Assembly (NCBI GenBank): GCA_051362555.1
Contig: CM120640.1
Coordinates: 54,600,788-54,664,787, forward strand
Length of the DNA: 64,000 nt
Reading direction: 5' to 3'
Source of the DNA: Lingula anatina
Taxonomy: Eukaryota; Animalia; Brachiopoda
The notes below the pieces were generated by a model. It saw only the letters and a program-made list of their open reading frames with translations. It did not search any database and had not been told where the DNA came from. This document shows positions 1-64,000 of the stretch, in pieces (within the stretch, counting starts at the first letter, position 1; every line of letters starts with the position of its first letter). Position numbers and translations under genes: made by a program.

Positions 1-150
1 TTATGTTCGTGACTTTATAGGTAGTAAGAAAAAGTGAAAGAATCGATATACAGTAGTAAAAAAAGTAGTATTTAACATTTAGTTATATGTATACCCACTT
101 TCATTTTCTATAACTACCTAACCAGTTATGGGTTTTTGTATATTATTCAG

Positions 151-2375
151 TTATGGAGTTCATTGGAGCAAAAAGCGGTCGGACAATCACTGGAATATCC
201 TTCAATGCCTTCTTTGCCGTGGGTTTTTGCACTCTTTCCTTTGCAGCATATTTCATTCGCTATTGGACTTGGTTACAACTTGCAATTTCGTTGCCAAGCA
301 TTTTCTTCCTGATTTATTTTTGGTAAGTTGAAGCTTGGAATGATAGATAAAAACGGTTATATTTAATAAAGCATTTACATACATTCGTCTTGAGGATATT
401 TCCCCTGATAACAATTATTTAAACGTAAAGAGAGAATTTTAGATAAAGCAAGTTAAAAACAAACTTGGTATTCTACAAATTAATTAGACTTATTTAAGAC
501 TAATATTATAATAATAATCTTCATTTCTTATACAGTGCATTCCGTTATAATAAATTGCAATGCACTTTACAGTTATATTATATTAAAATGTCATAAGTTA
601 CAATACTATAAAATGACAGAGCTTAGTTTGAAAGCTTAAAGAAAGGCAGTTTGTTCCATAATAACTGACATAATGCCCAGTACAAAACCCTTAACTGTGA
701 TTGGATTTGTCCACGAATCTCAACATGGCGATATATCACTTTGATAATGGAATGTGGGATTTGTGAGGTTGATATTAGTAATTTGGAGAGTGGGGGGGAA
801 TAGCCAAAATGCCAGAGCTATTTCCAATTTACTGAGTGTTTCTCGCCAATCTTATCTTGCAATTTATGTATCGGGCATTAAACATGTGTATCTATAGACA
901 TCTGCGATTTTTTACGTAGATTTTATGGAGTGAAAATTATAATGCTCAATCTATTACATGTTCAGACTGACGTTTTGAATGTAGAAATATTGCTCTTTGA
1001 ATTTGATATATCTGTAGGGACAAGGTCATTCCTGGCTCGGCAAGATGGTTTTTGCAAAATAAGAAGGAAGAACGTTCAAAGAGCATCATCAAAAAGGCGG
1101 CAAAAATGAACGGAAACCCAATCCCACAGAAAATAATAGACGAGGTAAACTTTAAATTGTCACTTTTGAAAATGCCAGGGATAAGATTGAAGGCAGATTG
1201 CTCGCAATAACACATTGGCCTATACATGTATACATACTTGTGTCAGCTTAAGCCAATAACCTATTAAATTTCAGATCTGCATGTTACCCAAAACATTGAC
1301 CTTTCTACGTCATTGCCAAATTCAGAACAGCGGACTAACTTGCCCACGGGTCAAATATGGCCGACCCACTTGAATACTTCGCCACGGGAAATCTATTCAG
1401 TGTCTAACAGATTAGACGGCAAGCTTTTTAGTCGGTCGCCATATTTGGCCCGCAGGCTAGTTAGTCCGCTGTTCTGAATGCTGCCTTAGTTATTAATGTT
1501 AAATTCGACGAAGAAGTGTTTCGCAAAGGTTTTACGTATTATCTTTTCAGCTAAAACCTGACGTTAAGCACAAGTCACACGTATTTAAAATGATGAATTA
1601 TCCACGGATGAGGAATAGAGGTTTCATAATATATTATAATTGGTATGTAAACTTATAAAAAGTAACACTTTGATATTTAATATTGTTAATTCGGTAGTCT
1701 TTATACATTATTTAAACTATAGTATGTCATTTCATTGACTGCAAAATTAGAACTTTCAAAATTATTAGTAGTTGAATTGTATTAAAATCAGTTTGCCACG
1801 TGTTCAAATGTGCATTTGTTACCGATTTAATCCTAGAGTAAAGCCTAGTTTTTCTACATGTAAATCTTACAGGTTCACCGTGAGTCTTGTATTCTATGGT
1901 CTATCCCTAAGCACTTCAGAACTTCCAGGAGACAACGATTTCTTGAATCTGTCTCTGTCTGGATTGGTAGAATTTCCTGGATTTCTTTTCTGCATTCTGT
2001 TGATGGACCGGTTAGGACGGCGTGCTTGCCTATGCATGAGCATGATCTTCTGCGGGGTGCCTTGTATAGTGGCTGCCGTTATACCCAAGGAAGCAGGTAA
2101 AGTACATCAGATATTACGTTATATGTGAATTACACTGAATTTTATAAAAATAATTTTTCCTTTAAATGATGGAAAATATGCATTATCTTTAACTTTAAAA
2201 TGACGTGGTGTTTGCGTTTTATATAAAATACCTACAGCTGCACACATGCACACACGAGGCGTCTGTTTATCACCACATTACATTATTCATTCACCTATCT
2301 GTCGTCCTATCTATCTATCAATTACCATGATTCAATTCACTGTTTACCTGTATTTAAACTGATCTTAAATAACTT

Positions 2376-2445
<70 letters not shown>

Positions 2446-3275
2446 CTGTTTGATAAATCTAATGAGCATTTTCACAAACTCGATGGACTTATTTTTATTA
2501 TTTCTAGGTTTAGATTGGTTAGTCATTACGCTGTCCATGATTGGCAAAGCCTTCTCTGGCGCATCCTTCGTCCTTGTGTACAACTACTCCGCTGAGGCAT
2601 TCCCGACTGTGATAAGGAATGGAGTGGTTGGAGTTAGTTCCATGTTTGCCCGTGTCGGAGGAATTCTTGCTCCTCTAGTTAATTTATTGGTATGTGTGTG
2701 TGAAAAGTTTTGTATAGATGTAAGTAAAACGTTTATAAGTTATTATTTAATCATCTTTAGACTACATGTGTTACTTCAATAACTACCGTGGCACAAAGAT
2801 GATTCTGTATCATTCAGGGTTCGTACACCTCCAAGCAAGTCCCGCCAATCGTTTTTGGGGTCTGCGCCTTAGTTGCCGGCCTTTTGGCCTTGTTGCTTCC
2901 AGAAACACTTGGCGTGCCAATGCCGGAAACCCTAGCACAAGGTGAAGCTTTTGGCACACCCGAATATTACAGGTATTATAGCATCACATCTGTAAAAGAA
3001 TATTTGGTTTGGTTTATTATTGTTTATCAAGATGGTTCTTAGAATTGGTGTAGACAACGATACCCTTATACTTTAGTAAGTTTTATTGAGCTTGGATTGT
3101 AAATGATGCTATTAAAAACTTCAAATAAATAAACACAAATTTGTCACAAGTCAAAAACATTCGTGTTGCAGATTTGAAAGGGAAGATCAACTCTTTTAAA
3201 CATTTGTCACTTTTTTCAAGCGTTTCCGGCGAAAAAGGTAACGGCTCAGCAAAGCAGCTGGAGAATGACAAGTAA
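151..3275 (+). CDS. SLC22/Orct-like organic cation/anion transporter, paralog 1 (5' part lies before the window); multi-exon
   Basis: GT-AG exons in consistent phase: 151-322, 1018-1144, 1551-1642, 1873-2096, 2508-2689, 2818-2972 and probable last exon 3221-3275 (stop TAA). They translate to MEFIGAKSGRT...[25 protein letters not shown]...GLVEFPG...[19 protein letters not shown]...ARVGGILAP and LLLPETLG, all typical SLC22/MFS motifs. Confidence 0.93.
1320..1485. mobile_element. ~165-bp MITE (family A, probably PIF/Harbinger-type), copy 1
   Basis: Terminal inverted repeat attcagaacagcggactaact...agttagtccgctgttctgaat; right end gcc followed by tta. Related copies at ~10360-10522 and ~31420-31585. 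Confidence 0.75.
2378..2442. repeat. (AT)n microsatellite
   Basis: Direct reading. Confidence 0.98.
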
Positions 3276-3450
3276 GTTGTTCTTAACAATTATGACGATT
3301 TAACTTGTACAAACCCCCTCAATGCTATAAGCACACATACACACGCTCGCATGCACGTACACTGTGTCCCTGTTACTTGGACGAGTTCATTTTCTGTATG
3401 CATTAAAAAACAACATTCATTATTCACTTTAAGTTATCAGTAGCTATATT

Positions 3451-3524
3451 ATATTTTCCTTCCAATATAATATAATATAATATAATATAATATAATATAA
3501 TATAATATATTTTCCTTCCAATAT
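3451..3524. repeat. (ATAAT)n array flanked by direct repeat atattttccttccaatat
   Basis: Direct reading. Confidence 0.85.
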
Positions 3525-4461
3525 TGCGTCCACACCTACATCAAGGACGCATGAAACCATATCTGATGTGTCCTACATGTAGGTTAAACATGTTCCCGAA
3601 CTGCATGATATATAACTATTACGATTGCCATAACCTTAGGGGGGAGGGAATACAAGCACTCCACGCACTGTCACCTTGTCTAATATCTCTGTAACGTTGC
3701 TATGCTAGGGACAAGATGGGGGAGACCAATGGATACGAAAGCGTAGCGCTGAAGGAAAGCGAAGGTCATGACTCCCCGTCCTCTGATGATGATCAAGCGC
3801 ACGACAACGTATGATGGGTCTTTGAAACATGGCCGACATTTGTTGGATAGTCTAAGGTTTAATTTCAACATTTCTTTTCACTTGTATTTTAAGCAGTAGA
3901 GTTATATCTTTAAAATATATTAACACATCACTTTACATCCAGTGTGCAAATTTACTTTTAGCTCAACTAGTAAACAAAATTTATTTTTGTCATAAAGCAT
4001 AATGGTGCCTTTTATATGTATACTAAGAGTATTTGCATTTGTTTCATACTAGTTGTAAACTAAATAGTTGCATTCTGCGGTTATTTAATTTTTAGTTCAT
4101 ATTGGACCAGAGTATATCTTTTATCTTTTCATTCAATAAATCAATAAATTAAAAAATAAATGTTTCTAGTTTGAATTCTTCTTATGAAGAGCATTTTTGA
4201 AGAAAGTTGAATAACTTTCAGTAAAAGCTACACATTTTCCATATAAGTAATATGATATATACATACTCTCATGATGGGACCATTTTTGGCAAAAAGTATC
4301 CTGAACTTGAAACTCTTGCAAAAGATCTTGCCAAAAGGCGGTTTCATATGTAGGCCTAAGCAGATAGTGTTCAAGCAGTCCGCACTGGACCGTGAGGGTC
4401 AGGGAAGAGAATTCTGACCAATGCGTCTTTATGCACAGGTTAATCGGATGTTAAGGGGATT

Positions 4462-7400
4462 TAGTCCAGGAAATTGGTGAAAAATTGTGCATTTTTTACC
4501 TACAAGCATGAAATTTGGCACACTTATGGACAATAAAATTCTAAGCAAATTTGGATATATGGGCATGTCTGAAAATTCCAAAATGGCCGTCAAATCCAAT
4601 ATGGCCACCAAAATACCTTTTCAAATTAAAACTTCAAGTACATAGTCTTCTAATGACTTAAAATATCATATAAAGGTTAGAAAACACCATGGTATGAATC
4701 CTTCAGGTGTATTAAATCCAAAATGGCCGCCAAAAGTAAAAAAAGCAGACCATTTATTCAAGATATCCATTTGAATGGGGAATTCATCAAGCACTTAAAA
4801 CTACAAGCATACAATTTGGCAGGTTTGTGGAAAATGAAATTCTGAGCAAGTTTGGATGTATGGGCATATCCTAAAATTTAAAAATGGCCTTCAAATCCAA
4901 GATGGCCTCCAAAAATACGGCTTCTAATTAAAACTTCAAGTATATAGTCTTTTAAGGGCGTAAATATCATACAAAGGTTAAAAAACACCACGGTATGAAT
5001 TCAGAATCAATATTTGCTTTTTTAGGTGTATTAAATCCAAAATGGCCGCCAATAGTAAAAAGCACTCTACTAATCCAAGATATCCAGCAGATTGGTTAAT
5101 TCATCAAAAACTACAAGCATGGCATTTGGTACAGTTGTAAAACAGGATTCCAAGCACTTTTGGATGTATGAGCATCTCTAAAAATTTCAATATATGGCCC
5201 CCAAATCCAATATAGCCGACACAAATACCCGTTCAAATTAAAACTTCAAGTATATATAATCTTAAGATAACATTTTATGGTTAGACAAGACTATGGTATG
5301 CATGAAGTATCAATATTTGATTCTGTAAGTGTATAGAAATCCAAAATGGCCTCCAAGATAAGAAAAACAGGCCACTCACAGCAGCGGTATGGTGAATTCA
5401 TCATGCACTTAAAACTACAAGCATGAAAATTGGCTCAATTGTACAGAACAGGATTCTAAGCAATTTGTTATATAGGGACATGTCTGAATATTCTGATATG
5501 GCCACTAAAACCCTTTTAAAGTAAAAAAAAGACTACTATATAATCTGACTGACAACAGTCTTTACTCTTTTTTGGTTTTTCGCTCCTTTAGTTACATTTA
5601 GACCCAAATGACCATAAAAAATGGAACAGGACTCCTTTTGGTCTAGTTGTGACACCACATGCAGCAATTCTATAAATGTCGAGGATATGAAAATGTCAAG
5701 GTATTTTCACGAATAAGTTTCAAATTAACGAAAGTTATTTTATCAAGTAAGTGTTGCACATTTTATGGGCGGTCAACCTTTTACTTTAGTAAATGGACAA
5801 TATCTCAACAGAGGATAACAGCTAGCTACACCGAAATTTCTACTTATTTGGTTAAATAATTTTCATTCATTAATGTGTGCCTAGCTTTACTAGTAGTTGT
5901 GTTTCCCTCAGCTTTCCCAGTATTTCCTTAAAGCTAAAGCTTCTACATGTAATCCACTTTCCCCAACAAAATACCAAGAGGCATTGGTCGTTTTTAACAC
6001 CAGAAAGCATCAGTTTACATGCATGAGGGTCAATAGGAATATGAAAGTGTGGTAGGGCATAGTAGTAGATGTAGGTTTCTAGTGTGAACCCTTATAGGAC
6101 CAGTCTTCCAATGCTTCTGACTCAGTTTACATGCATGACGGTCCATAGGAACATGAAAGTGTGGAAGGGCATATTAGTAGATGTAGGTTACTAGTGTGAA
6201 CCCTTATAGCACCAGTCTTCCAATGCTTCTGACTCCCCTCACCACAGTTAGCAACTGCACACATAACTACAAACAGATGTGGTAGGAGCTACCTGGTAGA
6301 TTTTGTAAGCTGGGTAAGTGAATACTCCTCATGGTTTCATTCTGGATTGTCCCACAGAGACAATGATGCCGGAAATCTCATGAATTTTTACCTTTCAAAG
6401 TCCATATTGCACTAATTTCTTGGTGTAATCCTCAGAATACATCGTTTTTTGAAGTTTTGTATGTATTAACTGTCTGGTTGATTTTAATTCTTTTATTTTC
6501 ATGTTCAGTTTTTTGAAAGTATAAGTTTGTAACTAAACAAGTTGCCAAATGATCAATTGAAAACCAAAGTTTGGCGCCTATCAGTGCTTCTTTTTTAGTG
6601 CACGAAGTGTGAAGTCTGCAATGCAACTCTTGGATACAGCACGTATCAACACCTGCCCTCTGTTTGGGGTACAGGTATTTCTTTGCTCATAAATTTTCAC
6701 TAAATTCTCGGTAGCCATTACTGCGAATGTACTAAAGCCAATTTTTTAAATAAGAAGCTTTTTTTAAATTTACTTTTGAAGCACAAGATAACATCATAAC
6801 ATTATCGAGTGCAAATGTGCCCCGCTTTTAGTACTTTACCAATGAAAAACACCAAATTGTTGAGACCTGTATGTTTGATTAGCTGTCATTTTTGTTATAT
6901 TTATGAGCATTTGATGAAGCGCCATGCACTGATCTAGCTGAAGAATCATAACCAACAGACAAAATTGGTACACCCCAAGTTTTTTTATATGTTATTCTGG
7001 TGTTTCTTTCACATTTTATGGATTTTGCACGATACTTTTTTTCTTAGAAAGGGGGAGTTACTCATGAGTGCCATATAAGAAGATTGCTAACTGGGAATTG
7101 ATCTAAATGAGAATCCAGAGCAAAAAGTCAAACTACTTATGTTGGTTTATCAAAAGAAGGACTGTTTTCAGTACAAAATAAATGTATCATGCTTGATGGC
7201 TTTTTAAAAACTCTGTAGAATAGCTCCTGCACAGGTAGGAATATGCTGATTATACAGGTAGTTTGCAAAGCCCACATGCCTATTCACGAGTGATTACAAT
7301 TCAATAGTTGTGGTCTGCTGACTTTTGGAGGCCATTTTGGAATTTTAAAACCTTAAGTGGCAGATACTGATACTTCATAAATACAATGGTATTTTCTAAC

Positions 7401-7940
7401 CATTAAATGATATTTTTATAAAAGACTATACAAATAACTTTCACCTTGAAAGGGTATTTTGGGGGCAATATTGAAATTGGCTGCCATATTGGAATTTTCA
7501 GACATGCCCCTATATCCAACGTTGCTTAGAATCATGTTCTACATAACTGTGCCAATTTTTATGCTTGTAATTGTTAGTGCTTGATGATTTTACAAAACTG
7601 CTGCATATTTTGCGTAAGTAAACTGCTTATTTTACTTTTGGAGGCCATTTTGGAATTCTATACACCTGTAGAAGCGGATATTGATAATTCATTCATAGCA
7701 TGATATTTTCCAGCTATAAAATGATATTCTAAACCATTTTAGGACTATATATTAGATGTTTTAATTTAAAAGAGTATTTGTGGCGGCCATATTGGATTTG
7801 GCGGCCATACTGGAATTTTCAGACATGCCCATATATCCAAAAAAGCTTAGAATTCCATTATCTACAACTGTGGCAAATTTCATGCTTGTAGGTAAAAAAC
7901 GCACAATTCACCCTTTTTTCTGCACCAATTTCTTGGACTA
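4462..7940. mobile_element. ~3.5-kb non-autonomous TIR DNA transposon (Academ-like) with subterminal tandem repeats
   Basis: Termini tagtccaggaaattggtg ... caccaatttcttggacta; 3-bp ATT on both sides (4459-4461, 7941-7943). ~300-bp subterminal units (ctacaagcatgaaatttggc...caaaatggccgcc) are repeated at the left end and inverted at the right end. There is an internal ~110-bp tandem duplication at ~6010-6235 and no intact ORF. The Academ assignment is inferred from the TAG..CTA ends and 3-bp TSD. Confidence 0.75.
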
Positions 7941-9314
7941 ATTTTAGCGTTACAAAGTATTGTTATTGCTATTATTTTTCATTCTTCTTTTCATACAAGT
8001 CAATCGAATCTAAACTGAACTTAAATATCGTCCTTCTTTTCTATGTAATGTTAATACATTTACCTTGTGCCCGTCCTTATAGCGTTTTAAAACATGAGCA
8101 GAAGTGATATTGATCTAATTTTAGCATATATATTAACATATAACAATGTTATAAGAAAAATTTTTAATTTCCTGTAAGCGAGTTTGTTGTTTACCGTACG
8201 CTTTGTAAATAAAATTCTCATCAGAAATCAAACAAACCATGTTTATTTATATATTTCGAATATAAGTCATTGCCCTCAGATTGATATGTTGTTATGCAAC
8301 AGTGGTTTGACGGAATAAAGGCACGAATATGTGTATGCAGAAAATTGCAAGATAATCTGGAGATGGCCTTCCTCGAGGGACGGCCCGAGACTGATTGGCA
8401 CAATATAACTGTCAAGGACTTCTGGTCCTTCAACATTTTTTTATTTTGCAAAGCAGAAAAGCTTTCGAACTAGCTCCGAGAAATTGACCACTGAATTGCA
8501 AAACGGATCAATTTTGAAAATACTGAGTAACGACTACCAGCCTCTCTAACTCTCCATGTTAATACACCCCACCTGTTCATTGTGCTGACCACTTCACTCA
8601 GAGACAATATTGTATATTGATTATGAAAACGATTCTTATATATGCAGCACTATTAATATTCCGAACAAGGTGTGTTTATTTTTGTTCGATCTTTAATCTG
8701 CGTTTTAAATATGTGAAATTGCGTTTTAAATATGTAAGGCGAAGTTAACAATGGGTATGAAGTGAAAAACCTGTTCAAAATTTCTTTCATGAGTATTTAG
8801 GCAAATGTTCCACACCCCACACCTACATTGAGTAATGAAATTATCAACGTTAATGACGTCTAGTATAGGGGGAATTTGCTGTTGTGTTGGCGATATCCCA
8901 CGGGAGCAAACTGTTGAGAGAGAAAAATGCTTTTAAAATCATTGTTTAAACAAATTTGATATGGAAAACGGTTATAACGTGCAATGTCACTTTACCAGTC
9001 ACTTAAAATGGACAAACGCGCTAGATAAAACTACGTATATACATGCATCTGTATCAATATACGTAGTGGACATTCCGAAGTTGAATAAACGGACCTGTAT
9101 TCGCTTCCATGTGAATTAGCAGGAATGGGTATAGATACCTTTGAAAACAGGCGGGCAATCTGTTATCTTATCAGTTATAAGTCCGGAAAATTTAGATAAA
9201 CAGAACAATGCAGATTTGTGGTTTGATCGGAGCAGTCAACCCTATTAGAGATTTTGCAGCAGACTACTTAAGTTATCGGCTTCTGATTGCCACGCATAAA
9301 AAACTGCAAAGAAA

Positions 9315-12300
9315 ATGAAGTTTGAAGAAATTATTCCACATTTGGGAGAATTTGGTAAATACCAGAAAACGCAACTGTTCCTGCTCTCGTTGCCGGTTTG
9401 GGTCACAGGAATGCACGCATTGGCGATGACATTCATAGCGGCTTCACAGGACTTTAGGTAAGCACAAAAACCTCCCAGAAACCTACAATAATAGTATTAG
9501 GGATTCACAACTCACGACGTCAAAAATCTCACGGAAATAATTAAGATATGTCACCTTAGGTGTTGAGAGTTGTACGTATATAGAAGCTTGGGTTCTTTCA
9601 TGCACTGAGTCAACAGTGGGAACTTTAACGATATAAACATACCAGTTGATGAACAGACGAGTACAGAAAATGAATCAGATGTGATGATGTGGGTCTTTCT
9701 GGGTGGTGTTGTGGGTTTTTTGGGTGGTTGTAGCTCCTATTCTTCTTGATAGAAAAAACTCTTTAACACTTCAGGTCTTGCCCGAGGGGCGTTTGTTTGA
9801 TAAGATGTGGATAAGGGTAACCGGAATTAATAACGCTCGTTAAAATTCATTCCAAAGATTGTAGAAGTTGTCCACTGGCAGAAAACGACGAGATGTCTAT
9901 TCTAAGGAAGTCTTATTCGATGTCCATTGGAACAAAAATTGGTTCCATCATATTTGCCTCCATATGGATGGTAACTATTGGACGTATTTTTACTTTTCAA
10001 AACTGCAGGTGCTTTATCCCAGGTTGGGATGATTATTCCAACAAAACTGGTCCCCTCAACTACTCCTTGATATTTCCTACTGATGAAGATGGGCAGTATG
10101 ACCGCTGTAATATGTATGCTGTCAACGTGACCAGAGGGGTGTGGTATACGATACCAGACAATACAACTGTCACAGTGCAGTGTAACCAATGGGTCTATGA
10201 CACGTCACAGTACAAGACGTCTGTTTTCTCTCAGGTAAATTATCATACTTAGCCCTGGTTTGGTTCGGCTTCTTCAACATACAATCACCAGGCAACCAGA
10301 TTATCCAATAAGTAATCAGAACACCCAGCAGTGGACCAATGAAAACGTTTAATAAAAAACGCATGCAAAACAACGGACTAACAATATCGCATATGGCCGA
10401 CCACTTGAATGCTTGTTGCGTAATCCCCCCGGGAAATCTATTCAATGTCTAATCGGGAATTAAGCTTTTAATCGGGTCGCCATATCTGATCCGCGGATCA
10501 GTTGGTCCGCTTTTCTGTATGCGCTCAAAGACAAGCATCCAATTCCACGGCAGTCCAGCAATCTGGTGCAGCTGGCAGCTCTTTGAGTGCTCTGAACTTT
10601 TGAACAGGATATTTTCTTGTATGTTTGATCAGTAATAATAGTAATAGTATCAGTAATAGACAGACAGACAGTCAATTGGTCTCAGTCTGAAAACAGTTCA
10701 GTGCATAAAATGAGTTAATGAACGGCTGCTCTGGTCTGCTGTTACACATGTGTGCACAGGATATAAAGACACTTTGCTGCATATTTGTTGTTTAAATATC
10801 TTATATACAGTATTTAAAACATTTTTTGTTTTGTTTAATAATACCAATGCAAATTCGATTTCTACATTTGTCCTGTTATACCCAACCATGTTATTTCTAT
10901 GTCTCCAGCTCAGCTGATGTCATTTTTAAATGTCATTTAAATAATATTAAATATCCCTGTTGTTCAATCTGAGAAAAAGTACAGCGAATGTAGTAGACAG
11001 TAATACCCCCGTCCCACTAGAGGCAGAATGAACAAGAATGTCGTCAGAAAGACAATTCTTTGTGCATTCCTGGATATCCAAAGAGCATTCTAAAAATTCC
11101 GAGTGCATTTCAAATAGTTTAACCCATTCTTGTGGTCGGCCTGAATGTTAAAAACTTTCGAAGTGCATTCCAAGTGGAAAATTATTGAATGGCATTTGAA
11201 TAGTATTCTAACTACACTATGACTGCATTTTAAATATTCTAACGGCATTCTGGCAACATTCGAAACATTCTGATCACATTCGAGGGATATTCGAACTGAC
11301 ACATGACTTAAGACCCCCGTCACACTTATTCGGAACCAGCAGGAATCAAGCTGAACCAGCCAGAATGAATTAATTGAAAAATTCGTGCCATAATCGGGAA
11401 AGAATTTCACATTGCAGTCAGAACATTCCAAATGAAATTCAAATGCCGTACGAGTGTGGTTTGACTGCTGGCCGAATACAGGCTGAAGTATGTAAGAAGG
11501 TGCCTCGAATGATATATGAAGCGAACTCAAATGCAGTCAACTGCTCCCGTTATGGCTGCCATGATGGTTTGAAATATAAAATAATGCAGCTGAATACCTA
11601 AAATACTTAATTAAAAATTACTTTGTAACATGTTTAGAATGTAACACGATGCCCAGAGTATAAATAACGCCACTGGAATGATAACTGATCATAATGTTTC
11701 GAATGCTGTCGGAATGCCGTGAGAATATTTAGAATGCAGTGATAGTGCAGTTAGAATACTGTTCAAATGCCATTCGATAATTTTCCACTTGAAATGCACT
11801 TCGAAAGTTTTTGACATGACAAAAACATTCAAGCCGGCCACAAGAATGGGTAAAAATATTTGGAATGCACTCGGAATTTTTAGAATGCTCTTCGAATAAC
11901 CTGGAATGCACAAAGAATTGTATTTTCGACACCATTCTTAATCATTCCGCCTCTAGTGTGACGGGGGTATAAAATCCCGCCAGAATGTTTCGAATGTGCC
12001 TCTGATGAGGTGAAATATTAATTTTGCCAGCAATCGAACTACACTAGTACGCCATTCAAAGTATATTCTAAATATTCTTACTGCCTTCTTACAGCATTAT
12101 AGATATTCCTAGTTTTCCAACTACATTCTAACTGCATTTGAGAGCTAAAACAGCCGAAAGTGCACTCATCATTCCAGGCGAATTCAAGCGCATTCTGAGT
12201 ATTCCAACGGTACTCTTACAATGATTAAGGTCAATTTAAATTTTTTTCCCGAATGTGGTGCGAATTTTTTTAATTCTTCATTCAGTCTCACTTAATTGGA

Positions 12301-15300
12301 ATCAGCTCATTCTTCTTGATTCCTGCTGATTCCAATTAAGTGTGACGGGGGTTTAAGGGGATTTTTTTTTCAATTCTTAGTTCAACATGGTTTGTGATCG
12401 CAAGTACCTGAACAACTTGGCCCAGTCCATGTACATGGCGGGAATGTTGGTTGGAGCCATTGTTATCGGTGATTTGTCCGACAGGTAAGTGTGAACCTAC
12501 GCGTATAGTTTGAGATGCCATGTCCTCTGAAAGACATCTCGGCCTAATCTTGGTCGAATTAAATTATTCTACGCTTTTACAAAATGCATACGATTAGAAA
12601 TTATGAGTTTAAATCCATTGCGTTTTATATTTTCAGGTTTGGCAGGAAGCGTTTAATGTTCATAAGTCAGGTTTTTCAAGTGCTTTGCGGCGTTGCGCTG
12701 GCGTTCGCTCCAGAGTACATCACTTTCACCACTCTACGTTTTCTTCTTGGGGCTGCACATTCCGGAGTCTTCCTGCCAGGATTTGTGATCGGTGAGAGCA
12801 TCATATTTATAACATGTATTTGGATCCGTCGTGGAATATAGCATTATGAGAACGTAGGTAACATGTCAATGGTACAAAAATCGCTGTAAGACTGTTGACT
12901 CTTGTCGTTAAATAAAGAAGAATTTAAATCGATTCAAACAAATAAATGTTAACTGTAAATTTACTATATATTTCTGAAAAGCTTTTGTATGTTTTCTGTC
13001 TAGCGCAAGTACAACTTCTGTAGCACGTAAACGTGGTCTTATTGAGAAATTCAATTAATATCTTACAGCTATGGAGTTGATTGGAGCAAAACAAGGACGG
13101 GCTATCACTGGGATTTCATTCAATGCCTTTTTTGCTGTGGGGTTTTGCACTTTATCGTTAGCAGCATATTTCGTTCAGTATTGGTTTTGGCTTCAACTGA
13201 TCATAACTGCTCCAAGTGTTTTCTTTTTGATTTATTGTTGGTAAGTGTTACTTGCACAAATGATTTTTAAAACATTGATCATTATGTGCTCAAAACTGGC
13301 GGAAGCAGAGTTTTGGCCATTATGTTTTGGTATTATGATCAAAAATTCATGCTAAAGTCCCTCTTTAACGGTGCAATATACTTTATTTCTTGCCACAATT
13401 TTAAAATTCCGTGACAAAGTTGGCAAATGACAACTTAATGACGTCACAAAACATTTTGTTTTTCCCTACTAGGGACAGAATAATTCCAGGATCTGCAAGA
13501 TGGTTTATGCAAAACTCTCAAGTAGAGCGTTCAAAGAAAATCATACAAAAGGCGGCAAAAATGAACGGCATGCCTGATATACAAAAGCTGATAGATCAGG
13601 TATTGCAACCAGTAGCAGCCTAAAAAGACCTATAGGTATAATTGTCAAAAAAAAAAAAAAAAAAAACAAAAAAGAAAAAAAAAATCTTATCTCTCAATAA
13701 TATCTTTAAATTTCATTTTATATGCTTCAAGTTTTCAAAGCATGTCAACTGATTCAAGACACAATCCTACGAGCTGTGATATTTCAATACATGTTGGAAT
13801 GCGCGAGAACACACACCTTTTTTTAAAAAATCACATATCTGATGTCGAATTCTTATTTTAAATTTACATTCTTTTTTCAGTTAGAGCCTGACTCACATGA
13901 AAAATCGCATGTGTTCAAGATTATGAAATATCCTCGTATGAGAAATAGAGCTCTGATAATGTTCTTTAATTGGTAAGTAAGTTTGCAACTCGTCGGTTAC
14001 ATGTGTTTGTTTCTTCGCGTGAAAAAAAAATTAGCACGGGACAGGGTTTTATTTTCCTAAGAATGCAACGCGTCAATGAAAAATATTTTTCGGTGTATTC
14101 CTTATGAATTATAGTATAAATGACATATCATATCATTAAAAATCAAGTATTTAATTATTTACTTAGTTGACTACACTTTCTTAGGTTCACCACGAGCTTG
14201 GTGTTTTATGGCTTGTCCCTCGGCACGTCACAGCTTCCTGGTGGCAATGATTATTTGAACTTGTCGTTGTCTGGGTTGGTGGAATTCCCTGGATTTCTGT
14301 TTTGCATTCTGGTCATGGACCGGATAGGGCGGCGGCCATGCTTATGCATTAGCATGATATCCTGTGGGGTTGCTTGTATTGGAGCTGCCGTCATCCCTGA
14401 TACAGCAGGTGAAGTTGGAATACCCTTGCACATCTTAATATTAAAAAATTAAAAATTGCTTTCGTTTAATCAGGAGAAGTCAGTTTTGGTCCACTGTGAT
14501 TTCACAAATGTGAATGTTTGGCAAATAGTACAAAACATCTGAACTTGAAGACCAAAAGCCCCTTAACCTTAGTTTTAACGTACAATAAAATATTTTGAAT
14601 TTTGCATTAAATCCAGGATTAGACTGGCTAAGCATAACGCTGTCCATGATTGGCAAAGCCTTCTCTGGTGCATGCTTTGTCCTTGTGTACAACTACTCCG
14701 CTGAGGCATTCCCTACCGTCGTACGAAACGGAGTGATCGGAGTCTGTTCCATGATCGCCAGGGTCGGGGGAATTCTTGCACCACTTGTTAATTTGACGGT
14801 AAGATTTAAAATAGGTTAAAAAATTTCTTTAAATATTTGAACACATTTAATACATATGTAAGTTGAAAACTTGTGTAGTAGTTGGTAGATCATTTTCGTT
14901 TGGGCAGATATGGTAAGATAACTCTTTGAAGAGAAGGTAGACTCGGTACCAATTATTTTACCTTCTTTTTTAAATGTTTCTCGCTTCGTCACACCTGTAG
15001 TCAGAAAGTTCAGAAGGGGGGGGGGGCTGCAAAAGTAGACTTTTTATCCCCTTTGTTGTCCCAACTTGAGAAATGGCATAGAAGCAGTCGCAAATGTTGA
15101 TTCAAAGTGGATCCTGAACGGACAAACCGCCGGAACGCCCCTTGCTTACAGGCCTATCAGCTGTATGACTACCTCAGTGAAAATTTCGTGTATGAATGAA
15201 AAGGAGTTAAAGTCATGAAAGGAAGATATCCATAAAAATCACAATGAATATAGCACTTCCATAGACACTCTTTTGCCTACTTGAATATGTAAAGGCGTTA

Positions 15301-15638
15301 TTATTTTTAAAATAAGAGCATTCTAGAAAGGTCCATAACCATGAGGCTTACATCTTATCTTAAATGAAAACGGTATACTGTGTTATATATTTCACAGGGA
15401 TCATATACTTCCAAGGAGATTCCACCGATCGTTTTTGGTGTTACCTCCCTAGTTGCTGGTCTTCTGGCTCTTTTACTTCCTGAAACACTGGGCACACACA
15501 TGCCAGAGACACTGGAGCACGGCGAGGCATTCGGAACTCCCAAATATAACGAGTAAGTATGCAGTTTGAAACTTTCTGTTGGTTCTCAATTACGATCATA
15601 ACCAAATATGTTGTTAAATAGTCGGGTAGCTACAAGTT

Positions 15639-15681
<43 letters not shown>

Positions 15682-16211
15682 GCAGTACCTATTTTGTCAT
15701 TGATACTTGGTCCAAGTAGAGAAGTGTTAAAATACTTGTTCACACATTACGTGTAACTTGTGTGTATTGTTACCCATAAATCAGTGTTATTTCTTTCTAG
15801 AACCCTCTATGCCTCTGCTTCAAAAACAGATAAGAATGACATTCAATATGATCGGTGAGTATATAGCCTTTTTCGACATGCATCGCATAGGCTACGTTTT
15901 CTCCCATTTTCGAACCTAAAGTTCGTCTTTCTGTAAACCTTTTAAGGAAAATTAAAGGTATACATAGTTGCAGCATTTCCCGCATATATATCCATTTGGA
16001 ATGTTGATTTTTGTACAGGCCTCTACATGTACCTCATCGTTTTTACCTCCTAATTTGGCAATTTTATTTTAGGAGCAAAGAACAAAATACCAGTCAGAGC
16101 AGTAAGGTGGGGGCGATAAATGAAAGCTTTAATAACGATGATTACGGCAGCGAAGATGAAAGCCATTCACCGCGCTCAGGGAAGCTTCAAACAACGCACA
16201 GCTGGAAGTAG
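9315..16211 (+). CDS. SLC22/Orct-like organic cation/anion transporter, paralog 2 (complete, 11 coding exons)
   Basis: Exons 9315-9457 ([18 protein letters not shown]), 10009-10234 (extracellular Cys loop, CNQWVYDTS), 12381-12484 ([10 protein letters not shown]...GDLSDR), 12637-12791 (FGRK), 13069-13240, 13473-13599, 13881-13972, 14185-14408, 14617-14798, 15398-15552 (LLLPETLG) and 16073-16211 (stop TAG). All are GT-AG with compatible phases. Confidence 0.95.
10360..10522. mobile_element. MITE family A, diverged copy 2
   Basis: Shares cggactaac, atatggccgacc, cacttgaat, cgggaaatctattca and gtcgccatat with the 1320 copy. Confidence 0.65.
11004..12353. mobile_element. PIF/Harbinger-type MITE (outer copy) interrupted by a same-family copy
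   Basis: Ends tacccccgtcccact... and ...aagtgtgacgggggtt; TAA on both flanks (11001-11003, 12354-12356). Confidence 0.8.
11312..11969. mobile_element. PIF/Harbinger-type MITE (inner, nested copy in opposite orientation)
   Basis: Ends gacccccgtcacactta... and ...ctagtgtgacgggggta; TAA on both flanks (11309-11311, 11970-11972). Segment 11686-11969 is the inverted homolog of 11004-11278. Confidence 0.8.
15199..15320. repeat. Dispersed repeat fragment shared with 18301-18430
   Basis: aaaggagtt.aagtcatgaaaggaagata.cc.taaaaatcacaatg...acactcttttg...aataagagca occurs at both sites. Confidence 0.75.
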
Positions 16212-17946
16212 AGTATTTTTGCAAAATGAACAGCGGCTCCATGACTGCGCAAACGACGGTCTCATATTCTTTAAGAGATAATTTAAATATACTATAGGGT
16301 TGTGAAAAGCAAATAAGAAAGGGGATGAAGCTTTTGACAATAGCTCATTTCAAACGTACTTTGTTGTCCTTCATATACACCATCCATGATCCTTCTATTT
16401 TTCTATAACTGAAGTTTAAGAGGTTATTATTAAGTGTATAAATTGTGGCGAGACAGAATTGCGCGATCACCATAACAGATGGGAGGACAAAATATTTACT
16501 TTTGATCAGTGATAACTAATACCGTTTTATAATTCCACTGGTCAAATCTGCATGTGCCATGCAAACATAGATTCTGGGGTATTGCCCAAAATAAAGTCAT
16601 GTCTGGTACTTAACAAGAAGGCTATACATTGACGCTTCTAAGTCATCATATCTCTCATTTGTATGGGTTGAACTTCAGATAATTATTTTTAGTGTTTGTT
16701 TTAAAAATAAGTTTCATTTTATTTGGCATTTATTATTAGAAGAAAATTGTGAGACATGCAATGTACATCATTTAGCAGGACACGTATCCCAGTAATCTAG
16801 CATTTTCAGTAGGCCTTACCATCACTGACTCAGTTTATTTTTATCATCCGTGCCCTTCATATTTGCCAGGGTAAGCTAAATTTCTGGACCTCCACATTTT
16901 CCAGATAACACGATGGACATCATTGTATTTACCTCAGCTGCCCATCCTCTAAAAGCAAATATTAACTCTCAAACATTGGTCATAAATGACAGTAGCCAGT
17001 CAGAGCCTTAGGTGAATCATGCTAATCCCTCCATCACAATAAAGAAATGGTAGGTCAGTACACTGCCTTTCATCATATCATTTATGTACTTTTACAAGGG
17101 GTGTATTTGGACAAATCTGATCATATTATCATAGCTGCAAAACCCTAATGTCCCAGAATTGCACTCATGAGAAATAAGATGATTTTGGCGTATATGTATA
17201 AGCAGAGATTCAAAAGTAGGACCCCAAATTTGCTCAGGAGTATGTTGCATCTTTATTATTACCTCCTGTTATTGGAAATGTTATGACACAATGATATCAT
17301 TTGTGATATTTGGAAGCATGTTGCAACTCACATGATAGGTTAATCTTGGTCATTTATGCATGTGCTGCAACTGAAACTGTATATGAGGCACCTGAATGAA
17401 AATGTAAGTTGTCATTTTCTTGAGTCATTAATACATACTGGATACATATACTGTAACAATATATAACAATTTGAGTATAATAAAAAAAGTTCATTATGCA
17501 TGCATATTATGCCTATACTTGGTCAGCTCATATCCTTTTGCAAGGCTGCAAAGAAGCCGTGTTGAAAACACTACAATGTAATCATCAAGCAGTAAGAATA
17601 TAATTCAGCAAAACTACCAGATCAAATGAAATTAAATTTTTACACTAGCACTTACTTTTGAGTCTTTAAAAATTGACTCTAATATAAAGATAATTACTAT
17701 TTAGATTCCAAAAAATACATTTCATAATTTGTGATGGATTGCATAATTGTAAATGACATTATTGCCTTTATGTTACTTTCTCTTCCTCTAAAATTTTGGC
17801 ACTTCCATTGCATAACATGCATATCAGACTTTAAACCAAAAACTATAATGCACTAAATCTGTCTGTCCAGAAATCTCTGCTGCACTTTGAGTTCCCAGAT
17901 AACAGGGTATGGATGTATCAGAAAGCTTCATTCTGACAAAACAATT

Positions 17947-20900
17947 TTACAATCTGGTGTTCATTCTTTGCCACTTTTCCACCAATTTATTAATCACTCT
18001 AGGATTTTTCTTCAGCCATCGTGTAGCATACTTCATATATTTCTTTCCATGCGGAGTAAATTGTTTCAACTTCTTACAAAACTTTGACCTTGTGCTTGGA
18101 AAATATTTCTTAAAGATGGTTCTCACTACCTGAACAGAATCACCTGAAAAGACAGTGCACTTAAGTTTATCTATCCAATAAAGATAGCATTCACCAACTG
18201 AATTCAACCATTTGAACAGAGAGAACATTCACTGAACAATGACAATAGTCAAGCATTACAAAATATGGAAGACCAGATGTGACTTCTTTTAACAAAATAT
18301 AAAGGAGTTTAAGTCATGAAAGGAAGATACCCCTAAAAATCACAATGCACTACCATACACACTCTTTTGTAGATCAGGCATATAGGCCTACTGGAGTATA
18401 TAAAGACATTATTATTTTTCAATAAGAGCAATTTTCTTGCTCCCAACTTTCTTGCTCCCAATTTCCCCCTTTTTTAAACTAAACTAAAAGAATATGCTCA
18501 CCCTGAGGCTGAACAGGGAAGGGGGTGGTGTCAAATGTAAATGGTTGCTCAACCTGAGAGAAAACATTCTTGTTGAATGCAGTTTGGTTAAACTTTTGCC
18601 CCTGAAATTAAAAAAAAATGTTGGAAATAAACTGCTGATGTGATCACAGTTGAAACTCAGATGCAAGTATTTGGAATAGTTACTGATCCCACTTGCTGTT
18701 GCCTCTTGCCTAGTGAAATGTGATCAAGGCAGCGAAGTAGGTGCAAGGAAGAAAAAAAACAAGTAAAAAACACACTATACTATGGATCTATACCAAATAA
18801 CCATTACTTAAGTTGGAGAGAATTAACAGCTTTAAGGCTTTGATGGCGTGTCATAAAACTATCAGTGGTATCTTTAGAATACAGGCCTTTTTCACCCCTT
18901 CACCTGTTGAAGCAATACTGTGAGGTTTTAACTTTTCTTGTGCAAACACTTGTACACAAACTTAAAACTTTAAAATAATCAGAATGTTACAAGATGGTTC
19001 ACATTTGTCTTAATGCTCACATTATTTAAGTCTGAAATAAAAATAATAATAAATGCCCTTCACATTTTTGAAGAGTACCTTTGACAATGCTTCCTTCAGC
19101 TGATTGATAAACAATAGCCAGCGTGGTAGGTAATATTTCCCAACCAGTCCTCCCCACTGCTTGGCAGCATAGTCTAGGATCTGTGAAAAAAATTTTGTTA
19201 AGATAAACATTTTATCATTCTTGATTGAAGATATCTAGGGCAAAAAGTATCTGACCACTGTAACAGTTGCAAAAATGATTTATTCAATTTGAGGTGTTAA
19301 TTTTTTGTAATGCAAACTGCCTAAAAATTATTTTTTGAAAATCAAAATTCCATGCATTTTCCTACAGTAGTTTACTATCTGCCAACCAGCACATACTGTC
19401 TCAGTCCACCTTTTCTACAATATATTAAGGCTATTTAGTCAACAACTTTAAGTAAACATATAAAGACACCATTAAAGGCTCCATGTTGTGATAAAAAGAT
19501 GCCAGCCATACCTCCCCATTAGGACCCCACAGTGTAACTTGATTCCTGGCATTGTATTCGTATAATTTCCTCTCAGCCTCAGACTCGGCCATGTTGTGAG
19601 CATCAGCTATCCAGGCACCCAATAAGAAGTGCTGATCACTGGACAGTAAGGTGTCCATGTCTGTCAGCAACTCTATGAACATCCCACTAGTTGTACTGGA
19701 AATAAAGAAAACAGTATATGTTTCATGCATAACACATAATATGGCAGGTGTTCACCAAAGACACTTTCTGGAATATATGAAACAAATGTACGTAATAATC
19801 AACCATAGGATGCATCTTAAAACTTGCATTTTTGTTGATGACCCTTTTTGAAAGTCTAATTTCTAAATAATCAAAATAATGGCAACCAATCCCAACACAT
19901 ATTAAAACTACCATTAGATATAACATTTGCTTCTAATGATTTTTCTGTTAGTAGCTCTTTTCCTACGTGGTTTCATAAAATCTTACTTTCTTAAATTATA
20001 TTTCCATAGTACTATGAGAAAAATGTGCTTTCTCATATACATACTTAAATAAAGTTGCATTTTTGCTTTTATAAGCAGTAATCATGATGGTATAGTACTG
20101 CAGTCCCAGCAGCTGTAATACTTGTCTTGTCACATCTACCAAATCATATCTGAAAACAACAGGTTTTATCATCAAATATTCATACTTTATGCCAAACTGC
20201 ATAACAAATCTAATCCAAAGCATATAACTATGACATGAACAAACAAAGGAAAAATTTGACATTTCTACAAAGACAGTTGTGATGTTTTAACATTATTGCT
20301 ATTTCAGAAAAGAAAACCTACCTGAATAAATCACTACTCTTTAGTTTTGAACTGTCAGATACAAAATATTTCCATGCTGCAATCACAACTTTGGGATCAT
20401 ACCATACCTGCAATATTGCAAACAATCCCAAAACTGTCATTGTTTTTCTAAACAATGAAATCTGAAAATCTGTAAATTATTAGCTGAAATCTGTAAATTA
20501 TTAGATGACAGTTTCCTACTTAACAAGGTTTGTTGTTTGTAGCTGCATAGCAAAAAAAACGTTGATGCTAGCATAATTCTTTTTTAAAAACAAGTAATTG
20601 AATTTTTATCAAACCAAAGTTAAAAATAGGCAAATATATTTGATTAATTTTTTTTAGTTTCTGGCAATAATTCTTAATGACAGTATTAGTAACTATTGGA
20701 TACATACAAATCAATGAAGATTTGCTTTAATCTATCTACTCATGGGTGAAAGTTGTAAAAACCGAAAATTCTGAAAACATAGCTTGCAATTTCTCATTGC
20801 ATTTACGTAGACCAAAAGAAGAAAAAAAATAAAAACAATAAAACTGAAGACTGAAAATCCTGAAATCAGGCATAATCCTGAAAATTTTCACCCATGTGTA

Positions 20901-22522
20901 CTACACTATAATATTTTTGCAAAAACCATGATTTTTCATGCAGCCTTTTGTGATATTAGCTGGAAAACACTATTTTTGCAATATTTTTCTCAAATTTTCT
21001 CTCAAAGAAGATGAAAATATTTTAGCCAGACTATTAATCTATTATCAATGCCATTGTAACCAAAGGATATATAGCATGTCAATGGAATATGAAGACAACT
21101 AATTTTAAAAATAAACAAACAATGAAAATAACATGGAAATGAAGATAACATGAACATCGTGTTAAGTCCTCTGCGCCAATTCTGTATGTGTAATATACAG
21201 GATACACAGCAGAGTCTACTTACATCAGGTTTTATAGGTGGACTCAGCCTTGGTCTCTGTGTGGGAATATTGTTGTTTGAAAAGTCATCATGTCTATCTG
21301 TGCAGTTGTATATACTATGCTAACATCAGTCAACATGCACAAAGAAAAAAAAACATGCAATCAATCAATTGATGTCAAACATGCAATTCATTCTAAGTAA
21401 CAGGAGATATCAATCGAGTTTGAAAAACCTCTGTCCCGGTGAACTTACATCAGCTTTAATTTTCAGTGCTGGCCTATGTACCACGACATAACGTCCATGA
21501 TGCTTCAAATTGGTGGTACTATTGTACACACTGCGCTGGAGTTGATAGATTTTGAGATGAGAAAAGAGTAGGTAGCCTACACTTTATCCACAAAAAAGAT
21601 TCAATTACACATTCACCATATATGTTTAATAAGAAATAATAATGGTGTAAAATTATCACCACATAACTGGTACATTTACAAATCTTTCTTTGTCTCTTTC
21701 ATATTTCACTGAATGATTAAAAAAAAAAAAAAAAAAAAAATCTCAGAATGGGTGACCCTTTTTTTATGATCTAGAAAACTAATTAATGTTCACTATTTGC
21801 TTCATATCAATGTGAGATATCACATACTGTTCTAATATAACAATACAAATGTCCAGCCAGCAAAAACATATTAATATAAAATACATAATAAACAAGTACC
21901 ATAAGATATATCCAGCCAGTCTGAACATTAAGGCTGCTTATACCATATCTCCTGTCAGCATAGTTCATAAACCTACCAACAACAACAATCTGCTTTAGTA
22001 TTTTATGTTTTAGGCAGAAAAAAAAGAAAAACATATCAGTTTCAATTTCTAAAAGCACAAAAATTTTCAAACCAGAAAATGCTTCACAAGCCATTGCAAA
22101 TTATCCATATAAACAAGAAAGTTCATATCATGTACATATAATATATATAGTCTTTACAATACATACACGTATGTGTTAATAACCAAATAAAAATGTATTA
22201 TTAATCAATAAAAGTTCATTATACTTAAAATGACCCACTTCAAACTCACCATGTGATGGTGTTGACTGGTTTCTCTCTGGCTATGTTTTCATTCATAAAT
22301 TCATAGATGACATCATTCTGATTGATGCCCTCTGGAGTCAAGCCAATCCCTATCATTGAACTATTAGGGTATGCCCTGGCTTTGAATGGTCCCTGGATAA
22401 CCAACAGAGGAGGTTCATTTTCATTTATTGCACTTTAATAGCTGGTAATTAAGAAGTGTTTTTTTGTCATTAATAAGCATTTCATGAGTATATATAATTT
22501 TAAACATTTCAAGTCTATCTTA

Positions 22523-22567
<45 letters not shown>

Positions 22568-25500
22568 AGTTCAATCTGAATGACAAAGAAAAACTGCTTT
22601 AAAACATGTTATAATACCCTGTGTTGAATAGATAGAAATGTTAATTAGTACAGGAAAAGTTGCCATGCAAGGGAAAATATTTAAAATACACACAAACACA
22701 GGGACTACAAATCCATTTTTAGACTGAAGGTGTCTAACACATTTAATATACACATCGATAATGTAACAATGAATGATGCACTCCTTTGTCTCAGTGACAG
22801 TAATATCAAATATTCTTTAAAATACGTAACAGAATCTAATAGATGCTTTTATACATGCAATTGAAAGTAATACATATTATTATTATTATGTATCTGTACA
22901 AATATATGACTCAATGTACACTGAAAATAGACTAAAATACACCACTTGAGGTCACTAGACCATCAGAAATAACAGCAGACTACGAGAGGCAAGGGTAACA
23001 GTGGAAATGCTATGTACATGCACTCTTGTCAGTTATGCCAAAGAATATATATACTTTCTAGTACATCTATTATTGAACTTGACCAGTGTCTTTATTTTTA
23101 AACTACCTATGTTTTGGACAAATTTGACATGGATTTCTGTATCTGAATTCAGCCTTATTTTCCCTACTTTGTCATTATAATAATGGACACAATATTTGGA
23201 ACTTTGAAGGTATACCTGGTTTATGTCTTCAATCTGCCCCTGCATATAATTGCCTCCCCCAAAGTCATGCAACATGCACCATATAAAAGGCTGGCCATAG
23301 AAAGACTCAAACCTTTCATATTGGGGATACAACTCGGCTCGAAGATCAAGAAGTATCATGCGACCCTAAAAATGCACGCAAAATTCATGCTCAAATCAAA
23401 TTTTGAAATGAGCTAATGGGTAAATGTGAAGTACTAACTAGTATTATAACAATAAAAAGGGTTTAGTATTGGATACCTCAGTTTGAATATCATGCAGCAC
23501 TGTAAAAGAAAAAAGATTTGCAGGTGAATGTTATAGTTTTGGAATCTACACATGCTCTGCAGTTAATGCTGAGGTGGTCCTGTCATAAAAAATCCATGCA
23601 TCTTCTAATAATGAAGATTAAATGTGATGATGTGAAAAAATATACCATACTAGTATAAAGCAAATGAAAAACAGACATGCTTGTTAATCCACAAGCACTA
23701 CTATAACAGGTCTATCTGGAATGAAATAATACTTATGACATTAAGAAATACGATTCATGTCTCAATGTATGGCTGAAGAGTTTTATTAGTGGTACAGTCT
23801 ACCTTGTTGACAGACTCTGTCTGCCCCTGAAGCCCTAAAACACCACCAAAGTTATGGAGCATGCACCATATAAATGGCTGCCCTGCAAATGAGTCTAACT
23901 GTTCATACAAAGGCTGGCGCTCTGCATTCAAGTCAAGAACAATCATTCTGCCCTAGAAAGAAGTTATTCGGGGTCATAAAACCTGATACTTGTAGAAATA
24001 AATTTGTATTAACGAATTGGCTTTTAATGCCTTTGTATATCTATTTTAACATATCTTTTTCAGAAAATTGTCACTTGTATTTGAAAAATATTTCCAAGTT
24101 ATAATTTTGAATAAATAAAAATAAGATTTTAAACATTTTCAAATAAATCAGAATTATATTTAAACATAATCAAAATTACTCTCTGTCGGCTGATTAAAGG
24201 GAAAATGCACAAGAATGTCCCAAACCAACCTGTGGCACTGACGTCAGCAAAGCCTTAGCCCTGTCAGCATTCCAAAATGAACTCAAGAACAGCCAAGCCT
24301 GCATAAGCCTAGAACATATGTCAAGATGTCAAGACCAGTGGAATAAATTTAGTATTATCAGCTTTTTAAGAACAAAGCACCTAATACAGCTTAACATTTT
24401 TTCCTCACCAAATTAAAAGAGTTTGCAACAGGTTATATTGCCATGCATCTACAATAATATTTTCAGTTATTTCTTGGATACTCTCAAACTACTCAGTTCA
24501 ATGTATCACATCAATGCCAGTTACCATATTGCTTGAGGATCACCTGATTCCATTCCTTTAAACACAGCTTTTCCAGCACCAGATATATATGACAGGGCCC
24601 TGAAACAACACAGCACTGCTTACATACTTTGTTAATTATCAAGCTCTACATTTTCAAGAGTGGATTTAGATCAGAAATTTACATACCAAATGCTTTTATT
24701 TCATTGTCTACCGCTACCAAACATAGACAATTACAAAAATTTTAATACATTGTGCAAAAATGCATTAATTACATTCAGCTTTAAAGTGAGATATAAAATG
24801 TTACCCTGATGATGGAGTCATTTCATTAAAAGTGTCAGCATTGTAGATGTGGTTGGTTCCATTAAATTCTTTACTCATCTGTCAAAAAAAAAAAAAAACA
24901 ATAATATGATAAACCCTCAATAAACCTATTCCCTCAATGTGGAAGGAAATAGTTTCATATTACAGTGGTATGCAAAACACATTTTGAAACACAGAGCATA
25001 TTGATCAAACTTTTGATAATTTTAATGACCAATATTTCAGTTCAAGATGGGGCAATACTCTACAGAAAAAGAAAGTACAAACATATTTTAACAAAAAGTG
25101 AGTAAAATTGAAAACAGCAATTGTATTCCTCTTGTTCATAAAAATCCAAAACATTTCCCTCTTGCCACATAAAAAATTATTTACCTCTTCAATAAATGCT
25201 TGCCCAACTTTGACAAACATGGGATCATTAGGGTCAAGGAGATACGTGCTGTAATAAAAAATCTTCAAGCTTATTTATACCACATCTTTATAAACACATG
25301 CCTGCACAAAAAACATCAAATTCATTCATTAGAGAAATGTAGATTTTGTGACCAATTACAGATTGAAGAAGATATTTAAAAAAGACATTCCAAAAGGGCA
25401 CACATTACTGTGGCCAGCAATAACATCACAAAGCAAGCCCAGCAAAGCCCTCAAAAGGAAAAAGGATAAGCAACAACTGGTGCCATGACCTAGGCTGATA

Positions 25501-28500
25501 CCAAAAGACTAGGCTTAAATTATAGAGAGCTTAAGGAAGACCTCAAGACTGGGGCTAATTGAGGGAACTTGTAGGTGGCCTATACCCCAGTGAGGCAATG
25601 CGCATAAGTAAGCACAGTAAGTACTCAAACCACTCTGTATTCAAACCAATGTCACATTATAACAGTTATATAGTTTGACAGTGCTTTTGATCTTCACATT
25701 ACTAAAATGTATTTTTTACTTTGACATGTTACCACTCTATCTTATTTGAGACAAGTTTCAAAATGTGCCATTTATTGCCAAGTAGAAAAGTCTCACCAGC
25801 AGTATTTGGGATCTGCAAAACCTGCCCATCCACCCAGCCTCGTACAGTTGACATTAGGATACACTCTGAAATTAAAATCATCCATATCAATAACTTACAG
25901 ACATATATCTCATGATACTCTTTTTCACTGCAGGGTTTATCCCTAATGCTATATTCTAGTTGTTGACTTGTTAGGAATCAAAGTCTTATCAAGGATCAAT
26001 GGCACTGATATGTCCAAAAAACAATTAGATATTGATAAGTCTATTTGATATCAAAAGATAAATCTTTAAATAAATTATGAATCAAAATTTTAATACTTCT
26101 ACTCCACTCCAAGAATACCTTGTAAATCCTTCTGGGATATGTCCTGCAAATCCTGGCAGTACAGGCAGCATACCCAATTCTCTCATTCGTCTCAGTATCT
26201 GATGTTGTAGCTTTAGCTGGTTGTCTAACCAGGTTTGTGGTATGGGTCCACCAAACCCACGCATATTCCCCATTCTGCCCCTAATTGTAGAATATTTCAT
26301 TTGGATTAAAATCTGAATACTACCGTGTAACATGAAAATCTGACTCCCATGAAAATGTGACTCCCCAGTCAGATTTTCATTATGAAAATGTGACTCCCCA
26401 GTCAGATTTTCATAATGAAAATCTGACTCCCCCCATGAAAATTTGACTCCCCCTCCACAAAACTTCATACATCTTATTTTATTTTGAGTATGTGACTGTG
26501 ATCTTGTAGTATGTGAAATGGAGGATACATTGGCGCTTTTTTGTAATTTGCAGGTGAAAATTTTCATGAAAAAATAAGAAAATTAAAAATGTCCACTTAA
26601 TCGCCTATTGTCTCCCCTATGAAAAAGTTATTTAATATTTGATGATCATTTCAACACCTTTTCTTTTAGGATACTTATGAAAAATATATTGGAAATATTT
26701 AAAGGTTTGATGATAAAATAGTGAAAACATGAAAAAGAAATCATGAAAATCTTTATTTTTACACCCATGAGATTTGGACTCCCATTGAGAAAAGGACCTA
26801 TTTTATATTCAGTCACCATACCACTGTTTTCCACATAGTTTGCATAGAGATGGATATTTTGTCATTATTTGAAAGTTTGATGATGAAAATTTTGGTCAAT
26901 ATTTTTAAAACAAGTATCCATCTTTATTCTTGTAGGTTTTGCACTCCCATGTCAAAACACTACAATTTCATTATGTGCACATTTTTAATTTTCTCATTTT
27001 TTCATTAAAATTTTCACTGCAAACTACAAAAAATGTGCCAATGTATCAACCATTTTACATGCTACAAGATCACAGTCATATACTCAAAATAAAATAAGAT
27101 TTATGAAGTTTTGTGGCGGGGGAGTCAAATTTTCATGGTAGAGTCAGATTTTCATTATGTGCACATTTTTAATTTTCTCATTTTTTCATTAAAATTTTCA
27201 CTGCAAACTACAAAAAATGTACCAATGTATCAACCATTTTACATAATACAAGATCACAGCCATATACTCAAAATAAAATAAGTTTTATGAAGTTTTGTGG
27301 AGGGGGAGTCAAATTTTCATGGGGAAGTCAGATTTTCATTATGTGCTCATTTTTAATTTTCTTATTTGTTTATTAAAATTCTCACTGCAAACTACAAAAA
27401 AAAATGTGCCAATGTATCAACCATTTTACATACTACAAGATCACAGTCATATACTAAACTAATTAGAGATTAATGAATGTTTTTTTGTAGGGGAGTCAAA
27501 TTTTCATAGGGGAACCACATTTTCATTATGTGCACATTTTTAATTTTTCTTTTTTTTTATGAAAATTTTCACCTGCAAACTACAAAAAAGTGCCAATGTA
27601 TCATCCATTATGCATACTACAAAATCATAGTCATTTACTCAAATGAAATGAGATTAATGAATGTTTTTTTTTGGGGGGGAGTCAAAATTTCATGGGGTGA
27701 GTCAGATTTTCATTATGAAAATCTGACTGGGGAGTCACATTTTCATAATGAAAATCTGACTGGGGAGTCACATTTTAGGGGAGTCAGATTTTCATGGTAC
27801 ACCTGTCCGGTAACTTTTCATTACCTGTTACTATGAGCGGAAAGGCCATCCTGTCCATCATACAAAAATAAAGCAATGTAAAATCAACAATGCATATTAG
27901 TTCTACTGGAAAAACTATTGCTATGTAATTTTAGCACACAATTTGCAAATCTTGTACACTTACCAAGCAAGAAAAGCAGGACCAGCAAAGTGCTCATCCA
28001 AATCCTTTTGTGAGAGACCCAGTTTGAGATAAACCTTAAATGATAAAAAATTAATCGTGTTTTTAACAAAGCAACTTGGAAAAAATCAAACAACAAAAAA
28101 TTTATTTTTCAATCATAACTTCCTGTTACCTTCTGCCATATTGCCTCCTGTCCAGTGAAAGCCAGGGGTAGGTTTATTCCATTCAGGGCCATCCAGTCAA
28201 TCTCCCGCTCCCACCTTGTCCAGTTCCACCACACAAAGGAGTAGCTTGATGTACACACATTCTGATAGTAGCGGAACCTGAGAGCAAAAAATAAGTTTTA
28301 AAAATAGACAAAAAAAAAAAAAAAACAAAACAAAACAAAAAACAAATAAATAAATAAACACCCCATGAAACAAACTTTGACTTACTGTAGCACTGATCAA
28401 CTCTACAATGATCGGTTCTAAATATAAAAAGGAATTTATTACATAAGTACTGACTAACTGCACAATCTCTATATAATGTGCTTTAAAAGGTTATGTATAC

Positions 28501-30489
28501 TATAGCAAAATTAGCACATCTTGCCTGTAGAACATTTAAAAAGTAAAAATACCTATCATTGGATGTTATTTTTATACCAGGATCAGGAACTGGTCTAAAT
28601 CCTCTCCAGGTTTTCTGGTCTCCACCCCAGGAGAAGTGAAAGCCCTGGTAGTGTTTGAGATAATACTGTAAACCCCAGGCAGCAGCAACTCCTGTTGTAC
28701 CAGTGACATGGATGACATTCTGCACTGTTTGCAGCTAAAGAACATATATCTTGAAAGTTAATTATTTTCATAGATGATTGTGAACATTTATGTACGAGTA
28801 ATATTGGGTGGATAACAATGCACCATACCGCAATTTCAATTTCGCAAAACCTGTTAAACTATACTGTACTGCAACTACATTCTACTTGATACAAATACAT
28901 AATGTTGTCTGGAATACACAGATGTTTTGACTCAGTACCTATCATATCCATATGATGCTCAATACAAAAATCATTATGATCTTTAAATGCATAGCTGGAA
29001 TAGAGCTACATGAATCAGATTCAGCTAGCTTAACACATTAAAGCTAGCAATGGCATTTTCATTGAATGCAACAAGCTGCTTGTGCATCTGCTATGCACAT
29101 TATTTTAAACCAGGACCAAATTCAGTTCAATGAGTGCCACTAAAATGCAAGTGTCTTGAATCAATGGAACATGGCTGTACATGTATATTTACCAGTAGCT
29201 AAGAGTAATATATATGTAAAGGTAGATAAGAAATAGTTGTAGTTAACATCATATACTGATACAATTACAGTGCACATAAAGCACGCAGAAATTAGGAAGA
29301 CAAAAGAGAAGTACTAAAATGTATGAAATTTTAATTTGTAATTTCCATTTTAGGTATACACATAAGTTAAATGTAATATACTGAGTACAAGTAAAACAGT
29401 GATAGGAATACAGTGTACCTTAAAAGAGTCCCTATTTGGGACTCCTAACTCAGAATCTACTTTGAACTGAAAGAATTTGGCATTATCACCCAGTGCCCTT
29501 GTAGCTAGCGCCTTCACAGCAGCCTCCTGGATGTCTGGTGGTACCTTGGTGTGTAGGTGGTCCAACGTTGGAAACTCAACAGATGCAGTAACATGCCTGT
29601 CTCCAGGAGCAAACAAAAGAAACAAGATGACCTGAAAAACAATTTATGAGAATTATGTGCACACTGTAAGCCTGACTCTTCAGGATGCAGCATTACTTGT
29701 TTCATGTAAAGCAGCTTGCACATTCATGCATTAGTTCTCTGGTCCTACTAAATAGAAAAACCATGCATGAAAAATCCTTGAATACCTCAAGGTACATGCT
29801 AGTATGTATTCTGCTCCATGAAAACCACAAGAAAACCTCCCAAAAGTCAATGTAATTGGCAAATTTACCAAATATTTAGATAATTTAGACTTAATTTCAT
29901 TGCTAACACCCAATGCAACAGTACATATCAGAGACCGTATAGGAGTGCAAACACAAGAAATTCCATGCTTACACTGCATGTAGACTACATGGAGAAGATG
30001 ACAAATTAATGGAGTGCTGGTATAGTGCGGTGTAGGTATCATGCAGTAGTGTTTAAAGGGATAATAACTCTTCGTATGAGATTTATATTTCACAATAAAA
30101 ACATTGTGAATAACTCAGAGAAATGTGATATATATCTGTTTTACCACAAAAACGGCAGTTATAGCTATTATTCTGACATCTGAGCTGGTCTTCAGACCAC
30201 ATGACCTCCACTGAAGGCTGTACTCTGTCATAATCTCTTAAGAGATTTTAACAAAAAACCAAACTTTTCAGAAAAAAACCAGGGACTTACTTTGAATGTA
30301 AAAATGGATTCATTAACCATTGGTAAGTATGGGAAAAATGCTCCTTACTCCAGGAAAATTCATTTTTTGGCTAAAACAAAGAGTTATTATCCCTTTAATC
30401 TTAGATCCATAAATGAAAAATCCATAAATGTGTGTGTATGTGCATGTGTGTGTATGTTTTTAAAAAGAATATAAGTAGTATACATGTGA

Positions 30490-30557
<68 letters not shown>

Positions 30558-30885
30558 AAGAGAAAGTGATGTCCTAAGGCACGTAATTTAGTAGAACGTT
30601 AACAGGTTTAAATTGCACAGTGCATATTTGCTAATAAATAAATAAATAAATAAATGAATGAATGAATAAAATAAAATAAAATACTGACTGTCATTGTAAT
30701 TTTTGATCATCAAACCGATATTTCTTTTAAATTTTGGAGATTAAAATTTCAACCAAATTGAGTTTATGCTGTTGGACCCTTTGTGCCATAGAAATAGAAA
30801 GACTGTGTACTTCTATGGTTTGTACCAAAGAATTATAGCTCTTTTCCGCTCTTTTTGTACTCACCGCACACCGTGTTGACATCAT
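17947..30885 (-). CDS. NAGLU: Alpha-N-acetylglucosaminidase (GH89), multi-exon, with two duplicated exon pairs
   Basis: Exons (minus): 30865-30885 (MMSTRCA), 29419-29631, 28553-28734, 28130-28277 ([16 protein letters not shown]...[11 protein letters not shown]), 27964-28034 (GPAFLAW), 26119-26280 (GRMGNM...PVLPGFAGH), 25797-25865, 25185-25248, 24805-24878 (YNADTFNEM, catalytic Glu), 24525-24599, 24230-24308 (WLMQAWLF), [23803-23952 or 23216-23365], 22250-22392 ([10 protein letters not shown], second catalytic Glu), 21900-21972, [21449-21535 or 21224-21319], 20322-20407, 20045-20149 (YDLVDVTRQ), 19512-19695 ([14 protein letters not shown]), 19079-19180 ([10 protein letters not shown]), 18502-18601, 17947-18143. 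The N-terminus is hydrophobic and signal-peptide-like. Confidence 0.97.
20741..20896. mobile_element. Small hAT-like MITE in NAGLU intron
   Basis: Terminal inverted repeat catgggtgaaa...tttcacccatg with internal ctgaaaa repeats; no clear TSD. Confidence 0.55.
21224..21319 (-). CDS. NAGLU: NAGLU alternative exon B2 (96 nt)
   Basis: tag|[32 protein letters not shown]|gtaagt; phase 0-0. Confidence 0.88.
21449..21535 (-). CDS. NAGLU: NAGLU alternative exon B1 (87 nt)
   Basis: cag|[29 protein letters not shown]|gtaagt; phase 0-0. Confidence 0.88.
23216..23365 (-). CDS. NAGLU: NAGLU alternative exon A2 (150 nt)
   Basis: ag|[50 protein letters not shown]|gtatac; phase 0-0. Confidence 0.92.
23803..23952 (-). 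CDS. NAGLU: NAGLU alternative exon A1 (150 nt)
   Basis: ag|[50 protein letters not shown]|gtagac; phase 0-0. Confidence 0.93.
26323..27810. mobile_element. ~1.5-kb non-autonomous TIR element built from nested tandem repeats
   Basis: Termini ta|ccg..tgta.catgaaaatctgactccc and its inverse ...cgg|ta. Palindromic ~30-bp units (atgaaaatgtgactccccagtcagattttcat) lie at both ends; a ~180-bp unit occurs about 4 times at ~26970-27715 and once inverted at ~26400-26590. Confidence 0.75.
30490..30553. repeat. Compound (GT)n(GA)n microsatellite
   Basis: Direct reading. Confidence 0.95.
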
Positions 30886-30945
30886 TTCACACCAGGAAGT
30901 GACTTCAAGACAGCCAACTTCTGTTACTAAAATAACTTCCGGTTT
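30886..30945 (-). promoter_or_regulatory. NAGLU 5' UTR/promoter with ETS (GABPA-like) motifs
   Basis: caggaagt (~30893) and acttccggt (~30935) lie immediately upstream of the start codon, as is typical of housekeeping promoters. Confidence 0.45.
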
Positions 30946-31123
30946 ACTAATAGCCTACTAATTTTATTTATTTCATATTTTGATTTATTTAATATAAATA
31001 TATATAACATTATCTTTTATAATAATTCAATTTATTCAGCCTATCTACACTTAAGAAATATGAGCAATATATCTATGCTAAATATGTTTATAAATGTTCT
31101 TTGAAACCTTCCCGGCAGTCATT

Positions 31124-31195
31124 GGGGATGTAGCTCAGTGGTAGAGCGCACGCTTCGCATGTGTGAGGCCCCGGGTTCAATCCCCGGCATCTCCA
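31124..31195 (+). tRNA. trnA-CGC: tRNA-Ala (anticodon CGC)
   Basis: GGGGATGTAGCTCAGTGGTAGAGCGCACGCTTCGCATGTGTGAGGCCCCGGGTTCAATCCCCGGCATCTCCA. Canonical cloverleaf, A/B boxes, anticodon loop TT-CGC-AT, oligo-T Pol III terminator at ~31200 and TATAAA at about -35. Confidence 0.97.
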
Positions 31196-31419
31196 CGTGT
31201 TTTTTTTCTTTTCTTTTCAAAATATCTCATGCATACTTTGAAAATTAAAATGTGGGGGGAAAAAACACTTACATTAATGAAAATAAAACAAATCAAAAAC
31301 CATTTAACATCATTACTACACACTGGTGAGCCCATCAACATAAAAATGTTTATTTAAAAAGATATATGTTCAATACAATGAAAATTACATTTCTGATGCT
31401 GTAAACAACTTAGTCAAAT

Positions 31420-31585
31420 GGCCACATTCAGAACAGTGGACTAACTATTCCGTGGGTCAAATATGGCAACCCACAAAAAAACTTGCCGTCTTAATCCGCT
31501 TATAGACACTGAATAGATATCCCGTGGGGAAGTATTCAAGTGGGTCAGCCAAATTTGACCGTAGTCCACTGTTCTGAATGCAGCT
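31420..31585. mobile_element. MITE family A, copy 3 (opposite orientation)
   Basis: cattcagaacagtggacta...tagtccactgttctgaatg; interior is the reverse complement of copy 1. Confidence 0.75.
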
Positions 31586-32425
31586 AAATGAAAGTGCAAG
31601 GGTATACAGTCTCATAGATTTTAAATGGTCAAAAAACTTCTTCTAATAGCAAGTTATAATATACCTTATATCCATTTTTACATGGGTTTGCAATAGGCAT
31701 CATTTGCAATGGTCTAAAAAGATGCTTGGAACAGTGTGTGATATGTAATGTAAGTGAGTCTAGATAAAGTGAAAGAATCCCTATATTGTAAGCTATATGG
31801 GTAAAACTCTTTGCACTGGGAATTTCTTTGTACAAAAACTGTGTATATAGAGAATCTGTACTTTTGTTATATATACATATATTGCATAAGATATATACAT
31901 ATAATATGCATATATTGCTTTCTTAAGCATAAGAAAACAAAAAGAAACATATTTGACATATTTGTAGATAAACTGTCAGCTTTTATTTGTAGCGGATTTT
32001 GAACCTTAATTTATTTTTGGCCCCACTCTCCTCAAAATCCTGCCAAATTCTGGATATCTCAGATAATGCCCATTCCAAACATGTTTTTAAAAAGAATATA
32101 ACTAGTATGTAACAGCACTGAAGTTACTTATGTAATTAGTTCAAATACAGTGACACAATTTATGACATGTAATTGAGGAATTTAAATCAAGGAATTGTAT
32201 ACATCACTGCATAAATACAGCATGCTAGTACACCTAAAGCAGTCCAGCTGCTTCAAACCTTTAGGGCATTAAAATATCTTTATGAACAAAGAAATCCAAT
32301 AGTATCCTGAACTTCTTACAATTATACTGAATTAAAACAATGTACACTTAACCATAGTGTTTATTCATCATTATCCAATGAAATCTTGTGTATTTTATTA
32401 CACTGTATATACATTATATACAGCT

Positions 32426-43991
<11,566 letters not shown>

Positions 43992-45640
43992 TTGAGGTTC
44001 TCCTAAAGTCATCCCTTCTTATACGAACTTTCACATTTTCCTAACAACAGATCCTCATTGGTGATAAACAGTTTCCTGTACCTTACAAGTGACTGTCAAA
44101 TGTCTTGTCCACCTGTACTTATTGTACCACGAAGGAGAAACTAGAACACAGGTCACAACAACACAATGAAAGCAGTGAAGCAGAAACATCAGGAAGGTAT
44201 TGTATAACCCCTTTGGTCACTTATCCATATTGTCACCATGGGGATAATGTCAGATGAGGAAACAAATACATTGTAAAAGAACAGATTATGTCAGTAATAA
44301 TAAATTGAACAGTTAACGTCATGCACTGAATGTTAGACATCTGAAAAGAGTTGATTTATATAAGCTGTACCATGCACACATCATTATTGAACTTGTGAAC
44401 TTAATATAAATACACCAGTACAATTGTCTCTTTAGAAATGTGAAAGTGCACGAACTGAAGAGCACATGCCCTCCTGTTAAAAGCTGTGGATTATATGGTT
44501 TAAAGCCTACGTCAATCCACAACAAAGGCATGAAACTTCCATCTTGCATCATTGCCAGGGCCCAGGAGTTTGCTTCCCCTAAGGTGTCATCCAACATCGG
44601 TTTAAATAATAAAAATGTCTTTAGATTTAACTTCTGGAAGTAGATGATTTGAATGCTTTCTAATGGCTGGTTCGAGCTGTGGAACCTTTACAGCTGTTCA
44701 TTTTATATCATTATTTAATTTTTTTAAATTTGTTAAAACATATTATTTCTGTTCAGTAGGCTTATTGGCTCCCTTTTTGACTGAGCATGTCTAATCAGTT
44801 TTGTCAGCAAGAACTGGCAGCAGAAATATGTGATGCCGATTAATCATCACAAATCAATGTGTCCATAGTTCCACTCTTCTCTCCAAAGCAGGAAGGGCGA
44901 TTGCTATATATGCGTTTCGATTGCTTCTGGTTGTGAATATGTTACTGCACCCCCCCCCCCCCCCCTCCCTCCACATCTACTAGTACTTCCTTCGTCATTC
45001 ATTCCTGTATTCTGGGATCTAAGAAACGCAGTAAACGCCGGAAAGTCTGCCGTTTCTCTTGTACGCAAACGTCGGTGGGTTTGGTAAGACTTTTCAATTT
45101 AGAGCAATTCAATTCAAATATTTCGCCAGCACAGCCAGTACATATCAGAACCGTCAGTAGGACTAGGAGTGCTAACGCATGGATTTTGGTGCTACATTGT
45201 TGATGGAACAGAGAACATTTAAAAAATACCAATTCAATTCATTATGCTAACTAACGGTATTTATGAACGTATTTACGTCTGTTATTCTACAATTTCAGTG
45301 AATATAATTTTTCTAAACGGTTACTTCAAAGTTTCTCTTATTTATGACTCTTAATACTCCCCGAAATTTCAACGCATTACGTTTACAGTATATTTTACCC
45401 TAGCCTGCACAGTTTTATTGAATTTTTTAAAACTGTAATGAGAAGTAAAATTCATCGCTTAGTATTTTGATAGACTCTAATGCATAAAATTCAGGTTCTT
45501 ATCTATATTTACTATCAACATATTTTCCCACCTGCCACTTTGATTGGGAGTTTGTGATTTGTTGCTCTAGATCTAAATCTTAATTTTGTAAGATTTCATT
45601 TTCGGGATTTATAAAGTAACATTTGAATGAATAGTCGTAC

Positions 45641-45877
45641 CTGTACGGAGTAGGACTACTATCCGTTTTATGACAGGAGTCGATGCTTTTATTCTTTTTT
45701 GCTGTTAAATACGCTTGCGGTGAATGCAATAACGAGCCTCGCCAGCACTGATTGTGTTAGATGTCCCGGTTGAGATCATTGCTCTCCCGTTCTCGCGCGC
45801 CCTTGTAGCGATTGTGAATGCGGACATTTTGAAACAAGACAGCCGACAAGAAGAGGTGGATCTTCCGTTGAACCAAA
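45641..45877. promoter_or_regulatory. Putative bidirectional promoter with divergent non-coding first exons
   Basis: CpG-rich patch with a tctcgcgcg motif at 45791; minus-strand donor cag|gtacga at 45640 and plus-strand donor aaa|gtaagt at 45878. It lies between two head-to-head genes. Confidence 0.55.
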
Positions 45878-46592
45878 GTAAGTTGCTTATGATTATTAAA
45901 GTATTTATGCTTTAAATCAGCACTGATTGATCATCAATACAGAAAGCAGATCAATAATTTATCGCAATAATTCGAGGGTTCAGTACGATGAGCGCAGTTT
46001 CTGCCATCAAGTTTTCTCTTTTTCTAAGCAGCAGGGCTACTACTGCTAGGCAGGTGTTGGAGAGTCTCTGTGAGAGTGGACGTGATGGGTGCTTTATGAC
46101 TTAACTCTTCCAGTGGATGACCGATTATTGGAAGTAACATTGCCTGCGAACGGGGCCGTGTGAACTACAAATAAAGGTGTAATCACAAAATTTCTACATT
46201 GCTCTAGCAGGGTCCACGCATGATTTTATTTGTAATTTGTACATTTGATCCTTGAAATTTTACACACAGAAAGCTACATATCTGGGTATTTATAAACCAT
46301 TAATTTTTTTATCAATGGCACTAAGATCAAAAGTTATTCAAGTTTTAGTGACATATTGTTGGTCACCTTTTTCAGATACCACTTTCAAAAAGTTGGCCCA
46401 CTTAATTTTCACCCCATAAAATGCCATAGGAACTTGAAATTTGTCACACAATAAGTAAAGGAGCTAGGTAGAGTACACAGTTTAAATTTTAATACTAAGA
46501 TTTTTCCAAAGCAGAGTAATGTCAGTAATGTTCATGTGAAGTAGGCAAAGTTATAGAATTTAGGGCCACAGATGAGACCATATGGGAAATAC

Positions 46593-47569
46593 CACGCTCG
46601 GCTGTCACCTTGATTGGATAGTAAACGGTTGTCGTAAAATCGCTAAAAGATATTAAAACCCGGTGCATAAACTTGAAAACCACCTAGGACAACCTTAGAC
46701 TGCCACATTAATCCAATACAATGCAAAAATAAACTATAACAAGTGGTTAAAGCCTTCAAACCGAATGTCGTAAAGTCCCCATATACCTCCAAAGAGACAA
46801 TAAAATATAGTAAGCTTCTGAAACAAGATAAATCCAGTTCCAACATAATAATCGAAATAAAATACTGCCGGGCATCGGAGCGGCCTAAAACTTGGCACGC
46901 TTACCGCTAATACTGCAGGCTACATCATCCCGTCGCTCGTTTGTAAATTCCGTGCATGGCATACGCACAATCAAACCGTATATCCAAATTGCACCTCTGA
47001 TGTTTGAATTAGTCCTCTACGCTATTCAAATCAAGAAGTGACGTAACCGCAGAGGTCACCGTACACCGGGCTTACGCAAAATAAGCCATGCCATTGGACA
47101 ATGCGACCTCTGCGGTTACGTCATTTCCTGAATTGGATTGTAGAGGGGACTAATTCAAACATCAGAGATGGAATTTGGATATACGGTTTGATTGTGCGTA
47201 TGCCATGCACGGAATTTACAAACGAGCGACGGGATGATGTAGCCTGCAGTATTAGCGGTAAGCGTGCCAAGTTTTAGGCCGCTCCGATGCCCGGCAGTAT
47301 TTTATTTCGATTATTATGTTGGAACTGGATTTATCTTGTTTCAGAAGCTTACTATATTTTATTGTCTCTATGGAGGTATATGGGGACTTTACGACATTCG
47401 GTTTGAAGGCTTTAACCACTTGTTATAGTTTATTTTTGCATTGTATTGGATTAATGTGGCAGTCTAAGGTTGTCCTAGGTGGTTTTCAAGTTTATGCACC
47501 GGGTTTTAATATCTTTTAGCGATTTTACGACAACCGTTTACTATCCAATCAAGGTGACAGCCGAGCGTG
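46593..47569. mobile_element. Foldback DNA transposon: 465-bp inverted arms, 47-bp spacer, 8-bp TSD
   Basis: Arms 46593-47057 and 47105-47569 are near-perfect reverse complements; GGAAATAC is duplicated at 46585-46592 and 47570-47577; termini CAC...GTG. Confidence 0.92.
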
Positions 47570-47969
47570 GGAAATACAAATTGATACAATTATCTTTCAA
47601 AGCTTATGCAATAAAACTTGACCTGCTAACCCTAGCTGAATGGGGAACAAGAGGGGGAGGGGTAACAAAATTTACGAAATAAATCTTTTTCCAAACTTTC
47701 TCAAAATCTGACATGCTGGTGAAAAATTTAAGTTCTTCTTTAATACACATTGTCTCTTGCCACCCTTTGCCTAAAATTTTTACTTTCAGCCTTTCTACAA
47801 AAATTTCAGAGGTTAAAAAAAAGAGGGGGGGCTCATGCTTATATTTTCTCTTTTTATATATTCATATGCTCTATATATCAAGAAGAGTAAGTACCTTGAT
47901 AACATTGCATCTGTTTATGCTGTAAATTGCAGTGACTAAGTTTCATAAGGAATTATATAAATGTTGCAG

Positions 47970-48349
47970 CATTCCAATTAAAATCATACCAGAACAAGGA
48001 CAGGGGGATCACTCAGTCGCTGCAAATGTCATGGATAGGCAGGGGTATGTTTGTGTCTAACATTAAGATGTCTTACTGTATAAATCTGTTAAAATTGTCA
48101 AAAAGTATCACTCGTCCTCATATGAGTTCAGCCAGAAGAGTTTCATGTACTTAACCTTTGTTAAAAACTTAACATTTTCCTACTTTATTGATTAATTTTG
48201 AATGACTGATTTTTTTGCCATTTTCTTTAATGAATTATATTAATTTCTTTAGCATTTGAATGAAAATCATACCAGAACAAGGACAGGAAGATCATTCAGT
48301 GGCTGTGGATGTCATGGATAGTCAGGGGTATGTTTGTGTCTAACATTAA
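47970..48349 (+). repeat. Tandem duplication of a 75-nt exon plus donor (47970-48044 and 48253-48327)
   Basis: Both read ag|catt...aaaatcataccagaacaaggacagg...gtcatggatag.caggg|gtatgtttgtgtctaacattaa. Confidence 0.85.
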
Positions 48350-51300
48350 AACATCTTATGTAGGTCCAAAGTACTTGGGGGTTATACTAGAAACAAATAC
48401 TGAGTTTAACTTCAGACCCAATAGTATATATTTTGTCGTACATTTTGTGATATCTGCATTCTGAGTATTTATAGCTGATGACAAACCACAATAAAATGGG
48501 TGTCTTCTTCCTTTGACCTGTGACCCAAAGCCCTTTGAATTATTTCTCCAATTTCTTCACCATTTTATCATTGTGACAGCTGTTAATGTAGGCAGAGGAT
48601 GATAGTAAATCTTCTATTTTATAATCTTATCAGAGTTATTTTTAACAGTATTGAACACCATTTTACTGCAAAAGGTAATTTTTTTGAACACCACTCAAGT
48701 TTTTTCTTGTATATATCTAATATTGTGGCACATTTCTTAAGCAACTATAAATATTAGAGCTTAAAATATTCACATATATATAAGTTAATTATAGGGTTGA
48801 AGCTTGATCGATATCAAGTTAACATTGTGAAAAATTATGAAGAACAGCCAGTGAAGTTTACCCCAAAATCTCATAGGTGGAAAGGAAGATTAACATGTGT
48901 CTTATCTAGTGAATGATGGATCCAATACTGGCTTGATATTTCTGATTTACCTAATTTTTTTTTCCAGTTTATAAATTGGTTGCAGTAATGAGAAAGAAAC
49001 TGACCCTGTCAAATTTTAGTATGAAAGCTAAACATTTTAATATAAAAAAGTTATTGCTTTATCTTTACTTAATATTATATTGAACTGTTAGGGATATTAA
49101 TGGCATATTTGGTGTTGCCGTTAGAATTATAAAGGTGTTTCTACATAGTTCTTGAAAATATTTCATTTGTGATTGAAAATGTTTGTTGTTGACCAGTCCT
49201 TTTCGAAATATGTCCTTATCTTGCCATTGTTGTTTTCAGGGATGCAAGCTTCTTATCTGAGGAGAATAATGAAATGGAGCGTATTCATCAGTCTTTACTC
49301 CAAGCATGTGAAAGTGAGAGTGCGGAAGATGAGACTGATGATGGAGAAGGCAAAAGGGAGGGCTGTGACACCACCATGATTCTTGACGACCAGGACATAG
49401 AACAGTTAATCAAAGATTTAATAAGGATCAGCCATGAAGAATTCATGAAAAGCCGCCAAGACCAAGAGCAAATGGTGGCTGAGATAGTGGACATGTGTGA
49501 GAACAGTTCTCTGGACAAGTTAAACCTGTCTACTTATTCTTTGCAAGAAACATTAGAATCTGCAACTGATAAATTGATTCCGCTACCCCAGATTGCAGAA
49601 TTGGAATCAGAGCCATCTTATACACCTGGAAAAAAGTTAAGTGCCATAGACTTGAGAGAGGTGACAACTTTCACTGATGCAGTGCGGGATGATAAATCTC
49701 CAAGCTGTCTGGACACTGTTACAAGTGAAACTGCAAGCGATACAGAGAATAAATTCTCTGTGATGGAGACTGCTGATACTGAAGAAGTGAAACCCGCAGC
49801 AAACCTAAGTTCACCTGCCCCTTGTGCAGAGGCATTTTCTGGTGGAAGCACAATAAACCCATCCTTTCAACAATCAAAATCTGAGGTACCTAGTTTGAGT
49901 CAACTGGTTAAAGAAGCTTGTTACTCAGGAGAAGAAGTCTGTAATTTGCCACCATCTAGAGGAGAGGCTGTTGAGATTATGGAAGCAGGGCTGATTTTGC
50001 CTGATGCAAATGTACCAGAAGCAGAAATGCCATGTATTACCCTGAAAGGAGGACCATTAATGTCCACACCAAGGACCAATAAATTCCAAAAAAACAACAA
50101 AGATCCATTTTCTCCTATAATAGCATTTCCTTCCTGTACTAAAGGAATTGACACAAGCACCCCCGGCAGATTTAAAGGTGTTGAAAAAGTAAGGCATTTC
50201 AAAGAATTTAAAGCGTACAGTGATGGTGAGGATGAGGAGGAAGAATCTGAGCCAGCTACAGCAGGTAGGAAAATACTAAAAGCTAAGAGGCAGATACAGC
50301 TGTTGCCAAGCTCAAATCTTGATGGAAATATCATGCAGTCAGCAGGTGATAACACATTGGTTACCCTACCACAAAGCAAAAAAATAATACCTAATGAAGA
50401 TGACACTTTAGGCAAGCTGACTGAGCAGAGTGAAGAGCAGAGAGACTTTAAGGGGGACAAAGATGATGTTAACCTGTCTGTGTTAGAGAGGATGCGTTTT
50501 TGTCTCTTACAGCAGATTCAAGATATCAACAACTCTGAGCCAGATGAAGCCTTTGAGAGCCATACTCTGTGTGCAGAACAGGCTCTCAAGACCAAAACCA
50601 CTGATACCACTGAACAAATAGTTAAAAAAATAGAAAGCAAATCATCTTTCATATTGTCCCTCCAGTCTGCAGAATTTCTGCCTAGTGTATCAGGTGACTC
50701 AAATGCAAACAAATCGAAAGTAGGAGAGAAACCAGGGGAAAATAAGGCTGAACAAAATATTTCTACTGAAGAAAATAAACTAGCTGATACCAAGGTTATA
50801 CCCAGTCACACAAAGCAAAATATGATAAAAGAACCAGAAATTCAAGAATTAGACATTGCTACCAAAGAAACCAGATGTATCATTCCAGAGAGGTGCCAAA
50901 CTCATTCAAATGATCTTACCTTGCAACATGATGCCAAGACCAAAGTGGTCCAGGATGGTAAAAAGACTAAATTTATTAGCCACTGTGCAACATCTGTGAA
51001 GGATGTGCCTGTAATATATGTGAGTGGTCTCAAAGTGAAGGAACAACCAGTCGAAAAAGATGCTAGTTTACCTTTTAGCCAAATTGTAAAAGATATCAAA
51101 CAAGATACAAGAGAACCCCCAGCTCCAGTTGTATTCAGTGATATGGTGCCAGACACATGTACAAGCCAAAACAATAACATTAAAATTGCACAAGAAATAA
51201 CACCTCTGCCAAATAACATCTTACCAGTTGGATCCCAAACTCCAGTAGAAGAAGCTGAGATATCCGCTGCTGATAAAGCGTTCCCACTTGAAAAAGATTC

Positions 51301-52363
51301 CATTCCTGTTCTCGGTGAACCTGGACAAAGCAGTGATGAAGGACAAAGAGAGACCTCTATTCCTGTTGCAAAGAAAACAAAAGAAAGAATATGCATAAGT
51401 CCAATTAGATACCCCACCACATTGAATGAAGTGACCAATAAATCTGTCAAAACTGACAGTTCTTCATATAAAAGGGATTCCTGTAGCCAAGGAAAGCAAA
51501 AATCAAAAGTACAAGAGAGACCAAAGAATACTTCTTTTGAAAAAGAACAAAAGAAGGTAATGTTAGATACCAAGGAAAACCAGAGGATGAAGGAAGTCAA
51601 GGCTAGATGGAAGTCGAAGGGCATACCATCACCAGAGGTTAATCTCACCTGTGCCAGTTACTGGAGAAAAAGAACCAAGGCCTCTACTTCAAAGTCAGGT
51701 TTACTGGAGGGGTCATCTCTACACAGCATACCATCAGTTAAGATACCAAACAAACTGAAACGTAAACGTAAGGAAGATTCCACCATGGAAGACACCACAA
51801 AGTACAAGAAACCAAGGATTGAAGAGGCAAAAGGCAGTGACCCTTATGAATTAAAGGAAAAAGTTGGGCAGCAGTTGGATGAGTTAAAAAGCCAACTCAA
51901 TTCTACTATTAACAAGATAATGACTGATTTCCAGTCTGAAAAGTACAAACTAGAAATGGAACACATTTATCAATATCAGCACCTCGTGATGAAACAAAAA
52001 ACAGAAATTATGGGATATATGAGCAACCAAGCTGCTACAAGACACCTCAATTGTGAGCATTCATTTTTGTTGCATAACCTTCGTCGTGGTCAGAAAAGGG
52101 AAATGTCTGAATTGGACACCAAATATAGGGGAAAAATTAAAGAAAAGGAAGCAAGTTACCAAAGGCAAAAGGCTGCTATAAAAGAAATTCTAAAACTTCA
52201 GACACAGCAGACAAATAATGTGGTAGGGTCCCTGTATGTTCCAGTTTCCTTCAGTTCGAAGTGTTCCAATGTGGCAGAACATGTCTCCCTCCTCCCAGCA
52301 GGGATAGCAGAGGAAATGATTGCAGAGGATGTTCTGTATGATAGATTTTATAAACATGAATGA
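48260..52363 (+). CDS. Uncharacterized ~1050-aa largely disordered, probably nuclear protein with C-terminal coiled coil
   Basis: Uninterrupted 1029-codon ORF 49274-52363, with acceptor ttttcag at 49239 in frame with the upstream small exon 48253-48327 (ATG at 48260: MKIIPEQG...MDSQG). Acidic/Ser-Thr-rich, with STP/SP motifs, a bipartite NLS-like KLKRKRK...KYKKPR and a heptad-like C-terminus. No family recognised. Confidence 0.82.
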
Positions 52364-54967
52364 CCGGAATCCTTTGTTACAGTATTCTTTTTACTGTAAC
52401 AACATATTTTGAACAGTCAGCTCTTTATCTTCAAAGGGGACAAATTACTAGCAGTAAGGGTTTTAACAGTTCAGTGCCTACTAAACATTCAAGTTAAAAA
52501 ATCTTGCCACATATTTTTGTGTCAGTTTTGAATTTCAAGTTCTACCTTTTATTTAACATGCGAGTTAAAAGAATTTATATAGTTGACAGCAAATTAATTT
52601 TTTTTTTTTTCTTAATGAATAGTATGTATTAAGGCATGTGCACATGTGCATGGTAGTGTTAAGTAGAACTATACGTATTTAAGAATCTTTCCATAGCCAT
52701 ACACATTTTTGCTCATAATACATATCAAGCTAAGAGAAATTTATCCAGACCCTGATACTAGCACAGTGCTGAAATTTAAACACTTGTCTTGGTTTTTGTT
52801 TGTTAAATGATTTATTTTACCTGTTTATTCCTTTATAATTACCAATATAATTCCATTATTTTATAAATTCCTAATGATCATTTTTACTTATTACCAGAAT
52901 TATACTTTTTATTTTGAAACTTGAACAATAATAATTTTGGTTGTGACTTTTTCTTACAGATTCAAATAGGTGGATGACTGAAACTTAAAAGCCATTTTCA
53001 GGATCACCTTTTCCAATTTTTGAAGTCTTGAAACGATTCAAATTAATTTTTAAATTTGTTTTGTCCACAATTAAGAGTTAATTTTTTCAAAGTTTATGAA
53101 GTTTAAATGTTTAAGCCATTACTAAGTTAAGTTGTACAATGCAAAGCTATCAATCAACTATTTTTGACAAAATTTCTTAACAATTGAAATTTTTTACACA
53201 ATGTTATATAAACAAAAGATCTATTTCCATGTGCTAAGTTTACTAAAAATTCAATTAAGTTGTTTTAGTAGTGATGTAAATACAGTTCTAATTTCTCATG
53301 TATGATTTTATAACAAAATGTATTTTTGGTGATTTCTCAGTTTTTAAATAATAACATATCCCAGGCTTTACTTATTGAGCGTAATGCAATGAATACAATA
53401 GATCATGCTATTTAGAATAATGGTACTTAAAGATTCCAAACAAAAGTAATTGAGAAGTACTACAGATTTTTGAGAGCCAAATTCATATTAACACAATTTT
53501 AGCAGTTAGGGTTGTAATTATAGTAGCACCAGCGTTAGCGTTGCCAGTTCTCATGGTTTTAGTCCTGACCAGCAGGTGCTGGCTCTGCAGTGAAGACACC
53601 TTTACTGCTTCTCCTGTTAGACTACTTTTTTTGCTAGGAACTGTACTTCGCTAATTTTCCATACATCTCCAAAACTGGCAGAAATACACCCATAGTTACT
53701 ATTGGACTTGAATAGGAAGTCGTATGTTGGGTAACTTAACGTAACCTTGAAATTGACCTACTTTGCAAATTTTCTAGCACTTAGCATATTTACCAGCCCC
53801 TGTTTTTGCACAACTAAAATAGGTACATCTATTCAACTCAAATGAGCTTAATGTCATTCATGGTACAATATCTGGCAGCTGTATTGCCTCTCTGATCCTT
53901 TACTTTTTGTTAGAGTAGATTTTTACAGTTATTAGTAAATAAAGTATACATTTTCAGATTTTTATATAAATTTTCTATCAATTTATAGTAATTCTATTTG
54001 GGCATGATTTTGGCTTTAAATGTAAACTTTATGTTTGGCATGTTATTCAAATTTTATTTGTCATAGTCACACAGCATAACAGGGACATTTCATGCAATAA
54101 AAGGTTAAAACGGAATGAATAGTTCCATCCCATTTCCATAAGGTCATTCACACGTTCATTTTCATGACAGTCACAGTTCTTGCAAGTTTTGCAATAGAAA
54201 TGTGATTTTTTTATGAGAACGATCCATGAAACGTAGACTAATTTGTTGTACTTTTTCTTTTTTTGAAAAACTGCAACATCTGAATTTGTGTGAGGCAGTC
54301 ATTAAATTGAAAGTTGAAACTAAATGGAACAAAACCCAAAATCATTTTATAATGAAAAACTTATTATTATTAAAAGATATTATCTATCTGTATAAATAAA
54401 ATTTCCATTTCTGATACTAATGTGAAACCAGCAACCCACCCAAGTGGCACTGACACTCATAAAACTTTTAATCATCAGTCAATTTTGAAATTAAAGGCAC
54501 ATTTTGTAATAAAAAAATTTAACAGCTAACACCTATTATTTAAAAATGTAGATCCCATACGTAATGAATTTGATATGTGGGCATCTTCCCTGTACACGTA
54601 GGTAGATGCTGAAAATTGTGGGGGGAAAGGTCAAATATATCAATTTTAATCAGAAGAAGAAAAATTATTCAATTTTGATAATTGCTAAAATCATAGTCAA
54701 GATTTCATAAATGCCTTGTGACCTGAGACAGTAAGCTGGACAAAAATTGAGTGGGTTACAAAAGTACTTCGGAAAAAAATTAGTTGTCGGTCCAAGAAGG
54801 TGTGTTTATTTCATTCTATCAAGATGTTATTTCAGTTGAAAATAGATTTTTTTTCCAAAGTTCAAATTTGCCTGCAATTTGAAGAATGAACTTAAAATAT
54901 TTTCCACATTTTTCCTACAGTTATAGGTTGTAAGTCAGTGGCTATAGAATTTCAGCAGCATTTTTGC

Positions 54968-54970
<3 letters not shown>

Positions 54971-55008
<38 letters not shown>
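54971..55008. repeat. (TA)n microsatellite immediately 3' of the CRYL1 stop codon
   Basis: Direct reading. Confidence 0.95.
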
Positions 55009-55012
<4 letters not shown>

Positions 55013-55015
<3 letters not shown>

Positions 55016-58000
55016 ATCTAACTCTTTCTTAAGCTTTGCAAGAGCCATAAGGCGCTGATCTCTCCACTGTCTGCGCTCTTGGAGTTTGTCCAGTGGAATT
55101 TTCTTGCAGAGTGCCTCCTGCACTTTTTCTGCTGTCTCACTTGAGGGGTCTATTGTAGGCGTGGGACCAAAGGACTGGACAACATTATAAATACCCTGCC
55201 CATACCTTTCACAGTAGTTCACCACACCTGCAATTAATACCTTTCAGATTATTCATTTACTTGAAAATAACCTACAAATAAAAATCATAAGATGAAAGTT
55301 AAATTGTTAGGAAAAGGACAGAATAGAGTGGAAAAGCAATTCATATTTTTGTTGTATCGCATAATTAATATGTAAATCACAAATAATACATCATATAGTT
55401 GTGAAAAGTTAAGTTCTGAGCTTTGCATACATCAACAAGGTCCGTAAATTCAAAAGAGAAACTTGTTTAAAAAAAGAAAGAAAACTTCAACTATCACACA
55501 AAGTGAAAATGTATCCATGATTACAATCTTATTTCTATTGCACCAATGCTTGGGCAGCAAAAGGTCTTTGCCTTCCATATTTTAATTGGTTGCAAACTTA
55601 TAAGTGCTTAAAGGCCCGGGGTTATTTACTTGATCATTGTATCATAAAATGGTTGGACAAGAGGGGAAAACAGTCTAAAATGTGTGTATAGGGGGGGGGG
55701 GGGGGGGGGGCATGTGCAACAATCCTGGGGTTGTCACTAGAATTTTATGTGAGAACTAATCCTTACCCTCTGCATTGAGATGAATGGTTTCCATTGGTCC
55801 CATGAAAGCATAGCGTGGTGCCAGTCCACATGTCATGACTGTATCTATATCTTCTACACTTAGTACACCATCCTGCAGGAAAGATGGATCATGAATTGTT
55901 TTTATGTACAGACACAGATGTGTCTGTACATATTGCCATCACCTGCGTCTGTCGTCGCCGATGGCGATGGCGATGGCGATGGCGATGCCGATGCCGATGC
56001 CGATGCCGGCGCCGTGCACTTTCCTTGTAAACACGATAAGTGGATGGCAGTTTTACTTTTTGGCTTCATATTTACAGAGCTGATGAATATTCATAAAACG
56101 CAGGTCAAGTTCGAAAATCAGCATGATCGGGCCATTATTGTAGAAGTTATGCTGTTTTTTCACTTTTCAGCATATTTTTCACTTTTCCTCAGATTCAATT
56201 CTTAGGCATGTTAACAGTCTCATTATTAAACTTATAAGATACGTAAAAGTTTTTGTTTGACATTTCCTGCATCTTTACAACATTGTTAGTTGATTTTGTA
56301 AAAATGATGGTAAACTTGTTATCGTGTATTGTGTAATAAAGTTTCAAAAATGGAAATAAACTCATATCATTGCAGTTTGTCAGATTCAATCATTCACTAT
56401 GTTCAGAATCTCAGAATGGAAGAAATTGGACATTTAACACTGCTCTATTGATATTTTTCCCATCTCATCAATTTTCTTAGTTGATCATATAAAAATGGCA
56501 GTAAACTGTTAATTTTGTTTTATGTTAAAAATTTTTAAAAATGAAAAAAAAAAAACATTTCAGAACAGTGCTGTCTTGTTTACATTTTGGCATTTTCAAG
56601 TTGTGACTTTGAAGTTCCATGGGCCTGAAGACCTTTGCTAGTCACATTTTCTGAATATCCATGATACTAATATTTTATTATTAAAAATTGATGGTCATTA
56701 TGCTGTTAAACATTATGTAATATTGCATCAAAATTTGAAAAAAAACCTATTTTGGGCACTGCTCCCATGATGACCATTTAAGAAAAACCATGTCACTTAC
56801 TGTTCTCAAACAGTACAGTAAATATATATAGATGTGTCTGTACATATTGCCATCACCTGCGTCTGTCGTCTCCGTCATCGCCGTCGCCGGCGCCGTGCAC
56901 TTTCATTGTAAACACGATAAGTGGAAGGCAGCTTTACTTTTTGGCTTTATATTTACAGAGCTGATGAATATTCATAAAATGCAGGTCAAGTTCGAAAATC
57001 AGCATGATCGGGTCATTATTGTAGAAGTTATGCTTAATTTTTCACTTTTCAGCATATATGCAACACTGTAAACACATTCCAAGGAAAACCGATTCGCCTG
57101 TTGTCATGAAACTCACAGGAGTAATCTATCTTACTACAACGCAGGTCAAGTTAGAAAATCGGCATGATCAGGCCACTATTTTAGTAGTTATGCTTTTTTT
57201 TTCACTTTTCAGCATATATGCAACACTGTAAACACAATATAAGAAAAACAGATAGGCCAATTGTCATTAAACTCACAGGAGTGGTCAATCCTTCTAAACA
57301 CAGGTTGAGTTAAAAGATCAGCATAATCGGGCCATTATTTTAGAAGTTATGTTGTTTTTTCACATTTTCTCAGATTCAATTCTTAGGCATGTTAACAGTT
57401 TCATTATTTAATTAATAAGATATTAAAAGTGTTTGTTTGACATTTCCTGCATCTTTACAACATTGTTAGTTGATTTTGTAAAAATGATGGTTAATTTGTT
57501 ATCGTGTATTGTGTAATAAAGTTTCAAAAATGGAAATAAACTCATATCATTGCAGTTTGTCAGATTCAATCATTCACTATGTTCAGAATCTCAGAATGGA
57601 GGAAATTGGACATTTAACACTGTTCTATTGATATTTTTCCCATCTCATCAATTTTTTTAGTTGATCATATAAAAATGGCAGTAAACTGTTAATTTTGTTT
57701 TATGTTAAAAATTGTTAAAAATGGAGAAAAAAAAACATTTCAGAACAGTGCTGTCTTGTTTACATTTTGGCATTTTCAAGTTGTGACTCTGAAGTTCCAT
57801 GGGCCTGAAGACCTTTGCTAGTCACATTTTATTATTAAAAATTGATGGTCATTATGCTGTTAAACATTATGTAATATTGCATCAAAATTTGAAAAAAACC
57901 TATTTTGGGCACTGCTCCCATGATGACCATTTAAGAAAAACCATGTCACTTACTGTTCTCAAACTTACAGGAAAGAAACATGGGACTAAAATATAGCTTC

Positions 58001-61000
58001 AGTAGGCAATGCAATCTGCCAGTTAAACATTTTTTTTGTGAAATTTTAATTTTTCACATATTGGCATATTCAAGGTGTGACTTTGAAGCTCCACAGGCTT
58101 GAAGACCCATGCTTGTCACATTTTCTGAAAATCCATGATACATATATTTTATTATTAAAAATTGATGGTCATTATGCTGGTAACCATTATGTAATATTAC
58201 ATCAGAATAGAAGAAAACACAATCTTGGGTGCTGCTGCCATGATGACCATTATGGGAAAACCATGTTACTTATGATTGCCAAACTTTCAAAATAGAAATA
58301 CAGGACTAAAATGCAGCCCGAGTTGGAAAAGCAGTCTAATTGACATCTTTTTCTGGAAGTTTTACATTTTCAAAGGGTGAACTTGAACTCCCATGGGCCT
58401 GAAGCCTTATGTTTGTTACACATTTTACTTACATTGGTATTACCTGTTGAGCATAATTAGAATTTGATGTTGAATTTGCAGTTTAACATAATGTACTTTT
58501 GCATCAGAATTGACAGTAGCCTATTTTGTTATTTCCTGCTTTTTGTCTGTACATTTGACAGCTTTGCTGCCTTGTTTCTCTTTATACTTTGGTTCTGCTT
58601 AAGATTTTTAACAAGCTTTTCAACAACTAACATATCCACTGGCAGTTGATGCAATTGTATTTTCTAAATTATTCTTATGAAATGTAACTTTGAATCTTCT
58701 CCTACATGTAAATGATACATTTAATCTGACACAATGCATCAAGTTGACAAGAAGAGTCAGCATCAGAATATGAAGCTCTAAAAGTTCAAACTTAAATATG
58801 ATTAAGTAATGGTATATACAGGGGCGTAACCAGACCTTTAAAAATTGTACGCACTTGTATTTCTTTACTAGGGGGAGGGGGGGGGGGCAGAACAATTGTG
58901 CCTTTACAATTGATACAGAGGATTTGTACATACAGGTGACTTTAATAAGCAGAGGATTTTTTTTTATATTCCGTGAAAAATACGCTAAATTTATATAAAA
59001 TAATATCATGGTTGGCCAAAAAATTGTACGCACAGTGCATCCGTGCGTATGCCTAGTTATGCCCATGATATATATTACATGTACCATGAATATAATCAAC
59101 ATTTATTACACGTAAAAAGTAACAATTTAATGTCATAAACTAGGACTAGACTGATTACCTGAATAAGTCTCCAACATTCAGCAAGAATTGCATACTGCAC
59201 CCTGTTTAAGGCAAACCCATCCACTTCTTTCTTCAATACGACAGGTGCCTGACCTAGCTTTGTCATCACCTCTTTAGTCTGTGTGACTAGCTCTGGCTTT
59301 GTGTATGGGGCTGGCACCAGTTCTACTAGTGGCACATAGAAAGGGGGGTTGATCTACATTAATAAAAATGATCAACATAGACATTTGCAGGGATGAGACC
59401 AGTCCTCACTGAAAAAGTAGGAATTACATGATTCACCCAATTTACACGATTCACAAGAATGACCCAAATGACCCTGAAAATATCAGAATTCAGACAAAAG
59501 TTGAAAAAGTCTCATCGGTGCATTTGACTGACATCAATTATTACAGGTCTACCTCATACTCTGTGCATAAGATTGTATGAAGAGTGAACCCATCTAAGAA
59601 AATATGCTTCCTTCCATGGCAATATTATCAATAGGTAAGGATGAAACAATGTACTGGTACACATATTTGATGCAGCTGTGAGATTATTTTAGTAGGTAAT
59701 GTATATGTGTATGACCTATGGACCCCGATTATTTTAGGAACTGGAAAGGTACAGCATCTCATTCATTCTACATCCATATGAAGATCTGATGAGGCTTAAA
59801 ACACTTATACTGAGTACCAATACACCTTTAAAAATAACCTAAGGCCCAATTCCCATAGACACCACCAGTCTACATAGACTCTCACTGACTGCAATCAGCT
59901 TAACTGAATGACACCTCCTGGCGTTAAGTAGAATACAGAAAAGCTGGTGATTATATGAGTACATTGGAACAAGAGGAAGCATGTCATTCAGTTATAGTGC
60001 TGATTGTACTTGGTGAAAGTCCCCACAGAGTTGGGCTGATCCAGGTAGACCTATGGTGTATGTGGGAATGGGGTCTTGAACTCACAGGGTGGGCAACCAA
60101 AACTTGGCTTTTGTGTTTTAAGTCTTCAGAAAAGAGGGAAGGTACTATACAGCTGGAGGAACTAGCCAGGACTGTCTTGTCAGACACAATGTCATCCAGT
60201 TGCTTGAATATCTTCCTCTTCAGTTCCAATACTTCTGGAATGCATTCCTGAAATACAAGGGGATAAATTTACCATGTGAAACTGATTAAAGTTTAGAATG
60301 AAAACCATAATATTATACAACTACAAATATTTCTGTGAGTTAATAAAATGGTGGTGTGATCTCTTTAGACTTGGGCTTTTTATGTGTGTCATACAGGTAA
60401 TAAACAAGAGCTGAAACTGAAGAACAACTTTACAGGGATAAATCGACCAATGATGCTGGAAAAAATGAGATCCTCATTACAGATCATTGCAAAATTAAGT
60501 AAACTTCCCTCATAAAATATTTGGACAATGCAAAACTTAAAACAAAAAAAAACTCTGGCCTTGGCAGACTCCTTAATGCTAAGGTCTTACAGTATACATA
60601 CTCATAGAGTTTACAATTAATGCAATGATATATGTACCTGTACATGTACAGCATCTTTGACACACTCTATTAGACTACTAGATCCTGTTATAAGAGAGAA
60701 CTGTTCTTCTGCTGAAAGTGTCCCTCTCAACATACCACCATCCTCCAACTTCTTCAGCTGTACATGGATTCCTTCCAGTGCATCTGAAACATTATTGGAA
60801 GGTTTACTTTTTTACCAAGAGATCTCCAGAATATACATATGCAGGTATTTTTACTAAAATAAAATAGTGATTCGAGACAAAAAAAAAAATGAAATGCACC
60901 TTGAATTTCTCTTCTCTGTCATTTGCACTTTTCAAATATAAATTTCAAAATAACAGAACCAACAACAACAAAATAAAAAAATAATAATGTGATCAATCAA

Positions 61001-62300
61001 GTTTTCTGACAGCACTTATTTAGACTCCGCTCACATGAAAAATCTATTTTCTAAATATCTATTTTCTATTCACGGTATCTTGTGATGTGCTGGAGAATTA
61101 ATTACAGCTTTGGAAGTAACTGGCTCGCGCTGCCAGTAATTACACCACAGGGTATTCAGGGCACAGACCGTGATCACAAGATACCGCAAATAGAAAATAG
61201 ATTTTGCATGTGAACGGTCCCTTATTGACAGCATTTATAATAAAATGACAGATAAATAAAATTATTCCAACAAAAAACGTATATTTACCAGCTATCTGTT
61301 TTGGTTCTATGTCAAAAACTGATACACTGTAGCCCCCACTGGCAAACAGCATGGCCCACTGTCGCCCAATCAAGCCACTGAAAAATAGTAATATATAAAT
61401 CGTATTTATATCATCTGTGCACATTGGTAGATAATGCAATTATTTTAATTTCCATCATTTTATTATTCTGGCTTTCAAATTTTTTTTCATTCAAAGCACA
61501 TGGGTTTGAATAATGCACGCAAAAGTAATATATGTAAGTCTTCATGGAGAACAGAGAATTTGTCTTAAAACTACACACAATGAAAATATTTCAAAATGAC
61601 ATAAAAACCCTTAAAACAAAAAGCACAGGGAATGTTTGAATTATTGACAATAGCAGGGACTGTGCTTGGAAGCTACATTTGATTTTTTAAAGTCTGCTTG
61701 AACTTTTCTTTTATTTTGCTACACATGTGTGGTATTTCTAAGTCATTAAAATTTGTGTTATTAGTGCTAATTGTTGGGTGGCAAAAAGAATTGTGTGCAA
61801 GTAGCCTAGATTTTTCTACTGGTAAATAGTTACAAGCTAAAAACACACATAAGAGAAGCGGCTGACATATGAGTTTGACCTTTGAACTTTCACCAACACC
61901 CCTATTACGACACATACACAACATTAACACCTGTGTGTATACCACAGTATAGCCATGACCCAGTCCTATATTACATGTGTAAGCCACTTAATTGTTGAAC
62001 AGTACATGCATGCCATGGCGGCTTACCGCGCTCTTCCATCATTTCTGTTCACATTTGTCTGTTTTGCAAGACAGTGAATGTAAAATATGAATAGGAGTAT
62101 GATAATTTGGAATATCAGACTAGACTAGTATGTAAATCTGCAAACGTATACTACATGTACCAGTATGCTACTGTTTGCGAACGATGGAGTGACCTAAAAT
62201 GTACTTGTAAGAGACTTAGTGTTGCGTTTAGTTGGTCATCATGTAGACCTGCAATAAACTGAAGTTACTACCTTCCCACGACCGCTACTTTGTCACGCAT
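55013..62300 (-). CDS. CRYL1: Lambda-crystallin homolog / L-gulonate 3-dehydrogenase
   Basis: Exons (minus): 62272-62300 ([10 protein letters not shown]), 61289-61377 ([16 protein letters not shown], Rossmann GxGxxG), 60638-60783, 60086-60247 (ECIPE...LASSSSC...VAHP), 59159-59353 ([14 protein letters not shown]...[10 protein letters not shown]), 55767-55872 ([21 protein letters not shown]), 55013-55227 ([14 protein letters not shown]). Confidence 0.96.
55899..58577 (+). mobile_element. Helentron/HINE-like composite element with internal ~0.9-kb duplication in CRYL1 intron
   Basis: T-run, then tgtacagacaca..tgtgtctgtaca hairpin and a (gatggc/gatgcc)n microsatellite, then tandem units (caggtcaagttcgaaaatcagcatgatcgg). 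The 3' end is tgtctgtaca + cagctttgctg hairpin + ttgttt. Segment ~55915-56810 is repeated at ~56830-57965. Confidence 0.72.
58819..59067. mobile_element. hAT-like MITE
   Basis: caggggcgtaac ... gttatgcccatg imperfect TIRs with an internal G-run. Confidence 0.55.
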
Positions 62301-62609
62301 TTTTAGTCTTGAGGTCTGAGAGGCGTTTCGTTGAAGTGTACTGCTAGAGCAAGGTTCAAGTATTGTTGTGTGCAATGTGTTGAACCACAACCGGGCACAC
62401 CTAATGCAATCATCTTTAAATAAAAAAGGTCTTAACGTCAGATTTCAAGTACAATTTTCAAGATCGCGAGCACCTTTACTGCTTACATGTCTTGTCAAAA
62501 CGTAAATAAAAATTGACAAAATGAAAACTATCTACCAAAATTATATTAACAAAGCGCCTCAATTTAACTTTAATTGTTTCTCTTGTGTTTTTTATACGTA
62601 ATATTACTA

Positions 62610-62739
62610 CCCTCTACCAGGGCAACATATTGATTTTTCACTAGATATTCACTGATATGTCACTGGCTTATTTATTGCACGTTCTCGCGCTAGAGTAAAG
62701 TGCACATAATAATTATTAATCTGCGGCCCTGGTAGAGGG
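62610..62739. mobile_element. Small inverted-repeat element upstream of CRYL1
   Basis: ccctctaccagggc ... gccctggtagaggg 14-bp perfect inverted repeat. Confidence 0.55.
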
Positions 62740-63179
62740 CAATATAATACCCAAATGCTTTGAACAGTGACAGAGATCTCTGGAAACTCATACTTATTCA
62801 TTCTCAATATTAAGGTCCATTAAGCATTTTTATTATTATCTTATTAAAAGCGAGCGAGCAGAAGAAATTTTGTACAAGTGGAACTTAACGAATATCAGTC
62901 AAACACCTTAAAAATAAAAATAGATCTTTGTTACTCAATTCTCCAATCGATCTAGTTCATTTTTACTAAAGCAGAAAATATACAACTTGTCGGGAAGCGA
63001 GTATGGTGTCTAACTCTAACGTCCCAGAAAATGTCTCGAATGTTTATTTCAAATAACTCAATAGCTTGCGGCTTGCTTCTTGGTGTCGCCGGATTTTTAA
63101 AAAATTGCAAAACTTCCTATGCGTCTTTTGGCGCACGTCATTATATTTTAGTTGTTTGATTAATTTTTTTAATTTTATT

Positions 63180-63180
63180 C

Positions 63181-63222
<42 letters not shown>
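63180..63222. repeat. (ATT)n microsatellite
   Basis: Direct reading. Confidence 0.9.
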
Positions 63223-63224
<2 letters not shown>

Positions 63225-64000
63225 TTTCTTATTCTTTAGCCATAAATAAAATCCTCAATTTAGTTTCATCCATACTATATGTAGCAAGATAATATGGTGA
63301 CAAGACACAGTCAAAAGTTATGGACGAAACACAGCTAAACTGCATTCTCATATACAAAGTAATTTGCAAAACCTTCGTTACCAGGCTTTGCGAAAAAATT
63401 TACTGAGGTTGAGGAAAAATGTGACAGTACAATAAACTTGCATCTCGTAATACCTCTTAACACATTTTAATACCCCTTAACACATTTTAATTTCTTCTTT
63501 TTTTTTTTAGTATCAATAACGTGCGAATGTTATCCAAAAGGGTTGTTATTTTTAAAACTTTCGTTACCAAAATAGGCTAAACCTTTGCTATTACTAGCAA
63601 GGCACAAATTTAAAAAAGTTTTCAGTGATTTATTTTAAAAAGGCAGATGTATTCACTTTCTGTCACCAGGGATTTAGGATAAGTAGAATTTGCGATTATA
63701 TCTTTAACTTCATTTTTCACTTTTCTGTTTTCTTCAAATGGACCTATATATATTGAGAATGAGTGACTGCAGTTGTCTAAACAACGTGTGTGGCAGCCAG
63801 GTGAACTGGTATAAATTTCAAGACAAAAAAGTGCCATCGTTCCAAAGAATGGCATAAATAGGAGTGATAGAAAACTCAAATGTCGTGTGAAGTTGATCAA
63901 TCAACCTACCACTATCACAGTATAAAATTGAGGAAGTTCCAACAGCAACTGAACACAGCGTAGGCAAGGAATTTTTCTAAGTGAAATAACTGACTTGGTA

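Follow-up and report, generated by a model that had tools for sequence, protein, structure and literature searches.

Two tandem-duplicated exon pairs in the NAGLU gene of Lingula anatina and their possible role at the rim of the active site

The NAGLU gene and its annotated isoforms

The window, by which we mean the whole stretch of 64,000 nucleotides analysed here, contains the Lingula anatina NAGLU (GH89) gene on its minus strand. The gene has 21 coding exons together with two extra copies, a second exon A and a second exon B, and its RefSeq counterparts in Lingula anatina are XP_013404165/242/322/392/469. The Pfam domains NAGLU_N, NAGLU and NAGLU_C were all above cut-off in the three isoforms scanned. 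In the alignment, Lingula E329 and E457 correspond to E316 and E446, the catalytic pair of human NAGLU (available text of PMC12166291 and PMC13207710). Lingula NAGLU thus has the domains and catalytic glutamates of a GH89/NAGLU enzyme, and its exo-alpha-N-acetylglucosaminidase activity is predicted. The features of the gene are the following:

17947..30885, minus strand: NAGLU (GH89) coding span, ATG at 30885 and stop at 17947; all splice sites AG/GT, frames open
25797..25865, minus strand: exon E7, with the human W268 equivalent; single in Lingula, alternative in bivalves and a barnacle
24805..24878, minus strand: exon E9, with the first catalytic Glu (E329 = human E316); single
24230..24308, minus strand: exon E11, with the human W352 equivalent; single in Lingula, alternative in clams, a nemertean and insects
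23803..23952, minus strand: exon A1, 50 aa (150 nt), human 376-425, HNFGG form; RefSeq X2, X4
23216..23365, minus strand: exon A2, 50 aa (150 nt), 32/50 residues identical to A1, HDFGG form; RefSeq X1, X3, X5
22250..22392, minus strand: exon C, constitutive, PEG with the second catalytic Glu (E457 = human E446), phase 0-2
21900..21972, minus strand: exon D, constitutive, RRYG segment, phase 2-0
21449..21535, minus strand: exon B1, 29 aa (87 nt), net charge +5, H512 equivalent kept, basic class of ancestral length; RefSeq X5
21320..21448, minus strand: intron between B1 and B2, 129 nt
21224..21319, minus strand: exon B2, 32 aa (96 nt), net charge 0, long molluscan-type class; RefSeq X1-X4

Profiles for 20 exons were made from 99 homologues, with Lingula left out. 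The exon A profile gave two matches in the window (E 5e-29 and 1e-28), as did the exon B profile (E 2e-14 and 8e-11), whereas each of the remaining 18 profiled exons had one real match, with additional matches at E>=0.048; among these 20 exons there is thus no third duplicate beside A and B. A1, A2, B1 and B2 are each intact, in phase 0-0 and bounded by AG/GT. A first, sequence-only reading of this DNA had described two stop-free pairs of this kind, and exon profiles, open frames and RefSeq matches bear it out, as the profile counts do its statement that the catalytic exons are single. It had also placed the pairs on either side of the PEG exon; exon C does lie between them, but so does a second constitutive exon, D, which it did not name.

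Several other features were recorded within and around the gene. The last NAGLU exon (17947-18143, minus strand) encodes a lysine/arginine-rich, predicted helical tail of about 50 aa that has no counterpart in the human enzyme, which ends before it; this tail might serve to bind polyanions or membranes. Intron 5 (26331-27792) contains a 184-nt tandem array of 4.1 copies with 33-nt repeats in opposite orientation on its flanks, resembling a small foldback or MITE-like element. The NAGLU start codon is preceded, at a distance of about 240 nt, by a tRNA-Ala(CGC) gene (31124-31196, plus strand), and also upstream is a gene of several exons that encodes ankyrin repeats and IQ motifs (about 32450-41100, minus strand). 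Elsewhere in the window are exons of MFS/organic-cation-transporter-like genes with a weak Sugar_tr match (1772-2779 and 9821-10249, plus strand) and an open stretch of 1056 codons without a Pfam match (49193-52360, plus strand).

Among the RefSeq models, X1 and X3 have the composition A2B2, X2 and X4 A1B2, and X5 A2B1. All five, which are automatic gene models, carry a single A and a single B, and none carries both or neither copy of a pair. The corresponding proteins from the window are nearly the same as those in RefSeq, with 796/797 identical residues for A1B2 against X4 and for A2B2 against X3, and 791/794 for A2B1 against X5. Alternative RefSeq models normally require transcript support, and RNA support presumably lies behind those of Lingula. 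A and B are therefore tandem duplicated exon substitutions, being adjacent homologues of the same phase with intact splice sites, and each copy replaces its partner in an annotated transcript of these automatic models.

The four single-copy combinations (A1B1, A1B2, A2B1, A2B2) are all open and stop-terminated, at 794/797 aa. Moreover, the frame stays open in all 16 inclusion patterns, with either, both or neither copy of each pair; the reading frame therefore cannot enforce exclusivity, and frame-based exclusion was rejected as a mechanism. The introns between the copies measure 437 nt in the A pair and 129 nt in the B pair, and the 25 longest of 230 inverted repeats gave no convincing docking/selector pairing. 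The combination A1B1 is absent among the five RefSeq models, which says little about coupling of A with B, because Mytilus edulis models (P0331, P0326, P0327), with three E7 and three B versions, likewise show 8/9 possible combinations. None of 205 matches was a short transcript-derived Lingula fragment phasing A with B (best identity 73% among the 120 listed).

Exons A and B at the substrate pocket

By alignment, exon A corresponds to human NAGLU 376-425, and human R510, H512 and R519 fall within exon B, so that the residue numbers given in the first reading map correctly. L383, L407 and F410 are among the NAGLU site residues listed in the available text of PMC12166291, as is H512. The duplicated segments are thus at pocket-lining positions, as had been proposed. 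Exon A, however, does not exchange the pocket residues that had been named, the L383, L407 and F410 equivalents being the same in both copies. The differences between A1 and A2 adjoin site residues, at human positions 384, 409 (Asn/Asp) and 413-416. Since these three residues are unchanged, the choice of A would tune the pocket rim without rebuilding the pocket.

A1 and A2 share 94/150 bases. Between them pS is 0.84 and pN 0.26, with pS<=pN in 0/2000 bootstraps, and their flanking introns have no mutual similarity. Synonymous saturation with low pN, together with unrelated flanks, indicates that the A duplication is old and that both copies are constrained. A clade of A1 and A2 was not recovered, yet it was not rejected either (AU test, p-AU 0.26), and the QGQ motif common to both copies is also present in one unrelated protein.

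Exon B may bear more directly on the substrate. In our reading of the alignment, the H512 equivalent is His in B1 and not in B2. In the bacterial enzyme CpGH89, an extra loop (680-686) with W685 has a suggested role in GlcNAc-alpha1,4-Gal recognition and in hindering heparan sulfate binding (PMC8225759, available text). According to the cloning and deletion primers of that work, the W685 loop is four residues past the RP motif, inside the B segment. From RP to the exon end there are 7 residues in B1, chicken and Limulus and 9 in B2; the two extra residues of B2 follow the RP motif and make it longer than B1 and the vertebrate form at the site of the CpGH89 loop insertion. Position thus suggests that B would be located at the +1 (aglycone) site. 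When the CpGH89 loop was deleted, activity on a heparosan disaccharide rose twofold and 4MU-GlcNAc was turned over as before (PMC8225759, Table 2); because of the latter, a 4MU substrate would probably miss an effect of isoform. The shape of the GH89 pocket has been linked to mucin versus glycosaminoglycan preference (bioRxiv 10.1101/2024.03.27.586211, available text), and the available text of PMC3313936 holds nothing on catalytic subsites.

AlphaFold models of A2B1 (pLDDT 93.6) and A1B2 (pLDDT 93.3) are both confident, and human NAGLU 4XWH was the top Foldseek match of A2B1 (TM 0.96, rmsd 1.5 A, 48% identity). In these models the A segment is made up of a helix plus two strands of the barrel, and the B segment runs as a long coil.

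Alternative exons in relatives and the age of the B copies

We aligned 33 other isoform sets from molluscs, insects, hemichordates and others, using protein sequences only; this sample is biased, because the sets were chosen mostly for names showing several isoforms. The B segment is alternative at the same protein boundaries in 26/33 sets, with up to 4 versions. These sets come from bivalves of six genera, with as many as 4 versions in Mytilus californianus, from gastropods of six genera, with 4 versions in Littorina, from Octopus, and from the insects Periplaneta, Anabrus and Schistocerca. In two of the 26 sets, from the hemichordates Ptychodera (P0316/P0210) and Glandiceps (P0324/P0232), D and B vary as one block, a cassette that differs in size from that of protostomes. 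B is not alternative in the sets of Zootermopsis, Gryllus, Lineus, Antedon, Branchiostoma and one Mercenaria gene, and Amphibalanus is ambiguous. Some models carry two B copies in 9/26 sets, and some skip B in 3/26. Mutually exclusive use, as first proposed, is therefore what all five Lingula models display, but it is not enforced by frame and, in the models of relatives, not strict throughout.

Other exons vary as well. E7 is alternative in 7 sets (Mytilus, Ostrea, Dreissena, Amphibalanus) and E11 in 8 (Ruditapes, Mercenaria, Lineus, Periplaneta, Anabrus, Schistocerca); every version of E7 keeps its W268 equivalent and every version of E11 that of W352. Exon A is alternative in none of the 33, so that among the sets examined only Lingula has this module. 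As to whether the alternative exons are shared with relatives and under selection, the distribution of B and the substitution pattern of the A pair both speak in favour, but no alternative A was found in the sets examined. All four alternative modules (E7, E11, A and B) are among the site-bearing exons; the enrichment is not significant (p about 0.055-0.085), because 11/21 exons carry a listed residue.

Several sets show unusual forms. Amphibalanus (P0160, P0157) has an optional 31-aa segment after B with an RP-like motif at its end, and an alternative E7-E8 block. B reaches extreme lengths, 37-39 aa and 24 aa, in Mya (P0270), Dreissena (P0294) and the second gene of Haliotis (P0197), and these forms indicate, at the level of sequence, a wide length tolerance of the loop. 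The 1143-aa Gryllus bimaculatus model (P0001) consists of two partial NAGLU copies and is likely a fused tandem gene duplication; its high-scoring match was rejected as an exon pair, being a fused whole-gene repeat.

The two B copies of Lingula belong to different classes. Among 114 other B segments, the best matches of B1 are Dimorphilus, Limulus, Ambystoma, Priapulus and Strigamia, and those of B2 are Ostrea, Argopecten, Mactra and Haliotis, B1 and B2 ranking each other 96th and 75th. In a tree of 115 rows and about 31 columns, B1 falls within a 33-row HG[RK]-type (basic protostome) group (support 80/79) and B2 within a 21-row long molluscan group (support 84/93). A clade of B1 with B2 is rejected by an AU test on 38/115 rows, which were picked after the first tree was seen (p=0.0185). 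In Lingula the basic copy precedes the other, and judging from double-copy models it does so too in Haliotis, Octopus, Dimorphilus, Anabrus and Schistocerca; Lingula and Haliotis also have in common that the long copy follows the basic one. Because B1 and B2 are in separate cross-phylum classes, the simplest reading suggests that B was duplicated before the brachiopod and mollusc lineages separated and that copies were gained and lost afterwards. With about 31 columns, convergence could give the same picture, and the second B copies of insects and hemichordates may be independent.

The classes differ in charge. B1 carries a net charge of +5 and B2 one of 0, and the medians of their groups have the same values. 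In 10/10 sets with a basic HG[RK]-type copy and another one, which represent about five independent lineages, the HG[RK] copy is at +5 to +8 and the others at -4 to +2. The pattern is not universal across the B segments compared, since the strongly basic copy is mostly missing from bivalve, pulmonate and hemichordate sets and the single B entries of echinoderms and amphioxus, at -1 to +1, have little net charge. These echinoderms and amphioxus presumably still degrade heparan sulfate.

Possible retuning of the pocket rim, and comparison with known systems

Taken together, we think it fairly probable that this one NAGLU gene, with two tandem-duplicated pairs singly used in its models, employs splicing to retune the pocket rim and aglycone preference. 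At each site, regulated splicing would choose which rim loop is joined to a catalytic core that stays the same, and every isoform would still be an exo-alpha-N-acetylglucosaminidase. B1 isoforms would favour polyanionic heparan sulfate and B2 isoforms neutral alpha-GlcNAc-capped glycans, and the choice between A1 and A2 would make a smaller adjustment of the pocket edge or of the pH profile. Position and charge are what suggest a change of specificity between isoforms; against it, the shift in activity on deletion of the CpGH89 loop was no more than twofold (PMC8225759).

Alternatively, the exons might be genuine and under regulation and yet affect, in place of the aglycone, the pH optimum, the stability or the oligomer state of the enzyme, or whether it works in lysosomes or is secreted for digestion, an explanation that we find less likely though still serious. 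A2 is the more acidic copy (net charge -4, against -2 for A1), and its Asp at human N409, between L407 and F410, could shift the catalytic pKa. Tandem-exon substitutions are, moreover, generally surface-enriched and keep ligand-binding residues (PMC9741552, available text). This explanation accounts less well for exon B, which coincides with H512 and with the published insertion site of the specificity loop; B1 and B2 retain the same N-glycosylation sequon, and the signal peptide is common to the isoforms.

We consider it distinctly improbable that one copy of each pair yields a protein that is inactive or acts as a decoy, or that this copy is seldom spliced in and survives as a decaying relic. 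It is true that, among 44 A segments, none has an end branch as long as that of A2 (0.87), that A2 departs from the usual residues at human 413-415, and that B1 occurs in just 1/5 RefSeq models. However, the A pair combines synonymous saturation with low pN, all A copies keep L383, L407 and F410, and both B classes persist across phyla. Asp at human 409 was found in 32/346 motif matches, including non-alternative exons of Mytilus, Mya and Dimorphilus, in whose models it is the sole form present; the idea that Asn409Asp makes A2 a dead copy was rejected on these grounds, and Asp409 is unlikely to be inactivating. Finally, an assembly or annotation artefact (uncollapsed haplotypes or paralogue fragments) is very hard to credit and already largely refuted, for although the RefSeq isoforms differ at residues 25 and 82 (P0132, P0133, P0130 versus P0002, P0131), whose exons (29631-29419, 28734-28553) are single in the window, so that a haplotype duplication in the RefSeq assembly was probably annotated there as splicing, A1 and A2 are too different in sequence and flanks, both pairs are found in the window and in the RefSeq proteins, and no other exon is doubled.

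Retuning of the rim and aglycone preference is thus the reading that we retain for Lingula. More tentatively, and without calling it probable, we propose that invertebrate NAGLU could be a combinatorial, splice-assembled glycosidase. From insects to acorn worms, the pocket-rim exons E7, E11, A and B would have undergone repeated duplication; the B cluster would go back at least to the divergence of brachiopods and molluscs, and the exon A module would be an addition seen, among the sets examined, in Lingula alone. One locus would then yield a heparan sulfate enzyme and several other alpha-GlcNAc enzymes, of which vertebrates kept the basic form only.

NAGLU is the enzyme lost in Sanfilippo B, and what determines GH89 aglycone specificity, with heparan sulfate on one side and mucin-type GlcNAc-alpha1,4-Gal on the other, is known only in part. 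With natural cassettes that change single loops while the scaffold stays as it is, this question can be tested directly, and enzyme design could benefit. If the proposal is true, the repeated duplication of rim exons across phyla would be a clear instance of a lysosomal hydrolase whose active site splicing has tuned time and again, and it would hint that invertebrates have alpha-GlcNAc substrates that have so far escaped notice.

The isoforms themselves and the general device of tandem exons are already known. The Gnomon models of NAGLU in RefSeq, for Lingula as for molluscs, insects and hemichordates, contain the same singly used exons, with no label beyond isoform X1-X5. In the literature searched, as far as its text was available and with most subscription journals and the supplements of genome-wide splicing surveys outside its scope, we found no description of alternative invertebrate NAGLU exons. 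The nearest likeness is with exons 6a/6e of coq-2, mutually exclusive homologous exons that remodel an enzyme core near the substrate and are present in invertebrates, including molluscs and annelids, and absent in mammals (Tan et al. 2020, PMC7434440, available text). Coq-2 has one two-way switch whose change of product is proven (same source), whereas for NAGLU a function is suggested from sequence, with up to four separate loop modules across lineages and up to four versions of one exon. Exon A resembles the cases of KHK, PKM and ACOX1, in which the swapped region is beside the ligand site and core binding residues are kept; human tandem exon substitutions usually avoid ligand sites, and NAGLU does not appear in the available main text of that work (PMC9741552). 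Human NAGLU (4XWH) and bacterial CpGH89 have the same fold and the same catalytic Glu pair as Lingula NAGLU, and the vertebrate NAGLU proteins examined have one B segment of short basic length. Bacteria vary the post-RP loop between genes, whereas invertebrate NAGLU varies it by splicing in one gene.

Follow-up and report, generated by a model that had tools for sequence, protein, structure and literature searches.

Tandem copies of exon 12 spliced one at a time in the NAGLU gene of Lingula anatina, and exon swapping in NAGLU proteins of other invertebrates

Introduction

Does the brachiopod Lingula anatina splice two homologous versions of the same exon, one at a time, into a single glycosidase, and what might the exchange do to the enzyme? 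The question is raised by a 64,000-nt stretch of genomic DNA (assembly GCA_051362555.1, contig CM120640.1, positions 54,600,788 to 54,664,787; hereinafter referred to as the window), in which a first-pass annotation, made from the sequence alone, had noted two similar 150-nt exons in tandem and proposed that they exclude each other. Homologous mutually exclusive exons (MXEs) are a known but uncommon splice class. The gene concerned, NAGLU, encodes a lysosomal glycosidase, the human form of which underlies Sanfilippo B disease.

Results

The NAGLU locus and its database models

Mapping of RefSeq isoforms onto the window identified the locus as L. anatina NAGLU, encoding an alpha-N-acetylglucosaminidase of glycoside hydrolase family 89 (GH89), on the minus strand. 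The five RefSeq (Gnomon) isoforms X1 to X5 (XP_013404165.1, XP_013404242.1, XP_013404322.1, XP_013404392.1, and XP_013404469.1), which form one protein cluster, mapped exactly to 17950..30885 (-). Each isoform contains 21 coding exons, to which two alternative copies are added in the gene, and the products are 794-797 amino acids long. The PF05089 barrel, PF12971, PF12972, and the GH89 fold were present, and the catalytic glutamates aligned to human E316 and E446 were encoded by the common exons 9 and 13. From this homology, the Lingula protein is probably an exo-alpha-N-acetylglucosaminidase.

Isoforms X2 and X4 carry one version of exon 12 (hereafter A1), X1, X3, and X5 the other (A2), and none of the five carries both; A2 was 100% identical to a stretch of isoform X3. 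A second exchange was found in exon 15, where X5 takes copy B1 and X1-X4 take copy B2. The alternative use of A1 and A2 is already known to automatic annotation; the RefSeq isoforms represent the same locus, as automatic models without a functional reading. Profiles built without Lingula for exons 2-20 detected a second copy of exon 12, one of exon 15, and none of any other exon, all other matches having E values of 0.016 or worse.

The window differed from all RefSeq isoforms at residue 755 (C against F) and from X1, X2, and X5 at residues 25 and 83 (sites 18075-18078, 28725, and 29578-29580, minus strand), so it likely represents another assembly or haplotype. A duplicated 5' haplotype may be present in the RefSeq scaffold. 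Elsewhere in the window, NAGLU intron 5 contained tandem repeats of ~184 nt with inverted copies (26325-27802), likely a non-autonomous transposon, and a near-perfect palindrome of ~980 nt (46592-47570; 94.6% self-match on the opposite strand) is likely a foldback or MITE-type element. Several collinear matches of 70-84% between 140-2970 and 13058-15550, ~12.5 kb apart, were consistent with a tandem gene duplicate.

Sequence and divergence of the two exon 12 copies

In the direction of transcription, the common exon 11 (24230..24308, -), encoding the residue aligned to human W352, is followed by A1 (23803..23952, -), a 437-nt GT-AG intron (23366..23802, -), A2 (23216..23365, -), and the common exon 13 (22249..22392, -), encoding the Glu that corresponds by alignment to catalytic E446 of the human enzyme. 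The positions and equal length of the copies proposed in the first-pass annotation held, each exon being 150 nt long, stop-free, in phase 0, and bounded by an AG acceptor and a GT donor. Its protein reading was likewise reproduced, including HNFGG in A1 and HDFGG in A2, LDLN in A1 and LDLR in A2, and 32 of 50 residues shared. At the nucleotide level, 94 of 150 positions were identical (33, 40, and 21 of 50 at the first, second, and third codon positions), and different codons were used at 15 of the 29 shared degenerate residues. Each copy matched PF05089 positions 246-294 (E 3.6e-16 and 1e-15) and aligned to chain positions 353-401 of human NAGLU (4xwh). The pair thus consists of adjacent homologous exons of one gene with the same phase and similar length, as homologous MXEs are defined.

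An old duplication with purifying selection on both copies had been proposed, and the divergence between the copies agreed with it. The Nei-Gojobori estimates were pN 0.26 and pS 0.79; the latter lies above the saturation limit, so that dN/dS was far below 1 without a finite estimate. Similarity ended at the exon edges, the flanking introns scoring as shuffles did (181 and 143 of 200 shuffles as high). Saturated pS, low pN, and introns without leftover similarity together point to an old duplication and to purifying selection on A1 and A2 alike.

The age of the duplication relative to other lineages was less clearly marked. In a tree of 45 rows and 50 columns, the free topology separated A1 from A2, and 0% of bootstrap trees joined them; on the same short 50-column data, a tree constrained to keep the two as neighbors was better by 6.8 log units (p-AU 0.70), so that the tree spoke neither for nor against a joint origin. 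The distance between the copies (32/50) was about that to unrelated homologues (means 30.7 and 30.1 of 50). Two residues that are rare among 117 homologous segments, Q42 (1/117) and Q44 (2/117), were common to A1 and A2, a hint at a duplication within the brachiopod line.

Splicing evidence from RNA reads

Of nine RNA runs assigned to the species by label, eight were used, at 6-30% of each run, giving 320 reads in total. A junction was listed for a run when supported by three reads from two starts, at low read depth, and joins to exon 13 were taken from loose read ends that agree in sequence with the first bases of that exon. Run labels (run X1 and so on) are distinct from the isoform names above.

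All four junctions between the two copies and the two common flanking exons were present. Exon 11 was joined to A2 in 59 reads (18 in run X1, 9 in X2, 0 in X4, 4 in X7, 16 in X3, 0 in X5, 9 in X8, and 3 in X9) and to A1 in 7 (2 in X8 and 5 in X9, with 0 in X3 and X5 and no entry in the remaining four runs). The A2 donor was joined to exon 13 by 45 loose ends in five runs (X1 15, X7 3, X3 9, X8 11, X9 7) and the A1 donor by 18 in three runs (X7 4, X8 4, X9 10). Runs X4 and X5 had no listed junction of either copy. Neither an A1-A2 join nor a skip from exon 11 to exon 13 was listed in the eight runs, a frequency of a few percent being able to hide below the three-read threshold. The junction check that the first-pass annotation had put forward for mutual exclusion thus came out in its favor, each copy joining exons 11 and 13 with no listed A1-A2 join, in agreement with the RefSeq isoforms. 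Nor is A2 an odd, minor copy: it was the major spliced form in the listed junctions, and both copies hold residues absent from the 117 homologues.

The balance between the copies differed strongly between studies, with 0 A1 versus 67 A2 junction reads in study P1 and 25 versus 37 in study P3 (Fisher p 5e-10, or 3e-4 with unlisted A1 reads set at their ceiling; mates are not independent). Tissue, stage, or genotype may account for this difference; P3 reads carry other alleles, and the tissues are coded. In runs X2 and X3 of P1, depth over A1 ran on into the introns, as in unspliced RNA, and in run X1 reads covered the 5' half of A1 although no join was listed there.

Reads differed from the window at eight positions in the two exons, six of them synonymous (2/3 in A1, 4/5 in A2; binomial p 0.002-0.02), again in line with purifying selection on both copies. 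The non-synonymous differences were T45I in A1 and Y40F in A2, the latter inside the rewritten loop. Run X9 also differed from the window at 23658-23784, with 10 listed sites and one insertion in ~130 intronic bases, which suggests a strongly diverged population or a cryptic species under the same label. Taken with the isoforms, the reads leave us with high confidence that A1 and A2 are a real homologous mutually exclusive exon pair.

Position of exon 12 in the enzyme and comparison with homologues

AlphaFold models of the A2 and A1 isoforms, built on 54-row alignments, both had a mean pLDDT of 92, and the A2 model matched 4xwh with an E value of 1.2e-67 and an rmsd of 1.4. In both models, the exon 12 region comprised a strand (E389-394), short helices, a second strand (E413-419), a loop, and the start of a helix (431-442), with lower confidence in the loop after the second strand (84 and 80 in the A2 and A1 models, respectively).

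By alignment, exon 12 corresponds to human residues 376-425. The functional-site residues of human NAGLU include W268, E316, W352, L383, L407, F410, E446, and H512, according to PMC12166291. A1 and A2 agree at the residues aligned to L383, L407, and F410. Neighbors of these pocket residues, at human-equivalent positions 384, 387-388, 409, and 413-416, were among the 18 sites at which the copies differ; closeness to the pocket was judged by alignment to the residue list. Another report counts N409, N413, and H414 in a broader active-site region and terms them catalytic (PMC13207710); we did not adopt that wording.

For comparison with homologues, 117 ungapped segments were taken from 119 matches. 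The first-pass annotation had read the change from HNFGG to HDFGG as a break of a conserved Asn. At this position (34), 104 segments have N, 12 have D, and 1 has S, the D-carriers including oysters, Mya, and Tribolium, so Asp is a tolerated natural variant, and the reading as a unique or disabling change was rejected. Five of five additional short matches also had HDFGG, with loops that were mollusc-like or of other kinds; the loop of A2 occurred in none. The LDLN/LDLR position was variable (F 43, A 21, Q 16, and Y 11 of the 117). Residues absent from all 117 segments were R12 and A23 in A1 and R9, G38, and Y40 in A2; A23 sits where every homologue has Y or F.

How exclusive splicing may be enforced

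Both exons are multiples of 3 in phase 0, so double inclusion keeps the frame, and neither frame nor nonsense-mediated decay (NMD) can give exclusivity. Steric hindrance or a distant branch point was not indicated, the intron between the copies being 437 nt long with AGs at distances of 24 and 47 nt upstream of the A2 acceptor. A clash between U2- and U12-type sites was not indicated either, since the donors are ordinary GT donors and none fits the U12 consensus.

A search for intronic RNA pairing gave a weak candidate duplex (23997-23972 with 23740-23687; span 23687..23997, -), which would place A1 in a loop and mask the stretch ahead of the A1 acceptor. Its energy was -23.8 kcal/mol, with 3 of 150 shuffles as low, and it was the best of nine region pairs tried. 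A second, separate duplex flanks A2 and shares no element with that of A1; the two use different middle-intron elements, so that in this one genome they lend no support to a docking-site model. The introns were not linked by any long inverted repeat. The flanks of A1 and A2 had the two lowest z-scores among 20 exons (-1.7 and -1.5; 12 shuffles each), and those of the exon 15 pair did not stand out. RNA pairing is a weak lead as an aid to exclusivity, and regulated splice-site choice, possibly helped by such pairing, most likely lies behind it.

Exon 15 and exchanges in other species

The second pair of the locus consists of B1 (21449..21535, -; 87 nt, phase 0), used in isoform X5 and supported by a profile match (E 3e-13) and its splice sites, and B2 (21224..21319, -; 96 nt, phase 0), used in isoforms X1-X4 and placed by alignment, with an intron of ~128 nt between them. 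The B2 region aligns to human H512 and to the W685 loop of the Clostridium perfringens enzyme CpGH89. That loop (680-686), whose aligned counterpart in Lingula is the last part of exon 15 when the CpGH89 numbering offset is taken from E601 in the structure entry title, has been suggested to set the preference for GlcNAc-alpha1,4-Gal (PMC8225759).

Database isoforms of 24 invertebrate species, hand-picked for multi-member clusters and so biased to positives, were compared as proteins alone and tallied by hand. Isoform differences confined to one block that matched a Lingula NAGLU exon were found in 22 of the 24. The swapped block was exon 15 in 19 species sets, exon 7 in 7, exon 11 in 4, exon 14 in 1, and exon 12 in 1, the last being Lingula itself, alone among the 24. 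The exon 15 swap is probably the more widespread event. Such swaps were absent from the Aplysia and Branchiostoma hybrid isoforms. An apparent exon 12 swap in Biomphalaria was rejected, the isoform differing across exons 11-21 too and looking like a merged paralogue.

The exon 11 block was exchanged in Tribolium, Nilaparvata, and two venerid clams (P0234/P0147, P0232/P0073, P0213/P0089, and P0084/P0216), suggesting either convergence or an old shared event. Isoforms of Glandiceps (P0228/P0102) differed across exons 14 and 15 together, possibly as a two-exon cassette. Some mollusc models contain two exon 15 blocks together, and strict exclusion is not implied there.

Among the swapped exons, exon 7 holds the counterpart of W268, exon 11 that of W352, exon 12 those of L383/L407/F410, and exon 15 the H512 region, and none holds a catalytic Glu. 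With 11 of 19 internal exons holding a listed residue, the probability that all four would do so by chance was 0.085; the swapped exon 14 of Glandiceps holds no listed site residue.

Discussion

The explanation we favor, at a probability of roughly 0.65, is that NAGLU of L. anatina carries tandem copies of exon 12 that are spliced singly, and that the resulting enzymes, with a fold and GlcNAc pocket predicted to be common to both, likely have different kinetics or substrate preference. Inclusion of A1 or A2 one at a time would give two 797-residue isoforms. The exon would supply two barrel strands with their loops, and the conserved equivalents of L383, L407, and F410 would keep both forms exo-alpha-GlcNAcases. 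At human-equivalent 384, 387-388, 409, and 413-416, the changes would give the two forms a different charge and shape around the expected place of the remaining glycan, so that the difference between A1 and A2 likely tunes substrate preference via residues at the pocket rim, judging from the aligned sequences. Together with the exon 15 pair, up to four pocket variants could be made, of which RefSeq lists three.

The two copies might instead be mutually exclusive and functionally nearly equivalent, their 18 differences reflecting drift at tolerant positions and each copy being kept because it is spliced often enough that breakage costs. An A1-A2 distance no greater than that to ordinary homologues, the natural occurrence of D34 in 12 of 117 homologues, and an exon 12 swap in only one of 24 species sets all speak for near-equivalence. 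Against it, both copies carry residues absent from the 117 homologues at constrained positions (A23, G38, and Y40), the A1:A2 ratio differs strongly between studies, and NAGLU exons are swapped in many lineages; on balance we consider near-equivalence rather unlikely. Less probable still is that A1 and A2 are independent cassette exons, with double inclusion below the listing threshold, or that A1 is a decaying copy of low use. Neither frame, NMD, steric hindrance, nor U12 sites presented a barrier, A1 depth runs into introns in runs X2 and X3, and two exon 15 copies occur together in some mollusc models, as independent cassettes would allow; yet in each of the 18 listed reads from the A1 donor the partner is exon 13 and never A2, and in run X9 the 10 reads from the A1 donor to exon 13 stand against at most ~2 unlisted ones. 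Decay of A1 fits poorly with a stop-free exon that keeps every invariant residue and has two of three read differences synonymous. An assembly artefact, with two haplotypes or paralogue pieces set in tandem, could draw on the haplotype mixing around the locus seen at residues 25, 83, and 755, but synonymous saturation is far above allelic divergence, the same exons 11 and 13 are joined to both copies in reads, and X9 reads cover the intron between A1 and A2, making such an artefact extremely improbable.

Copies spliced singly place Lingula NAGLU among tandem duplicated exon substitutions, or homologous MXEs, in which adjacent homologous exons are likewise spliced one at a time. In the surveys of such exons (PMC9741552 and PMC7954323), varied residues lie near functional sites and the event recurs independently within a gene family, as in NAGLU. 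Their material comes from human, fly, worm, and other model species, with the emphasis on ion channels and muscle genes; NAGLU gave no match in their main texts and in 1 and 6 supplement files, respectively. Another parallel is coq-2 of nematodes, annelids, and molluscs, where the mutually exclusive homologous exons 6a and 6e remodel the substrate pocket of an enzyme, with two fixed residue changes common across phyla and a proven substrate switch (PMC7434440 and PMC8659336). In contrast to coq-2, the exon 12 swap was seen in one species, other lineages swap other exons, and the Lingula case is known from sequence and reads. Human NAGLU (4xwh) and CpGH89 have the fold, the two catalytic Glu motifs, and L383, L407, and F410 of the pocket in common with the Lingula enzyme; they are single-sequence enzymes, whereas Lingula has two pocket segments in alternative versions within one gene. 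We found no published account of NAGLU exon swapping, though supplements not seen and subscription papers may list one, and its repeated occurrence across invertebrates appears to be undescribed.

Taken alone, the A1/A2 pair is of modest interest: the RefSeq models already include it, and junction reads now support it. The main interest lies in the recurrence of exon swaps in NAGLU across phyla. A1 and A2 amount to a swap experiment made by nature in an enzyme that is otherwise the same, so that the question of what sets GH89 substrate preference can be put to a direct test. Should DNA and reads confirm the recurrence across phyla, it would add a housekeeping hydrolase to the short list of genes in which MXEs evolve repeatedly. 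A bolder and rather doubtful extension would make NAGLU a hotspot at which bilaterians have convergently duplicated exons, with the substrate pocket as the target, each lineage having a combinatorial panel of alpha-GlcNAcases with tissue-switched glycan specificities: exons 12 and 15 in brachiopods, 7 and 15 in oysters, zebra mussel, and snail, 11 and 15 in venerid clams, 11 in insects, and 14 with 15 in the acorn worm. Were this true, no other swap would extend as far into the catalytic barrel as exon 12 of Lingula, and these natural variants would map the loops that set GH89 specificity.
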